Of a DNA stretch of 64,000 nt, positions 1 to 64,000 are shown piece by piece. The stretch is from assembly GCA_965541585.1 (NCBI GenBank), contig CBEUCH010000001.1:384001-448000 (forward strand). The letters are read 5' to 3'. Positions within the stretch are counted from its first letter, which is position 1. Each line of letters begins with the position of its first letter. This DNA is from an uncultured bacterium (GTDB taxonomy: Bacteria; Zixibacteria; MSB-5A5; UBA10806). Position numbers and translations under genes: made by a program. The notes under the pieces are model-generated. The model was given only the letters and a program-made list of their open reading frames with translations. It was not told where the DNA came from and ran no database searches.

Positions 1-23
1 ACGATTTCTGCTTTTTATTTTAT

Positions 24-51
24 TTGGACTGGGGTTGGATTTTTGTATAAT
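24..51 (+). promoter_or_regulatory. Putative sigma70 promoter of the moaC operon
   Basis: Perfect TATAAT at 46-51 with a weak TTGGAC at 24-29 (16-bp spacer), in an AT-rich context. Confidence 0.5.
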
Positions 52-182
52 AATGCCCTGTGTACGGCGGGTTTGACGTTTACCCGGGACAGGGCGATCG
101 GACCTCCGTCCCCCGGGTTCAGGAGAATTTCCGATATGGTTTCAATTGCAGGCCATAAACCTCAGGCGAAGGATATTGCGCG

Positions 183-677
183 ATGAAGAAAAAAAAGTTA
201 ACACACGTTACGGAGGAGGGCGAGGCTCGCATGGTGGATGTTGGCGGCAAGGAAGATACTGAAAGATACGCTGTTGTTAAGGGAAGGATTCTAATTTCGA
301 AAGAGCTGTTATCGAGATTCAGGGAGAACTCTCTCGAGAAGGGGGATGCTCTTGCAGTCGCCCGTATAGCCGGTATTCAGGGCGCCAAGAAGACCGCCGA
401 ACTTATTCCTTTATGCCATTCAATTCCTCTAACCTCCATATCCCTGGATCTGACGTTAGTTGATAACCCGCCGTCGGTGGAGATCAAGTCGACTGCCCGC
501 GCCAGATATAAAACAGGTGTCGAGATGGAGGCCTTGACGGGGGCGGCCGTTGCTGCTCTGACCATTTATGATATGGGAAAGGCCATTGACAGGGGAATGG
601 TAATAGAGTCGATTGAACTGGTGGAAAAATCCGGCGGCAGAAGCGGTCAATGGAAAAGGGAGAAAGGGTCTGATTGA
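183..677 (+). CDS. moaC: Cyclic pyranopterin monophosphate synthase MoaC
   Basis: LTH..ARMVDV, ELIPLCH, TGVEMEAL, TIYDMxKA and EKSGG motifs. Confidence 0.97.
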   Translation: MKKKKLTHVTEEGEARMVDVGGKEDTERYAVVKGRILISKELLSRFRENSLEKGDALAVARIAGIQGAKKTAELIPLCHSIPLTSISLDLTLVDNPPSVEIKSTARARYKTGVEMEALTGAAVAALTIYDMGKAIDRGMVIESIELVEKSGGRSGQWKREKGSD

Positions 678-1870
678 AAGACTGGCTGATCAAGTTAAAT
701 CTGCGGTTCGATAGAAACGAGATAAGCGGTTCCCTCGGAGATATGGGGACTTTTCTTCCTCTGGTCGCCGGTATGGTGAACCGTTGCGGGATGAACCTGG
801 GACATATTCTGTTTTTTGCCGGGGCGATGAACCTGGTAACCGGCCTGACTTTCGGAATACCTATGCCGGTGCAGCCGATGAAGGCCATAGCCGCCGTTGC
901 GATAACCGAAGGGATGAATCAAAATATGATCATTGCCTCCGGTATTGCAGCCGGTGCGGCGATACTGATCCTGTCAGCGACCGGCTTGATAAACTTCGTT
1001 TATAGAATTGTCCCCAAACCTGTGGTTCGAGGTCTTCAACTGGCCATAGGCTTGAAATTGCTTATCATAGGTGTGGAGATGATCGCCGGCACGGGGCGGT
1101 TGCTGGCTCTGGATTCAGTTACCACTGCCCTGCTATGTCTGTCAATAGCGCTGATATCTTTTCGCTATAAAAGGATTCCCGGAGCCCTCATCATATTCAT
1201 CCTCGGAGCGGGGATGCTATTCTGGGCCAGGCCCGATATTCTTTCCCGGCTTACGTTGGGATGGGAACTTCCCCATTTTATTTTTCCATCGACCTCGGAT
1301 TTTTTGGCCGGTGCGTGGCGAGGTGCGGTGCCGCAAATTCCGCTCACGGTTATGAATTCTGTCATAGCAGTCTGCGCGCTGTCGGCTGATCTCTTCCCCG
1401 AAAGATCTCTCTCTCCCCGCAAGGTCTCGATGAGCGTAGCCATCATGAACATCGTTAGCTGTCCCCTGGGGGGCATGCCCATGTGTCACGGTTCGGGAGG
1501 ATTGGCTGCACAATACAGATTCGGCGCCCGCACGGGCGGCAGCGTTGTATTCCTGGGCCTGGCCAAGATGGTTCTTGCTGTCGTTTTTGGCAGCTCCCTT
1601 TTGACAATAATATCGATATACCCGGCAAGTGTCCTGGGGGTATTGCTTATATTTAGCGGATATGAACTTGCCATCGTCTGCCGCGATCAAACCGAATTAT
1701 CCCGGGTTCTCATAATGGTGCTCACGGCGGGGGTGTGTATTGCCGCCAACATCGCTGTTGGGACTATAGCCGGATTAGCTTTAGCCCTGTTTTTAGAAAG
1801 GGGTTTCCCCGGTTCGAAGTCTCGCCGGGCCAATAGTGAGAACGTTACCGGGACGAAAGAGGAAAGTTAA
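674..1870 (+). CDS. MOT1-family molybdate transporter
   Basis: Polytopic membrane protein with EISGSLGDMGTFLP, PMPVQPMKAIAAVA and MPMCHGSGGLAAQYRFGARTG motifs; lies in a Moco operon; TTG start overlaps the moaC stop. Confidence 0.88.
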   Translation: MKDWLIKLNLRFDRNEISGSLGDMGTFLPLVAGMVNRCGMNLGHILFFAGAMNLVTGLTFGIPMPVQPMKAIAAVAITEGMNQNMIIASGIAAGAAILILSATGLINFVYRIVPKPVVRGLQLAIGLKLLIIGVEMIAGTGRLLALDSVTTALLCLSIALISFRYKRIPGALIIFILGAGMLFWARPDILSRLTLGWELPHFIFPSTSDFLAGAWRGAVPQIPLTVMNSVIAVCALSADLFPERSLSPRKVSMSVAIMNIVSCPLGGMPMCHGSGGLAAQYRFGARTGGSVVFLGLAKMVLAVVFGSSLLTIISIYPASVLGVLLIFSGYELAIVCRDQTELSRVLIMVLTAGVCIAANIAVGTIAGLALALFLERGFPGSKSRRANSENVTGTKEES

Positions 1871-2325
1871 TGCCAGAGATCCGGAAGGCAGTGAAACCGC
1901 ATATTTTTCGCATCTCCATTGCGGCAGAGATAGGGCAGAAAAAACGCAATGTAAAAAGCGCCCTTCTTAAGGCCGGTGAGGGTATCAAAGGAGACGCCCA
2001 TTCCGGATCAGCCAGACCGGTAAGTCTATTGCCATTCGAGAGCTTCAAAAAATTAGAGCATCCGGACCTGGATATAAATCCCGGCGATTTTGCGGAGAAC
2101 ATCACAACCCTGGGAGTTGATTTTGCGGGATTGACAATTGGCACGAAGCTTTTACTTGGACAGGTGGTGGAAGTGGAGATAATTCAAATCGGGAAAGAAT
2201 GTCACCTCGGATGCATAATAAGAGAAACCGTGGGCGATTGCATCATGCCCAGGGAGGGCGTCTTTGCGCAGGTGCTGACGGGAGGCGAGATCAGGGAGGG
2301 TGATCCTGTTCGTATATTAAGCTGA
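1870..2325 (+). CDS. MOSC domain protein
   Basis: GIKGDAH, PGDFAENITT and QIGKECH..C..CIMPREGVFA motifs. Confidence 0.92.
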   Translation: MPEIRKAVKPHIFRISIAAEIGQKKRNVKSALLKAGEGIKGDAHSGSARPVSLLPFESFKKLEHPDLDINPGDFAENITTLGVDFAGLTIGTKLLLGQVVEVEIIQIGKECHLGCIIRETVGDCIMPREGVFAQVLTGGEIREGDPVRILS

Positions 2326-2326
2326 T

Positions 2327-3526
2327 ATGGTTAGTTTAGAGCAAGCTCAGGAGATAATTGACAAAAGGGTCGAAGAGCTTCCATTCCGGGATGCTCAGCT
2401 ATTCGATGTTGTTGGCTGCGTATTAGCAGAGGAGATCATGGCGCCTATTAACGTGCCCGATTTCGCCAGCTCCGCAATGGATGGCATCGCAATCCGTTTT
2501 GAGGATCTGAAGGGAGCTGCACCCTGGAAGATACCGATTCAAAAAGTTATAGAAGCCGGGAGCGAGAATCAAGATGCCCTTCTGCCAGGCAAGGCGGTGA
2601 AGATAATGACCGGCGCCCCGTTGCCTGAAGGGGCGGATACCGTTATACCCGTCGAAGATGTCCGCTTTGAAGCCGAATACACGATCTTAAAAGAGCGCCC
2701 TGAAAAGGGCCGGCATGTTCGCCCTCTTGGGGATGATATTCGAAAAGGGCGAGTTCTTTTTAAGAGAGGTAAGATCCTATCGCCGATTGACGCGGGCATT
2801 CTGGCATCATCAGGGCTATCAACCGTGAAAATTGTGCCCAGACCCAAAATCGGATTAATTTCTACCGGTTCCGAGTTAGTTAAACCGGGCGGGAAATTGA
2901 GGCGGGGGAAGATCTATGATAGCAATTATGCCTTCCTGCGATCCATGCTGATTCACGACGGCCATCATCAAGACGAAAAAATGAGCGTGATTGTAGATGA
3001 ACCTGATAATATCTCACGAGCATTGCAGGAATGCGGGAAGGAAAACGACCTGGTTATTTCGACGGGGGCTGTATCGGCAGGGGATTTCGATTTTATCCCC
3101 CGGGAAATCGAGCGGTTGGGTGGAGAAATAATCTTTCATAAAGCAAAAATAAAGCCGGGAAAGCCGGTTCTCCTGGCCAGGTTAGATAAGTGCTGGCTGG
3201 TAGGACTTCCGGGTAATCCCGTGAGCGCCATGGTCTGCTTTCATTTTTTTGCCCGGCGAGTGATCTCACGCCTGATGGGAATTCCCTTTAAGCCCGGAAG
3301 CTTAAAGGCCAGGTTAGGCGAGGATCTGTTAGTCAAAGGAAGTCGCTGCGTGGTAGTCGGCGCCAGGTTTGAAAGCGGTCCTGATGGCATAATTGCGCAT
3401 CCGGTTACCCGCCAATCATCGGGAAGGCTGTCCTCGATAGCGGATATCGATGGTTTTATCCTGCTTGATGGAGGCTCGAGAACCGTGCCCGGGGGCTCGG
3501 AGGTATACGGGGAGCGGTTGTATTGA
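2327..3526 (+). CDS. moeA: Molybdopterin molybdotransferase MoeA
   Basis: SAMDG, IMTGAPLPEGADTV, STGSEL, KPGKP and GLPGNPVSA motifs. Confidence 0.96.
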   Translation: MVSLEQAQEIIDKRVEELPFRDAQLFDVVGCVLAEEIMAPINVPDFASSAMDGIAIRFEDLKGAAPWKIPIQKVIEAGSENQDALLPGKAVKIMTGAPLPEGADTVIPVEDVRFEAEYTILKERPEKGRHVRPLGDDIRKGRVLFKRGKILSPIDAGILASSGLSTVKIVPRPKIGLISTGSELVKPGGKLRRGKIYDSNYAFLRSMLIHDGHHQDEKMSVIVDEPDNISRALQECGKENDLVISTGAVSAGDFDFIPREIERLGGEIIFHKAKIKPGKPVLLARLDKCWLVGLPGNPVSAMVCFHFFARRVISRLMGIPFKPGSLKARLGEDLLVKGSRCVVVGARFESGPDGIIAHPVTRQSSGRLSSIADIDGFILLDGGSRTVPGGSEVYGERLY

Positions 3527-4098
3527 GTAAGTATTATAACGATGTTACGGGATTTATACTCGCCGGCGGGGAAAGCAAAAGGTTGGGCCGGGACAAACGT
3601 ACCTTAAGCATTGGAGGCCAGACCCTTCTTGCAAAGGCTCAGGAGCTTTTGAAAAACGTCTTCGGCGAAGAACCTTTCGTTGTGGGAGATAATCTTGTAA
3701 ATTTCGGTATAAATCCCAACCGGGTTATCCACGATGCTCGTCCGAATTGCGGTCCTCTCGGAGGGTTGGTGGCATCCCTGGAAAAATCGCCGAGCGAGTG
3801 GATCTTAGTCCTGGCCGTGGATATGCCATTCCTGGAGAAGACAGATATACAAGAGATGCTCAAAGCAGGCCGGGAACAGTATGATGTTCTCACGCTGTCA
3901 GCAGACGGCAGACCGGAGCCCCTGGCAGCATTATACAAGAATACTACGCTTCCGTTCTGGCGGGAGCGACTGAATAAAGGGATTCTCGGTCTGGGAGAGG
4001 GAATCGAGCAATTAGAATGGCAAAGCGTTTTGATCCCGGATAATAAGAGAGCTCTCCTTAATATCAATGACCAGGGCGATATAGGTGATCTTCATTGA
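3523..4098 (+). CDS. mobA: Molybdenum cofactor guanylyltransferase MobA
   Basis: ILAGGESKRLGRDK, GPLGGL, AVDMPF, EPLxALY and NIN motifs. Confidence 0.92.
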   Translation: MSKYYNDVTGFILAGGESKRLGRDKRTLSIGGQTLLAKAQELLKNVFGEEPFVVGDNLVNFGINPNRVIHDARPNCGPLGGLVASLEKSPSEWILVLAVDMPFLEKTDIQEMLKAGREQYDVLTLSADGRPEPLAALYKNTTLPFWRERLNKGILGLGEGIEQLEWQSVLIPDNKRALLNINDQGDIGDLH

Positions 4099-4149
4099 GT
4101 CAGGAGATGATGTTTTTCCTGATAAGAGACGTATATTGTCTGAAAATGA

Positions 4150-4175
4150 AGAAGCCGGGACCAGTCCCGGCTTCT
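4150..4175. terminator. Hairpin between convergent genes, likely terminator
   Basis: AGAAGCCGGGAC-CA-GTCCCGGCTTCT perfect 12-bp inverted repeat between mobA and the VIT-VWA gene. Confidence 0.7.
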
Positions 4176-4194
4176 ATCCTCGTCTGAACTGCAG

Positions 4195-6396
4195 CTAATT
4201 CTGGAATAAGGCTTCTAATTCGCTATCGGTAAGAAATTCTTTCCCGCTATCGGCGATCTGCACAACCTGGCCGCCGATTTTCAACCGCACTTCATCGCCC
4301 AATGCCAGATATCGTCCGAGTGAAGGGTCTTTCTCCAGCAATTGAAAATATGCGTTGGAGAACCGTTTAATTTCGATATCGTAATTATCGTTTTCGAGGT
4401 CTCCCTGTATCCAGTTGCTGCCGGACTGGAAGAAAGCCTGAGCGCCCACCTGTACGATATTGTTGAATTTCTTAATTTCCCCGCCGATATTGACTTCACC
4501 TTCAGGTATAGATAGCACCAAATCTCTCTGGGATTGGAGATTTTGAGATTGACTCACTGCCGATCTGCCGACCTGCTCATCCGCCATGAAATCCATTGAT
4601 TCCCGGAGCTTCTTCGACACTTCCGGAACAGGCATATTCCAGAACCTATCGTGCCTTCTGTGTTCATCTCCGGTTACGAGGAAGGAAGTGTATTCGGTGA
4701 TAATGCCGTATTTTTTGGATAACTCCACAACCTCGGTCAGAAGCTCATCGGATCTGCCATGCAAGCGCATCTGCTGAAGGAGATAGCCGATGCGGCGGTT
4801 AGCCCAGAGCAATGCTATATATTCATCTTTTATGGAACCGCCGGAGAATGTGATCGGGAATTCGTATGTCACATCGTTATTTCCGGCTTTTCCAGTTATT
4901 ACAGCATGCGATCTGCCGTTACCCTGAAAGCGTCCGGTTATGACGATCTCAGAGCCGTAAAAGAGATCCGGCAAAGGATCCGGGTATAAATGATGGGTTG
5001 TCATGGGATTGAATACGAGAGCCAGATCAGTAAGTGCAGGATAGCTTATCTTGCTTGCCAACCGCGATACCTTGATCTCTATATCCTCGCCGGGGAGGAC
5101 ATATTCGGCGGCCCCCTTATTATCCTCGGACAGACGATCGAGGAGGTGAGCGTTGACATCATACCCGACGCCGAATATGAACATCCGGGCGCGTCCCTCG
5201 TTCAAAGCTGTCGTATTCCGTATGATGCTTTCAATATTAGTGTTGCCGGATGTCGGCAGGCCGTCGGTTATAAAGATGATATAGGTGGGATCGCCGTCCG
5301 ATGCTATCATGCGGCAGCCGGTATCGAGGGCATTATAGATGTCGGTGCCGCCGGAGGCATCCAGCCCTTCGGCAAATGCCATGGCTGCTTCGATATTATT
5401 CTCGCTGGCTTTTATGAGTTCCGGCCTGAAAGGCCTGACCGCATCGTCATAATCGATGACGGCGAACTCGTCGCCGGCGTTGAGACCGAGAAGACAGAAT
5501 CTCAAAGCATCGATAGCCTGATGCATCTTATCGCCGCGCATACTGCCTGAGGAATCGAGGATGAAGATGACATTTTTATCAATATTTTTCAGGCGGCTTT
5601 CGAGCGGAGGGGAGAGAATTCCCAGAAAATGCCCGTCATCGGAACCGGGTTGTCTATAGGATAATAGATGGAATCCGAAATCCCTGTTCTGCCGGGTAAA
5701 ATGAAGGATGAAATCCTTATTCGGTCTGGTGTTTTTTTCATAAAATGACGCTATCAGCGATTTATCGTTAAGCCGTTCAGTCGTGATAGTATGTGTCGGG
5801 CAGTAGACGGAACCGATATTCTCGAAGGATTTGATCTTAAGATCGATTTTACATTCTTCGAGATTTGCGCCGGAGAATTTCTCCGTATTCAGAGGATACA
5901 AATATTCCACATTACCGTTTTCCGATTTCAAAGTCTGCTCGTATTCGATCTTGATCCGCACTTCGCCCCGGGCCGGGATGGGAAAAATCCTCATCCGGTA
6001 CATGCCTTTGCCGGCATATTCCAGGAGGGCCGGGTCTTTGAGCCGGCGGACGATATCCCGGTATATCTTCCTGGCCTGATCGGCATCGAGAAGTTCAGCC
6101 TCCATCTTGTGTCCCCCGAGCCAGGCCGTAAAGCGGCTGACGGATGCACCCTCGGGTAAGGGGAATATATAGTCGGCTTCCATATCGCGATGGTACGGGT
6201 TGACGAATACCTGATCCACTTTTGTCAAAGCGATGGGGTCATTTATCTCCACTTCGACATGGTGGTATTTAACATCCACTGCCGGTCTGGGGGGCATCCA
6301 GGGCATCGGGCGTGGGATTATAAAGCCGTCGGCAACAGCAGAGCCCGCCATCGCCAGGACAAACATCATGAGTAAGAACAGCTGTCTCATTTTCAT
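4195..6396 (-). CDS. Secreted VIT and von Willebrand factor A domain protein
   Basis: Signal peptide ending AVA-DG; VIT-like N-terminus (YIFPLPEGASV, DPALLEY); MIDAS motif DSSGSM, GGTD and FITDGLPT. Confidence 0.9.
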   Translation of the reverse strand: MKMRQLFLLMMFVLAMAGSAVADGFIIPRPMPWMPPRPAVDVKYHHVEVEINDPIALTKVDQVFVNPYHRDMEADYIFPLPEGASVSRFTAWLGGHKMEAELLDADQARKIYRDIVRRLKDPALLEYAGKGMYRMRIFPIPARGEVRIKIEYEQTLKSENGNVEYLYPLNTEKFSGANLEECKIDLKIKSFENIGSVYCPTHTITTERLNDKSLIASFYEKNTRPNKDFILHFTRQNRDFGFHLLSYRQPGSDDGHFLGILSPPLESRLKNIDKNVIFILDSSGSMRGDKMHQAIDALRFCLLGLNAGDEFAVIDYDDAVRPFRPELIKASENNIEAAMAFAEGLDASGGTDIYNALDTGCRMIASDGDPTYIIFITDGLPTSGNTNIESIIRNTTALNEGRARMFIFGVGYDVNAHLLDRLSEDNKGAAEYVLPGEDIEIKVSRLASKISYPALTDLALVFNPMTTHHLYPDPLPDLFYGSEIVITGRFQGNGRSHAVITGKAGNNDVTYEFPITFSGGSIKDEYIALLWANRRIGYLLQQMRLHGRSDELLTEVVELSKKYGIITEYTSFLVTGDEHRRHDRFWNMPVPEVSKKLRESMDFMADEQVGRSAVSQSQNLQSQRDLVLSIPEGEVNIGGEIKKFNNIVQVGAQAFFQSGSNWIQGDLENDNYDIEIKRFSNAYFQLLEKDPSLGRYLALGDEVRLKIGGQVVQIADSGKEFLTDSELEALFQN

Positions 6397-6554
6397 CCTC
6401 CATTATGTTGTGGTTAAGCTGGCAAGCTCGCCGTTGTCTTTCTGTTCTGTTATACGTCCGCGTTAGGAATATATTCCATTTTTTATGATAGTTGTTCGAT
6501 AACCCGGGTTCAGGTACTGAATTCGCAGAGAAATTTGCTGGATATCAAATCATC

Positions 6555-6583
6555 TTGACTCTCCTGGCAACCTTATCTATTAT
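6555..6583 (+). promoter_or_regulatory. sigma70 promoter of mocA-xdhC-yqeB-mog
   Basis: TTGACT-N17-TATTAT. Confidence 0.65.
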
Positions 6584-6674
6584 GATTTTTGGTGGAGAAA
6601 TCTGAAAATCTTACGTCCCCTGTTAACAGTCGAGAGACCTCGGTGCCGCAGTTTAAGGGAAGGTCGGTTTTAGC

Positions 6675-7259
6675 GTGAAGATTGTCGGTGCGATCCTGGC
6701 GGCGGGAACGTCATCTCGAATGGGGCGCAACAAGTTGCTGTTGCCGTATAGAGAACATACGGTAATCGAGGAGGTTATGGTTCAATTATTGAAATCCGAC
6801 CTGGATGAAATCATTATAGTAACTGGATTTCAAAGAGAACAACTCGAGCAATTGATTCAGTTAAATCATAAAGATTATATCAAGATCGTTTACAATGAAA
6901 ACTTCAGACTCGGCCGGGCGGAATCGATCAAATGCGCAGTTAGAAATGTCGGCGATCGGGCAGATGCCATATTATTCATGGTGGGAGATAAGCCTACGGT
7001 GGGTGCAGAGTTGATTAGCAGAGCAATAGCTGAATTTAAGCGAAAATCACCTGATATATTATATGTGAAAACGCCGGCAGGGCGTGGTCACCCGATTATA
7101 TTTTCGAAAAGACTTTTCGATGAGTTGTTGATGCTGGACGGCGATATGGTGGGCGATAAGATAATAACCAATCATATGAACAATGTTGTGGAGTTAGAGG
7201 ATAGTGAGGTACAGGCTGATATCGATACGATAGAAGATTACAGGGTCTTGACGGAGTGA
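6675..7259 (+). CDS. mocA: Molybdenum cofactor cytidylyltransferase (MocA-like)
   Basis: ILAAGTSSRMGRNKLLL, GDxP, GHPIIF and DIDT motifs; adjacent to xdhC and yqeB. Confidence 0.82.
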   Translation: MKIVGAILAAGTSSRMGRNKLLLPYREHTVIEEVMVQLLKSDLDEIIIVTGFQREQLEQLIQLNHKDYIKIVYNENFRLGRAESIKCAVRNVGDRADAILFMVGDKPTVGAELISRAIAEFKRKSPDILYVKTPAGRGHPIIFSKRLFDELLMLDGDMVGDKIITNHMNNVVELEDSEVQADIDTIEDYRVLTE

Positions 7260-7286
7260 TGTATAAGTTAGATCCCGGGGTATCCA

Positions 7287-8069
7287 GTGGACATTTATAA
7301 GGAATTAGCAAAGCGCCGGGACGCCGGCCAACCTTTCGTCCTGGCCACCATTGTGAGGACGGCCGGATCATCGCCGCGGCAAGTAGGGGCCAGGATGCTG
7401 GTTTTCCCCGACGGTTCAATTTCAGGGACCATAGGCGGCGGCAATTTTGAAAAGCTGGTAATCGATGATTGCCTGAGTTTATTCGAGGGCAAGGGAAATC
7501 ATCTTATGAAAAAATATAGCTTCTCCCGGACCGGACCCGAGGCCACGGGTATGTGCTGCGGGGGAGAAGCGGAGGTTTTCATGGAGTTGCATGGCAAGCC
7601 GCCGAGATTGATCATATTCGGCGGCGGACATATCGGAAGGGAATTGGCGAAAATCACTGCCGGTCTGGAATTCAAGATAACTATAGTCGATGACAGGCAG
7701 CATATACTGGATCAATACAGCGCCCCGATCGAGACAGTCAAAACCGATATGGACTATGAGTATAATCTGCCCTCGCTAGATAATAGTTGTTACGTTGTCA
7801 TAGTCACCCGCAGCCATCCGATCGACAAATTGATCCTGGAGAGAGTGGTCAAACATGATTGTACTTATGTTGGGATGATTGGCTCAAAGACAAAAATCAA
7901 GAAAATGTTTTCCACTCTGAAAGAAGAGGGGACAGAAGGATCGCTTCTTGATAAAGTGCACGCGCCCATCGGACTCGATATAGGAGCCGAGGGCCCTTAC
8001 GAGATAGCGGTCTCTATTGCTGCTGAGTTAATAGCTGTAAAAAGAAAAAAATTAAGACCGAAGAGTTGA
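7287..8069 (+). CDS. xdhC: XdhC/CoxI-family molybdenum hydroxylase maturation protein
   Basis: GSSPR..GARM, GTIGGG, GMCCGG, YVGMIGS and APIGLDIGAEGPYEIAVSI motifs. Confidence 0.92.
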   Translation: MDIYKELAKRRDAGQPFVLATIVRTAGSSPRQVGARMLVFPDGSISGTIGGGNFEKLVIDDCLSLFEGKGNHLMKKYSFSRTGPEATGMCCGGEAEVFMELHGKPPRLIIFGGGHIGRELAKITAGLEFKITIVDDRQHILDQYSAPIETVKTDMDYEYNLPSLDNSCYVVIVTRSHPIDKLILERVVKHDCTYVGMIGSKTKIKKMFSTLKEEGTEGSLLDKVHAPIGLDIGAEGPYEIAVSIAAELIAVKRKKLRPKS

Positions 8070-8887
8070 GCGATCAATTGATAGAGAATAGAGTTGTCGT
8101 CAGAGGCGCGGGGGAGATGGCCTCGGGCGTTATAAGACGGTTATCCCTGGCGGGATTTGAGGTGATCGCCCTCGAACAGGAGCAACCGGATTGTATCCGT
8201 CGAACCGTATGCTTTGCGGAGGCCGTGTATGAGAAGAAAATCTCTATTGAAGGTGTAACCGCCAGGCTCACACGGACAAACGATAATCCCTCAACAATAA
8301 AAGCTGATGGTATTGTCGCAATACTAGTTGATGCGGAGGCAAGCCTTCTTCCGGTTCTCGATCCGTCGATTGTTATCGATGGACGGATGCTGAAGCAAGA
8401 TATAAACTCCACGCTTGAAATGGCTCCCATCGTGATTGGCCTCGGTCCGGGGTTTGTTGCGGGTATTAATTGCCATGCCGCAATCGAGACGAATCGCGGT
8501 TTCGATCTGGGACGAGCCATTTATAATGGTACTCCTCAAACCTACACCGGCGTGCCGGCTCCAGTGGAAGGCATAAGCCAGGATCGATTGTTATGTTCCC
8601 CGGCTGATGGTAAGCTTAAAGCGTATTTGAAAATTGGAGACGAGGTTGAACCAGGGGAGAAAGTAGCTGAGGTATCCGGCCTACCGGTCGAAAGCCGCAT
8701 CGGGGGAGTCCTCAGAGGCCTGGCGCGGGATAATCTTATGGTGAAGCAGAGTCAGAAAATCGGCGATATCGATCCCCGCGGAATCAGGGAATATTGTTTC
8801 AGAATCTCCGATAAGGCCAACGCCGTTGCCGGTGGAGTTCTGGAGGCTATATATGTTTTGAGGCGTCGAATGAATCCGGGCATATGA
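8066..8887 (+). CDS. yqeB: Selenium-dependent molybdenum hydroxylase system protein YqeB family
   Basis: VRGAGEMASG, IRRTVCFAEAVY, IGLGPGF, IETNRG..LG, GDIDPR and ISDKA..VAGGVLEA motifs. Confidence 0.9.
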   Translation: MSDQLIENRVVVRGAGEMASGVIRRLSLAGFEVIALEQEQPDCIRRTVCFAEAVYEKKISIEGVTARLTRTNDNPSTIKADGIVAILVDAEASLLPVLDPSIVIDGRMLKQDINSTLEMAPIVIGLGPGFVAGINCHAAIETNRGFDLGRAIYNGTPQTYTGVPAPVEGISQDRLLCSPADGKLKAYLKIGDEVEPGEKVAEVSGLPVESRIGGVLRGLARDNLMVKQSQKIGDIDPRGIREYCFRISDKANAVAGGVLEAIYVLRRRMNPGI

Positions 8888-8903
8888 TCTCGGGGTTACT
8901 ACA

Positions 8904-9419
8904 ATGAGCCAGGTCAATCAGGAATCATCACAGAAAAAGTTCAAGGCGGCCATACTGATCGCCAGCGATAGAGCATATTCAGGAGAGCGCCCGGACAAAA
9001 CCGGACCGGCCCTGGGAAAAAGGCTGGAGGAACTGGGATATCCGGTTACCTTTCTCGAGGTTGTTCCCGACGACCGCCTGAAGATAGAATCGATGCTGAG
9101 AGAGTGGGTAACGGAAGAAAGAATCCACCTGATACTTGTGTCCGGAGGAACAGGTCTTTCTCCCGCCGACGTTACTCCGGAGGCAACCCTGGGCATCATC
9201 GAAAGGCGCGTGCCGGGAATGGAAGAAGCTATGAGACAGGCATCGGCGAAGATAACGCCTTTTGGAATGCTCTCCAGAGGCGTGGTCGGTGCGGTAAAAG
9301 AAAGCCTGATCATCAATCTGCCGGGCAGCCCGAAGGCAGCTCTGGAAAACCTGGGAATAGTAGAACCGGCTCTGAAACATGCACTTGAACTGATCAGTGG
9401 CGGCCACCCCGATCCGTGA
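8904..9419 (+). CDS. mog: Molybdopterin adenylyltransferase (MogA/MoaB family)
   Basis: SDR, DKTGP, GGTGLSPADVTPEAT and INLPGSP motifs. Confidence 0.92.
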   Translation: MSQVNQESSQKKFKAAILIASDRAYSGERPDKTGPALGKRLEELGYPVTFLEVVPDDRLKIESMLREWVTEERIHLILVSGGTGLSPADVTPEATLGIIERRVPGMEEAMRQASAKITPFGMLSRGVVGAVKESLIINLPGSPKAALENLGIVEPALKHALELISGGHPDP

Positions 9420-9511
9420 TATTGTACACATCTCAATGATTATTCGAGATAAATAATCATCGTTGCGGCAGCCTACTATTAAGCATCATTATTATCATCC
9501 GGCAAATTCCC

Positions 9512-9540
9512 TTGCCCGCATAGGCGTTAATGTTTAATAT
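9512..9540 (+). promoter_or_regulatory. Putative sigma70 promoter of the acyl-CoA synthetase gene
   Basis: TTGCCC-N17-TAATAT followed by a GGAGG RBS. Confidence 0.45.
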
Positions 9541-9578
9541 CAGATTGCCAATATTGTGATGATCGGGAGGAGGTTGTA

Positions 9579-11711
9579 ATGGATAGAAGTCTCGATGGGA
9601 TTTTCAGGCCGAAATCGATAGCCGTGATAGGCGCCTCGACGAGAAAGGGAACTATCGGCAGGGAAATCCTTCATAATCTCATAGAAAGTGAATTCAACGG
9701 CAAGGTTTTCCCTGTAAATCCCAAAGCCAGCGTGATTCATTCCATCAAATGCTATTCGACCATACTCGATGTCCCGGACGCTGTGGACCTCGCAATAGTA
9801 GTTGTGCCGCGCGACAGTGTTAAGATGATACTTGAGCAGTGCGGCGAAAAGGGGGTCAAGGGCGTCGTGGTGATTACATCGGGATTTAAGGAGACAGGTG
9901 AAGAGGGGGCTGAAAAGGAACTCGAGCTTATGGAGATCATCCGTAAATACAATATGCGGATGGTTGGCCCGAATTGTTTCGGAGTGCTCAACACCGATCC
10001 GAATTACTCCATGAATGCTACGTTTTCAAAGACAAAACCTCCCGTGGGTAATGTCGGTTTTATGTCCCAGTCCGGCGCGCTGGGTGAGGCGATACTCGAT
10101 TATGCCGATAGACTGCGGCTTGGCATCTCCATGTTTGCATCTGTGGGAAACAAGGCGGATATCTCCGGCAATGATATTTTAGCATACTGGCAGGACGATC
10201 CTATCACCGAGCTAATCCTTTTGTATCTCGAGAATTTCGGTGACCCTCGCCGGTTTACAAGAATAGCTCGCGGTATCACTCGCAAAAAACCGATCGTGGC
10301 GGTAAAGGCAGGGCGCACTGCTGCCGGGGCCAGGGCCGTAAGTTCGCACACGGGAGCGCTGGCAGGGCTCGATGTCGGTGCCGATGCCCTGTTTGATCAG
10401 TGTGGAGTCCAGAGGGTAACATCGGTGGATGAGCTTTTCGATGTTGCCATTGCCTTTACCAATCAACCATTGCCGGAGGGCGACAGAATAGCCGTGATCA
10501 CCAACGCCGGCGGCCCGGGGATACTGGCCACCGATGCCGTGGTTAGCCTGGGCATGAAAATGGCCGATTTTGAACCGAAGACACTTAAGCAGCTAAAAGC
10601 GAATCTACCTCCGATTGCCGCCATTAATAACCCCATTGACGTCATAGCCGCGGGCGGGTCGGATTCTTATCGGGTGGCCATGGATGCCGTCTTATCGGAT
10701 AAGAACGTCGACGGCGTAATAGTCATTTTTGTGCCTCCAATCGTGGTTGACCACGGGGCGGTGATAAAAGCCATTGTGGAGATGATAGCCAAACACCGTA
10801 ACAACAAAACCGTTTTAGGCTGTTTTATGGGCACTCCCGACGGAATCGCAGGTATAGAGGAGATGGCGAAGCACAAGATACCGATCTATACCTTTCCAGA
10901 ATCCGCAGCCAAAGCTATGTGGGCCATGACCCGCTATCGCAAATGGATCGAGAGACCTGAGGGAAAAATAGTTGATTTCAAGGTCAAAAAGGATCGGGTT
11001 CGGAGGATAGTAGATGCTGCGGCTAAAGCGAAGCGTGAGATTATAATCGGCGAAGAAGCCCTGGAGATTCTCGATGCCTATGGTGTCGGGGTCGCCAGAT
11101 CGATGAAGGCGAAATCCCAGCAGGATATGAAAAAAGCCGCATCGAAACTGGGATTTCCACTGGTAATGAAAATCGACGATCCGAAGATTATCCATAAGAC
11201 CGATGTCGGGGGCGTTGTAACAGATCTTCGCAATCAGGCCGAGTTGGACGATGCTTTCAGAAAAATGAAAAAGAGATTCAGTCGTCAGGGGAAGACGTTT
11301 ATCGGAGTAATCCTGCAGGAAATGGTGACAAGCGGAGTGGAAACCATCGTGGGTATGCACGACGATCCGTCCTTTGGTCCCCTGCTGATGTTCGGTCTCG
11401 GCGGGATATATGTAGAGGTTATGAAAGACGTGGCATTCAAGATACATCCGTTAACAGATTATGATGCCGAGGAGATGATAAAATCGGTCAAGGGATATCC
11501 CTTGCTGACCGGTTTCCGCGGTTCTCCGGCTGTGGATATAAAGATCCTCGAGAAGACTCTCCTGAGGCTCTCGCAATTGGTTTCAGATTTCCCTATATTT
11601 GAATCATTCGATGTCAATCCTTTTATCGCCAGCAAGAAAACCGGGAAATCGAAAGCAGTGGATGCCCGGTTCGTTCTGAAGATTGATCGGGATGAGGATC
11701 CATCCAGGTAG
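9579..11711 (+). CDS. NDP-forming acyl-CoA synthetase (acetate-CoA ligase ADP-forming family), fused alpha-beta
   Basis: CoA-binding IAVIGAS, GPNC.G, SQSGA, phospho-His SSHTG, and ATP-grasp IHKTDVGGV. Confidence 0.93.
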   Translation: MDRSLDGIFRPKSIAVIGASTRKGTIGREILHNLIESEFNGKVFPVNPKASVIHSIKCYSTILDVPDAVDLAIVVVPRDSVKMILEQCGEKGVKGVVVITSGFKETGEEGAEKELELMEIIRKYNMRMVGPNCFGVLNTDPNYSMNATFSKTKPPVGNVGFMSQSGALGEAILDYADRLRLGISMFASVGNKADISGNDILAYWQDDPITELILLYLENFGDPRRFTRIARGITRKKPIVAVKAGRTAAGARAVSSHTGALAGLDVGADALFDQCGVQRVTSVDELFDVAIAFTNQPLPEGDRIAVITNAGGPGILATDAVVSLGMKMADFEPKTLKQLKANLPPIAAINNPIDVIAAGGSDSYRVAMDAVLSDKNVDGVIVIFVPPIVVDHGAVIKAIVEMIAKHRNNKTVLGCFMGTPDGIAGIEEMAKHKIPIYTFPESAAKAMWAMTRYRKWIERPEGKIVDFKVKKDRVRRIVDAAAKAKREIIIGEEALEILDAYGVGVARSMKAKSQQDMKKAASKLGFPLVMKIDDPKIIHKTDVGGVVTDLRNQAELDDAFRKMKKRFSRQGKTFIGVILQEMVTSGVETIVGMHDDPSFGPLLMFGLGGIYVEVMKDVAFKIHPLTDYDAEEMIKSVKGYPLLTGFRGSPAVDIKILEKTLLRLSQLVSDFPIFESFDVNPFIASKKTGKSKAVDARFVLKIDRDEDPSR

Positions 11712-11785
11712 ACTTATCTTCAGCACGAATTCTCTTGGATACATATGATCTCCGCGCAAAAGTAGCGGATAAGCCCCATTTCCAC

Positions 11786-11814
11786 TTGCAGGCCTGCACG
11801 ATCAATGTTATTAT
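11786..11814 (+). promoter_or_regulatory. sigma70 promoter of the oah-dch operon
   Basis: TTGCAG-N17-TATTAT with extended -10 TGn. Confidence 0.6.
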
Positions 11815-11948
11815 GGTCAGGGCGCAGATCTGACGTTTTAGCTGGCGGGGGCGGAGCGATAATCGGATCGAATTGAGTCAAAATCGATTAAACTTGTTTA
11901 AATTTAATAGATGAGGTTTTAAGAACATATAGCAAAGAAGAGGGAGAT

Positions 11949-12908
11949 ATGGATACTTTTCAGCCTAAAAAACCGGAAGATTACGGATTTAAAGAGATTA
12001 TCTACCAAAAGAAAGACTGGGTGGCTCGTATCACGATAAACAGGCCGAAGTTTTACAACGCCTACAATACGCCGTGCCTTCAAGAATTGACGACGGCTTT
12101 CACCGATGCTTCCTGGGATGATGCAGTCGGAGTGGTGATCTTCACCGGCGCAGGCGAAAAGGCCTTTTGCACCGGCGGCGATGTCAAGGAATATGCCGCT
12201 TATTACACCCAGAAACCGCGTGATTATTTTAAGTATATGGGGCTTTTTGCGGGCTACATCGAGGCGATTCTTAAGTGCGGCAAGCCGGTTATCTGCCGTC
12301 TGAACGGTATGGCCGTGGGCGGCGGCAACGAGTCGCACATGGCATGCGATCTCTCCATAATGGCTGATGATACGTACATAGGCCAGATTGGGACCAACGT
12401 CGGTTCAGTGGCCTGCGGGGGGGCCACGCAATGGCTGCCTATTTTTGTCGGCGACCGGCGTGCCAGGGAGATTCTCTTCCTGAACGAAAGAATCAAACCG
12501 GAAAAAGCGCTGGACTGGGGATTGGTCACTCAAGTCGTACCTCGCGATCAACTGGATGACGCCTGCGCGGAGATGGCCGACAAAATGCTCAACAAGTTCC
12601 CGGAATGTATGCGTTACACCAAGACACAGATTAATTATTGGAAGGAGCAGGTCTGGTATGCCACTATCGGCCATGCCCGAGACTGGCTGACCCTGCATTT
12701 TTCCTCCTGGGAGCCTAACGAGGGCATGCAGGCATTCGTAGAAAAACGCAAGGCCGATTATATGGGTCTGCGTAAGATTGCTGCCGAAGGGGGCTCATCG
12801 GAATTCAAATACGGGCCATATAAGCATGTATGCAAAGCCTGCGGCGCAACCCAGCTTCCGGGATTGCACAAATTCTGCGGCATGTGCGGCGCAAAATTAG
12901 AGGTATAG
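11949..12908 (+). CDS. oah: 6-oxocyclohex-1-ene-1-carbonyl-CoA hydrolase-like crotonase (Oah/BzdY/BamA) with C-terminal zinc ribbon
   Basis: KAFCTGGDVKEYA..YY..P..Y..YM.LF, KPVICR.NGM..GGG.E..MACD and GGAT..LP resemble the ring-opening hydrolase; bzd context; CxxC..CxxC tail. Confidence 0.8.
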   Translation: MDTFQPKKPEDYGFKEIIYQKKDWVARITINRPKFYNAYNTPCLQELTTAFTDASWDDAVGVVIFTGAGEKAFCTGGDVKEYAAYYTQKPRDYFKYMGLFAGYIEAILKCGKPVICRLNGMAVGGGNESHMACDLSIMADDTYIGQIGTNVGSVACGGATQWLPIFVGDRRAREILFLNERIKPEKALDWGLVTQVVPRDQLDDACAEMADKMLNKFPECMRYTKTQINYWKEQVWYATIGHARDWLTLHFSSWEPNEGMQAFVEKRKADYMGLRKIAAEGGSSEFKYGPYKHVCKACGATQLPGLHKFCGMCGAKLEV

Positions 12909-13664
12909 ATGTCTAAAAAAGACTCCGGCTGGTGGGATGATTTCTTCCCGGCGTTCACGCCGATTTTCGGCACTGTATCTCAAAAAGTGACTAATGCTCA
13001 CGCCCGCTACGTCATTAAGAAACTGGATCTCAAACCCGGGAAAAAATTCCTCGATTGCGCCTGTGGTATCGGCAGAATCGCATTGCCCATGGCGAAAAAG
13101 GGTATCAGGGTCACGGGCGTTGATTTTATGCAATCCTATCTTGACGAGCTTGCAAAAAAGGCCAAACGGAGCGGTTTGAAAATCGACCTGCAGAATTGTG
13201 ATATGAGGCGGATAAATTTCGATTCTGCGTTCGATGCGTGCGGCAATCTCTGGACATCGTTCGGTTTTTTTGAAAAGGAATCGGACAATCTTCTCGTGCT
13301 GAAGAAGATGTATCGTGCGCTCAAGCCGGGGGGGAAGTTCATGCTGCATGTTATCAATCGCGATTGGATCATGGCCAAATATGAATCCACCGATTGGTTT
13401 GAGGTTAAGGGTGTGAAGGTTATGCAAAAGCGCAGTTTCGATTATGCCAGATCGATCAATTGCGGCACCTGGTTTTTCCTTAAGGATGGCAAAGAAGAGT
13501 CTTTTGATGTCAACATTCGGATGTATTCTTTCCATGAATTGATCGGCATGTTTAAATCTGTCGGGTTCGTCGATATAGAAGGGTATGGGTCGGTGAAGGA
13601 TGAACCTATCAGCCGGGATACGATGATGATGTTTATAATCGGCACCAGGCCCAGAAGGAGTTGA
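12909..13664 (+). CDS. Class I SAM-dependent methyltransferase
   Basis: FLDCACGIGR motif I, GVD, CDMR, TSFGFF and LKPGGKF. Confidence 0.9.
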   Translation: MSKKDSGWWDDFFPAFTPIFGTVSQKVTNAHARYVIKKLDLKPGKKFLDCACGIGRIALPMAKKGIRVTGVDFMQSYLDELAKKAKRSGLKIDLQNCDMRRINFDSAFDACGNLWTSFGFFEKESDNLLVLKKMYRALKPGGKFMLHVINRDWIMAKYESTDWFEVKGVKVMQKRSFDYARSINCGTWFFLKDGKEESFDVNIRMYSFHELIGMFKSVGFVDIEGYGSVKDEPISRDTMMMFIIGTRPRRS

Positions 13665-13665
13665 A

Positions 13666-14412
13666 ATGTTTGATTTGAAGAATAAAGTTGCCATAGTAAC
13701 CGGATCGTCGCTGGGTATCGGCTCGGCGGCGGCGCTATACCTGGCGAAATGCGGCGCCGACGTGGCCGTGAATTACCGTAAGCACGACGCCGAGGCCAAT
13801 GCACTGGCCGACGAGATTAAGAAGCTCGGCCGAAAATCGATGGCTATTCAATGCGATGTATCGTCATTTGAAGACGCGGCGAAAATGGTCGAGGATGTTA
13901 TTGCGGAATTTGGCAAATTGGATTTTCTGATTAATAACGCCGGCATAAACCGCGACGGTGTCATCTGGAAAATGACCGAGGAGATGTGGGATTCGGTGCT
14001 GGATACCGACCTCAAAGGGTATTTCAATTTCATCCGGGCGGCATCGCCGAAATTCCGCGAGCAGAAATCGGGCAGGATAATCAACGTCACATCGATTAAC
14101 GGGCTAAGGGGCAAATTCGGTCAAGCTAACTATTCGGCTGCCAAGGCCGGTATTATAGGGCTAACGAAGGCGGTGGCAAGAGAATTGGGTAAGTATTCTG
14201 TCAACGTGAATGCCGTTGCCCCGGGTATGATACTCACCGATATGATGTCGGACCTTCCCGAAGAGGTTAAGCAGAAGGCTGTTGATGAGACGGTGCTCGG
14301 CCGGCTCGGCGAGCCGCAGGAGGTGGCGTCGGTGATAGCGTTTCTTTGCAGCGAGGAATCTCGTCATATAACAGGCGAGGTGATCAAGATAGACGGCGGG
14401 CAATATATGTAG
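13666..14412 (+). CDS. Short-chain dehydrogenase (FabG-like; probable 3-hydroxyacyl-CoA dehydrogenase of the BzdZ type)
   Basis: TGxxxGIG, NNAG and YSAAK motifs; specific role inferred from context. Confidence 0.88.
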   Translation: MFDLKNKVAIVTGSSLGIGSAAALYLAKCGADVAVNYRKHDAEANALADEIKKLGRKSMAIQCDVSSFEDAAKMVEDVIAEFGKLDFLINNAGINRDGVIWKMTEEMWDSVLDTDLKGYFNFIRAASPKFREQKSGRIINVTSINGLRGKFGQANYSAAKAGIIGLTKAVARELGKYSVNVNAVAPGMILTDMMSDLPEEVKQKAVDETVLGRLGEPQEVASVIAFLCSEESRHITGEVIKIDGGQYM

Positions 14413-14437
14413 GGTAGTATTTTAACGGGGGATAAAT

Positions 14438-14495
14438 GTAGGCGGCCAGCTCGTCCGGCCGCATGCGGGGTGTCGGCATTAAAATGCCGACCTAC
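14438..14495. repeat. GTAG-type REP-like doublet
   Basis: GTAG-GCGGCC..GGCCGC hairpin followed by GTCGGCATT-AA-AATGCCGAC-CTAC hairpin in inverted arrangement. Confidence 0.6.
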
Positions 14496-14538
14496 GAAAG
14501 AAAAAGACAATAAAGAAACAAATGAAAAAGGATAATCG

Positions 14539-15723
14539 ATGAACCTAAACGATGTAGTCTGTATCTCCGCCTGCCGCACGCCCATGGGAAGATTTGGCGG
14601 TACGTTGAAGAATATGGCCGCTTTCGATATAGGCGCGGTAGCCATAAAAGAAGCTGTTAAAAGATCGGGCCTGAAACCTGATGATATAAGCGAGGCAATA
14701 CTCGGCAGCTGCCGGCAGGCGGGAAACGGCCCCAACCCATCGAGGACGGCGGCCGTTAGAGGAGGAATTCCAGAATCAGTTCCCACTCAAACGATAAATA
14801 TGGCCTGCCCGTCGGGGATGAAAGCGATCCAGCTCGCCAGCCAGGCGATTCGGCTGGGCGATTCGGAAGTCGTCCTGGTCGGTGGTTTCGATTCTATGTC
14901 GACCATACCGTATCTTTTGAAAAATGCCCGCTGGGATGGTTTCAAGATGGGCGATAAGACGCTTCAAGACGGGTGGTCTGATTCTATCGATCCTTTGATC
15001 AACCAGGGGATGGGCCAGACGGCGGAAAACCTCGCGGATAAATATAAGATCACTCGTGAGGAGCAGGACCAGTTTGCGTTATCATCGCATACGAAAGCTG
15101 CGAAGGCCCAGGACGAGGGATGGTTCGATGAGGAGATAGTGCCGATAGAGGTTATCTCGAGGAGAGAAACTATTACGTTTGCAAAAGACGAAACGGTCAG
15201 GCGCGACACAACCATAGAAAAACTGGCGAAGCTGAGGCCGGCATTTAAGAAGGACGGTACAGTTACAGCCGGCAATGCCTGCGGCATGTCTGACGGCGCC
15301 TGCGGATTGGTGTTAACCAGCAGGGATAAAGCGAACGCTATGGGCGCGAAACCCATATTTTCAATCCTGGCATATTCGGCTGTGGCTGTGGGACCGTCGA
15401 CAATGGGGGAGGGCCCCGGCGTAGCCATCCCGGCAGTTCTTGAAAAAACGGGTATGGGTATAAACGATCCCGACCTGATTGAGGTCAACGAGGCGTTTGC
15501 TGTGCAGATTCTCTCAAATGAGAAAGTCCTCGGCTGGAACCGCGACAAACTGAACGTCCACGGCGGAGCGATTGCGCTGGGTCACCCTACAGGGATATCG
15601 GGCGCAAGAATATTGGTAACGTTGTATCATGCTCTCAAGACCCACAATGGCGAAACAGGTCTGGCGGCGATATGCGGCGGCGGTGGTGTATCCATGGCCA
15701 TGATGATCAAAAGGGAGTCGTAA
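14539..15723 (+). CDS. Acetyl-CoA C-acyltransferase (thiolase)
   Basis: Catalytic NMAC, NEAFA, HGGAIALGHP and AICGGGG motifs. Confidence 0.95.
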   Translation: MNLNDVVCISACRTPMGRFGGTLKNMAAFDIGAVAIKEAVKRSGLKPDDISEAILGSCRQAGNGPNPSRTAAVRGGIPESVPTQTINMACPSGMKAIQLASQAIRLGDSEVVLVGGFDSMSTIPYLLKNARWDGFKMGDKTLQDGWSDSIDPLINQGMGQTAENLADKYKITREEQDQFALSSHTKAAKAQDEGWFDEEIVPIEVISRRETITFAKDETVRRDTTIEKLAKLRPAFKKDGTVTAGNACGMSDGACGLVLTSRDKANAMGAKPIFSILAYSAVAVGPSTMGEGPGVAIPAVLEKTGMGINDPDLIEVNEAFAVQILSNEKVLGWNRDKLNVHGGAIALGHPTGISGARILVTLYHALKTHNGETGLAAICGGGGVSMAMMIKRES

Positions 15724-15724
15724 G

Positions 15725-16498
15725 ATGGCTGAATACAAACATATTTGCTATGAGGAATCGGATAAAATCGGCTTCCTTACTCTGCAGAGAGATGACGGTA
15801 TAAACGTGCTCAATATCGAGATGATGGAGGAGATCAATTCTGCATTGAAATCTCTGGACGCTGGCCGGAACCTGAAAGCTCTAGTATTAAAGGCCAAAGG
15901 CAAGGCCTTCTCGGCCGGCGTTGATGTATCAGAACATACCGCGGAACTGGTCAATAAGATGATTGATGCATTTCATAAGATATTTCGTCTCCTCGATAAG
16001 ATGGAATGCCCGACCATCGCCCAGGTTCACGGCGCCGCGCTGGGTGGTGGCTGCGAGTTGGCATGTTTCTGTGATATGGTTCTTGCCGGGGAGGGAGTCA
16101 AATTCGGGCAGCCTGAGATCAAGGTAGGCGTTTTCCCGCCGGTGGCGGCAGCGGCGTTTCCGCAATACGCTCATCTGAAAAAAGTCTATGAGCTTTTGCT
16201 TGTCGGAGATGTTGTACTTTCCGACGAAGCCGAAAGAATGGGGCTGGTCAACCGAGTTTATCCGAAAGAGGAGTTCGAGAAGAAATGCCAGGAGTTTGTA
16301 TATAGATTAGCCTCCAATTCGGCGGCCATCCTGCGCTTGACCAAAAAGGCAATAAGGGCCGGTATGGGAAAACCGTTCTCCGAAGCATTGCCCGTGATTG
16401 AGAACATGTATCTTAAAGATATGATGCAAACCAAGGACGCTCATGAGGGCTTGGCGGCATTTATGGGAAAAAGAAGGCCGGAGTGGAGGGATGAGTAG
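15725..16498 (+). CDS. dch: Cyclohexa-1,5-dienecarbonyl-CoA hydratase-like crotonase (Dch/BzdW/BamR)
   Basis: AFSAGVDVSEH, ALGGGCEL, FGQPEIKVGVFPP and MYL..MM.T.DA.EG motifs; bzd context. Confidence 0.8.
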   Translation: MAEYKHICYEESDKIGFLTLQRDDGINVLNIEMMEEINSALKSLDAGRNLKALVLKAKGKAFSAGVDVSEHTAELVNKMIDAFHKIFRLLDKMECPTIAQVHGAALGGGCELACFCDMVLAGEGVKFGQPEIKVGVFPPVAAAAFPQYAHLKKVYELLLVGDVVLSDEAERMGLVNRVYPKEEFEKKCQEFVYRLASNSAAILRLTKKAIRAGMGKPFSEALPVIENMYLKDMMQTKDAHEGLAAFMGKRRPEWRDE

Positions 16499-16558
16499 AA
16501 CCGACTTTACACGTGGAACTTTCCTGTATAGTGATTTACATAAACAACGGAGTTTGCC

Positions 16559-17728
16559 ATGAGAGCTTTATTTGTTTATCGGAGGCATGCCATTTGGCTT
16601 TTGTCATGTTTTCTTGTTCTTATGGCAAGTGTAGGGCGATCTGAGGTAATCTCCATCGAAGAATTTTTACGCGTAAGCATGGCATCAAAATCAGTAACTC
16701 AAGTTTATTCATATGATATTGGGGAGGATATTAAGGGATATGAAAGTGGGAATGGTCTTTTTGCTGTACGAACTAGCAGCAGTATAAAGATTTTTAATTC
16801 AGAAGGTGAAATCCAAACCTTCACTCCCTCATCGCGTATGGTTATAAAGGAATTCCTGGAAAACAAAAATATGTTTTTCGCGTCTACTCAGAATGAAAAT
16901 GGAGATTACGTACTTGGGTTATTTAAATTGGATGGGTCTCCCATAAAGTTTTACTCTAATCCTTATGTCCTGCCTTCTCCAGGAGGAGAATATTTATACA
17001 CCGGGTGCTCAATGTTAAGTTCGGGTCCCATTTACGTATATGATAAGGAAGATAATTTTAATTTTCAAATTCCGAATCGGTTCGAATGTCAAGTATCTGC
17101 CCCTTCGGACTCCCAATTGATTGTCTTACATTACCAATCTCTTTCCTTGTGGAATGTTAACACCCGGCAAAAAATATGGGAGTCAGATATTCCCAGGGAA
17201 GACTATTTTACCGACAGTGCATTCAAGATTACATATTCTGTTAAGGCAAATATCATTGTCGTTCGAGACATGATTGGCTGCCATTGTTATGATTTTCAGG
17301 GCAATTTCCTGTGGGCACAGGAAAGCCCTGGCAATAACAGGCATATTAACATGGTTGGAGTCTCCGAGGAAGACGGGAATGTTGTAATAACCGCTAATGA
17401 GGGCTTGATCAAATTAAATATATTTAGCCGCGACGGCGGTTTGCTTAGCGAGCCCGAGATTCCCTTAGGCCCGGATTGCCTTTTCTCAGCAAACGTGACC
17501 CCCGGTACCGCAGAGGTTTTTCCTAATTTCATATTTCTTCCATTCATGGCGAATACTGGTGAAGACAGGAAGCGGGTCACCGGTATTCTCTATTATGATG
17601 ATAGTGAATGGATTGCCGGCGTGGTAGAAGGATCCTGGTATTTACTGAGATCCTCAAATGATGAATGCACCTTAATTGGCCTGAAAAAAGAAACAAGAGA
17701 ATTATCGGCTTTTTCAATAAACTATTGA
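16559..17728 (+). CDS. Hypothetical exported protein, possibly beta-propeller
   Basis: 389-aa ORF with N-terminal hydrophobic signal; beta-strand-rich; visibly AT-richer than its neighbours. Confidence 0.7.
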   Translation: MRALFVYRRHAIWLLSCFLVLMASVGRSEVISIEEFLRVSMASKSVTQVYSYDIGEDIKGYESGNGLFAVRTSSSIKIFNSEGEIQTFTPSSRMVIKEFLENKNMFFASTQNENGDYVLGLFKLDGSPIKFYSNPYVLPSPGGEYLYTGCSMLSSGPIYVYDKEDNFNFQIPNRFECQVSAPSDSQLIVLHYQSLSLWNVNTRQKIWESDIPREDYFTDSAFKITYSVKANIIVVRDMIGCHCYDFQGNFLWAQESPGNNRHINMVGVSEEDGNVVITANEGLIKLNIFSRDGGLLSEPEIPLGPDCLFSANVTPGTAEVFPNFIFLPFMANTGEDRKRVTGILYYDDSEWIAGVVEGSWYLLRSSNDECTLIGLKKETRELSAFSINY

Positions 17729-17767
17729 TTATGATTCCCGTAATCGATGAATAATTCCATTTTTCCC

Positions 17768-17820
17768 TTGACACCGATACTTCTACCCTATATTATTAGA
17801 ACGAACGTTCGATTTAATAA
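17768..17820 (+). promoter_or_regulatory. sigma70 promoter plus palindromic operator of the tetR-bzd operon
   Basis: TTGACA(17768)-N17-TATTAT(17791); 28-bp imperfect palindrome 17793-17820 with perfect core CGAACGTTCG. Confidence 0.8.
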
Positions 17821-17841
17821 ATTTCGGGTGAGGAGCCCAGG

Positions 17842-18453
17842 ATGCCGGAAGCTAGCACAAAATCGATCCCAATACGGCGTAACCGTCAGTATGAAAAGAG
17901 GTTAGGCTCCATATTGAAAGCCGCGGCGGAGATCATCGCCAATGACGGCTTCGAGGGGGCCTCGGTCAGGAAAGTGGCTGCCAGAGCCGGAATCGGGCTT
18001 TCAGGCATCTACTACTATTTCAAAAGCAAAGACGAGATGCTTTTCGCGATGCAGGAAAACACGTTTTCCATGCTGGTGGAATCTCTCGAGCAAAAACTAA
18101 AAAATGCTCATTCTCCAGAGGACAGGTTGAAAGCCGTGATAGACAACCATCTTCAATTCTTCTCGCAACAGATGAACGATCTCAAGGTCTGCTCCCATGA
18201 AATAGAATCGTTATCGGGCGCCTATTATGATGAGATTCTGAAGATCAGGAAAGAATACTATAAACTGGTCAGGGATGTCATCAATGAGAATATTCCCGGA
18301 CCCGGTTGTATCGATGCCAACCTGGCGGCGTTATTTTTATTTGGCTCTTTGAACTGGATGTATATGTGGTATGACAGAAAAATAAATCCCGATCTTGAAA
18401 AACTCTCCAATCAGCTCTTGAGGATATTTCTGGAGGGAATAAAAGCAACCTAA
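17842..18453 (+). CDS. TetR-family regulator (KstR2/PaaR-like C-terminal domain)
   Basis: HTH region GFEGASVRKVA..AG....IYYYFKSK; C-terminal LFGSLNWMYMWY. Confidence 0.93.
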   Translation: MPEASTKSIPIRRNRQYEKRLGSILKAAAEIIANDGFEGASVRKVAARAGIGLSGIYYYFKSKDEMLFAMQENTFSMLVESLEQKLKNAHSPEDRLKAVIDNHLQFFSQQMNDLKVCSHEIESLSGAYYDEILKIRKEYYKLVRDVINENIPGPGCIDANLAALFLFGSLNWMYMWYDRKINPDLEKLSNQLLRIFLEGIKAT

Positions 18454-18469
18454 CCATCGCAGAGGAGTT

Positions 18470-19594
18470 ATGTTCTCAAAATTTTTCGAATGGTACGATA
18501 AAAGGCACGATTATGCCAGAAACTGGCTGGCCGAAAACGGCGGCGAGGTGGTCGGCTGTTTCTGCAGTTACGCGCCGGAGGAGATAATCTACGCCGCCGG
18601 GCATCTGCCGATGCGGATGTTGGGTTCCCACGAACCTCAGGATGTCACCGAACCGCATATCTTCGGCATGTTCTGTCCCTTCTGCCGCGATGTTCTGGCA
18701 CAGGGGCTCAAGGGGCGATACGATTATATGAAGGGGATAATGATCTCACAATCCTGCCTTCATTTGCGGCAATCGTTCACATCATGGAAGAAACATGTCC
18801 CGGTCGATTACGCTTATTATCTCTACATGCCGAATAAAGTGCAGACCGAACATTCCCGTCCGTATCTCAAAGGCGAGCTGGAGAAATTCAAGAAATCTCT
18901 GGAGGAATGGACTGGGAAGACTATCACAGATAAGGCGTTGCGTGAAAGCATCGATCTGTACAACGAAAACCGCCGGCTGATGCATGATGTCTATAATCTT
19001 CGCAAAGGGCCCAATCCACCGGTTACGGGCCTCGAAGCCATGGTCATGGTGGCCTCATCGTTTTTCGTTGATAAGAAGGATCATAATGCCGAATTAAAGA
19101 GGATTCTCCCCGAGCTGAAATCCCTAAATCTCGAGCGGGAGACGGGGTCGCGGCTGATGATTGTCGGTTCGGAAGACGATGACACCGAATTTGTCAAAAT
19201 GGTGGAGTCTGTGGGGGCGACAATTGTTGCCGACGATCATTGCACCGGCTCTCGTTATTTCTGGAATCTCACCGAATCGAACGGCGATATCCTGCAGGAC
19301 ATAGCCAACAGGTATATAGATCGTCCGCCCTGCCCGACCAAGGATTGGGAGGAACGCCGACGGTTTCCGCACGTTCTGCAGATGGCGAAGGATTTCAAGG
19401 TTGACGGCGTCATTCTGATTCAGCAAAAATTCTGCGATCCGCATGAATGTGATATACCGATCTTGAAAAATTATCTGAACGAGAATGGGTTCCCGTCGCT
19501 GTTTTTGGAATTCGACGTTACCGTGCCGCTCGGGCCGATGAGGATCAGGGTAGAGGCGTTTCTGGAAATACTTGGAGAAGACGAACTATTTTAG
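18470..19594 (+). CDS. bzdN: Benzoyl-CoA reductase, bzd-type, subunit N
   Basis: 2-hydroxyacyl-CoA dehydratase fold; [32 protein letters not shown] and QQKFCDPHE motifs; gene order. Confidence 0.92.
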
Positions 19595-19620
19595 GCGGTT
19601 ATCCGCAAGAGGGAAAGATC

Positions 19621-20928
19621 ATGGCAGAATACAGGACAGAACCGCTGAAATGCTGGAACAAGGCTAAAGAGCTGCGGCTCAAATATTATAAGGATTACCA
19701 GGAGGCGCACAAGAAAGGCGGTATCCGCTGGACGGGCGGCGCCTGGGCGTTCGATGCCATCCCCGCCGGTCTGGGCCGCGACGTTTACAATATCACCGGC
19801 GAGCCTTACGCGGCCTCGGTGGCATTCGATAAGCCGTTTTCACAGAAATGTATGGAGGCGGCTGAGGCCAAGGGATGGGCCCGCGATTTGTGCAGCTACA
19901 TGCGGAATTACTGGGGCTCGATGTATCTTAATAAATATGAGTTCGGTGGTGAATATCCCACTCCCGATTTCTGTTACCAGGATCATATCTGCTGCAGCCA
20001 TGCAAAATGGTATCAGCACGTGGCAGAATACAAAAAGATCCCTTATTTCTGTATCGATGTCTCAGTCGGCCCATACAATGAACTCGACGAGAACAGGCTG
20101 ATGTTCGTGGTCAACCAGATGCACGAGGCCATAGAGTGGCTGGAGAAGGTGACCGGCAGGAAATACCAGGACGAGCTATTAATCGAAGCCGTGGAAAACG
20201 AACTGAGATCAACCTCGACCTGGGCCGAGATCTGCTATTATAACATGGCCAAGCCTGCACCCCTTGATGAAAAAACCATGTATTCTCTCTATGTGCACGG
20301 CACTCTGGCCAAACATTCAAAAGAGATGGCGGATTTCTACGAGGAGCTACGGGATGAAGTCAAATACAGGGTAGAGAATTATATTGCCGCCCTGCCCGAG
20401 GAGAGATGCCGGCTGATGTCCGATACTCAGCCGCCGTGGGGATTTTTAAAGGTTTTCCGTTACCTGGAGCAGTATGGCGCCGTGTCGATCGGTTCATTGT
20501 ATACGTTCGGGCTGATCGGTATCTGGGAGACGAAACCGGATGGCACCTGGGGACCGAGAACAACTCCCATGCAAAAAGGCGAAAAGATCACCTCCCGCGA
20601 CCAGGCGTTGAGGATATTGGCCGATTGGAATCTCTCCAAACCGGAATGGCAACATTTTTACTCTCCGCATCTGAAAACCGAGATGATGCTTCAGATCGTA
20701 AAGCAATGGAAACTGGACGGCGTTATGCTGCACCTGAATCGTGGTTGCGAGGGTCTATCGTGCGGCATTATGGAGAACCGGCTGGGAATAGCCGAAGCCG
20801 GCGTGCCGGTCATGACTTTTGAAGGAAATATGGGCGATGAACGTGAATTCGATGAGAAAAGAGTCATTACCAGAATCGATTCTTTTATGGAAACACTGGA
20901 TCTACAGCTATTAAAGGCTGAGAAATAG
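19621..20928 (+). CDS. bzdO: Benzoyl-CoA reductase, bzd-type, subunit O
   Basis: [35 protein letters not shown] and HLNRGCEG motifs. Confidence 0.92.
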
Positions 20929-20957
20929 TGAGCCGGGAAGTTTAAATTTGATCAGAT

Positions 20958-21743
20958 ATGGGAGCTATGATGACTACAGCGGGTATTGATATCGGGGCCA
21001 AGTTAGCCAAGGTTCTGATACTGAGAGATCGGGAGGTTCTTGGTATTTCTCAGGAGCCGGTGGGGTTTGAACCCGTGGTGGCTGCAGAGAGAGCCTTCAA
21101 TCAGGTCTTGAAGCAATCCGGTTTGACTGAGAAAGATGTTGAAGTAGTTTATGCGACCGGGGCCGGCCGGAAAGTTGCGCCGCGTACAAATGGTTCAATC
21201 ACGGAGGTAACCGCCGCCGCCAGAGGGGCTGTATATTATCATCCTTCCGTGCGAACGATTATCGAAGTGGGCGCTGAGGAAGGCCGGGCCGTGAAATGCG
21301 ATGAAAAGGGGAAGGTTCTGGATTTTGCCATCAATGAGAAATGCGCCGCCGGCGCCGGCTCTTTCACCGAGGCCATGTCCAGGGCGCTGGAGCTCGATCT
21401 GGAGGATTTCGGGAAGATTTCTCTGGAATCCACCAAATCGATACCCATGAATGCCCAGTGCGCGGTATTCGCAGAGAGCGAAGTGGTTTCGCTAGTGCAT
21501 GCCAAAACGCCGAAACAGGATATCGCCCGGGCGGTTCATGATGCTATCGCCAGCCGAATTGTATCTATGGTCAGGCGGGTGGGAATCAATAAGGATATTG
21601 CGCTTGTGGGAGGCGTTTCATACAATCCCGGGTTTGTGGATTCCCTAAATCGGGCACTGGAAGCGGATGTGATTGTCCCGGATAATCCGGAATATGTCGG
21701 GGCGTTAGGGGCGGCGATTATTGCCGGTGAAAGGGGTAAATGA
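20958..21743 (+). CDS. bzdP: Benzoyl-CoA reductase ATP-binding activase subunit P
   Basis: ASKHA GIDIG, NEKCAAGAG and QCAVFAESE motifs; gene order. Confidence 0.88.
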   Translation: MGAMMTTAGIDIGAKLAKVLILRDREVLGISQEPVGFEPVVAAERAFNQVLKQSGLTEKDVEVVYATGAGRKVAPRTNGSITEVTAAARGAVYYHPSVRTIIEVGAEEGRAVKCDEKGKVLDFAINEKCAAGAGSFTEAMSRALELDLEDFGKISLESTKSIPMNAQCAVFAESEVVSLVHAKTPKQDIARAVHDAIASRIVSMVRRVGINKDIALVGGVSYNPGFVDSLNRALEADVIVPDNPEYVGALGAAIIAGERGK

Positions 21744-22624
21744 TGCCTGACGAAAAGAAAGAATTCTGGCGCTGGAAGGAATACAACTGGCATGATGAAA
21801 CCGGGGATTGGAAGGGATCCGAGACGATCACTGCCGGTGCGGATGTGGGTTCGGTCAGTTCCCAGGCCGTAATTCTGGTAGATGGTAAGCTTTACGCTTA
21901 CTCAAATATGCGTACAGGCTCAGATAGCCCGGATAGCGCCAGGAATGCAATGGACTGGGCTCTTCAGGATACCGGTATAAAGATGGAGGATATCCATTAT
22001 ATTGTGGGCACTGGTTATGGACGCGTGAATGTCCCGTTTGCCAACCGGGCCATTACGGAGATAGCCTGCCATGCTCGCGGGGGGAATCTTATGTACGGGC
22101 CGACGGTTCGGACTATCCTCGATATGGGAGGGCAGGATTGCAAGGCGATTCGTTGCGATGAGAGAGGGAAAGTCACAAATTTCCTCATGAATGATAAATG
22201 TGCTGCTGGAACCGGAAGAGGGATGGAGGTTTTCGCGGATCTTTTGGCTGTCCCGATCGAAGACGTCGGAGACCTGTCTCTGGACGTGGATGAGGAGCCC
22301 CCGCCAGTGTCCTCGACCTGCGTCGTGTTCGCAAAGTCCGAGGCTTCTTCTCTGCTCAGAGAGGGATGGTCAAAGAAGCGGGTGCTGGCCGCTTATTGTT
22401 CTGCCATGGCGCACCGGGTTGTTACTCTCCTTGACCGTGTAGGGGTTGAGAAAGATTTCGCTATTACGGGCGGTATCGCCAAGAATAGCGGTGTTATTAC
22501 CAGGCTTGAAAAAGAATTGGACCTTGTATCCTTGAAGTCGAATTATGATACTCAGATCGCGGGCGCTCTGGGCGCCGCTCTTTTCGCAAAAACGCTGGTG
22601 GAAAAACAGAGGAAAAGTGCCTGA
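21740..22624 (+). CDS. bzdQ: Benzoyl-CoA reductase ATP-binding activase subunit Q
   Basis: FWRW.E..W N-terminus, DVGSVSS, TEIACH, DMGGQD and MNDKCAAGTG motifs. Confidence 0.92.
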   Translation: MMPDEKKEFWRWKEYNWHDETGDWKGSETITAGADVGSVSSQAVILVDGKLYAYSNMRTGSDSPDSARNAMDWALQDTGIKMEDIHYIVGTGYGRVNVPFANRAITEIACHARGGNLMYGPTVRTILDMGGQDCKAIRCDERGKVTNFLMNDKCAAGTGRGMEVFADLLAVPIEDVGDLSLDVDEEPPPVSSTCVVFAKSEASSLLREGWSKKRVLAAYCSAMAHRVVTLLDRVGVEKDFAITGGIAKNSGVITRLEKELDLVSLKSNYDTQIAGALGAALFAKTLVEKQRKSA

Positions 22625-22905
22625 TGAAAGCCAATTACGGATATATGGACGGCAGCGGAGAATATTTCATCACCATCGATACCGATCTCTGCATCAAATG
22701 CCCTCATCATGGCTGTGTTGATGCCTGCCCGGTGAACTTTTTCGAAGTTATCGTGGATGACTATGATGATGAAGTGGTTGCTGTTAAGGAAGAGCACCGC
22801 AAGAAACTGAAATACGACTGCGCTCCCTGCAAGCCGATTTCCGATCGACCGCCACTGCCATGTGTTACAGCATGCACGCCCGGCGCCATCACTCATTCCT
22901 GGTAG
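22624..22905 (+). CDS. bzdM: 2[4Fe-4S] ferredoxin, BzdM-like
   Basis: ANYGY.DGSG N-terminus; Cx2Cx4Cx3CP and Cx2Cx10Cx3C clusters; C-terminal HSW; follows bzdQ. Confidence 0.85.
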   Translation: MKANYGYMDGSGEYFITIDTDLCIKCPHHGCVDACPVNFFEVIVDDYDDEVVAVKEEHRKKLKYDCAPCKPISDRPPLPCVTACTPGAITHSW

Positions 22906-22989
22906 ACAGGGAGTCGGTCGCTGTTTTAGGTAATGCCGGTATCAATCTGCAATTTCGATTGGGCAATTAATTAGGATATCAAAAGAGCA

Positions 22990-25521
22990 ATGGCAAAGCT
23001 GACCATCGAGATTGACGGGGCCCGAATTGAATGTTCCCCGGGAAAGACAATTCTCGAGGCGGCCGATTCGTCGGGCATTTATATCCCGCGCCTGTGCTAT
23101 CACCCCGACCTGTCACCAACCGGCGAGGTACCCCGGGTAGACTCCATCTATCAGGCAGATGTTAAAATCTCCGGAGAGAGGCCGGGTATTGCGACTGGGG
23201 AAGAGACCCATTGCAATTTATGCTTGGTCGAGGTCGCCGGGTGCTCCGAACCTGTGAATTCCTGTATCACTGCCGTCGAGGATGGCATGGTCGTGCGAGC
23301 GAATACGGAAAATATAAGAAATCTGCGAAAAGGAGCTTTAAGCAAGATTCTCGCCGACCATCCTCACGCCTGCCTGACCTGCGCCCAGAAGGAGGGATGC
23401 AGCAGAACTGAATGCTCGTTGAATGTCCCGACGGATGAGCGGTGTTGTATCCTTCTCGGTCACTGCGAATTGGAAAAGGTGGCCGATTGCATCGGTATCC
23501 CTCCCGATACTTTAAAATATAAGCCGAAGCATTACCCCGTAGTCAAAAGCGACCCCTTGTTCGACAGGGATTTTAATCTCTGCATCAATTGTCTGCGTTG
23601 CGTAAGAGTCTGCAGCGATATTAGAGGTGTGAATGCATTGGGCACTGTATGGAAGGATGGTCGCTTCTGGGTGGGAACGGTTGGGGGCGCTAAGCTCAAT
23701 GAGACTGACTGCCGGTTCTGCGGCGCCTGTGTTGAGGTTTGCCCTACAGGGGCGCTACTTGATAAAGAGGGTGTTCCCGCAATTCGAAAAGATGTCCCGG
23801 TTCCCTGCGTCGGGAGTTGCCCGGCAGGCATAGATATCCCCCACTACGTACAATTGATAGCAAAGGGCAGAAATCGCGAGGCGCTGGAACTGATTCGAGC
23901 TCGCGTGCCGTTCCCCGGTATCCTCGGTTATGTATGTTTCCATCCCTGCGAAGATGTCTGCCGGCGGGGAGAGATCGATCAACCGATAGCTATATGCGCT
24001 TTGAAACGTTTTGTGGCGGATTATGCAAATGACGGAGATCTACTGCAGGTCGAGAAACAACCAGATAAAGGAAGAAAAATAGCGGTTATAGGTTCAGGCC
24101 CCACTGGCCTTACTGCGGCCTATTACCTATGCGTTTCGGGGTATCAGGTTGATCTCTATGATGATGCCGATAAACCGGGCGGCATGTTACGCTATGGCAT
24201 TCCCGACTATCGTCTTCCTCCGGAGATTCTGGAGCGGGAATTAAAGATCATGGATAAGATGGGTATTAATTTTATAATGAATCAGAGAATCGACAGCCAT
24301 TTCGGGATTCCTGAGCTTAAAGCCGGCGGTTTCGATGCAATTCTGATAGCAGCGGGAGTATCGACAAGCAAGAAACTGTCCCTTCCTGACTCCGATCTTG
24401 AGGGAATATTCAAGGGGCTGGAATTCTTAAGATCAGCTAAAATATCTCATGAGCCTCAACTGACGGGCAAGGTAGTGGTCATTGGCGGTGGTAACGTTGC
24501 TATCGATGCCGCCATGACGGCCTTGCGTCTGGGTGCAAACAACATTAATCTTGTATGTCTCGAATCGCGGGAGGAAATGCCCGCTCATGAATGGGAGATA
24601 AATCAGGCAATAGAGGAAGGTGTGGAGATTCATTCGTCGTGGGGGCCTGGGGAATTCAAATCCCGGAATAACAGGGTATCGGGCGTGGAACTGGTTAGAT
24701 GCACAAGGGTAGTAGATGAGCAGGGTCGGTTTGATCCGCAATACGATGAAGATGAAACCAGCCATATTGATGCTGATTATGTGATTATTACAATCGGTCA
24801 GGAAATCGACCGGGGGCTCTTCGAACATGTTGCAAATCTTCAAAAGGGTCCGGGACAGCCATTGAAGGTAGATGAGAATCTGGCAACCGGCATTGACGGG
24901 GTTTTTGCTGCTGGGGACGTTGTGCGCGGACCATCGTCGGTGGTGGAGGCCATAGCCGACGGACGGAAGGCGGCGGAGGCCATAGATCGATATCTGGGTG
25001 GCGACGGCATTTGTGAGATTATTCTTGATCTGGCCGGCCTCGACTCTCCCATTCTGGGTAGTTCCGGCGATTCGATTAAGCGTCCGAGGCAAACTGCAAA
25101 AATAGCCGCCCCTGTGGAGCGAAAATCGGGATTCGGTCCGATCGAGGAAACATTTCAGGAACAGGCAGCGAAATATGAAGCAGAAAGATGCCTGCAATGT
25201 CAATTACGGCAGATGATTACGCCGGTCATCCTGCCGCCAGAAAGGTGGTTATCTCTGGATAAAGAGGGGGTGGAATCCATACCTGATTCAGAGGGCGTTT
25301 TTCAGTTGCTCGACGCTGAGAAGAAGGTAATCAGGATTTCGGGAACCGCAAATCTGCGGCAGGGCCTGTCGGAATGTCTGGAAAATCCGGGCGATGGGGC
25401 TTATTTTATATGTGAAGAAGATCCCATGTATACCAAGCGGGAGAGTGAATTGATTCAGAAATATCTTCAGGAACACGGAAGGCTACCGGTCGGCAATGAT
25501 ATGGGAGACGAGTTATTCTGA
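22990..25521 (+). CDS. bzdV: BzdV-like NAD(P)H:ferredoxin oxidoreductase (2Fe-2S, 4Fe-4S and GltD/NfnB-like FAD domains)
   Basis: IPRLC N-terminal 2Fe-2S domain, two CxxCxxCxxxC motifs, PC..CPAG, GSGPTG and GGGNVA dinucleotide motifs, extra C-terminal domain. Confidence 0.8.
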   Translation: MAKLTIEIDGARIECSPGKTILEAADSSGIYIPRLCYHPDLSPTGEVPRVDSIYQADVKISGERPGIATGEETHCNLCLVEVAGCSEPVNSCITAVEDGMVVRANTENIRNLRKGALSKILADHPHACLTCAQKEGCSRTECSLNVPTDERCCILLGHCELEKVADCIGIPPDTLKYKPKHYPVVKSDPLFDRDFNLCINCLRCVRVCSDIRGVNALGTVWKDGRFWVGTVGGAKLNETDCRFCGACVEVCPTGALLDKEGVPAIRKDVPVPCVGSCPAGIDIPHYVQLIAKGRNREALELIRARVPFPGILGYVCFHPCEDVCRRGEIDQPIAICALKRFVADYANDGDLLQVEKQPDKGRKIAVIGSGPTGLTAAYYLCVSGYQVDLYDDADKPGGMLRYGIPDYRLPPEILERELKIMDKMGINFIMNQRIDSHFGIPELKAGGFDAILIAAGVSTSKKLSLPDSDLEGIFKGLEFLRSAKISHEPQLTGKVVVIGGGNVAIDAAMTALRLGANNINLVCLESREEMPAHEWEINQAIEEGVEIHSSWGPGEFKSRNNRVSGVELVRCTRVVDEQGRFDPQYDEDETSHIDADYVIITIGQEIDRGLFEHVANLQKGPGQPLKVDENLATGIDGVFAAGDVVRGPSSVVEAIADGRKAAEAIDRYLGGDGICEIILDLAGLDSPILGSSGDSIKRPRQTAKIAAPVERKSGFGPIEETFQEQAAKYEAERCLQCQLRQMITPVILPPERWLSLDKEGVESIPDSEGVFQLLDAEKKVIRISGTANLRQGLSECLENPGDGAYFICEEDPMYTKRESELIQKYLQEHGRLPVGNDMGDELF

Positions 25522-25778
25522 TGGCAACCGGCATAATAGATAGGTTGAAGGCCGATGGCTGGGAGCAACAATTCACCGCCTCCGGGGCTCGATTGGAGGA
25601 GGCCGTGGACAATTACAGGGCCCTGGGATTCGAGGTCAAAACTGTTCCGGTGAAGGAGCTCGGGGGCAACGGTTGTACAATCTGTTTCGATGATGAAAAC
25701 GATATTAGTATGATGATTTTCACAAGAAAAGCGGGCATTCGGCAGAGTAATGAATTATTTTCAGATAATGGTGGTTAG
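25521..25778 (+). CDS. Small hypothetical protein with CxxC
   Basis: Start overlaps the bzdV stop; GW..QF.....RL.E....Y..LGFEV and CTIC. Confidence 0.75.
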   Translation: MATGIIDRLKADGWEQQFTASGARLEEAVDNYRALGFEVKTVPVKELGGNGCTICFDDENDISMMIFTRKAGIRQSNELFSDNGG

Positions 25779-25835
25779 TTCCAGCCGGGATTTTCTTGCG
25801 ATGGAGATTGTTGTTGTGAGTGAAAGGAGTATTCG

Positions 25836-26858
25836 ATGAAAGCGGCAGTATTTTACGGTCCGGGTCACCCGTTGAAGATAGAGGAAGTTCCCACTCCGGA
25901 ACCAATTGCCGGGCAGGTCTTGATCAAGACGGCCGCCTGTGGTGTATGCCATACGGATTTGCATTATATAGATCACGGGGTACCGACTTTCAAGAAACCG
26001 CCTCTCATTCTGGGTCATGAGCCCTCGGGGACAATAGCCGGCCTGGGGAAAGATGTCAGCGGTTTTAAGGAAGGCGATAGGGTTCTGGCGCCGGCTGTCC
26101 TGACCTGTGGTAAATGTGAATTCTGCCGCACCGGGCGTGAAAATATATGTGCCGCTATGGTGATGTTCGGCAACAATATCGACGGCGCCTATGCCGAGTA
26201 TTTTCTCGCTCCCGCCAAAGATATTTTCCATCTGCCGGACGAAATACCTCTGCAAGAAGGTTCTATTATAGCCGACGCTATATCCACACCTTTTCATGCT
26301 ATCAAGAACCGGGCGGAAGTTAAACCGGGCGATACTGTTGTCATTCTTGGTTGCGGCGGAGTCGGCATAAATCTTGTCCAGATGGCGGCCGCGGTCGGAG
26401 GATCGGTTATCGCCGTCGATATATCGCCGGAGAAGCTCGAATGGGCTAAAAAACTGGGTGCCGACATTACAATAAATCCATCGGAGGATGAAAACTGGAC
26501 GAAAAGCGTCAAAAAAATGACCGGCGGCGGGGCGGATATCGCTATCGAGGCAATTGGCAATCCATCCACCATCGAGACGGCGTTCAATACCTTGAGGAGC
26601 GGCGGCCGGCTAGTTGTGCTGGGCTATACCCACAAAAATATTTCGCTTAACGCCGGCAAGATCATGTTTCGTGAGATGGAAGTAGTGGGGTCGCTCGGAT
26701 GTCGTCCCGTTGATTATCCGAAACTGATCGAGCTTTGCCGTCTGGGGAAGATAAAGGTCAAGGAGCTGGTGACAGGCAGATTTCCGCTCGACAAGATAAA
26801 CGACACTTTTGACATCCTGAGGAAAGGTGAAGGGCTGAGGTCTATTATAACTTTTTGA
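25836..26858 (+). CDS. had: Zn-dependent dehydrogenase, probable 6-hydroxycyclohex-1-ene-1-carbonyl-CoA dehydrogenase (Had/BzdX)
   Basis: CGVCHTD, GHE, structural-Zn CxxCxxC..C and ADA.STP motifs; bzd context. Confidence 0.8.
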   Translation: MKAAVFYGPGHPLKIEEVPTPEPIAGQVLIKTAACGVCHTDLHYIDHGVPTFKKPPLILGHEPSGTIAGLGKDVSGFKEGDRVLAPAVLTCGKCEFCRTGRENICAAMVMFGNNIDGAYAEYFLAPAKDIFHLPDEIPLQEGSIIADAISTPFHAIKNRAEVKPGDTVVILGCGGVGINLVQMAAAVGGSVIAVDISPEKLEWAKKLGADITINPSEDENWTKSVKKMTGGGADIAIEAIGNPSTIETAFNTLRSGGRLVVLGYTHKNISLNAGKIMFREMEVVGSLGCRPVDYPKLIELCRLGKIKVKELVTGRFPLDKINDTFDILRKGEGLRSIITF

Positions 26859-26894
26859 TTTAATGTGAAGTTTTCTTCATAGAGGATTAAGGAC

Positions 26895-28040
26895 ATGAAT
26901 TTTGAATTAACGGAAGATCAACTGGCGGTCCGGGATGTAGCCCGGGGTTTCGCAGAGAAGAAGTTGAAACCGAGGGCCGAGGAGTTCGATGCCGAATCGA
27001 AAATGGATACGGGCCTGATAAAGGAGATGGGGAAGCTGGGTCTTTTGGGAATCGCACTACCGGAGGAGCATGGCGGCGGCGGCATGGATACCGTTTCGTA
27101 CATGGTTGCGGTGGAGGAATTATCCAGAGGATGTCCATCCCACGCGGCGGTACTGGCATTGCATAATTCACTCTATGGTGATCCGATCGTCCGGTTCGGG
27201 ACTGACGAGCAGAAAAAAAAGTATCTTCCCGGCGTGTGCAGCGGGGATCAAATCGGTGCATTTGCGCTTTCGGAACCGGGGGCGGGTTCGGATGCTGCCG
27301 CTCTCGCGACTACGTATGTGAAAAAGGATAATGGTTTCATTATAAACGGCACTAAAATATTTATCACCATGGGCTCACTGGCGGATAGTGTGATTGTATT
27401 TGCCACATCGAAAAAGGGTTCCGGTCCGAAGGGGATCACGGCATTTTTGGTGGATAAGGGAACCGAAGGATTCGGGATCGGTACCATTGAAAAGAAAATG
27501 GGATTCAAGGCGTCACCGACAACGGAGATGATTTTTGATGATTGCTTCGTACCCGGCGAGAATATTCTCGGTGACGAGGGCCAGGGATTTAACATCGCCA
27601 TGTCCACGTTGGATTGCGGAAGGATCAGCGCGGGAGCGCTTGCCGTTGGTATTTCCCAAGCCGCATTCGATATAGCCCTGCAGTATTCGAAACAGCGTGA
27701 GCAGTTCGGCAAACCGATATCTGCATTTCAAGCGATTCAGTTCCATCTGGCGGATATGTCGATCATGATAGAAAACGCCCGGCTTCAGGTTTACCGGGCG
27801 GCCTGGTTAAAGGACCAGGGTCGACCGTATTCGCTACAGTCGGCGCAGGCCAAGGTTTACGCCTCCGAGATATCATCGCAGGTGACCCACAGGGCGATTC
27901 AGATTCTGGGCGGTTACGGATATATGCGGGAATACCATGTCGAGAGGATGTATCGGGATGCCAGAGTTACGGAGTTGTTCGAAGGCACATCGGAGATACA
28001 GCGGCTGGTAATTGCCAGGCAACTGCTGAAAGAGAAATGA
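26895..28040 (+). CDS. Acyl-CoA dehydrogenase
   Basis: FALSEPGAGSD, NGTKIFIT, REQFGKPI..FQ, GGYG and catalytic FEGTSEIQR motifs. Confidence 0.95.
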   Translation: MNFELTEDQLAVRDVARGFAEKKLKPRAEEFDAESKMDTGLIKEMGKLGLLGIALPEEHGGGGMDTVSYMVAVEELSRGCPSHAAVLALHNSLYGDPIVRFGTDEQKKKYLPGVCSGDQIGAFALSEPGAGSDAAALATTYVKKDNGFIINGTKIFITMGSLADSVIVFATSKKGSGPKGITAFLVDKGTEGFGIGTIEKKMGFKASPTTEMIFDDCFVPGENILGDEGQGFNIAMSTLDCGRISAGALAVGISQAAFDIALQYSKQREQFGKPISAFQAIQFHLADMSIMIENARLQVYRAAWLKDQGRPYSLQSAQAKVYASEISSQVTHRAIQILGGYGYMREYHVERMYRDARVTELFEGTSEIQRLVIARQLLKEK

Positions 28041-28053
28041 TAGATTCTTTAAA

Positions 28054-28599
28054 ATGAAAGAGATCACGTTTTACGGACGGGGCGGACAGGGGGCGGTGGT
28101 TGCCTCCGAGATCCTGGCCAACGCATATTTCAAGGAGGGATACCAGGTGCAGAGTTTTCCATCGTTCGGGGTGGAGCGTCGCGGAGCGCCGGTTACAGCC
28201 TTTCTGCGGATCGACAGGGAATTTATTTACCTGAGAAGTATGATATATAAGGCGGATATGGCAATCGTGCTGGCCCCCGATATTGTGAATTCTCCAACCT
28301 TCATACCGTCGCTGAAGAATGATGCCGTGATAATAGTAAATTCAAAAGAGGAATTAAAGGAATTATCGGAATATCGAGTTTATTTTGTGGATGCAACCGG
28401 GATCGCCGTTGAGCACGGGCTGGGATCCAGCGCCCAACCGCTGGTAAACACAGCCTTGCTGGGGGCATTTGCAAAGATAAGCGGCAACCTTGGTCTGGAT
28501 AATTTACTGCATGCGGTAGAGAAACAGGTACCGCAAAAAACCGATCAGAATATTCAGGCGGCAAGAAAGGCGTACGACTCGGTGGTGGGAGATGAGTAA
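28054..28599 (+). CDS. 2-oxoacid:acceptor oxidoreductase gamma subunit
   Basis: GRGGQG, PSFGVERRGAP and VNT.LLGA motifs. Confidence 0.93.
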   Translation: MKEITFYGRGGQGAVVASEILANAYFKEGYQVQSFPSFGVERRGAPVTAFLRIDREFIYLRSMIYKADMAIVLAPDIVNSPTFIPSLKNDAVIIVNSKEELKELSEYRVYFVDATGIAVEHGLGSSAQPLVNTALLGAFAKISGNLGLDNLLHAVEKQVPQKTDQNIQAARKAYDSVVGDE

Positions 28600-30235
28600 A
28601 CTCATAGTATTCAAGACCGTCGATGAGATGCCGGAGATGGCGGTCAGCCGTCAATCGATGAGCTGGAATAAGACCGGCTCCTGGCGCTCATCCACTCCCG
28701 TCCACAGAGATCAATTACCGCCATGCAATTACAACTGTCCCGCGGGTGAAGATATCCGCGGCTATATGGAACTAGTGAAAGATAAGAAGATCAAGGAGGC
28801 CTTCGAACTGTTGACTCAGGCGAATCCGCTACCCGCAGTTTGTGGCAGGGTTTGTTATCATCCCTGTCAGGCTGATTGTAATCGTCAAGGGTTCGATCTT
28901 TCCATCCGTATACGTCTGATAGAAAAATTCCTCGGGGACTGGGCGATCGACAATAAAGCCTCGCCGCCCGTATCAAAGAAAACGTCCAAAAAGATCGCAG
29001 TGATTGGGGCAGGGCCTGCCGGTCTGGCAGCTGCGTATTACCTGCGCAGGGAAGGGCTATCAGTAACGATATATGATGAAAACCAGCTGCCCGGCGGAAT
29101 TCTTCATTATGGCATCCCGTCATATCGGCTTGCAAAGGAAGTGCTGGCCGCCGAACTCTCAAGGATTCTGAGGGGAATAGAATTGAAATCAAATATGCGG
29201 TTGGGTTCCGATGTGGATGCAGGGCACCTGCTGGAATATGACGCAGTCTTTCTGGCTACAGGTGCGCATCTTTCAAAGAGGATGAATATCGAAGGGGAAG
29301 ATTTACCTGGAGTTGAAGCGGGCCTTGATTTCTTGAAAGAGGTGAACTCCGATGCCAGGATCGATCTGAAAGATAAAAAGGTTGTTGTTGTCGGCGGCGG
29401 CAATACTGCCTGCGATGTTGCCCGCACGGCCTACCGCCTGGGCGGTGATGTAAGTTTGGTTTACAGGAGAACCGAAAAGGAGATGCCCGCTTTTGCAGAT
29501 GAGATCGAGGATCTTAAATCGGAACCGGTAAAGACTGAATTTCTTGCAGCGCCGTTGAGGATAGAGAAAAACGACGATGGGACTCTCAAGATTGTTTTTT
29601 CGAGGATGAGACTCGGCGAACCGGATGAAACCGGCAGAGCCAGGCCCTTGCCGATAGAGGGATCGGATTTCTACTTGCAGGCAGATAAAGTATATTCCGC
29701 CATAGGGGAGGACCCTGATCTATCGTTCTTTCCCGAGGTACGGGTGGAGAGAAAAGACATCTTTGATTTTTCAGGTGTGGATAGGCGATTGAGCAATAAA
29801 CTTTTTGTCGGAGGAGACATTCTGCCCAATCCCAGGACCGTGCCTCATGCGGTAGGCTCAGGACGGCTGGCGGCTCTTAAGATTAGTGCATTCCTTAAGG
29901 GCGAGATCTTTAAAAAGCCGAGCGATATCGTCGAAATAGCGGGTCCGGATGACATAAATAACGCCTATTTCACCTGTATCAACGCTAAGAAATGGGAAAA
30001 GAATATTATTGTCGATGGCCGGATTCCCGATACGGATGCGGCCGTTAAGGAGGCCAGCCGTTGTTTTTCCTGCGGCGTCTGCAACAAATGTGATAATTGC
30101 TACAATTTCTGCCCCGATATGGCGGTAATTAAAACCGAAAGCGGTTATCATGTAAGTCTCGATTATTGCAAGGGATGCGGTATCTGCGCTGAGGAGTGTC
30201 CGCGTGGATCATTGAAGATGGAGTGTGGTAGTTGA
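28592..30235 (+). CDS. 2-oxoacid oxidoreductase delta subunit fused with a GltD/NfnB-like FAD/NAD(P) oxidoreductase
   Basis: Delta-type N-terminus KTGSWR..P; PC..CPAG, GAGPAG and GGGNTA; C-terminal C..C..C...CPD and DYCKGCGICAEECP. Confidence 0.88.
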   Translation: MSKLIVFKTVDEMPEMAVSRQSMSWNKTGSWRSSTPVHRDQLPPCNYNCPAGEDIRGYMELVKDKKIKEAFELLTQANPLPAVCGRVCYHPCQADCNRQGFDLSIRIRLIEKFLGDWAIDNKASPPVSKKTSKKIAVIGAGPAGLAAAYYLRREGLSVTIYDENQLPGGILHYGIPSYRLAKEVLAAELSRILRGIELKSNMRLGSDVDAGHLLEYDAVFLATGAHLSKRMNIEGEDLPGVEAGLDFLKEVNSDARIDLKDKKVVVVGGGNTACDVARTAYRLGGDVSLVYRRTEKEMPAFADEIEDLKSEPVKTEFLAAPLRIEKNDDGTLKIVFSRMRLGEPDETGRARPLPIEGSDFYLQADKVYSAIGEDPDLSFFPEVRVERKDIFDFSGVDRRLSNKLFVGGDILPNPRTVPHAVGSGRLAALKISAFLKGEIFKKPSDIVEIAGPDDINNAYFTCINAKKWEKNIIVDGRIPDTDAAVKEASRCFSCGVCNKCDNCYNFCPDMAVIKTESGYHVSLDYCKGCGICAEECPRGSLKMECGS

Positions 30236-31386
30236 AGAGGGTTATCTCCGGAAACGAGGCGGTCTCGGTAGCATTGAAGCTTTCCCGGGTACAGGTAATA
30301 TCCGCCTACCCCATAACGCCTCAGACGACCATCGCAGAGAAGCTCTCGGAGATATGCGGCTCGGGGGAACTGGATGCCAGATTCGTCAAGGTCGAGTCGG
30401 AGCATTCGGCCATGGCAACACTGATCGGGGCGGCATCGACAGGAGCACGTACCTTTACGGCAACATCTGCGCAGGGTCTGGCATTGATGCAAGAGTTACT
30501 GTTCTGGGCCTCGGGGGCAAGGTTGCCAATAGTGCTGGTCGATGTCAACCGCGCTATGGCTGCTCCCTGGACAATCTGGTGCGACCAGACCGATTCAGTG
30601 GCGCAGCGGGATACCGGCCTTATGCAGTTTTACTGCTGGTCCAACCAGGAGATCTTAGACAGTGTAATCTGCGCTTTCAAAATCGCCGAAGCGCTTTTGA
30701 TACCATGTATGATCTGCTACGATGGCTTTTTCATCTCTCACACTCATGAGGCGGTGGAAATTCCAGATCAGGATGAAATCGATAAATTCCTTCCCCGAAG
30801 AGAGGGGGGCAACCTGCTCGATACGAAGGACCCGCAGACCTTTTCGGGCGGCACCCTGCCTAATAATTTCATGGAGTTTCGCTATAAGCTCCAGAGATCA
30901 TTTGAAAGGGCGCAGGAGGAAATTGACAATACATATGAAGAATTCGGGAATAAGTTCGGCCGTCAGTATAAAGGTATCAAGCCATATTTTATCGATGATG
31001 CCGATTCGGTACTCGTAGCTTCCGGCTCGGCGTCATCGACGGCTTTTCATACTGTACGAAACATGCGCAACGCGGGGAGGAAAGCGGGACTTTTAAGAAT
31101 CCGGCAGTTAAGGCCCTTTCCGCAGGCTGAGTTTCTGTCGTTATTGAGACCGGACGTATCGTATGGGATTCTGGATCGCAATCTCTCGCCCGGTGCAGGA
31201 GGTGTGTTCACCCAGGAAATAAGGGCGATTCTAAGTCGCAACGGAAGGCAAAACAGGGTGAGTGAATTCATAGCTGGATTGGGCGGAAGAGATATTACTG
31301 CGGAGAATATCGAGCTGATTTTTGACAGGCTGGCTGATAGCGAAATCGATAGATCGGAGATACAATGGATCGGCTTGAAAGATTGA
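30232..31386 (+). CDS. 2-oxoacid:acceptor oxidoreductase alpha subunit
   Basis: GNEA, AYPITP, ESEHSA, TATS.QGL and GLGGRD motifs. Confidence 0.93.
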   Translation: MKRVISGNEAVSVALKLSRVQVISAYPITPQTTIAEKLSEICGSGELDARFVKVESEHSAMATLIGAASTGARTFTATSAQGLALMQELLFWASGARLPIVLVDVNRAMAAPWTIWCDQTDSVAQRDTGLMQFYCWSNQEILDSVICAFKIAEALLIPCMICYDGFFISHTHEAVEIPDQDEIDKFLPRREGGNLLDTKDPQTFSGGTLPNNFMEFRYKLQRSFERAQEEIDNTYEEFGNKFGRQYKGIKPYFIDDADSVLVASGSASSTAFHTVRNMRNAGRKAGLLRIRQLRPFPQAEFLSLLRPDVSYGILDRNLSPGAGGVFTQEIRAILSRNGRQNRVSEFIAGLGGRDITAENIELIFDRLADSEIDRSEIQWIGLKD

Positions 31387-31436
31387 TTATAGAAAGCGTT
31401 TTGCGGATTTGGCCTTACTGAGGGTAACAGAATAAT

Positions 31437-32342
31437 ATGCCAGGATACGAGTTTTTTGTTGAAAGCGATTATTGCGGCCACATGGCCTGCCCGGGTTGCG
31501 GAGAGAAGATTATACTAAGACACATTCTCGGCTCCCTGGGGCCGGAGACTGTGATAGTATCGCCGGCGGGTTGTGCTGCTGTTACTGATGGTGTCTTTCC
31601 GCACTCGGTTTCGCCGGTGCCATTCCTGCACGTGCCGTTCGGGGCCACTGCCTCGGCGGCTGCCGGTGTTCGCGCCGGGCTGGATATGTTAGGACGCCAC
31701 GATGTAACAGTCCTGGCCTGGGCGGGCGACGGGGCCACGTTCGACATAGGTATGGGCCCATTATCCGCGGTGGCGGAGAGAAATGAGAATATTCTATACG
31801 TCTGCTATGACAACGAGGCTTATATGAATACGGGCGTACAGCGCAGTTCGGCGACCCCTTTCGGAAGCTGGACCACAACCACCCCCGAGGGACAATTGAA
31901 AAAGGAGCCCAAGAAAAATATTGATTTTATATTGGCGTCGCATAAGATCCCGTATGTCGCTACATGCTCCCCCGCGTTCATCGATGATATGAAGTCCAAG
32001 ACTGCCAGGGCAAAAGAGATGGCTGGATTCAGATTTCTTCATATATTTTCGCCATGCCCTCCCGGTTGGAAATCCGATCCCAAAGATAGTATTGCCATTG
32101 CGCGGCTGGCGGTGGAATCCAACGTCTTTCCGCTTTATGAGATCGAGGATGGGTCTCGATACAAGGTGTCACATAAGTCTCAGCGGCTTCCGGTATCAGA
32201 ATACCTGAAACTCCAGGGTAGATTCAGGTATCTTTCTCCGAAGGCTACGGAAATAATACAGGCTGAGGTCGATCGATTCTATGATCTGCTGCTGATGCGT
32301 CAGGAAGCAAACCAACAATCCCGGACCGTATTGGAGGAATAA
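31437..32342 (+). CDS. 2-oxoacid:acceptor oxidoreductase beta (TPP-binding) subunit
   Basis: ACPGCG, AGDG..DNEAYMNTG.Q.S and SPCP.GW motifs. Confidence 0.93.
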   Translation: MPGYEFFVESDYCGHMACPGCGEKIILRHILGSLGPETVIVSPAGCAAVTDGVFPHSVSPVPFLHVPFGATASAAAGVRAGLDMLGRHDVTVLAWAGDGATFDIGMGPLSAVAERNENILYVCYDNEAYMNTGVQRSSATPFGSWTTTTPEGQLKKEPKKNIDFILASHKIPYVATCSPAFIDDMKSKTARAKEMAGFRFLHIFSPCPPGWKSDPKDSIAIARLAVESNVFPLYEIEDGSRYKVSHKSQRLPVSEYLKLQGRFRYLSPKATEIIQAEVDRFYDLLLMRQEANQQSRTVLEE

Positions 32343-33676
32343 TGGGCAGGAAATTATCGGAGAAGGCCTTAATATACGATTGGAACAAGCGAAAGAGATT
32401 TAAATTCCGTCATAAGCGAAACCTTCAGCTCGATGATGAGACCTTAAGGGACGGACTGCAGTCGCCATCCATAACGGACCCCACTATTGAAGAGAAAATA
32501 GAATTGCTGGAATTGATGGAGCAGCTTCAAATAGACACCGCGGATATAGGATTGCCGGGTGCAGGCCCCAGGGCGCGCGCCGATATCACCACCATGGTTA
32601 AACATCTTATAGATAACAAGATGAAAATCACGCCCAACTGTGCGGTCAGAACGGTTAAACAGGATATCACCCCCCTGATAGAGATTTCGCAGAAAATCGG
32701 TTATCCGATCGAGGCCTGTACGTTTATCGGATCTTCGCCCATCAGGCAATATGCCGAAGACTGGACGCTGGATACAATGCTGAAGCTAACCGAGGAAGCG
32801 GTGAGCTACGCCGCCGGGAATGGATTGCCGGTGATGTATGTCACGGAAGATACTACCCGTGCCGATCCCGTGACACTTAAGAAACTTTACAGTACTGCCA
32901 TCAATGCCGGCGCCAAAAGAATCTGCGTTTGCGACACTGTAGGCCACGCCACACCGATCGGCGTGTATCATCTGATGAAATTTATTAGAGATCTTGTCGA
33001 CAAGCTGAATCCCAGGGTCAAGATTGACTGGCATGGCCATTCGGACAGGGGGCTTGCGATTCCAAACAGCATGGCGGCCATAGCCCAGGGAGCGGATCGA
33101 ATTCACGCCACCGCACTGGGTATAGGTGAGAGAGTCGGGAATACACCCATGGACGTGTTGTTGGTCAATCTGAATCTGGAAGGCATATATAAGAGGGACT
33201 TAAGCGCACTTGCCAGGTATTGCGAGCTGGTCTCGCAGGCCTGCGGGATTTCAGTGCCGACGAATTACCCCGTAATGGGCAGGGATGCTTTTAGAACCAG
33301 CACGGGAGTACATGCCGCAGCAATCATCAAGGCTCAGAACAAAGGTGACGATTGGCTGGCCGATAGGATTTATTCAGGTGTCCCGGCCAGTATGGTCGGA
33401 TTAAGGCAGGTAATCGAGATCGGATTCATGTCGGGAGTATCGAATATAGTATACTGGCTCAAGGTCAGGGGCATAGAACCCACAAAGCAGTTGGTTGATG
33501 AAATATTCAGGGCCGCCAAGCAACACAACCGGGTGTTGACCGAAGAGGAGATCGAGGAGCTAATAAAATTCCAATCTGACGAACAGAGGGTATTGGCCAT
33601 AGATACTCTAAGTCAGTCGGATAATGAGATTAAACCGAAAAAAAGGCGCAAAGGGCGTAAGAAAAAGAAAACTTAG
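32342..33676 (+). CDS. LeuA-family (DRE-TIM) acyl-CoA/2-oxoacid condensing enzyme lacking the regulatory domain
   Basis: DETLRDGLQ, EDTTR, CDTVG, HGHSD and GIGERVGN motifs; start overlaps the beta-subunit stop. Confidence 0.88.
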   Translation: MGRKLSEKALIYDWNKRKRFKFRHKRNLQLDDETLRDGLQSPSITDPTIEEKIELLELMEQLQIDTADIGLPGAGPRARADITTMVKHLIDNKMKITPNCAVRTVKQDITPLIEISQKIGYPIEACTFIGSSPIRQYAEDWTLDTMLKLTEEAVSYAAGNGLPVMYVTEDTTRADPVTLKKLYSTAINAGAKRICVCDTVGHATPIGVYHLMKFIRDLVDKLNPRVKIDWHGHSDRGLAIPNSMAAIAQGADRIHATALGIGERVGNTPMDVLLVNLNLEGIYKRDLSALARYCELVSQACGISVPTNYPVMGRDAFRTSTGVHAAAIIKAQNKGDDWLADRIYSGVPASMVGLRQVIEIGFMSGVSNIVYWLKVRGIEPTKQLVDEIFRAAKQHNRVLTEEEIEELIKFQSDEQRVLAIDTLSQSDNEIKPKKRRKGRKKKKT

Positions 33677-33877
33677 AACAAAACGGAGGCGACCATAATT
33701 TTCAAGCCGTTGGCTAACCCGACAATTTCCTCATATAAAAGTCTATGGGTATCCCGCCGGCACCTGTGGTCCGAAAGAAACCAGCGGCCTGTTCGGCGAT
33801 CCGAATATCGATTGGCGATACCCGTGCAAGAATCTGGCAAACAAAGGCATCTATCATGAACTATAAAAGAGGTTTTT

Positions 33878-35716
33878 ATGGCGTACCAACCGATTGAAAA
33901 TTACGGCCTGATCGGAGATATGCTTACCGTTGCCCTGGTTGGGGTGAACGGCTCTATAGACTGGCTTTGTTATCCTTATTTTGATTCCCCGAGCGTTTTT
34001 GCCGCCATACTCGATGATGAAAAAGGCGGGCGTTTTAAAATCTCGCCTTCCGCTTCCGACGGGGTCACGTTTAAACAGTTCTACTGGCCGGATACCAATG
34101 TCTTGACCACCAAGTTCTTTTCCGCCGATGGAGTTGGCGAGATTCTCGATTTTATGCCCATTAACTCATCCGGGAAAACCCAGAATGATCGTCCCTTGAT
34201 TCGCAGAGTCTGCGTTCTGAGAGGAACCGTTTCTTTTCGAATGGAGTGTTATCCCGCGTTCAATTATGCGAGAGATCGACATCAAGTCTCAATCAAGCGC
34301 GGGGGAGCTATTTTCAATTCGAATAATCTGAGCCTGGAATTATCCGCCTCATGCGAGCTAAGACAGACGGATAATGGAGTCTTTGCCGAATTTACACTGA
34401 ATGAGGGCGAGGTCACTTCCTTTGTTCTCAGAGAATTTCTGCCCGAGCCGGATGATTCTCCGCATTTCTCGCAAGAGGAGATTCAAAGGCTGTTTGATGA
34501 CACGGTGGATTACTGGCAACGATGGATTTCGAGATGCACCTATACCGGTCGCTGGCGAGAGGTAGTATACAGATCAGCATTCGTGCTGAAGTTATTGACA
34601 TTCGAGCCCACCGGCGCCATCGTGGCTTCCCCCACCTGCAGCTTACCTGAAATTATCGGCGGAGAACGCAACTGGGATTATAGATACACTTGGATTCGTG
34701 ACGCTGCTTTCACGCTTTACGCCTTGCTCCGGATCGGATTTACGGAGGAAGCCGAAAAATTCATGGGCTGGCTTGAAAAACGCTGCCAGGAACTCGATTT
34801 CGATGGCTCTCTGCAGATTATGTATACCATCAGCGGTGGCCATGAGATAAAGGAAGAGATTCTGGACCATCTGGACGGGTACATGGGTTCCGGGCCGGTT
34901 AGGATTGGAAACGCCGCTTACAAACAGTTTCAGCTGGATATCTACGGCGAGTTGATGGATTCGGTATATCTCTATAACAAGTATGGCGCGCCAATCTCGT
35001 ATGACCTCTGGACCAAACTCAGGATGATTGTCGACTGGGTATGTGAGAATTCGCAACGAAAGGACTATGGCATCTGGGAGGTGAGGAGCGAGCCGAAACA
35101 TTTTGTTTATTCCAAGCTCATGTGCTGGGTGGCGCTCGACAGGGGTCTTAGACTGGCTGACAAGAGATCGTTTCCCGCCGATCGCAGCCGCTGGCTCAAA
35201 TGCCGGGATTCGTTGTATGAAGAGATCATGGCTAAAGGCTGGAATCCCCAGAGGAAAACATTTGTCCAGCATTACGGCAGTGATAGTCTCGATGCCGCCA
35301 ATCTTATAATGCCTCTGGTTTTTTTCGTCGCACCCAACGATCCCAGGATGCTCATGACACTGGATGCGATCAGCAAATCCCCGGCAGAAGGCGGGCTCCT
35401 GTCCGGCAGCCTGGTTTACAGGTATGATATTGATAAGACAGGTGATGGTCTTGAAGGGAAGGAGGGGGCTTTCAATATCTGCACCTTCTGGTTGGTGGAG
35501 GCATTGACGCGGGCAGGAAGATCCGATGCAAAACGTCTTGATATGGCGAGAGTCATATTTGAAAGGATGCTTGGATATGCCAATCATCTGGGTCTTTATG
35601 CCGAAGAAACTGCTCAAAATGGAAAGGCCACCGGGAACTTCCCTCAGGCTTTCACTCATCTATCTCTCATTAGCGCGGCTTTTAATCTCGACAGGGCGCT
35701 CAGTGCCAGCAGATGA
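33878..35716 (+). CDS. Glycoside hydrolase family 15 (trehalase/glucoamylase-like)
   Basis: [33 protein letters not shown] and GNFPQAFTH motifs. Confidence 0.95.
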
Positions 35717-35993
35717 GTTTCAGAGGCAAATCCTTTTGAATATCATCGGATTTATGTTCAGTAAGTTATTGTCTTTTGAGAGATAAATGAAACCGGAATT
35801 GCACATTTTTGATACCGCATCGGCTTTCGGCATCTCTGATAAAGGAATGAATCTCTTTTAGCTCAATACCTTTCTTTTCTGTACGAGTTCGGTCAGTCAT
35901 AAATTTTTAGCTGTTGAAAAGGTTTAACATAGATGGTATTGTCATGCGGTGGTCGAGAGACGAAAAGGTTGCCAGGTCTGATAGGAGAGAATA

Positions 35994-36740
35994 ATGGAGA
36001 TCTATACTGCTAAGCTGATTCTTTATACGTTCGGAATCTTCGCGATTGCAATAATCGCTGCTCTTCCTCCTCTCTTCAAGAAATGGAGCGACAGGCAGTT
36101 GCATCTATTCATAGCCTTCGGTGCCGGAGTATTTCTGGGGGCCATATTCCTGCATCTCCTGCCGGATGCCATGGCAGGGGATTCGTCCAATACGGCTAGC
36201 GGGATGATACTTCTGGGTTTTTTGATTATTCTGCTGGTGGAGAGAACTCTACTGCGGAGTCACAAATTACATTGCGGCAATGCCTGTGCTCACAATCATG
36301 AAATGGTCGGTATAACTGCCTTTATCGGACTTTCGATTCATTCCCTGACCGCCGGTTTCGCTCTCGGCGTCGGGATGACTGAGCCGGAACTGGCACTGAT
36401 AATATTTATCGCTATCATCGCGCACAAGGCAACCGCTGCATTCTCGCTTTCCACCATGTTTCGGCTGGCCGAATTTTCCAAGAAAAAGACTCTGAGCCTC
36501 ATCCTCTCTTTTTCCCTGATGACGCCGCTTGGCGCTTTAATCTCTCTTCCATTCATTTCATCATTGAGTGGTCTCAGCTTGGCGATTCCAACCGGCCTCA
36601 CGGCAGGAACGTTTCTCTACGTGGCCACACTGGATCTTTTGCCAGAGGCTTTCCACAGTGACAGGGAGCGGGTATCAACATTCGTCTGGCTGATATTGGG
36701 TGTATTCGTAATGTTCTTGATCAAATTGATCGGGGCTTGA
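35994..36740 (+). CDS. ZIP-family metal transporter
   Basis: FGAGVFLG...HLLP, His-rich loop, HS...G, IAHK and GTFLYVA motifs. Confidence 0.92.
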   Translation: MEIYTAKLILYTFGIFAIAIIAALPPLFKKWSDRQLHLFIAFGAGVFLGAIFLHLLPDAMAGDSSNTASGMILLGFLIILLVERTLLRSHKLHCGNACAHNHEMVGITAFIGLSIHSLTAGFALGVGMTEPELALIIFIAIIAHKATAAFSLSTMFRLAEFSKKKTLSLILSFSLMTPLGALISLPFISSLSGLSLAIPTGLTAGTFLYVATLDLLPEAFHSDRERVSTFVWLILGVFVMFLIKLIGA

Positions 36741-37092
36741 GGGTGCCGGGCTGTCAGGAAAACCGACCCCGATAGCTGCGATAAATAGATAATTAATGCA
36801 GCCGTTTTGAATCCTATCAATCCGGATCTATAGCCTTCTTTCGAATCTGGGAGAATTTGCTCTCAGAAAGGATAATCTCCGAAGATAAATTATTTCTCTA
36901 ATTGTGACTTTGCTGAGAAAAATACGAAAAAGCGCAGCTGTTTCTTTATGATATCTTTTTGATTACCGGGCCGCGATCCGGATAAGAAATCGTACTCTAA
37001 TTTATCCGTTTCTTTCCCCGCATAGCGGTCAGGCACGTCTTTCAGATTAATTAATAGCCTGGATGTATGATGCCAACTTCGAACATATCTCG

Positions 37093-37872
37093 CTAAGTCT
37101 GTGGTGCCGGTATCGCTGTCGACCTGATCCGATAGGCAATAATGGCGGCCAGGCTCAACATTACGCCGATAAGTTGTGTCTGACTGAGATTGAAGATATA
37201 ATTATGCGTTACATCACCCCTGAATATATCGTTAAGAGCTCTGAACAATAGATACGTCGTCAGGAAAAGCAAAAATATCTGTCCTGGGAATTTACGACGT
37301 TTTCGGACAATCAGAAAAATTATGAAAACAATTAGGCCGAAGAACGACTCGTAAAGCTGGGCAGGATGTACGAGATGCGAGACACCGTATTTTTGTGCCG
37401 CTAGACTCGTATCGGGAAATCGCACGCCGGTGAAAAAGTGAGTTTCTTTACCATAACAACAGCCTCCCAGGAAACATCCAATTCTGGTCAGGCATATCCC
37501 CAGCGCCATTGGGCTGGCGGCAAAATCGGAGATATCCCAGAAGGGGAGGTTATTTAGTCTTATATATAAGATTCCACCCGCCAGCCCCAGAATTAACCCT
37601 CCGTTAACGGCGAATCCGCCAGGGCTTAAACTGAACATCATGGATAAATCCGATTCAAATTGTGAGTAATTACTCAAAACAAAAAGTAAACGAGACCCCA
37701 AAATAGCAGTCACCTGGATTGAGATTATCAAGCCAAATAGCTTGTTTATGGAGATGTTCTTTCTCCTGTAGCTATAGATGAATAACAAAGAGCCAACGAT
37801 AAAAGACAGACTGAGCATCAACAGATAGGATGGAATGGCTATCTCACCTATTTGGAATAAGATCGGTTTCAT
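37093..37872 (-). CDS. lgt: Prolipoprotein diacylglyceryl transferase (Lgt) family protein
   Basis: M.PILF.IG N-terminus, G.RL, GG...GG, RIGCFL.GCCYG, HP.QLYE and R...D.FRGD motifs. Confidence 0.88.
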   Translation of the reverse strand: MKPILFQIGEIAIPSYLLMLSLSFIVGSLLFIYSYRRKNISINKLFGLIISIQVTAILGSRLLFVLSNYSQFESDLSMMFSLSPGGFAVNGGLILGLAGGILYIRLNNLPFWDISDFAASPMALGICLTRIGCFLGGCCYGKETHFFTGVRFPDTSLAAQKYGVSHLVHPAQLYESFFGLIVFIIFLIVRKRRKFPGQIFLLFLTTYLLFRALNDIFRGDVTHNYIFNLSQTQLIGVMLSLAAIIAYRIRSTAIPAPQT

Positions 37873-38067
37873 CTGTCAGGTCGCCCTATTATCTACCTAT
37901 CTATACAATTCTTGAATGATCTTGTTGAGCTTGCTCATATTTGGTTATGTAGACTATAGTTCCCGACAAACCTCTGCTAAGGCATTGAGCATCGCTGGTG
38001 TTATCAAATTGATAAGCAGCAATTCAACCTCTCATCTTTGCAACTCAACACCCGGGCCAGGATCAGT

Positions 38068-38111
38068 CAAAAGAATAAACAGAAGCGGGGGACCCTGTTT
38101 TGGGGCCCCCG
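38068..38111 (-). terminator. Probable intrinsic terminator after the subtilase gene
   Basis: Minus strand reads CGGGGGCCCC-AAAACA-GGGTCCCCCG followed by the T-rich tract CTTCTGTTTATTCTTTT. Confidence 0.6.
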
Positions 38112-38137
38112 ACAGCTTGAGGCGAGTGCCCGAGGAA

Positions 38138-39964
38138 TTAACCGTCAAAAAATACTCTTCTGAACTTCCGAAATGCCTGGACTATGAAGAATAGCAGGAT
38201 GGTTGAGAACAACAGGGCAACGTAAAGCATAATTTGCCCAATATTGGGTCTGGCGAAAGGACCGACCGGGGAGATTGTTGCGCAGCTGGTTGGCGGGGGG
38301 AGCATGCAGCCGTCGAGAGCTTTGCATGCATTCACCCTGCCGTGCCCGAATTTGTTATCGAAGCCCGGGGGCCCGAGGTCATCCGCTGTGGTTTGAAGCC
38401 GGTTTCTGACTTTAGTCGGACTCCATCCGGGATTTTGAGATAAAAGCAGGGCGGCAACTCCGGCCACGATCGGCGTGGCGCTGGAAGTCCCGTTAAATTT
38501 GGAAAAGTAGTTGCCGTTGCTATATCCTGCCGTTCCGGAAATATCAGTAGTGTAAATATGGACACCGGGGGCAGCAACACTGATCTGCGGACCGAAATTG
38601 CTTCCCCACCACCATTCACCGTCGGCGCTGGTTTTGGTTTTTAACTTATCCCACTCGTTGGTAGCGCTGACGGTAATTATCACTTTACTCGACGACAGGT
38701 AAGCCGGGTATGACACCGGCCCGGCATCATTGCCGGCAGCGAATACGACGACGCGGTTGTTGGTAATGGCATAATCTATGGCCGAGTTGATGGCCGAAGA
38801 GGGGTAACCTCCTCCCCAGCTGTTGCTGAGAACCTTGGCGCCACGATCCACTGCCGTGCGAATACCGTCTTCAATAATTGAGTTGGACGTGATCCAATCC
38901 CCGCCATCGTAGTTACTGTAAGCAATCCTGACCGGCATGATTTTCGTTTTCCACCCGGTTCCGGCAACGCCCTTATTGTTATTTGTGATTGCGGCGGCTA
39001 TCCCGGCGCAGGCCGTACCATGCCCATCCCAGGATTTGGGCTGTTGATTATTATCACCATCTGTCGCATCGTATGGAGTTACGATCTTGTTTTGCAGATC
39101 TTCATGATTTGTATCGACGCCTTCATCTATGATTGCGACTATGATACTGGCGGATCCCTTATCGATATCCCAGGCCTCCGGAGCATCTATGTCTGCGTCG
39201 GCTATCCCGACTGCACCGGTGTTGTTTAGATACCACTGTTTCGAAAACAGAGGATCGGATGGGGTTACCATCGGTGACGGCGTCAGCGCCCCCTCGGGCT
39301 CCATGCCTTCTTCCTCAATTTCCGGACGTTTCGGAACGATTCGAATAAAATTGGGTTCCGAAAATTCCACCAGGGCATCCTGATGATATTGGTTGGAAAT
39401 GGCAAGCGCTTCCCTCGCGGATTTGCCCGGGAATCTCACGGTATATCTGTTGGCGATCTTGTCGTGTTTTTCGATTATCTCCGCATTCCTGCTACTGAGG
39501 GATCGATTGATGCTCTCCTCGGAGGCATCAGGCGTGAATTGAATAATAAACTCGTTTGTGAGAACCTGATCAACGTCCCCGATTGAATACACCGGGTTTG
39601 GTGATTCTACTTCCTCCTTTGCACTCATAATATCCATTGCTGCCTTAAAAGAGCTTGGCCCCACGCCTTCTCCTATCTCTACAAGTACTATACCGTATTT
39701 TTCCAGGACGGGTGACTCCCTGACTATGCCAACAGCGCCTGAGTCAATAGTTGCCTTCAGAGATTGCACACCTGCCGCATCTATCGCCGGAGCGACTTTC
39801 AGGGCCATGTATTTCTGGGAAACAGCCAGTTCAATTCTTTGCCCGTCAACAACATAATAATCTGTTCCGGTCTCCTGCCCTCTGGCATTTTCAAAGAGCC
39901 CGATGCTCAAAATAGATGCCAGCAGGATTGATAACATCATTTCAAAGTTCTTACAGATTCTCAT
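38138..39964 (-). CDS. Secreted S8 subtilisin-like serine protease with C-terminal membrane anchor
   Basis: Signal peptide and prodomain; catalytic IIDEGVD, HGTACAG, AAGN and GTSSATP; C-terminal hydrophobic helix plus RKFRR. Confidence 0.95.
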   Translation of the reverse strand: MRICKNFEMMLSILLASILSIGLFENARGQETGTDYYVVDGQRIELAVSQKYMALKVAPAIDAAGVQSLKATIDSGAVGIVRESPVLEKYGIVLVEIGEGVGPSSFKAAMDIMSAKEEVESPNPVYSIGDVDQVLTNEFIIQFTPDASEESINRSLSSRNAEIIEKHDKIANRYTVRFPGKSAREALAISNQYHQDALVEFSEPNFIRIVPKRPEIEEEGMEPEGALTPSPMVTPSDPLFSKQWYLNNTGAVGIADADIDAPEAWDIDKGSASIIVAIIDEGVDTNHEDLQNKIVTPYDATDGDNNQQPKSWDGHGTACAGIAAAITNNNKGVAGTGWKTKIMPVRIAYSNYDGGDWITSNSIIEDGIRTAVDRGAKVLSNSWGGGYPSSAINSAIDYAITNNRVVVFAAGNDAGPVSYPAYLSSSKVIITVSATNEWDKLKTKTSADGEWWWGSNFGPQISVAAPGVHIYTTDISGTAGYSNGNYFSKFNGTSSATPIVAGVAALLLSQNPGWSPTKVRNRLQTTADDLGPPGFDNKFGHGRVNACKALDGCMLPPPTSCATISPVGPFARPNIGQIMLYVALLFSTILLFFIVQAFRKFRRVFFDG

Positions 39965-40570
39965 TTTCTCTCTCCCCCTTGGTTGGGATGAAACAGATAT
40001 CCTCTATCCTCAAATTGCGCCTCAAAAAGGGATTTTCTCAAATTATCAAGTTGCTCTCCTTTCCTGAAAGATGAAGTTAGAGGTTCAGATCTTATTTTTT
40101 CCAGCCTGTTGTTCTCAATGTGCTGCACAAGATGTATTTCTGATGCAACATGTATTGCCAATATCATTATCTTGTGACAATTAAAGGATCGCTGAATCAT
40201 ATGCAATACTAAAAAAATGCTTAGACAATGCGTAGGGTATCATACGCATTTAGGTGCTTTTCTCTTACTGGGAAAAGGATTTGCTGATCAGATAGTCCGA
40301 TGCGGCGGAGCCCATATACAAGAATTCGGCGTTGGATTCCGGACAAGCAGAGCATCTAATCGAACCGTCGGCCTTTGTAACCACTGCAAAGACCATGGGG
40401 AAGTTCGATCGGGAGTCGGCTGCTCGAACGATTAGATTAGGAGCAGGTCGTGTATTCGTGACAATGGTAGTGTCAAGATCCACACGGTTCTCAATGATCA
40501 GCCTTCGGCCGGAACGAATTTAATCCTATATACGATAACCGATTATGGGCACCTAAAAAAAGTTTGCCGA

Positions 40571-40585
40571 TGGCACAGAATTAGC
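40571..40585 (+). promoter_or_regulatory. sigma54 (-24/-12) promoter
   Basis: TGGCACAGAATTAGC with exact GG-N10-GC spacing, 50 bp upstream of an operon encoding a sigma54 activator. Confidence 0.7.
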
Positions 40586-40635
40586 GTAAAATAGATTGCA
40601 GACCATAAATTATCGCCAGCAAAGATGAGAGGCGG

Positions 40636-42402
40636 ATGAAAAAGCATTTAATCTTGGTGATTCTTCTATGCGGCCGCAGCCTGGTTATGGCGGGGACGCA
40701 GGACTATGTCAAATGTGATGTGATCTATATGAGGCCCAATGTGCTCTATTTTAACGCCGGGGGATCTGACGGCGTGGCAGCAGGTGAATCCTTCGAGATC
40801 CTGTATGATGAGAGACTGGTGGCAATAGGCAAGATAGACTGGGCCGATAAGAACATATCGAGGTCAGAGGAACTGGATTCCACGATTTTCGCAGAAATCT
40901 ACTTTTACGACGATCTCAAGGCAAGAATCAACCTCTTCGCTCCTCAGGCTAACCGTGGGGGATTCATCAATATACCGTATTTTTCAGATCTGAGTCTCGA
41001 ACCATCCACCATAAATACGGTCGACGAGAAAACAGTGGGGAGATTGATCCACAGGGGCTTGCTGGCTAAAGACGGAAACAGTGATATCGTTCCGGATCTG
41101 GCAGGTGTTTACGAAGTCAGGGCGTTAACCTATACATTTTACCTAAGACCCGATGCCAGGTTTCATTCAGGCAAGCCGGTGGAGGCAACCGACGTGGCTT
41201 ATTCTCTGGAGCAACTCGCCCTCTCGCCAAAATTAACTGCGGCTTCGTGTTTTGTTTTAGGAATTAAAGGGGCAACAGAGTTCCGCCACAGGATAACAAA
41301 TGAGATTTCCGGCTTATTCTTAATAAATAAGAAAACGATCTCAATAACATTGAAGCAACCCTTTCCCGCATTCGAGGAATACCTGGCAGGGCCGGCCGGT
41401 TATATAATACCCCGGCCGGGGTTGGCGATGCCGGGAGGAAACATCCTTGGTGCGGGAACATACAGGATCAAGTGGCGCAACCCCGATGGCTTTACCCTCG
41501 GGAGATACGCCTCCGATGCCGCTGCAGGATTTCTGGACAGCATCCGTTTCCTCAGATTTCCCGGCGTGGAGGAGGCAGCGCTGGCTTTCGAGCTCGGCCG
41601 GCTGGATTTGATGTCGGCGCTGGGTTCGCCACCGCCAAAATTCATTTCCAGGGAAGAGCATACATCGATGCTAACGAAATCGTTCTGCTCCGTGGTGCTT
41701 GGCGTCAACGGCAGACGAGATTTTCAGAAAAATCAGGCGTTTTCCAAGGCGTTATCATTTATGCTCGATCGCGAGACTACTATTAGAGTTATACTTGGCG
41801 GTTCTGCGAGGATTCCTGAAAGTCCAATCCCGGGATTCGGGTCGGGTGGCGAAATGGACTTCAGCTTTGATCCGGATTCCGTCGATTATTATCTTAACTC
41901 AATTGAAAAACTACCGACGGTTGTCACTCTCTATACGGATTCTCATTACCCGGCCCTGGAGAACGTCGCTCGATATATTACAGGGCAATTGCGAAACAGG
42001 GGCATTCGCGTTGAAGAGAGAAAAACCGATCTTTCTTTTCTGGAGGAGGTCGATGCAGGTTCCCGGATCGATCTATACCTCGATTACTTCAATCCCGTCT
42101 CAGATGACCCGGATTGTCTAACTTATCCACTCTACAGCCTCAGGCTGTCGGGACAGACGAATTTCCTGTATTATGATGATGACGCATTCCAGACGTTCCT
42201 TGATAAGCTTCGTATTGAAACTGACATCGAGAGACGAAACAGCATAGCTCATGGATTAGCGCAATCTCTGGCCAAAGATCCGCCGGCGGTTATATTATAC
42301 CAGCCACATCTGATTACGATTGTGAAAGCGGACATTTCCGGGTTCATACCTCTGGAGGAGGGCTTCTTAGATTTGCGCGGGACCTTCATAGAGTCTGAAT
42401 GA
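40636..42402 (+). CDS. Family 5 (peptide/nickel-type) solute-binding protein with an extra N-terminal domain
   Basis: GL......IVPDLA...YTFYLR..ARFHSGKPV.A.DV.YS and G.G.Y motifs; signal peptide. Confidence 0.85.
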   Translation: MKKHLILVILLCGRSLVMAGTQDYVKCDVIYMRPNVLYFNAGGSDGVAAGESFEILYDERLVAIGKIDWADKNISRSEELDSTIFAEIYFYDDLKARINLFAPQANRGGFINIPYFSDLSLEPSTINTVDEKTVGRLIHRGLLAKDGNSDIVPDLAGVYEVRALTYTFYLRPDARFHSGKPVEATDVAYSLEQLALSPKLTAASCFVLGIKGATEFRHRITNEISGLFLINKKTISITLKQPFPAFEEYLAGPAGYIIPRPGLAMPGGNILGAGTYRIKWRNPDGFTLGRYASDAAAGFLDSIRFLRFPGVEEAALAFELGRLDLMSALGSPPPKFISREEHTSMLTKSFCSVVLGVNGRRDFQKNQAFSKALSFMLDRETTIRVILGGSARIPESPIPGFGSGGEMDFSFDPDSVDYYLNSIEKLPTVVTLYTDSHYPALENVARYITGQLRNRGIRVEERKTDLSFLEEVDAGSRIDLYLDYFNPVSDDPDCLTYPLYSLRLSGQTNFLYYDDDAFQTFLDKLRIETDIERRNSIAHGLAQSLAKDPPAVILYQPHLITIVKADISGFIPLEEGFLDLRGTFIESE

Positions 42403-44144
42403 TGAGACTTAAAAGACGAATAATACTCCTCTTAATAGTAGCCGCAGTATTGCCATTGTTTGCCGTGTTTGTCTCTCTGGCGGTGTATGCCAATAAGCAA
42501 CGGGATTCGCTGGTCGAAATGAAATTGAACAGCGTATATGGCGGTGCGGTCAGCTTGTATGAAAGGCAGGGGGCGGCCATTCTCTCTCAGATGAGCCACC
42601 TGGCGGAGGATCCCGGGCTAATGCGATACCTTCTGGTCAAAGACAGAAACGGATTTATCGACCAGCAGGGACTGATCGATCTTACGGTGAAGATGAAAAA
42701 CCTTCTCAACCTTGATTTCTTAACGGTTGTGGCTCCCGGCGGTTTGGTTGTGGCTCGCGGACATGATCCGGGCTTGTTTGGAGATTTCGTTTCGACCGAT
42801 CCTGTTTTTATGGAGGCCCTGAAGGGGCAGAAAGTCCAGTCGCTGGATAAGGTTTCATACGCCGGGAGCGAATTTTTAATCTCTATGGGTATAGCTCCTA
42901 TCTGGTATGAGAACAGAGAGATGATCGGAGTGGTCGCTGGCGGCGAATATCTCGACGATGAATTCTGCAGAAACCTCCAGGTTCTTTCAGGGGCCGAAAT
43001 TCTCTTGGTCGAAGGCAACAATCTGCTTGCCAAAACGATACCGGGAAGAGCAGACGAGCTTTTGATCTATCTACAGGACAAGAAACAGTTTCGCACGAAA
43101 GTCGAGGGTTTCTGGTATACTTTCTCGCGGTATCCACTTCTGGATTTCTCGGGAAATAAGGTCGCCGATCTTCTTATGGGCGTATCGACACATGATCTCG
43201 ATATACTCTTCGGCAATATGCGCCTGATCTACGGCGGTTTTGCCATAGGAGGACTTATTCTGGCGGTGATATTCGGCTATTTTTTTGCAATAGGATTTAC
43301 ACGACCCATATACAAGCTTACCTGGGTTGCCGACCGCCTGGCAGACGGCGACTTTTCTGCAAGAGTGAATTACAATGGCCGTGGTGAGCTTGGCAATTTA
43401 ATCGATACTTTTAACAAGATGGCCGCCGATTTAGAAGATTACCGCAATAAGATCGTGGAGACAGAGAGGCTTTCCGCATTCACCATGATGGCGCGTAAGG
43501 TGGCACATGAAATCAAAAATCCCCTGACTCCCATCAGGATCGCAGTCGAGGATCTCAGGCGGGCGTTTACTAAAGCCGATTCGAAATTCGCAGAGGATTT
43601 CGACCGCTCCACCACAACAGTCCTTCAGGAGGTGCAGTCGCTTTCGAAGATCGTGGAGGAATTTTCTGAATTCGCTAAATTTCCTCCGCCTGTACTTGCG
43701 CCCGATGATTTAAACAAGATTGTAGAAGCCACCCTCTCCCTTTACGGAAAAGAACTGGACGAGGGCACGCTCAAGGCCGATCTATCATCGAAACCGATTC
43801 CGGTGTTCGCAGACAGAAACCAGATCAAGAGAGCAGCCTTGAACCTCATCAAAAATAGTCTTGAAGCTATTCCTCCCCGAGGACATGTTACCCTCAGAAC
43901 ATTTTCGTCGGATCGGACCGCGACTCTGATAATTGCCGACAATGGCCCGGGGTTATCGATTCAGGCCAGGGAAAACCTCTTTAGTCCCTACTTCACGACG
44001 AAGCCGGGGGGGTCGGGGTTAGGATTGGTGATTGTCAAAAAAATAGTCAGCGAACATGAAGGCCGGATAAAGATCGGCAGCTCAACCGAGGGCGGCACCG
44101 CAGCGATCCTGGAACTTCCTCTGCGAAAAGACCGTCCACAATGA
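42399..44144 (+). CDS. Sensor histidine kinase (Cache/HAMP/HisKA, NtrY-like)
   Basis: Two TM segments, HAMP, H-box VAHEIKNPL, N-box, DNGPG and FTTK..GSGLGL. Confidence 0.95.
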   Translation: MMRLKRRIILLLIVAAVLPLFAVFVSLAVYANKQRDSLVEMKLNSVYGGAVSLYERQGAAILSQMSHLAEDPGLMRYLLVKDRNGFIDQQGLIDLTVKMKNLLNLDFLTVVAPGGLVVARGHDPGLFGDFVSTDPVFMEALKGQKVQSLDKVSYAGSEFLISMGIAPIWYENREMIGVVAGGEYLDDEFCRNLQVLSGAEILLVEGNNLLAKTIPGRADELLIYLQDKKQFRTKVEGFWYTFSRYPLLDFSGNKVADLLMGVSTHDLDILFGNMRLIYGGFAIGGLILAVIFGYFFAIGFTRPIYKLTWVADRLADGDFSARVNYNGRGELGNLIDTFNKMAADLEDYRNKIVETERLSAFTMMARKVAHEIKNPLTPIRIAVEDLRRAFTKADSKFAEDFDRSTTTVLQEVQSLSKIVEEFSEFAKFPPPVLAPDDLNKIVEATLSLYGKELDEGTLKADLSSKPIPVFADRNQIKRAALNLIKNSLEAIPPRGHVTLRTFSSDRTATLIIADNGPGLSIQARENLFSPYFTTKPGGSGLGLVIVKKIVSEHEGRIKIGSSTEGGTAAILELPLRKDRPQ

Positions 44145-44166
44145 AGCCATAAATAAGGAGATCCTT

Positions 44167-45540
44167 TTGAGAATTCTCATTGTCGATGATGAACCTAACA
44201 TACTTTCGTCGGTTGGTTCGGCATTGAAGCGTTCGGGTCATGAGGTGACAACGGCGGGATCTTTCGCGGAGGCCAGGGGAATCCTGGATGATTCGATCGA
44301 CGTTGCCCTGCTGGACGTGTGGCTGGGAGACGGAGACGGTATCGAGCTTCTATCGATAATAAAGAAAAAGATTCCACATGTTGAGTGCGTGATGATCTCC
44401 GGGCATGCTGAGATCGAGACTGCTGTCACTGCCGTGAAATCAGGTGCTTACGATTTTCTTGAAAAGCCTCTTTCCCTGGAAAAGATCGATGTTATCCTAA
44501 GCAACATATCGCGCCTTAAAAGGCTTGAGACCGAGAGGAATGATCTCCGCCAGCTTCTCGTCGATGATGGTCGCCTTATCGGTCAATCAAGAGCCATTCG
44601 GGAATTGGAAAAGGCTGTTAAACGGGTAGCGCCGGAGGATTCGCGGATATTGATTACAGGCGAGAACGGTACCGGTAAGGAGCTTGTGGCCCGAATGATA
44701 CACGAACTATCCCTTAAGAGCGAGGGGCCGTTTGTGGCTGTCAACTGCGCGGCCCTGCCTGATGATCTGATAGAATCGGAACTTTTCGGATACGAGAAAG
44801 GAGCTTTTACGGGTGCGGTGAGATCGAAACCAGGGCGGTTCGAGATGGCTGCGGGAGGGACCTTATTCTTGGATGAGATCGCGGAGACGTCCTCCAGAAC
44901 CCAGGCTAAGCTCTTGCGAGCAGTCGAAGAGGGCACGTTCACTCATCTGGGAGGGACGGCTGAGATCAGATCCGACGCCAGGTTGATAGCGGCTTCGAAT
45001 AAGAATCTCAAACAGGTAGTAGCCGACGGTAAATTTCGTGAAGATCTGTTTTATCGTCTGGCGGTGCTACCGATCGAGATTCCCCCGTTGCGAGAGAGAC
45101 GGGAGGACATTCCGCTATTAGTCGAATATTTCTCAGAAAGGTTCTGCCGCCGGAGAGGGCGTCCGGCGAAGAGGTTCAGCAAATCTACCATGGATTTGTT
45201 CGTGAAATATTCCTATCCCGGAAATATCCGGGAGCTGGCCAATTATGTCGAAAGAATTGCAATAATGTCGGAATCTGAGACTATCGACTCGGCGGAGATT
45301 GAAAATCTGCTTCCACATCTCGTGGGAGGGGGACCGTGCGGCACGCTAAAGATTGCGTCCGAGCAATTCGAGCGAGATTATATAAAAAAGACAATTACCG
45401 GTGCCGGAAGCAATATGACCAGGGCTGCCGAGATATTAGGTCTTGAACGCAGCCATCTTTATAAAAAGATGAAGGCCCTGGGCATGGAACACAAGGGCAG
45501 GCAGGGGGGTGTCAATGATCGGCAGGATTGCCGGGAATGA
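44167..45540 (+). CDS. sigma54-dependent response regulator (NtrC/NtrX family)
   Basis: Receiver ILIVDD..LLD, GENGTGKE, GAFTGA, FLDEI and Fis-type HTH. Confidence 0.96.
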   Translation: MRILIVDDEPNILSSVGSALKRSGHEVTTAGSFAEARGILDDSIDVALLDVWLGDGDGIELLSIIKKKIPHVECVMISGHAEIETAVTAVKSGAYDFLEKPLSLEKIDVILSNISRLKRLETERNDLRQLLVDDGRLIGQSRAIRELEKAVKRVAPEDSRILITGENGTGKELVARMIHELSLKSEGPFVAVNCAALPDDLIESELFGYEKGAFTGAVRSKPGRFEMAAGGTLFLDEIAETSSRTQAKLLRAVEEGTFTHLGGTAEIRSDARLIAASNKNLKQVVADGKFREDLFYRLAVLPIEIPPLRERREDIPLLVEYFSERFCRRRGRPAKRFSKSTMDLFVKYSYPGNIRELANYVERIAIMSESETIDSAEIENLLPHLVGGGPCGTLKIASEQFERDYIKKTITGAGSNMTRAAEILGLERSHLYKKMKALGMEHKGRQGGVNDRQDCRE

Positions 45541-45632
45541 TCTCTTTTTATTTCCAGAACAAGATTGATTACGGCATCAGGCGGTCTGGCCCTGGAATAA
45601 TGACTTGACATGGAAAGCAATATTATTATTTA

Positions 45633-46232
45633 TTGTCCTGGGAGGACGGTATCCGGCCCCTGATCAGAGTGGTTACCGGTCTGGGTAATCCGGGGCGGGA
45701 TTCTGAGCGAACGAGGCACAACCTCGGTTTTGAGGTTGTTGATTTTTTAAAGGGGAAATCGGAATTCGCAGCAGGCGAGGGGGACTTTTACCGTTGCGAT
45801 ACGGTTATTTCCTCTGTAAAGATAGTTCTTTTAAAACCGACCACATTTATGAACCGTTCCGGGATCGCCATCCGGCAGATAATCGCGGCCGAGGGTCTTT
45901 CACCGAACGAAGTTCTGGTGATCGCCGATGATTTCAATCTGCCCCTGGGGAGGATAAGGCTCAGGATTTCGGGTTCTGACGGCGGTCACAACGGACTGGC
46001 CTCGGTAATCTACCAGCTCGGTACGGAGGATCTCCCGCGCATCAGGCTGGGGATCGGGCCGGTGCCCGAGAGTGTTCCTTCAGAGGATTTTGTTCTGGAG
46101 AAGTTTAAACCGGGCGAGGTGGCCTCGGCTCAGAGAATGGTGGAGCGAGCTGCGAATGCCGTTTCTACCTGGCTGGAGCAAGGATTTGAAAAGTCGGCGT
46201 CCATATTCAACCTGGCGCCTGTTGATAACTGA
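45633..46232 (+). CDS. pth: Peptidyl-tRNA hydrolase (true start probably a few codons downstream)
   Basis: GLGNPG, TRHN.GF, KP.TFMN.SG and GGHNGL motifs. Confidence 0.96.
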   Translation: MSWEDGIRPLIRVVTGLGNPGRDSERTRHNLGFEVVDFLKGKSEFAAGEGDFYRCDTVISSVKIVLLKPTTFMNRSGIAIRQIIAAEGLSPNEVLVIADDFNLPLGRIRLRISGSDGGHNGLASVIYQLGTEDLPRIRLGIGPVPESVPSEDFVLEKFKPGEVASAQRMVERAANAVSTWLEQGFEKSASIFNLAPVDN

Positions 46233-46242
46233 AGACGCGTAG

Positions 46243-46313
46243 CGCGTTTCCCTACCCCGCCGCTTACTTGTGGTAGCTGCGGCCGGGGTCTTGAAAGTCC
46301 AAAGGGAGGTAGC
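46243..46313 (+). promoter_or_regulatory. rpsF leader, S6:S18-type autoregulatory RNA
   Basis: TCCCT (46249-53) can pair with the SD AGGGA (46303-07) and encloses ACCCCG/CGGGGT and GCCGC/GCGGC stems. Confidence 0.65.
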
Positions 46314-46676
46314 ATGAGGCTCTACGAGCTTACCCTGATCATTGATTCATCCTTGGATGAATCCACCATACAAACTGAAATCGAAAAGATCGAAACTCGT
46401 ATTACAGATTCTGGCGGGAAGATCCACCGGCTTGACCGTTGGGGTTTGAAGCGGCTTGCGTACGAGATTAAAAAGCACACCCAGGGGTATTATGTTTTCT
46501 TCCTGTTTGAAGCTGATCCCGGTCTAACTACTGAAATAGAGAAGAATCTAAAACTCAGCGAAAACATTCTCCGCTACCTGACTATTCTTTCACCTTCCGA
46601 GGTTCCTGCTGCGAAGAAATCCGAAGAGACAGGAGAAACCGGCCAACCTGATGAAACTGCGCCGGTACGGGAATAA
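46314..46676 (+). CDS. rpsF: 30S ribosomal protein S6
   Basis: MR.YE, WG.KRLAYEIKK and ILRYL motifs. Confidence 0.97.
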   Translation: MRLYELTLIIDSSLDESTIQTEIEKIETRITDSGGKIHRLDRWGLKRLAYEIKKHTQGYYVFFLFEADPGLTTEIEKNLKLSENILRYLTILSPSEVPAAKKSEETGETGQPDETAPVRE

Positions 46677-46679
46677 ACG

Positions 46680-47090
46680 ATGGCATCTACGAGACTGCCG
46701 AACTTGAATCGTGTTATGATAGTGGGCAATCTGACCCGCGACCCGGATCTCAGGGCAACTACGTCAGGGGTCCCGGTCATCAATTTCAGGATAGCCTCTA
46801 ACAGGCGATTCAGGGACAATTCAGGGGAGTGGAGAGAGGATGTCTGCTATGTAGGAGTGGTAGCCTGGCAAAAACTGGCTGAATCCTGCGCCGCCATGCT
46901 CAGAAAGGGAAGCGCCGTGTATATCGAGGGTGAGCTTCGTTCCCGAACGTTCGACAATGGCGATGGCACTAAGCGTAACCTGCTGGAAATCAGGGCGTAC
47001 CATATTCAATTCCTCGATAAGGAAGAAAAACCTGATGGAGATATCGGAGATTCCGAATACCTTGAATCTGACGAAAACGATTGTAATTGA
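46680..47090 (+). CDS. ssb: Single-stranded DNA-binding protein (short, no PF tip)
   Basis: LNRV..VGNLTRDP.LR and KGS.VYIEG.L motifs; located between rpsF and rpsR. Confidence 0.92.
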   Translation: MASTRLPNLNRVMIVGNLTRDPDLRATTSGVPVINFRIASNRRFRDNSGEWREDVCYVGVVAWQKLAESCAAMLRKGSAVYIEGELRSRTFDNGDGTKRNLLEIRAYHIQFLDKEEKPDGDIGDSEYLESDENDCN

Positions 47091-47103
47091 ACAGGGAGAA
47101 TAA

Positions 47104-47328
47104 ATGGAGAGGCGAAGAAGGAAAGTATGCAGATTCTGCGAGCACAAGTCGATGCTTATCGACTACAAAGAGGAACGGCTATTAAGGAGGTATGTCACCG
47201 AACGGGGGAAGATTATTCCCAGACGGATTTCCGGTAATTGCGCCAAGCACCAGAGAGAATTAACCAGGGCCATCAAGCGAGGCCGGATTATAGCGCTATT
47301 ACCATATACCGCGGCATCGCGCGATTAA
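47104..47328 (+). CDS. rpsR: 30S ribosomal protein S18 (Zn-binding type)
   Basis: KVCRFC, IDYK and [18 protein letters not shown] motifs. Confidence 0.97.
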
Positions 47329-47348
47329 GATTGAAAGGCATTCGACCA

Positions 47349-48335
47349 ATGCGGTCGGTTGAATACAGGCTCTCGCTCTGGGGCGGAGTTGCTGTCGCTC
47401 TCTCCGGCTTGATGTGGGTAACGCCGGGGATAAATGCAATCGCGGCCACGGCAGGGATTGCCGGGTTAACGCTCGTTATCGCCAGGCTCGGATTTTCAAG
47501 GGGATTTCTAACTGCTCTCACGGGAGCCGCCTGGGCGCTTTTGATTTGCTCTTTGACAAAAGGATATCAAGCTGGATTAGCACTTACTCTGATCTACATT
47601 CTGGCCGTCATTGCGCCGGCTTTTATGATGGGATGGGGATCCCGCAAACTGGCGACTCCTGCAACAACAGTTTCTTACGGCCTGATACCTCCCGGCATAC
47701 TTCTTGTGTTATTCTTGTTTATCTATCCTGGGATAATTGAGGATTTGCCAGTGCTGATTGCCGAAATCGATATTGCGCTGAGGTCGATAGTCGAGGCGAG
47801 TCCGGAGCTCTCGGGTCTGATAGCAAAACAGTATGCTCCCGCTGACGGTTCGCTGGAGAGGTTCCTCAAAGAGCTCGGTAAAATGATCGAATTCGTGATG
47901 AAGATTGTGCCATCAATAATCATACTGGGGTCTTTAGGCATGATAATGGCCGGGCTGGCAGTTGCAGGTCCGGTAGCTTCAAGATTGGGGATTATGATTC
48001 CCCGTTTCCGACCGTTTTATCTGTGGCGCGTCAGCTGGCATTGGCTTCTACCGACCATTCTGGGTCTGATAGCTGTGGTCTTTCTAAAAGACGATTTCTG
48101 GTTTTACTCAGGTATAAACCTGCTTATCGTAAGCGGTCATGTTTATGCGGTGGTAGGCATGGCGATAGTGGAGGCTTTTTTCAAAAGGGTCATGATCCCT
48201 GTACCTATCAGAGTGATTTTCTATGCAATTCTGTTGCTATCCAGCGTGTTTGCCCTAATATTCCTGGCGGTACTGGGGCTTGCCGACAGTAAGTTTAACT
48301 TCGCAAGAGAGGAAACGGAAAATAAAAACGATTGA
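47349..48335 (+). CDS. DUF2232 (YybS-like) membrane protein
   Basis: Polytopic; F..W...W and LGLAD..FNF motifs; conserved position between rpsR and rplI; ATG at 47349 preferred over TTG at 47238. Confidence 0.82.
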   Translation: MRSVEYRLSLWGGVAVALSGLMWVTPGINAIAATAGIAGLTLVIARLGFSRGFLTALTGAAWALLICSLTKGYQAGLALTLIYILAVIAPAFMMGWGSRKLATPATTVSYGLIPPGILLVLFLFIYPGIIEDLPVLIAEIDIALRSIVEASPELSGLIAKQYAPADGSLERFLKELGKMIEFVMKIVPSIIILGSLGMIMAGLAVAGPVASRLGIMIPRFRPFYLWRVSWHWLLPTILGLIAVVFLKDDFWFYSGINLLIVSGHVYAVVGMAIVEAFFKRVMIPVPIRVIFYAILLLSSVFALIFLAVLGLADSKFNFAREETENKND

Positions 48336-48348
48336 TTAAGGGACTAGA

Positions 48349-48804
48349 ATGAAAGTAATATTAAAAGATGATCTTGAGAATCTGGGCTCCGCCGGCGACG
48401 TGGTGGAGGTCGCCGATGGTTTTGGAAGAAATCACCTGCTATCCAAAAACCTAGCGGTGCGGGCCACCAAGGGCAATCTGAGATCAATCGATGAAATCAA
48501 AAAACAAAAGCGGCTGCGGGACAATAAAAGAAAACGGGACGCCGAGAAGATCAAGGATAAGCTTGAAAAGCTATCATTGACAGCAGAGGTTAAAACCGGC
48601 GAGGACGACAAGGTATTCGGATCCGTTACGGCTGCGACCATCGCCTCCCTCCTCACCGATCAGGGATTCGAAATAGACCGCCGAAGGATTATTCTGGCGG
48701 AACCACTGAAGGCCCTGGGCGTGTATACCATAGATGTGAAGCTTGCCAGCGACGTGGTAGCCGGAGTAAAGCTCTGGGTGGTTAAGAAAGAGGAACAGAT
48801 TTAA
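48349..48804 (+). CDS. rplI: 50S ribosomal protein L9
   Basis: MKVIL..D..NLG..GDVVEV.DG.GRN.L and K.FGSVT motifs. Confidence 0.97.
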   Translation: MKVILKDDLENLGSAGDVVEVADGFGRNHLLSKNLAVRATKGNLRSIDEIKKQKRLRDNKRKRDAEKIKDKLEKLSLTAEVKTGEDDKVFGSVTAATIASLLTDQGFEIDRRRIILAEPLKALGVYTIDVKLASDVVAGVKLWVVKKEEQI

Positions 48805-48816
48805 CTGCAGGGATGA

Positions 48817-49008
48817 TTTGAGACACATCGGCGGGAAAGTGCGGAAAGGCGCCGTGGATCCGGGGCGGCTCTTAAGTCAGCAGGCCATATTTTCAGGGTC
48901 CTGAAAGAGAGGTTTAGCATGGATAATACTATCACCGTTGAGATCGGCCCCGATCTCAGAGTTCACGCGGGCCCGGGAACCTGCGATGTATTCTTCATGA
49001 AAGGATAA
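48817..49008 (+). pseudogene. Remnant of a DegV-family gene (C-terminal fragment)
   Basis: Manual translation gives ..LKERFSMDNTITVEIGPDLRVHAGPGTCDVFFMKG*, resembling the DegV C-terminal EIGPxxxxHxGPG motif; upstream in-frame stop at 48814. Confidence 0.6.
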
Positions 49009-49508
49009 TGATGGGATCTCCAAAAATGATCAAATCCAAAATAGGAGGCCTGGCGCTCGATGTCACTACTAATTCGCCCGTGGTGACAGTCAAACCGATT
49101 GACTCAGAGAAGATTCTGCCGATCTGGATAGGTCATTATGAAGCCTGGGCCATAGGAATGGAGATTTCGGGTATAGCGCCCAAAAGGCCTCTCACGCATG
49201 ATTTGATTAATTCGCTCGTGACTGCCATGGGTGGGAAGATCGTGAGAGTGGAGATAACAGATCTCAAAGAGCAAACATTTTACGCCAGGATACACGTTTC
49301 GCTTAACGGCCAGACAGTGAAGGTCGATGCGAGGCCATCGGATTCCCTGGCGCTGGCTCTTAAAGCTAAGGCCCCGATCTATGTTAATGAGAAATTATAT
49401 AATCTAAAGAAGGAACAACTGGAGGATTCCGGCCTGCCCGACCAGGAATCACTGCGAGAGCGGCTGAGGAAGATGAATCCAGAGGATTTTGGCAACTACA
49501 AGTTATGA
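49008..49508 (+). CDS. Bifunctional nuclease family protein (DUF151)
   Basis: LPIWIG..EA, RPLTHDL and DARPSD..ALAL motifs. Confidence 0.92.
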   Translation: MMGSPKMIKSKIGGLALDVTTNSPVVTVKPIDSEKILPIWIGHYEAWAIGMEISGIAPKRPLTHDLINSLVTAMGGKIVRVEITDLKEQTFYARIHVSLNGQTVKVDARPSDSLALALKAKAPIYVNEKLYNLKKEQLEDSGLPDQESLRERLRKMNPEDFGNYKL

Positions 49509-50011
49509 TCCTGACTCACGACGGTATATCACCGTCGATTCACAGCTCCTGTTTTCTGGCCCAGGATTGCGTTATCATTGGCGATGTCACCATAGGCGCT
49601 GAAAGCTCGGTCTGGTTTAAGGCGGTTATCCGGGGCGACATCAATTATATCAGGATTGGGAAATGGACAAATATCCAGGATGGTTGTATTGTGCATGTGA
49701 CGGGGGAAACATCCCCGGCTGAAATCGGGGATTACGTGACTGTGGGCCATGGAGCTATTCTGCACGGGTGCAAGATCGGGGACAGCTGTCTGATCGGTAT
49801 GGGAGCGATAATAATGGACGATACCGCTGTTGGCGGAGGATCTTTGATCGCCTCGGGTTCCGTCGTGAAGTCCGGAATGGAAATTCCACCCGGTTCCATG
49901 GTGGCCGGGAATCCGGCTGTGATCAAAAGAAAAGTAGCGAAGGATGAAGCGCGATCTTTCATTTTATGGGCGAGAAAATACCGAGATTACACGAAGGAGT
50001 ATCTAAATTGA
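49505..50011 (+). CDS. Gamma carbonic anhydrase family protein
   Basis: Hexapeptide repeats; RGD, NIQD...H and VGH...LHG. Confidence 0.93.
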   Translation: MILTHDGISPSIHSSCFLAQDCVIIGDVTIGAESSVWFKAVIRGDINYIRIGKWTNIQDGCIVHVTGETSPAEIGDYVTVGHGAILHGCKIGDSCLIGMGAIIMDDTAVGGGSLIASGSVVKSGMEIPPGSMVAGNPAVIKRKVAKDEARSFILWARKYRDYTKEYLN

Positions 50012-51828
50012 AATGCGCTTGCGCAATATGCTCTTTGCTGTTTGTGATCCTTTCGCCAGTGGCGTTGCCCCAGGAGTATATCGATGATCCTTCGGAGGGA
50101 ATGAAGATTGCAACTATTGACTATCAAAAAGGAGATTACGAGAACGCATATAAGAAATATAATTCGCTGGCGAACCGTTATTCACTGGATGGTCACAATA
50201 GTGTTTTTCGTTTTATGGCCGCCAAGTCTCTCTATAAAGCAGGCGAATATAAAGCTGCGATCAAATTGTTTGATGGTTTCGTATCTGAATTCCCGCAATC
50301 CAGATATACCGGGGCTGCCTTTCTGTTCAAGGGACACTCGCTTTATGCGGAAAGCGACTTGTTGGGAGCTGCAGCGGCATATATCGCGGCTGTCGACGCC
50401 GATTCCGATAATACCAGCGCCGATATTTCCCGGAAAAACCTCCGACCACTCATAGATAGAGGCTTATCAATCTGGCAGCTTGAACAGCTGATCGAGGAAC
50501 ATCCGTTATCCTCCGTGGTGGAGGAAATGGAATTTACCATCGCTTTAAGAGAGTTTGAATCGGGTCGGTACAGGAGCGGACTCAAGACGCTGCAATCTTA
50601 TCACCGGAGATTCCCCGGTGGCAAGCACTCCCGGCAAGCGCGCAGTCTCCTCCAGCGATACATGGAGAGGACGACCGGCAGCCAGGTGATAGGACTCATG
50701 GCGCCTCTTACCGGAAGCTACGCAGAATACGGTCGGTCGATGGTGGAGGGAGCCAGACTCGCCATAAAATATCTTGCTGATGATTCGACAACGCTGGAAT
50801 TGATTGTGAAGGATACGCAAGGAGACCCGGTAAATGCTGCTAAGGCGGCCGTCAGGCTTGCAAGAGAAGAGCCGCTGGCCGTTATAGGTCCCCTCAGGTC
50901 CGAATCGTCAGTTGGCGCCGCTGTGGTTTTAAACGAAGAAAACATACCCATGATCACGCCGACAGCTTCCGAGAACGGTATTGCGAGCCTGGGAGCATAC
51001 ATTTTCCAGATATCCCCGGCCATAGATCGGCTCGGGCAGGCTATGGCGACTTATGCGGTCAACGAGCTCGGGATCACGGAATTTGCGGTAATCTCTCCCG
51101 ATGATGCGGGCGGGATAGCAGTATCGAAAGCATTTATTCAGACCGTTTATCGTCTGGGAGGGGAAGTCGTATCAACAAGTTATTATAGACAGGGCGAGAC
51201 CGATTTCAAACAGCAGATCAGGCCGTTGCGCGAGTTTCTTCTCATGAAAACCGAAGAGCAGTTGGCAGCCGGCGAGATAGACAGCACAGCTTATATAGAC
51301 CTTGACGAGATTGATCCGGAGTTTCCTGATTCCGTCGTTCTGATCGACCGCGAAGAATGGCCGGTCGGGTTGGGCGGACTTTTCCTTCCGGGCTATCCGG
51401 ATGAGTTGAAACTTCTTATCCCCCAGGTGCGGTATCATATAATACGCCCACAGTTTTTGGGTGCCGACGGCTGGGATTCGGAGGAGCTGATCAGAGAGGT
51501 CAAGCGGTATGTTGGCAACGCTGTATTCGCCACTGACTTTCATGCCGGTTCAGATGAAGTTAACTGGGTTGAGTTTGCCAATGCGTATACAGCGGAATTC
51601 AATCATCCGCCCGATAAAGTGGCTGCGCTTACATTCGACGCCGTGGCCTTGATTCTCACGGGCCTTCGTCATGTTGACCCGAGCCCCGAGGAGTTGCGGA
51701 AGTATCTGAACAATATCGAGAAGTATCAGGGAGTTTCGTGCATGATCACGTTTAAGGGGACGGGTAGAGCGAACAACGAGATACGTATTTATTCAATCAA
51801 TGAGGGGAAAGTTGCGTCCGGCAGGTGA
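50008..51828 (+). CDS. Exported TPR plus type-1 periplasmic-binding-fold protein (LpoA-like)
   Basis: Signal peptide from TTG 50008; TPR-like helices (F..EFP.S); IG..APLTG.YA.YG, GPL.S and LGADGW motifs. Confidence 0.78.
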   Translation: MKCACAICSLLFVILSPVALPQEYIDDPSEGMKIATIDYQKGDYENAYKKYNSLANRYSLDGHNSVFRFMAAKSLYKAGEYKAAIKLFDGFVSEFPQSRYTGAAFLFKGHSLYAESDLLGAAAAYIAAVDADSDNTSADISRKNLRPLIDRGLSIWQLEQLIEEHPLSSVVEEMEFTIALREFESGRYRSGLKTLQSYHRRFPGGKHSRQARSLLQRYMERTTGSQVIGLMAPLTGSYAEYGRSMVEGARLAIKYLADDSTTLELIVKDTQGDPVNAAKAAVRLAREEPLAVIGPLRSESSVGAAVVLNEENIPMITPTASENGIASLGAYIFQISPAIDRLGQAMATYAVNELGITEFAVISPDDAGGIAVSKAFIQTVYRLGGEVVSTSYYRQGETDFKQQIRPLREFLLMKTEEQLAAGEIDSTAYIDLDEIDPEFPDSVVLIDREEWPVGLGGLFLPGYPDELKLLIPQVRYHIIRPQFLGADGWDSEELIREVKRYVGNAVFATDFHAGSDEVNWVEFANAYTAEFNHPPDKVAALTFDAVALILTGLRHVDPSPEELRKYLNNIEKYQGVSCMITFKGTGRANNEIRIYSINEGKVASGR

Positions 51829-51832
51829 GTCA

Positions 51833-52672
51833 ATGCAAGCAGCCACTATAAGCAAACTCGAGAGATTGCAGACGAGGCTGGGAGATTTGAATAAGGTGGT
51901 CATCGGTTTTTCAGGGGGAATCGATTCAACATTGCTGCTGAAGGTTGCAGTAGAGACCCTTGGCCGCGACAATGTCTGGGCGGTCACGGGCGATTCGGAA
52001 TCGTTCTTGCCGGAAGAGTTGGACTCCTGCCGAAAACTAATAAACGATATAGGCCTGCGCCCTGAAAATTTCATGGAGATTAAAACCAATGAGCTATCCG
52101 ACCCTGATTACAGGAAGAATCCGATAGATAGGTGTTTTTTCTGCAAATCAGAACTGTTCGGCCGTCTTAACGAGATTGCAGGCAATGTCGGCACCTCATA
52201 TGTGCTTGATGGCTCCAACGCTGATGATTTGAATGACTGGCGACCGGGACGTAGAGCAGCATCGGAGTTGGGAGTAATCTCCCCGCTGGCCGATGCGGGG
52301 ATTGACAAGCAGGATATCCGCGAAATGGCAAAAGATCTGGGTCTGCCCAACTGGGACAAACCGGCGCTTGCCTGCCTCTCATCGAGGATACCTTATGGCT
52401 CGGAGGTGACAGTGGAGAAACTTGATCAGGTGGCGGAGGCTGAACGATTCCTTCGTTCGCTTGGATTCGGGCAGTTGAGAGTACGCCACCACGATAAAAT
52501 GGCCCGAATTGAACTCCTGCCCGACGAGATACCGCGAATATTTGAGAATAATCTTGTGAGCCTCGTAGTCGGAAAGCTAAAATCGATCGGCTTTAAATAC
52601 GTTACTATAGATCTTCAGGGTTATCGCAGTGGAAGTATGAACGAAGATATAGAAATGGATAATAAAAGATGA
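51833..52672 (+). CDS. larE: LarE-family ATP-dependent sulfur transferase
   Basis: PP-loop FSGGIDS, RCFFCK, DG.NADD..D.RPG, ACLSSRIPYG, RVRHH and GYRSGSMN motifs; ATG at 51833 preferred. Confidence 0.92.
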   Translation: MQAATISKLERLQTRLGDLNKVVIGFSGGIDSTLLLKVAVETLGRDNVWAVTGDSESFLPEELDSCRKLINDIGLRPENFMEIKTNELSDPDYRKNPIDRCFFCKSELFGRLNEIAGNVGTSYVLDGSNADDLNDWRPGRRAASELGVISPLADAGIDKQDIREMAKDLGLPNWDKPALACLSSRIPYGSEVTVEKLDQVAEAERFLRSLGFGQLRVRHHDKMARIELLPDEIPRIFENNLVSLVVGKLKSIGFKYVTIDLQGYRSGSMNEDIEMDNKR

Positions 52673-52884
52673 ATGAAGATCCGTCGAAAAGAATAGCCTT
52701 AAAAGTAGTGGTCGGCGATCAGACTCGCGAAGTGACATTCGATGAGCTGACCCTTTCCAATAATCTCGGCCTGGAGGCCCTGGTGAAGGTACTGGTAGAC
52801 AAGGGCGTTTTCAAGCCCGAGGAGCTGCAACAGGAGATGGAGCGAATCCGGAAAGAACGTTACCGCGACCCGTCCAGCGTATAG
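52669..52884 (+). CDS. Small hypothetical protein
   Basis: 71-aa ORF with ATGA overlap on larE and genome-like codon use. Confidence 0.72.
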   Translation: MNEDPSKRIALKVVVGDQTREVTFDELTLSNNLGLEALVKVLVDKGVFKPEELQQEMERIRKERYRDPSSV

Positions 52885-52887
52885 TTT

Positions 52888-53361
52888 GTGAAATCGTTTT
52901 CATGGAAATCTCACCCGGCTAAAGAGAGGCGGGTGGCGACTGTTTTTGTATTGCTATTCATGCACGGCATATTCTATTTCGTTTTCAGCGTTACCGGCAG
53001 TGTGATAATGGTGTTGATCGCAGGATTGATTTTCTTGATAACTCTGTCAACCTATTTTCTTCCCACCACATACACAGTTGATGAAAAGACGGTCTCTATC
53101 AAGTTTCAATTCAGTGCCAAGAAACGCAATCTGTCGGCCTTCAGGATGATGTATCCCGGCCGGCGCGGTGTGTTGTTATCGCCATTTCTGGGACCGTCGC
53201 GGCTGGAGAATTTCCGCGGATTTTATCTGAGATACGGCAAGGACAATAAAACTGAAGTCGATGAATTCCTCGCCGGACTCCTGGATGACCAAAGACAGGC
53301 CCAGGCTCTAGAATCCTCTGGATCCGAGGGAACTGAAACGGAGAAGACCGATGGCGTCTAA
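52888..53361 (+). CDS. Hypothetical membrane protein
   Basis: Two TM helices followed by a soluble region (LSPF..PSRLE.FRG); tight operon spacing. Confidence 0.75.
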   Translation: MKSFSWKSHPAKERRVATVFVLLFMHGIFYFVFSVTGSVIMVLIAGLIFLITLSTYFLPTTYTVDEKTVSIKFQFSAKKRNLSAFRMMYPGRRGVLLSPFLGPSRLENFRGFYLRYGKDNKTEVDEFLAGLLDDQRQAQALESSGSEGTETEKTDGV

Positions 53362-53818
53362 ATCAGCGTTCGGGCCACAGGAATTGCCGCCGGAAGAAGA
53401 GGAACTCGCTCCCGAGGAGCGGGAGATGCTTCTGAAGATCGGCCAGAAAGTTGTCGATATGCGTTTGACCGTTCCGGCCATACTCTTTTTAGAATCTGTC
53501 AAGCCGCTCAATTATATAGGCTCCCAGGTGATGGTATTTTTCGAGCCGTTTGTGGGAGCGATCTTCAGTTTCAGGACTGTACATATGTCCGGAATTGAGC
53601 TTAACGAATACGATCTTTTCCGGCGGATGATGGAGAAGCGTGATAATGTCGAGAGATTGCTGCAGAAAATAGAGGAGCTCGATGCCGTCCAGTACCAGAA
53701 GGAACGGGAAATAAAGAAGAAATATAAAGCGGAAAAAAGAGCCAAAAGAAAGCGTTTCTGGCGCAAGCTCCTGGGCCGGGAATTGCCCGAGGATACCGGG
53801 AGTATTGACAGAAAATAG
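53351..53818 (+). CDS. Hypothetical protein
   Basis: 155-aa ORF (PAILFLESVKPL...GSQ) overlapping the previous stop; basic C-terminus. Confidence 0.75.
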   Translation: MASKSAFGPQELPPEEEELAPEEREMLLKIGQKVVDMRLTVPAILFLESVKPLNYIGSQVMVFFEPFVGAIFSFRTVHMSGIELNEYDLFRRMMEKRDNVERLLQKIEELDAVQYQKEREIKKKYKAEKRAKRKRFWRKLLGRELPEDTGSIDRK

Positions 53819-53906
53819 ATTCTGCTCATTTTGATCGTCTAAAAGAATTATCCCGTAGGGGTCGGGAGCCTTTTACGAGCCTTCGGCGTGCGCACCCAAC
53901 AAGCGA

Positions 53907-54015
53907 TGTCATTCCCGCGAAAGTCCTACGGATCTGTAAGACGGGAATCCAGCGGGGAGCAGACATTTCTGGATTCCCAATCAAGTCCTACGGATCTGTA
54001 GGATTGGGAATGACA
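53907..54015. repeat. REPIN-like element (TGTCATTCCC..GGGAATCCAG / CTGGATTCCC..GGGAATGACA) carrying two 18-bp insertions
   Basis: Two inverted hairpins with terminal TGTCATTCCC/GGGAATGACA arms; inserts at 53924-53941 and 53986-54003. Confidence 0.85.
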
Positions 54016-54243
54016 CCCGGTTACCGCGAAAAAATATATTGACACCGATGGCGATATTCGCTTTTGTATATCAATGTCACCCCAGCCTCTGGCGGGGCGG
54101 CGGTTTCCCTCCCCCGGGATGATGAGACAAGGATGCTATGTGTGCGTTTGGAATGCTATTTCTTGGAGGCTATAGGCGCTAAGGAGTGATTTCCTTATTT
54201 CCTGATGCGGAGGAGTTGAAGGCCTTTAAAATTGGAGGATGAA

Positions 54244-55272
54244 TTGAGAGTTTTTAACATAGGATTAATTATAACCACTGTGATTATTCTTTCCTGCGCA
54301 ACCTCGCGAATATCCAATCTAACTCCTATGGCGCTAAGAGATGAACCGTTAATTGAATCATATAAAGATCCCGATTTTAGTTTCGAAAACTTTAGGACCT
54401 TTAGTGTATTTCCTAAATCATTCATAGATAGTAGTGCTCAGATACAAAATCCCATTTTGGAAAAGCAAATGCTATTTTTGCTAAGGAACTTTTTTGAAAT
54501 GAATGGGTACACATTTGTTGATATCAGCGAAAACCCGGATTTTCTGGTTACCATTGATGGTTCCTCTAATTATAAGGAATCTTATGTGCCCCCACAAACT
54601 TATATGCTCCCTAGATGGGTACCAGGGAAAACCAGTACAACATATGAAACAAATAGAGGGTCATTTAATTTTAGCAATTACGGCGATTATTCTTCATATG
54701 GATGGGGTAACTGGACTGGGAATTCTAGTTCTACTACCTATACACCTGGCCACATGTCTTTCGATTCCTATTCGATTGGCGGATATTATCGTGGATCCTA
54801 CTATCCTGTTCTATCTGTGCAGGCCTTCGAAGGAAGAGAATTCAAACAGATGTGGTATAGTATTGGAGTTGGGACGTCTCCAATTTCGGATTTACGAATA
54901 TCCTGCCAATTTGTGCTGGCCAACATGATTTTTGATGATTTTCCGCCTTATTCAAAGCTGCCAGACTTGAAGAACGAAAGCACAGGTGCAATTGGGATTG
55001 ATGTTGCTGTCTTAACGAATACAGGCAATAATTATTATCCATTTATTTCGGCTATACTACCATATTCACCGGCATCAAAGGCAGGACTCAAAAAATGGGA
55101 TATTATCCTGGAAATGAATGGAGTTTCTACCCTAAATAAGCCTTTTATAGAGACATATGAAATGTTAATGGGTGACGAAAGCACTATTATACGTCTGCGA
55201 ATAAAAAGATTGGATAAAGAAAAGGAAGTAGAGGTTAGAAGAAAGCCACGTAACGAAGTATATAGGGAATAG
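54244..55272 (+). CDS. Lipoprotein with DUF4136-like region and C-terminal PDZ domain
   Basis: GGAGG RBS before TTG 54244; lipobox ILSC; DP.F.F..F.TF; PDZ signature GAIGI..SPA.KAGL..D.I...NG. Confidence 0.75.
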   Translation: MRVFNIGLIITTVIILSCATSRISNLTPMALRDEPLIESYKDPDFSFENFRTFSVFPKSFIDSSAQIQNPILEKQMLFLLRNFFEMNGYTFVDISENPDFLVTIDGSSNYKESYVPPQTYMLPRWVPGKTSTTYETNRGSFNFSNYGDYSSYGWGNWTGNSSSTTYTPGHMSFDSYSIGGYYRGSYYPVLSVQAFEGREFKQMWYSIGVGTSPISDLRISCQFVLANMIFDDFPPYSKLPDLKNESTGAIGIDVAVLTNTGNNYYPFISAILPYSPASKAGLKKWDIILEMNGVSTLNKPFIETYEMLMGDESTIIRLRIKRLDKEKEVEVRRKPRNEVYRE

Positions 55273-55328
55273 GAAGGAATGCCCTCCGGGGCGGAGCGGA
55301 ACGTGAATTAAACTGAGGAGCGTAGGAA

Positions 55329-55829
55329 ATGGACGAATATAGAGAAACACGGTTGGATGATAATGATGAAAGAAACAAGATTTGGTATGAGATTTACAAT
55401 GAATCTACTTCATTGCTTGTAGAGATAGATAAAGTCCACCTAAAGCTAGGCGAATTAAGTTTGCCAAAGATGTCTCCGTTTCGGCTACGCAAAGGGTTTA
55501 ATTCCATAAAAATAGAAGGGGAGAGTATCTATCCTAAATTAAATAACTGGTTGAATAGAGCGAGGGATTTTACGGAAAATCCTCATATGGTCATTATGGC
55601 AAGAATCGATGACGAGATTGATAGAGCGGTATCATATTTGCATTATGTTTCTATCATACAGAATCGCATAAATACGTTAGAAATAAAAACGAATAACTTC
55701 CAAAGAGATCTTTACCAAGTGTGGTTACTCGTAAAACACCGAGAATCCTCTTTTTTTGCGCTTATCTTTTTTTCCGTTGGTATTATTATAGCGGTAGTTA
55801 GCACGGTTATCGGAATTATTCGCAGTTAA
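55329..55829 (+). CDS. Hypothetical protein with C-terminal TM helix
   Basis: 166-aa AT-rich ORF with RBS and hydrophobic C-terminus. Confidence 0.65.
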   Translation: MDEYRETRLDDNDERNKIWYEIYNESTSLLVEIDKVHLKLGELSLPKMSPFRLRKGFNSIKIEGESIYPKLNNWLNRARDFTENPHMVIMARIDDEIDRAVSYLHYVSIIQNRINTLEIKTNNFQRDLYQVWLLVKHRESSFFALIFFSVGIIIAVVSTVIGIIRS

Positions 55830-56149
55830 TCTTCTGCAATCCTTTGGTCTATACGAGAATTCCCTACTCACCAAAACATGGTCTCACCTCACCACCCCGA
55901 CCCGCTCCGCTACCACCGTCAGGCGGCTTATGTCGCGTTGCACCGTGCCGGTAATATCGAGGATCGATTTGCGGAAGATCCGTTCGCTGAACCGCCAGAA
56001 AGCCGCCCTCCTGGCCCAAAATCCGCAAATCCCCCCTTGATTTGCCTTTCCCGTCTGATTATTATCGAGTTCGTGGAAAATGGGTGATGTCGGGTTATAT
56101 GGCCGGACATGAATAAATGAATGAGGTGAAATAATACGGCGGAGGAACA

Positions 56150-57634
56150 ATGGCTGAGACTTACAAAAACTACATAAACGGTGAGTGGGTGGAATCGAAG
56201 ACGGGAGAGACGTTTGAGAATCGCAATCCCGCCGATACGAGCGATCTTGTGGGCGTATTCCAGAAATCCGGCGCCGAGGATGTCAATGATGCCATCACCG
56301 CCGCTTCGGAGGCATATAAGAAATGGCGTCTGGTGCCGGCTCCCAAGAGAGCGGAGATCATATACATTATCGGTCAGAAGCTTATTGAGAAGAAGGAAGA
56401 GATCTCTCAACAGATGACCCGTGAGATGGGCAAGGTCATCAAGGAGACCCGCGGCGATACGCAGGAGGCGATCGACATGAGTTTCCTTTACGCCGGTGAG
56501 GGACGCAGGATGTTCGGGCATACGACACCGTCGGAGATGCCCGATAAGTTCCAGATGTCGATGCGAATTCCTCTCGGCGTGGCGGCCATGATAACCCCCT
56601 GGAATTTTCCCATAGCAATACCGGCCTGGAAGATGATCCCGGCTTTAGTGTGTGGCAATACGTGCGTAATCAAGCCGGCCACCGACACCCCCGTTTCGGT
56701 TGTCAATTTCATGAAGGTCATGGAGGAATGCGGGATTCCGCCCGGTGTAGTGAATATGGTTACCGGTTCAGGTACGAGTGTGGGTGAACCGTTAATGACC
56801 GATAAACGGGTTAAAGTGGTGTCCTTCACAGGCTCGACCGAGACGGGACGCCGGGTCTCCGAAGCCTGCGCTTCCGATTTCAGGCACTGCCATCTCGAGA
56901 TGGGCGGCAAAAACCCCATTATTATTATGGACGATGCCGATGTCGATCTGGCGGTTGACGGCGCCGTCTGGGGCGGTTTCGGCACCACCGGACAACGCTG
57001 CACGGCAGCCTCGAGGGTGATCGTGCATAAGAGAGTATATAAACAATTTCTGGATGGATTCGTCAAGCGGGCCAAAGCGCTGAAGGTAGGAAACGGTCTC
57101 GATGAATCGATTGAGATGGGGCCGGCGATTTCCGAGAGCCAGATGAACACCGTCCTGGAATATATGGAGATCGGTAAGAACGAGGATAAAGCCAAACTGA
57201 TGTGCGGCGGCGGCCGACTTACCGGCGGCGATTACGATCGCGGCTGGTTTACGCAGCCGACAATATTCGCCGATGTCGATCCCCTGATGAGAATCGCAAA
57301 AGAGGAGATTTTCGGATCGGTGGTTTCGGTTATTCCATGCGATAATCTGGATCACGGAATCGAAATAGCCAACGATACGATCTACGGGCTATCTGCGGCA
57401 GTATACACCAGTGATGTCAACAAGGCGTTCCGGGCCATCCGCGATGTTTACACCGGCTTATTCTATGTTAACGCCTCGACAATCGGCGCCGAGGTGCATC
57501 TGCCGTTCGGAGGCACCAAACATACAGGCAACGGCCATCGTGAAGCGGGCACGGCCGCGCTCGATGTCTTCTCCGAATGGCGTTCTATCTATATCGATTT
57601 CTCGGGCAAACTGCAGAAGGCCCAGATCGACTAA
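56150..57634 (+). CDS. NAD(P)-dependent aldehyde dehydrogenase
   Basis: [31 protein letters not shown] and PFGG motifs. Confidence 0.96.
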
Positions 57635-57645
57635 TTCTAAGATTG

Positions 57646-57795
57646 ATCTTGATTTGCGTGTCACAACTTGTCCCTACGCCCATACGGGCGTCCGTATGGA
57701 CGGATCTGTAAGATTGTGACCGCATGCAAGATTGTTATATGTATAACATGTAGGGGCGTCTTACAGATCCGTAGGATATTGCAATACGCCCCTAC
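57646..57795. repeat. Cluster of REP-like palindromes with nested insertions between convergent genes
   Basis: GTCACAA..TTGTGAC hairpin, TGTTATA-TG-TATAACA, and GTAGGGGCG[18 bp]TATTGCAATACGCCCCTAC. Confidence 0.85.
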
Positions 57796-57808
57796 GAGAG
57801 GATCTTAT

Positions 57809-60001
57809 TTATTTCAACAAAACCATTCTCTTCGATTCAACCGTTTCTGCCGTCTTTAAGCGATAGAAATAAATCCCGCTGGAAAGATGGGAAGCGTCGA
57901 ACGTGATATGGTGAATTCCCGCCGGTCGATGAGCATCAAGCAACGTCTCGACCTCCCGGCCAAGGAGATCGTAGACGGTGAGCCTGACATCCCCCGGTTC
58001 GGGCAATGAAAAGCTGATTGAGGTGGAAGCGTTGAACGGATTCGGATAATTATGCTCAAGCGAAAACTGCTCAGGTAGGTTCTGTACTTCTTCAATGCCG
58101 GTTTGCGGGTCAAACCGCAAGATCATCAGTGAAGAAATGTCTGCTACGTAAATATAATTACCAGCCACAAGAACATCAACAGCCTGGCCGCCCATATAGT
58201 ATTCACCGGCAAATGTGGGGACTGCGGGGTCGGAAACGTCTATTATCTGGAGGCCGGAATAATAACATGCCACATATGCGTAACCGCCGGAGACGAAAAC
58301 GTCATAAGCACTACCCGGCGTATCGTAGTTTCCGGCGAGCGTCGGGTCCGTAGGCTCGGAAACGTCTATTATCTTAAGGCCGGCATATCCATCAGCCAAA
58401 TAAGCGTAATCGCCGATGGCGAAGACGCCTATATAATCTCCACCCATGTCTGGAGAATAATATCTTCCGGCGAACGTCGGGTTTGAGGGGTCGGAGACGT
58501 TTATTATCTCCAGGACGCCATCGGGATCAGATGGCCAGCAGACATAGGCGTAATTACCAGAGATGGAAACGTCAAAAATATCATAGGAGGTATCGTAGCT
58601 TCCGGATAATGTCGGATTTAAAGGATCAGAGACATTTATTATTCGGAGACCTGGATCCCAGGAATCAGCCACATAAGCGTAACTGCCGGAGACGAAAATG
58701 CCCACTGCCGCGCCCGGGGTATTACAACTTCCGACAGATCTCGGATTTGAAGGATCAGAGATATCCAAAATTTGAATACCAGGAAATGCGTCCGCCACGT
58801 AAGCGTAGCTGGCAGAAATAAAAACGGCATTGGCAGAGCCCGGCGTATCCCAGCTTCGGGTTATCGTCGGGTTTGCAGGGCTGGAAACGTCTATTATCTC
58901 GAGGATACCGTTGGGATTACGTGGCCAGCAGGCATATGCGTAACTCCCGGAGGCGAAAATGCTGAAAACCTCATAGGGGGTATCGTAGCTTCCGGCTAAG
59001 GTTGGATTTGAGGAATTGGTGACATTTATTATTTTAATTCCGCGCTCGGCATCAGCCATATATGCGTAATTGCCGGATACGGAAACGCCACGGGCATCGC
59101 GGGTATCGTAACTTCCTACAAGTAACGGACTTGACGGGTCGGAAACGTTTATTATCTGAAGACCGGAATAGGAATCGGCCAAATAGGCGTAAACGCCGGA
59201 AATGAAAACGTTACAGGAGGAACTCGGTGTATCGCAGCTTCCGGCTAAGGTTGGGTCTGAGGGATCGGAAACATCGATTATCTGAAGGCCATCTTCGACG
59301 TCGGCCATATAGGCATAATTGCCGGTGACGAAAACGCCATCGGCATGGCCCGGGGTATCGTAACTTCCGGCCAGTATCGGATTTGCCGGGTCGGAAACGT
59401 CTATTATCTGGAGACCGTGAGCCCACTTGGCCACGTAGGCGTAACCTCTGGAGACAAAAATACCATAGGCCCATTCCCCTATATCGTGTGATCCAACGAG
59501 CGTTGGATTCGAGGAGTCGGAGACGTCTATTATGTGAAGGCCCCCATCATTTCCATCAACCACATAGGCATAACTGCCGGAGACGGAAACGTCAAAGCTC
59601 CATTCCGGCGTATCGCAGCTTCCTGTCAATATCGGATTTGACGGGTCGGAAATATCTATTATCTGAAGGCCTGAATACCGACCGGTTACATAGGCATAAC
59701 TGCCCGAAACGTCGAGACGGCGTCCGCGACCCTGTAAATGAAGCTGGCTCAGGAAGAGCGGGTTTGAAGGATCTGAGACGTCGAGAATCAACAGCCCATT
59801 GTGGAAGGCACAGTAGGCGAAATCATCGACGACCTGCACGTCTCTAACGTTATTCCATAGTGTCGAGCCGATATACTCAACATTCTGGGCGAATGCAGAA
59901 CCGGCGAATGACGTACACAGGATCGCCACCAGCGAAATTGTAGATAATGGTTTTATTTTTTGCTCTCCTTGATGCTCACTATTCTTAATCTGCATATTCA
60001 T
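57809..60001 (-). CDS. LVIVD-repeat secreted protein with T9SS type-A-like C-terminal domain
   Basis: 14 repeats of VSGxYAYVAD..GLQIIDVSDPxNP; signal peptide ending AFA-Q; NYPNPFN..IYFYRL..KRMVLLK tail; exact start uncertain. Confidence 0.92.
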   Translation of the reverse strand: MNMQIKNSEHQGEQKIKPLSTISLVAILCTSFAGSAFAQNVEYIGSTLWNNVRDVQVVDDFAYCAFHNGLLILDVSDPSNPLFLSQLHLQGRGRRLDVSGSYAYVTGRYSGLQIIDISDPSNPILTGSCDTPEWSFDVSVSGSYAYVVDGNDGGLHIIDVSDSSNPTLVGSHDIGEWAYGIFVSRGYAYVAKWAHGLQIIDVSDPANPILAGSYDTPGHADGVFVTGNYAYMADVEDGLQIIDVSDPSDPTLAGSCDTPSSSCNVFISGVYAYLADSYSGLQIINVSDPSSPLLVGSYDTRDARGVSVSGNYAYMADAERGIKIINVTNSSNPTLAGSYDTPYEVFSIFASGSYAYACWPRNPNGILEIIDVSSPANPTITRSWDTPGSANAVFISASYAYVADAFPGIQILDISDPSNPRSVGSCNTPGAAVGIFVSGSYAYVADSWDPGLRIINVSDPLNPTLSGSYDTSYDIFDVSISGNYAYVCWPSDPDGVLEIINVSDPSNPTFAGRYYSPDMGGDYIGVFAIGDYAYLADGYAGLKIIDVSEPTDPTLAGNYDTPGSAYDVFVSGGYAYVACYYSGLQIIDVSDPAVPTFAGEYYMGGQAVDVLVAGNYIYVADISSLMILRFDPQTGIEEVQNLPEQFSLEHNYPNPFNASTSISFSLPEPGDVRLTVYDLLGREVETLLDAHRPAGIHHITFDASHLSSGIYFYRLKTAETVESKRMVLLK

Positions 60002-60109
60002 CGCAATGCCCTGGCCATCACGTTAACAGATGATAAAATTGACCCCGCAACCGCACCAACAGAAGGGAACGTTCTATCCTGTCTATTTGATTACAAGAAA
60101 TCCCACTAA

Positions 60110-60138
60110 ATAATACCTTCGAACTCCAATATTGTCAA
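60110..60138 (-). promoter_or_regulatory. sigma70 promoter of the LVIVD gene
   Basis: Minus strand TTGACA-N17-TATTAT. Confidence 0.7.
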
Positions 60139-60206
60139 GCGGAATGTCAGTATCAGGTTGGAGACGTACGTTGAGCATAAATCTATTGACTTCCCGACGC
60201 CCAATT

Positions 60207-60232
60207 GCTGGCAGGAAGGGGTTCCTGCCAGC
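60207..60232. repeat. REP-like hairpin
   Basis: GCTGGCAGGAA-GGGG-TTCCTGCCAGC perfect 11-bp arms; a degenerate relative (GCTGTCAGGA..CCCCGATAGC) lies near 36750-36776. Confidence 0.55.
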
Positions 60233-60262
60233 GCACACGCAACGTCGTCGAGGCGTTATTTG

Positions 60263-60291
60263 TTGACATATATATTGTTGAATGCCATATT
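60263..60291 (+). promoter_or_regulatory. Putative sigma70 promoter of arcE-arcC
   Basis: TTGACA-N17-CATATT with TGn extension. Confidence 0.55.
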
Positions 60292-60432
60292 CACCTCATG
60301 CATTACTGGTCCAAAAAGCTTTACGACCACTGATATCCCCTTTTTGTCGGGTTGTTACGACAGCTTTAAAGATCAGATTCAAGCTTGTATAATGATCAGG
60401 AGAACTAATTAGGTTTGATAAATTGAGGATTT

Positions 60433-61770
60433 ATGAATAAGAAAAAAATAATCATAATGGGTGCGGCGGGAAGAGATTTTCACAATTTCAATCTTCTGTT
60501 CCGCGATAATGAGGCTTACGAGGTAGTCGCTTTCACCGCCACTCAAATCCCCGATATCGAAGACAGAAAATATCCCGCTAAACTTGCAGGGAAACTTTAT
60601 CCGGACGGGATTTCGATCCATCCGGAATCACAACTCGCAACCCTGATAGCCAAACACAAAGTAGACGAGGTTGTATTTTCGTATTCCGATGTCAAGTATA
60701 ACTATGTCATGTCCAGGACCGCCCTCGTTAACGCCGGCGGGGCTGATTTCAGGCTTGTGGGGGGATTTTCAACCATGCTGAAATCCGAAAAGCCGGTCAT
60801 AGCAGTATGCGCGGTCAGAACCGGTTCTGGAAAATCTCAGAGCACACGCAGAGTATGTGAGATCCTCAAAGAGATGAATTTGAAAGCGGTAGTGGTACGT
60901 CACCCCATGCCTTATGGAGATCTATTGAAACAGATCTGTCAGCGTTTCGCCACGCTTGAGGATCTGGACAAGCATAAATGCACCATCGAGGAGCGCGAGG
61001 AATACGAGCCGCATATTGCCAGGGGCCAGGTTGTTTACGCTGGAGTCGATTACGATGTCATTCTCAAAAGCGCTGAGGCCGAAGCTGATGTTGTGGTATG
61101 GGATGGAGGTAATAACGATCTTCCGTTTTACATGCCCGATCTGCATATCACTATAGTCGATCCTCACAGGGCCGGCCACGAAACATCGTATTATCCCGGC
61201 GAGACGAATGTCCTGCTTTCGGATGTCATTATTATAAATAAAGTCGATACCGCTCCTCCAGAGGGGATTAACGCAGTGCGGGAATCCGTCCGGCAACTGA
61301 ATCCCGGTGCGATAGTAATAGAGGCGGCTTCGCCGGTGTCGGTTGATGATGCCGATCTAATCAAGGGAAAGCGAGTGCTGGTTATTGAAGACGGCCCGAC
61401 ATTAACTCATGGCGAAATGACATTTGGCGCAGGTATCGTGGCGGCCCAGAAATACGGTGCGGCTGAGATTGTGGATCCCCGTCCCTATACGGTGGCATCG
61501 ATAACCGCCACCTATGAAAAATATCCCAGGATAGGGACTCTGTTACCGGCCATGGGATACGGTGCAGAACAGTTAAAGGACCTGGAGACCACCATCAATA
61601 GTACCGAATGCGATACAGTTATAGTCGCCACCCCTATCGACCTGGGCCGGATCATCAAGATCAGCAAACCGTCGGTACGGGTCCGTTACGAATTGCAGGA
61701 GACAGGGAAACCGAGCCTCGGCGACGTGATAAGAGATTTTTTCGAAAAGCCAGGCAAAGAAAAAGAATGA
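60433..61770 (+). CDS. arcE: Arginine synthetase-like P-loop protein (cyclic 2,3-diphosphoglycerate synthetase/GTPase family)
   Basis: IIMGAAGRDFHNFN, AFTATQIP, RTGSGKS, RHPMPYG, TIEEREEYE and WDGGNND motifs; ATGA-coupled to carbamate kinase. Confidence 0.78.
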   Translation: MNKKKIIIMGAAGRDFHNFNLLFRDNEAYEVVAFTATQIPDIEDRKYPAKLAGKLYPDGISIHPESQLATLIAKHKVDEVVFSYSDVKYNYVMSRTALVNAGGADFRLVGGFSTMLKSEKPVIAVCAVRTGSGKSQSTRRVCEILKEMNLKAVVVRHPMPYGDLLKQICQRFATLEDLDKHKCTIEEREEYEPHIARGQVVYAGVDYDVILKSAEAEADVVVWDGGNNDLPFYMPDLHITIVDPHRAGHETSYYPGETNVLLSDVIIINKVDTAPPEGINAVRESVRQLNPGAIVIEAASPVSVDDADLIKGKRVLVIEDGPTLTHGEMTFGAGIVAAQKYGAAEIVDPRPYTVASITATYEKYPRIGTLLPAMGYGAEQLKDLETTINSTECDTVIVATPIDLGRIIKISKPSVRVRYELQETGKPSLGDVIRDFFEKPGKEKE

Positions 61771-62711
61771 ATGTGAAAAAGGCTGTAGTTGCCCTCGGCG
61801 GTAACGCTATATCCAACCGCGATCGGGAGGATACTATTTCTCACCAGTTCGAGAACACATATGCCAGCCTGGGCTCCATCGTGGAGCTGATCAAAGACGG
61901 CTATCAGTTGGCGATCACTCACGGTAACGGTCCCCAGGTGGGAAACGCTCTGTTGCGTGTGGAGCTGGCCAAGGGAAAAGCCCCCATATTGCCTCTCTAT
62001 ATCTGTGTAGCGGATCTCCAGGGCGGCATGGGTCATATGATTGCCCAGTGTCTTCAGAACCGCCTGAAAAAGGAAGGGATAGCTCGAGAAGTTGTGACAA
62101 TGGTATCCCAGGTGCTCGTCGATGAGAACGATTCGGCCTTTGCCAGACCCACCAAGTTCATAGGCCAGTTTTATGATGAGAAGACCGCTGAAATACTGCA
62201 TAAAGAGATGGGCTGGAAAATGACTCCATTTCCCGGGGATAAGAGATGGCGTCGCGTAGTGCCATCCCCCAGACCTTTGAAGTTGATCGAGCGAAAAACG
62301 ATCAACAGGCTTCTGGATAATAACAGCATAGTCATAGCGGCTGGCGGTGGCGGTATACCGGTTGTCTGCAGAGATGAAAAGCTATTCGGAGTTGACGCCG
62401 TAATCGACAAAGATCTGGCGGCGGCAGCGATGGCCAGAGATATCGGCGCGGAGCTTCTTATCATTTTCACTGACGTTGACAGAGTGGCTATCAATTTCGG
62501 CAAACCCGATCAAAAGGATCTTGACGAAGTTACACTTGGTGAGATAAAAGCCTATCGTGATGAGGGACATTTCCCGGCTGGTTCCATGGGGCCGAAGATA
62601 GAGGCCGCAATTGACTTTCTGGATAACGGCGGCGGGAAAGTTATTATCAGCTCCATAGCGAGGGGTTATGAAGCGGTGGTCGGCAAAGCCGGCACCAGGA
62701 TATTGCCATAA
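61767..62711 (+). CDS. arcC: Carbamate kinase
   Basis: VALGGNA, THGNGPQVG, PTK.IG.FY, RRVVPSP, VIDKD and GSMGPK motifs; start at ATG 61767. Confidence 0.96.
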   Translation: MNVKKAVVALGGNAISNRDREDTISHQFENTYASLGSIVELIKDGYQLAITHGNGPQVGNALLRVELAKGKAPILPLYICVADLQGGMGHMIAQCLQNRLKKEGIAREVVTMVSQVLVDENDSAFARPTKFIGQFYDEKTAEILHKEMGWKMTPFPGDKRWRRVVPSPRPLKLIERKTINRLLDNNSIVIAAGGGGIPVVCRDEKLFGVDAVIDKDLAAAAMARDIGAELLIIFTDVDRVAINFGKPDQKDLDEVTLGEIKAYRDEGHFPAGSMGPKIEAAIDFLDNGGGKVIISSIARGYEAVVGKAGTRILP

Positions 62712-62758
62712 GATTTTAATAGTAATCCGTAGAAAAACAATCGCAAATACATAAAGAA

Positions 62759-64000
62759 ATGAAACACGCCCTGTCCCCTGGTCTTTCCGAGAGTATCTTA
62801 AAAGCCGGCAAACTTTATGAGGTAGGCGGTTCTGTTCGCGATTCGCTGGTCAACCCCGATTTCGAACTCAAGGATCGGGATTACCTGGTCACCGGCATTC
62901 CTCTTGAAGATCTGATATCCATTCTGCGGCGGTTCGGGCGGGTAGATGTCGTGGGCAGGTCATTCGGAGTTATTAAATTCACCCCGAAAGGGCAGGATTC
63001 TACATGCGATATGGCCATACCCAGGACCGAAAAATCGACCGGCATTGCTCATAAAGATTTCGAAGTTTCATATGATCCCGATCTTTCGGTGGAGGTTGAT
63101 CTCAAACGTCGTGATTTCACTATCAACGCCATGGCCAGGGAAATCCCCTCCGGGGAGTTGATCGATCCCTGCGGCGGAAAGCAGGATATTCGGAAGAAAA
63201 TTATTCGGATCGTCTTCCCGAAAGCGATAGCAGAGGACCCGCTGAGGATTCTAAGAGGCACACAGTTTTCAGCACGTTTTGAATTCCAGATAGAAGCCGG
63301 TACGTTGCGGTCCATGAAAGAAAGTGCCGCACTTTTGAAGACTGTATCTCCGGAGAGGATGGCCGAGGAGATCGGCAAAATGCTTACGAAAGCGGATAAG
63401 CCCTCGATAGGATTTCGCTACTTACTCGAAATCGGCGCGCTGGATATCATATTCCCCGAGCTGGTCGAATGCATCGGGGTCGATCAACCCGGCGGTTACC
63501 ATAAGTGGGATGTTTTCGATCATACCATGGTCTGTGTTGATAATGCACCGAGGCGGTTGGCCGTCCGCCTGGCGGCTTTATTCCATGATATTGGCAAGCC
63601 GCAAACCAGGGAATTAGTCAAAGATGGAGCTACTTTTTACGGACATGACAGGCTTTCGGCGACTATGGCGACGAAGGCTCTCAAGAGATTGCGATACTCC
63701 AACGAGATAATCGAACAGGTCTCGAAATTGGTTTCCAAACATATGTTCAGCGACAGTGCGGGCGAAAAAGGCGTGAGGCGTTTGATCAGGGCCGTTGGGA
63801 TAGAGTTTATATATGACCTTCTGGATTTGCGAAGGGCGGATATTGTAGCTCAGGGAATGGGTCAGGATCCATCGGAGGTGGATGAATTCGAGGCCAGGGT
63901 TACCGAAGAAATCGAGAAAAAATCACCGTTTGGTTTTCAGGATCTGGCAGTCAATGGAGATGAAATAAAATCCGAATTCGGCATTCCGGAAGGGCCTCTG
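62759..64000 (+). CDS. cca: CCA-adding tRNA nucleotidyltransferase with HD domain (runs off the window end)
   Basis: Manual translation from ATG 62759: YEVGGSVRD, KDRDY, DLKRRDFTINAMA, EDPLRILR and LFHDIGKP; absent from the ORF track because no stop lies in the window. Confidence 0.9.
   Translation, partial: MKHALSPGLSESILKAGKLYEVGGSVRDSLVNPDFELKDRDYLVTGIPLEDLISILRRFGRVDVVGRSFGVIKFTPKGQDSTCDMAIPRTEKSTGIAHKDFEVSYDPDLSVEVDLKRRDFTINAMAREIPSGELIDPCGGKQDIRKKIIRIVFPKAIAEDPLRILRGTQFSARFEFQIEAGTLRSMKESAALLKTVSPERMAEEIGKMLTKADKPSIGFRYLLEIGALDIIFPELVECIGVDQPGGYHKWDVFDHTMVCVDNAPRRLAVRLAALFHDIGKPQTRELVKDGATFYGHDRLSATMATKALKRLRYSNEIIEQVSKLVSKHMFSDSAGEKGVRRLIRAVGIEFIYDLLDLRRADIVAQGMGQDPSEVDEFEARVTEEIEKKSPFGFQDLAVNGDEIKSEFGIPEGPL

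Follow-up and report, generated by a model that had tools for sequence, protein, structure and literature searches.

The question of how ∼20-base repeats spread when no transposase is known for them has stood since the cyanobacterial small dispersed repeats (SDRs) were described. The SDRs of the Nostocaceae were reportedly presented by Elhai et al. in 2008 (Genome Res 18:1484), and their size is said to be 21–27 nt. According to the available text of papers that cite them, SDR5 inserts precisely inside HIP1 (PMC4390886, PMC2884548, and PMC3116915). In the accessible parts of the respective sources, HUH enzymes act on folded single-stranded DNA, TnpA-REP cuts and joins at C|T or C|A, and IS200/IS605 elements transpose as single strands (all PMC8266576) with circular intermediates (PMC6006769). 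NTS/SRM (the CGTC-tagged REP, dRS3) is described as the recognition repeat of the Ssn GIY-YIG nuclease (PMC11893778), and mitochondrial GC clusters as hairpin elements, the shortest of 18 nt (GC18), with AG or ACT direct repeats on either side (PMC4478555).

The window, which is the whole stretch of 64,000 nucleotides that was analyzed, contains four copies of an 18-base unit without a gene, U1, that is very probably a mobile insertion element. Each copy lies in a host repeat, and one copy is split by a sister unit, U3:

53907–53952, plus strand: host 1, CGTC-type REP/NTS hairpin of the 8-nt inner type; carries U1 copy 1
53924–53941, plus strand: U1 copy 1, 18 nt; halves TCC-TAC-GGA and TCT-GTA-AGA
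53969–54015, minus strand: host 2, CGTC-type REP/NTS hairpin of the 9-nt inner type, inverted relative to host 1
53986–54003, plus strand: U1 copy 2, 18 nt, the commonest U1 form; T·G wobble in the second half
57660–57720, no strand assigned: host 3, short GTCACAAC palindrome; carries U1 copy 3
57671–57713, plus strand: U1 copy 3, 19-nt variant with loop CTAC; split by nested U3
57679–57702, plus strand: U3, 24-nt sister unit inside U1 copy 3; loops ATAC and GTAT
57750–57795, no strand assigned: host 4, GTAG-tagged REP, perfect palindrome; carries U1 copy 4
57759–57776, minus strand: U1 copy 4, 18 nt, identical in sequence to copy 1

Copies 1, 2, and 4 lie exactly at the coordinates and on the strands given by the first-pass annotation of this DNA. 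The interrupted copy 3 exists as claimed there but starts at 57671, not 57672; no empty junction for the earlier boundary was found in the genome of the window (G000) or in the fetched loci. For the host of copy 3, GTCACAACTTG|TTGTGAC, one fetched locus contains the exact empty junction (18 nt), and the register of the nested U3 is ambiguous by 2 (dinucleotide CG). Deletion of the units had been said to restore intact hosts; indeed, exact 18-nt empty junctions occur elsewhere in G000 for copy 1 (n = 1), copy 2 (n = 3), and copy 4 (n = 4). As also stated, the hosts fall into three unrelated types (NTS-type for copies 1 and 2, a short palindrome for copy 3, and a GTAG-tagged REP for copy 4), target duplication is absent at all four copies, and both orientations occur (copies 1–3 plus, copy 4 minus); judged by inspection, the unit shows an orientation bias with respect to the host arm. 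In its empty form, host 1 agrees at 27 of 28 positions with the NTS consensus given in PMC11893778. The 18-mer is found at three loci of the window, compared with a mean of 0.09 matches in shuffles, and an Rfam scan of the window gave zero family matches. A composite resembling copy 3 (U1 with a nested unit) is located at C6:53536 of G000, and in G001 (L132), a RAYT-type gene has the repeat of host 3 on its upstream side.

Many further copies were found in G000 and in relatives. At ≤2 substitutions, G000 contains 41 U1 loci, whereas the reversed-genome control contains 0. For 14 of the 35 U1 sites of G000, the exact empty junction exists elsewhere. Dozens of sites are spread across uncultured Zixibacteria-type genomes, mostly within other repeats and some within genes, and U1 is present in 17 of the 285 genomes of the phylum. 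One copy is tRNA-derived. The halves of the unit resemble arms of tRNA-Leu and tRNA-Arg, which could be chance. Exact matches in other phyla (four in Chitinophaga, one in Jatrophihabitans, and one in Dictyobacter) and seven metagenome or viral loci with the 18-mer were judged by context to be chance, and these 13 loci were omitted from site typing; two exact matches on viral contigs, neither within a host repeat, were likewise treated as chance. Tandem U1 arrays, as expected from rolling-circle copying, are absent among the G000 sites listed. The sequencing runs listed as carrying relatives include no RNA run, and all derive from relatives, with small shares. Literature searches of main texts returned no published description of a U1-like unit.

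Orthologous empty alleles were found as well. Copies 1 and 2 are absent from a related strain (contigs of run X4, ∼91–95% alike) that possesses the host repeats. The contig over 53753–53923 runs directly into the right flank of copy 1, and the contig over 53968–54115 lacks exactly the 18 bases of copy 2. G002 has other repeats at the window locus and yields no empty allele there. Conceivably, a few old insertions were fixed in host repeats and then multiplied by host-repeat mobility and gene conversion, with U1 being immobile today. Many copies indeed share one host and register (e.g. those of G016 in one REP type), decayed copies are common to G000 and G002, and nested copy 3 is apparently covered gap-free by a ∼92% alike contig of run X4. 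However, the site types of U1 number at least 23, unique coding DNA and the tRNA-derived copy among them, and the related strain has the same window host repeats without the unit, which makes such an origin quite unlikely. A library adapter or assembly artifact might be suspected of a palindromic unit known from genomes that are all metagenome assemblies, but U1 is limited to lineages of one phylum over independent data sets, gathers substitutions, recurs in orthologs from two species, and leaves the reading frames of proteins intact. The orthologous filled and empty alleles with decay in effect refute this suspicion, to which we give almost no weight. The first-pass reading of U1 as a mobile insertion is supported, with refinements.

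One refinement concerns the length of the unit, a multiple of three that was predicted to keep insertions in frame. In-frame insertions do exist in two gene families, but 18 nt is not a rule of the family: U1 has variants of 19 and 20 nt, and sister units have 16, 17, and 24 nt. In a single-copy Meth_synt gene, U1 lies in frame near the C-terminal end in G000 and G002, whereas seven of the eight relatives that have the ortholog carry no unit, with an exact 18-bp gap in G001. In a signal-peptide family, an in-frame hexapeptide of the SYGSVG/SYRSVG type is present in 8 of 32 signal peptides and absent in 24. The filled members are scattered over the family tree (FastTree; 7 changes, no better than shuffles), so that repeated insertion and mosaic recombination are not separable. 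U1 already contributes six residues to proteins, in the signal peptide and at the C terminus of Meth_synt.

Of 23 site types, which are not all independent, 18 have an R|Y (purine|pyrimidine) junction (background 0.23) and 22 a non-C|Y junction (background 0.39); C never immediately precedes the junction. The left flanks vary among the 23 types and share no tetra- or pentanucleotide 5′ of the insertion. Of 35 empty junctions, 24 fall within inverted repeats of ≥7 bp, compared with 188 of 1500 random intergenic positions (12.5%). Hairpins are thus preferred, in line with the targeting proposed earlier, but not required: genes without a hairpin are also entered, and two coding insertions of U1 have no evident hairpin host. 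Within host hairpins, U1 sits at the loop or the 3′ arm. A rough automatic arm assignment, which suffers from loose clustering and one wrong boundary, gave 12 for the 3′ arm and 5 for the 5′ arm, with 1 central and 3 unassigned to either.

U1 and its three sister families (U2–U4) comprise units of 16–24 nt that nest in one another, each built from a pair of directly adjoining mini-hairpins whose loops are (A)TAC and GTA(T). The ends of U1 are two abutting 9-bp inverted halves without a spacer, and loop order is TAC then GTA at 25 loci and the opposite at 2. U3, present in four copies in G000, folds as two hairpins. The best-supported deletions of U1–U4 close into paired stems of 6, 5, 8, and 5 bp, respectively, capped by both loops regardless of loop length; the register is ambiguous by only 1–2 bases in U2 and U3, and empty junctions support U3 at only one site and U4 at only two sites. 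In the case of U1 alone, a dumbbell is the trivial consequence of two equal abutting hairpins. The commonest U1 form has one G·T pair in the closed dumbbell, and in the TCT/AGA variant, the dumbbell pairing is retained, but the long palindrome contains two mismatches. ViennaRNA predicts a single long hairpin for the commonest linear form of U1 (−4.4 kcal/mol) and hardly any folding of the TCTGTAAGA form. Dumbbell closure of the inserts, with U1 and three sister families, is what is new here. This closure suggests a single-stranded circular intermediate, and we put the chances of a covalently closed single-stranded dumbbell at about even.

The two halves of U1 vary independently (left TAC, ATAC, CTAC, or GTAC; right GTA or GTAT), and perfectly palindromic copies are frequent, at 5 of 26 loci. 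Both observations would fit a de novo symmetric addition, in which a primase-polymerase, a terminal transferase, or a templated reverse transcriptase adds the same 9–10-nt hairpin to both ends of a break before joining, so that U1 would be written anew each time and not copied. This is improbable in view of the same asymmetric form prevailing in genomes of different families and orders, the polarity bias relative to the host arm seen by inspection, and the halves of U2–U4, which are unequal and not reverse complements of each other.

The first-pass annotation had pointed to RAYT nucleases, a link that found no support here. No unit lies near the four RAYT genes of G000 or at 30 RAYT loci in five relatives (∼1.5 kb searched per side where the contig allowed), and the U1 junctions fit neither C|T nor C|A, the cuts published for TnpA-REP. 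Y1_Tnp genes occur in 17 of 17 U1 genomes and in 260 of the 285 genomes overall, so that co-occurrence is uninformative. As the mobilizer, RAYT fails the flanking, cut-site, and co-occurrence tests. IS110 was rejected after a single marginal partial match in G000 (E = 3.8e-4). An autonomous version with U1 halves as ends was not found in G000; seven pairs of lone left and right halves lie within 5 kb of each other there, none with two clean intergenic ends, and the sole intergenic pair is made of parts of other units.

U1 lies in the repeats that flank three of the eight small GIY-YIG genes of G000, two ssn-like genes (C3 and C7) are NTS-flanked with U1 in the flanking repeats, and the repeats flanking the Ssn genes of G003 carry U2. 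In G003 and G007, NTS hairpins contain unrelated micro-inserts at these same registers, and position may therefore be set by the site and not by the insert. These observations speak for a route in which a structure-specific nuclease (Ssn-type GIY-YIG or host) nicks hairpins and repair ligates in a stable hairpin or dumbbell oligonucleotide that another copy has released, with no dedicated transposase. However, the SsnA cut lies upstream of the NTS by a few bases (PMC11893778), whereas U1 lies at the loop or 3′ arm, and two coding insertions have no evident hairpin host at all. Furthermore, Ssn homologs are present in 10 of 17 U1 genomes versus 141 of 268 others, none was detected with the query used in G011, which has many U1 copies, and the unit is found at 0 of 12 GIY-YIG loci of G001, G016, and G029. 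Ssn itself was rejected as the mobilizer on its cut site and the missing co-occurrence link in 285 genomes, and capture at nicked hairpins appears possible but on balance unlikely.

We favor the explanation that U1 is dumbbell-borne and joined into an R|Y nick, most likely by an HUH (Y1/RAYT-type) transposase; taken as a whole, this account could equally prove right or wrong, and the assignment of the joining step to a Y1/RAYT protein is more tentative. HUH enzymes are not known to duplicate their target. From single-stranded DNA, the unit would be excised or copied as a 16–24-nt circle, the end junction of which pairs with the center. Recognition would occur via the conserved GTA(T) and (A)TAC loops. 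The enzyme would then open the dumbbell and join it into a nick at an R|Y step, the strand being transferred to single-stranded DNA that lies exposed, for the most part at hairpin loops or immediately 3′ of them. In addition, U1 may travel as a passenger when a filled host repeat or Ssn cassette is copied. As a cautious proposal, U1–U4 might transpose in a manner not described before, moving as covalently closed single-stranded mini-dumbbells of 16–24 nt that are read through their GTA(T)/(A)TAC loops. If true, their enzyme would need no target homology and leave no duplication, the units would be about the smallest self-similar mobile units in bacteria, and U2 and U3 inside U1 would be hyperparasites. 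An enzyme that inserts an 18-base unit scar-free and without target homology would also have technical interest. The case of U1 provides exact ends from orthologous empty sites, an R|Y junction rule, and four families with different stems and the same loops, and the predicted dumbbell intermediate is concrete enough for synthesis. Together, these make the spread of such repeats testable in vitro with few candidate proteins. The candidates in G000 are four Y1 proteins (C1:171935, C4:207902, C1:93679, and C1:330808) and small GIY-YIG proteins (C3:160551, C7:98504, and C5:213874).

Double-hairpin elements are very short hairpin elements comparable to mitochondrial GC clusters. In the available descriptions, GC clusters resemble U1 as very short hairpin elements that merge and nest and have no known mobilizer; they and double-hairpin elements are organellar, and the likeness is drawn from their descriptions. 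With MITEs, U1 shares terminal inverted repeats (its two 9-bp halves) but differs by the missing target-site duplication, its length (18 bp versus 70–300 bp), and the lack of an autonomous IS with U1 ends in G000. IS200/IS605 elements, as far as the partial sources portray them, have in common with U1 hairpins at both ends, no target duplication, a polarity bias, and a plausible single-stranded circle, whereas U1 is far shorter and has no transposase gene, cargo, or conserved target tetranucleotide.

The NTS/SRM–Ssn system is connected to U1 by hosts 1 and 2, which are NTS-type, and by the two ssn-like genes of G000 with U1 in their repeats. However, U1 is not an NTS, its position at the loop or 3′ arm differs from the SsnA cut upstream of the hairpin in the text available, and it shows no co-occurrence with Ssn across 285 genomes. 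The GTAG REP/REPIN–RAYT system likewise features short palindromic noncoding repeats with in-frame intragenic copies, to judge from the accessible portions of PMC3733652 and PMC8266576. GTAG is contained in the commonest U1 form, and RAYT genes occur in U1 genomes. In U1, however, GTAG is internal and many copies have GTAA or GTAT in its place, the two halves face outward (CTAC...GTAG), the RAYT loci searched have no flanking unit, and the junctions are not the C|T or C|A of TnpA-REP. REPs are the hosts of U1, not its family.

The closest known kind is the cyanobacterial SDRs. U1 shows SDR-like features: it is a dispersed, noncoding unit of ∼20 nt with many copies and with filled and empty alleles. 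SDRs, in the excerpts that describe them, are dispersed units of ∼20 nt that insert precisely at defined positions and have no known transposase. They belong to the Nostocaceae, whereas U1 occurs in a different phylum and the units here measure 16–24 nt. The latter target the hairpins of other repeats at R|Y steps, not one fixed octamer. Compared by description with SDRs, U1–U4 are set apart by nesting in one another and by sharing the two-loop dumbbell rule.

The window contains four copies of U1, an 18-nt insert with 19- and 20-nt variants, each within a hairpin repeat (hosts 1–4).

Copies of U1 and neighboring genes in the window
53924-53941, U1 copy 1, intact
53986-54003, U1 copy 2, intact
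54232-55272, gene for a DUF4136-PDZ lipoprotein
55329-55829, gene for a 166-aa protein without a Pfam match, passed over by a relative's contig in sequencing run X1
56150-57634, aldehyde dehydrogenase gene
57671-57713, U1 copy 3, interrupted: a 19-nt outer unit with a nested 24-nt unit at 57679-57702
57759-57776, minus strand, U1 copy 4, intact
57809-60001, gene for an LVIVD-repeat protein with a secretion C-terminal domain

The three intact copies lie where the first-pass annotation had placed them, against a mean of 0.09 matches in a shuffle control. The interrupted copy is likewise present, with the revised boundary 57671-57713. One retrieved locus shows this junction exactly in its empty form; the boundary first proposed has no such match. 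None of the neighboring genes between 54232 and 60001 (lipoprotein, 166-aa protein, aldehyde dehydrogenase, and LVIVD-repeat protein) resembles a mobilizer. Directly upstream of host 1, a GTAG REP-like stretch (53858-53886) carries an apparent decayed insert of the sister family U4; relatives' contigs of runs X1 and X5 have one short REP in place of 53866-54030; and, downstream of host 2, a promoter-like stretch (54030-54140) has a paralog at contig C9:3330-3400 of the same genome (G000) and variable hairpin inserts in relatives.

U1 is an insertion, and a precise one. For 14 of 35 U1 sites, the exact 16-nt empty junction occurs elsewhere in G000. A contig of run X4 that covers 53753-53923 (with 15 other letters) runs directly into the right flank of copy 1, and in a second one, over 53968-54115, precisely the 18 bases of copy 2 are missing; the orthology of these empty alleles rests on their flanks, because they are two contigs of a relative. 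The empty-site alleles sought by the first-pass annotation exist. At C17:58024, a decayed U1 lies immediately 5' of the stop codon of a single-copy gene for a Meth_synt-domain protein, whose ortholog was found in 8 of 13 relatives searched. The protein ends in LLNG-SYGSAG in G000 and LLNG-SCGSVR in the relative G002; the ortholog in G001 shows an exact 18-bp gap, those in G003, G004, G007, G009, and G012 stop after LLNG, and that in G010 has no unit. Of 32 N termini in a family of secreted proteins on related metagenome contigs, 8 have a hexapeptide of the SYGSVG type or SYRSVG between KIF and WG, and 24 do not. The anticipated in-frame insertion into genes is borne out in both protein families. 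On one metagenome contig, the tandem paralogs L102 and L103 have U1 at the identical codon boundary, once as SYRSVG and once, in the opposite orientation, as SYGSVG. U1 also splits the T-arm of a degenerate tRNA-Gly copy that lies next to a small GIY-YIG gene; 300 bases away, the intact tRNA-Gly has no unit.

Insertion leaves no target duplication, as had been proposed. The asymmetric form has 23 site types (some related to each other, and with 13 loci judged chance left out): 18 of them have a purine|pyrimidine junction (intergenic background 0.23) and 22 a non-C|pyrimidine junction (background 0.39). Inverted repeats of at least 7 bp span 24 of 35 empty junctions versus 188 of 1500 random intergenic positions, so that the suggested targeting of hairpins holds as a preference and fails as a requirement, since neither of the two coding sites shows an evident hairpin. 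The hosts belong to unrelated types, as first noted: NTS/CGTC repeats (the REPs recognized by Ssn GIY-YIG nucleases; of the 28 positions in the PMC11893778 consensus, host 1 matches 27), GTAG REPs, and three palindromes that border RAYT-type genes in relatives (L132, L136, and L144). By inspection, asymmetric units located in the host loop or 3' of it usually have the TAC-half first, but three host positions hold units of either orientation. NTS hairpins also carry other inserts. A fifth micro-insert of ∼21 nt, two GAA-triloop hairpins in the same orientation and unlike U1–U4, is found at C1:265756, C7:131823, and C11:84417 and at locus L233 of G007. Two inserts unrelated to U1, a ∼32-nt double hairpin that has TC...GA ends and GATC at its center (L224 of G003, ∼938-970) and a ∼20-nt single hairpin (L233, ∼1215-1245), occupy the NTS registers of copies 1 and 2.

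Structurally, U1 consists of a 9-nt hairpin, TCC-TAC-GGA, followed directly by a second one, TCY-GTA-RGA. A scan for directly adjoining hairpins that carry this loop pair returned 25 loci, as compared with 0–8 for six other loop pairs and 2 for the reversed order. The sister families U2 (17 loci: 12 nested in U1, 2 collapsed, and 3 free; 7 of 285 genomes), U3 (4 loci), and U4 (5 loci) share the loops of U1 on other stems. In all four families, the deletion best supported by empty junctions has joined ends complementary to its own center. When circularized, U1, U2, U3, and U4 close into a dumbbell with a stem of 6, 5, 8, and 5 bp, respectively, and caps (A)TAC and GTA(T), with empty-junction support from one site for U3 and two sites for U4. 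U2 keeps this closure at 16, 17, and 18 nt, and the stem of the most frequent U1 form includes one G.T pair. For the linear molecules, ViennaRNA speaks against a two-hairpin fold: the most frequent U1 form gives one long hairpin and copy 1 is almost unstructured, although U3 folds into two hairpins. The folding energy model underrates GNA-loop mini-hairpins. Their unusual stability is known (PMC13037366). The variable arm of tRNA-Leu(TAA) (intact at C15:40448; partial copy at C3:6820) is the GTAT-loop hairpin that U3 and some U1 variants have as their right half, and the anticodon arm of tRNA-Arg(ACG) has 9 bases in common with U1; this likeness may be coincidental or may hint at where the units came from.

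The first-pass annotation called for a genome-wide count, and further copies proved numerous. In G000 (3.52 Mb, 40 contigs), copy 1 matches 26 loci at ≤2 mismatches, and a loop-variant pattern gives 41 loci (none in the reversed genome), 38 of them intergenic by a long-ORF mask that leaves 9.7% of the genome intergenic; with nested forms included, 35 sites have clean ends. Many copies share host and register, and part of the copy number is therefore due to the spread of filled host repeats themselves. Of 285 Zixibacteria genomes, 17 have U1, scattered patchily over five families (controls, 0). The exact asymmetric forms matched 35 times in the GTDB collection (29 times in records with the titles Zixiibacteriota, uncultured bacterium, or uncultured Ignavibacteria), 52 times in metagenomes, and twice in viral contigs.

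G000 encodes 4 Y1_Tnp and 8 small GIY-YIG proteins and no convincing IS110 gene. No units were found near its four RAYT genes or at 30 RAYT loci of five relatives, and the RAYT gene flanked by U1 that had been sought was not encountered in this set. U1 lies in the flanking repeats of 3 of the 8 small GIY-YIG genes and U2 in those of Ssn genes of G003, which fits hitch-hiking; 12 GIY-YIG loci in three relatives have no units. Ssn homologs are present in 10 of 17 genomes with U1 versus 141 of 268 others. Small GIY-YIG genes (C5:213780-214244, C6:95130-95900, C6:210100-210718, and C14:53400-53850) are flanked by partial tRNA or tmRNA copies, whose arms have given way to perfect hairpins of short length; GAA triloops occur in several of these. 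The U1 junctions fit neither the C|T or C|A cut of TnpA-REP (PMC8266576) nor that of SsnA, which lies upstream of the NTS (PMC11893778). An autonomous version of U1 was not found in G000.

U1 combines precise, duplication-free insertion at R|Y junctions with hairpin preference, nesting, and dumbbell geometry. The intermediate would be a closed single-stranded dumbbell that is recognized through its loops and then joined into exposed single-stranded DNA. Our first guess for the joining enzyme, on chemistry alone, is an HUH Y1 protein, because enzymes of this class are known to act on folded single-stranded DNA and Y1_Tnp is encoded in all 17 genomes with U1 (260 of 285 overall). Such a candidate would need a target rule unlike those characterized. 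Rivals to this mechanism are break capture, de novo capping, and spread as a passenger only. U1 is real, and the dumbbell is a new testable structural rule. The literature searched, which excludes most subscription papers, holds no description of U1 or of the dumbbell rule. U1 does not qualify as a GTAG REP of the REP–RAYT type, a MITE, or an IS200/IS605 element. It behaves like the small dispersed repeats of cyanobacteria, as far as these are portrayed in papers citing the SDR study.
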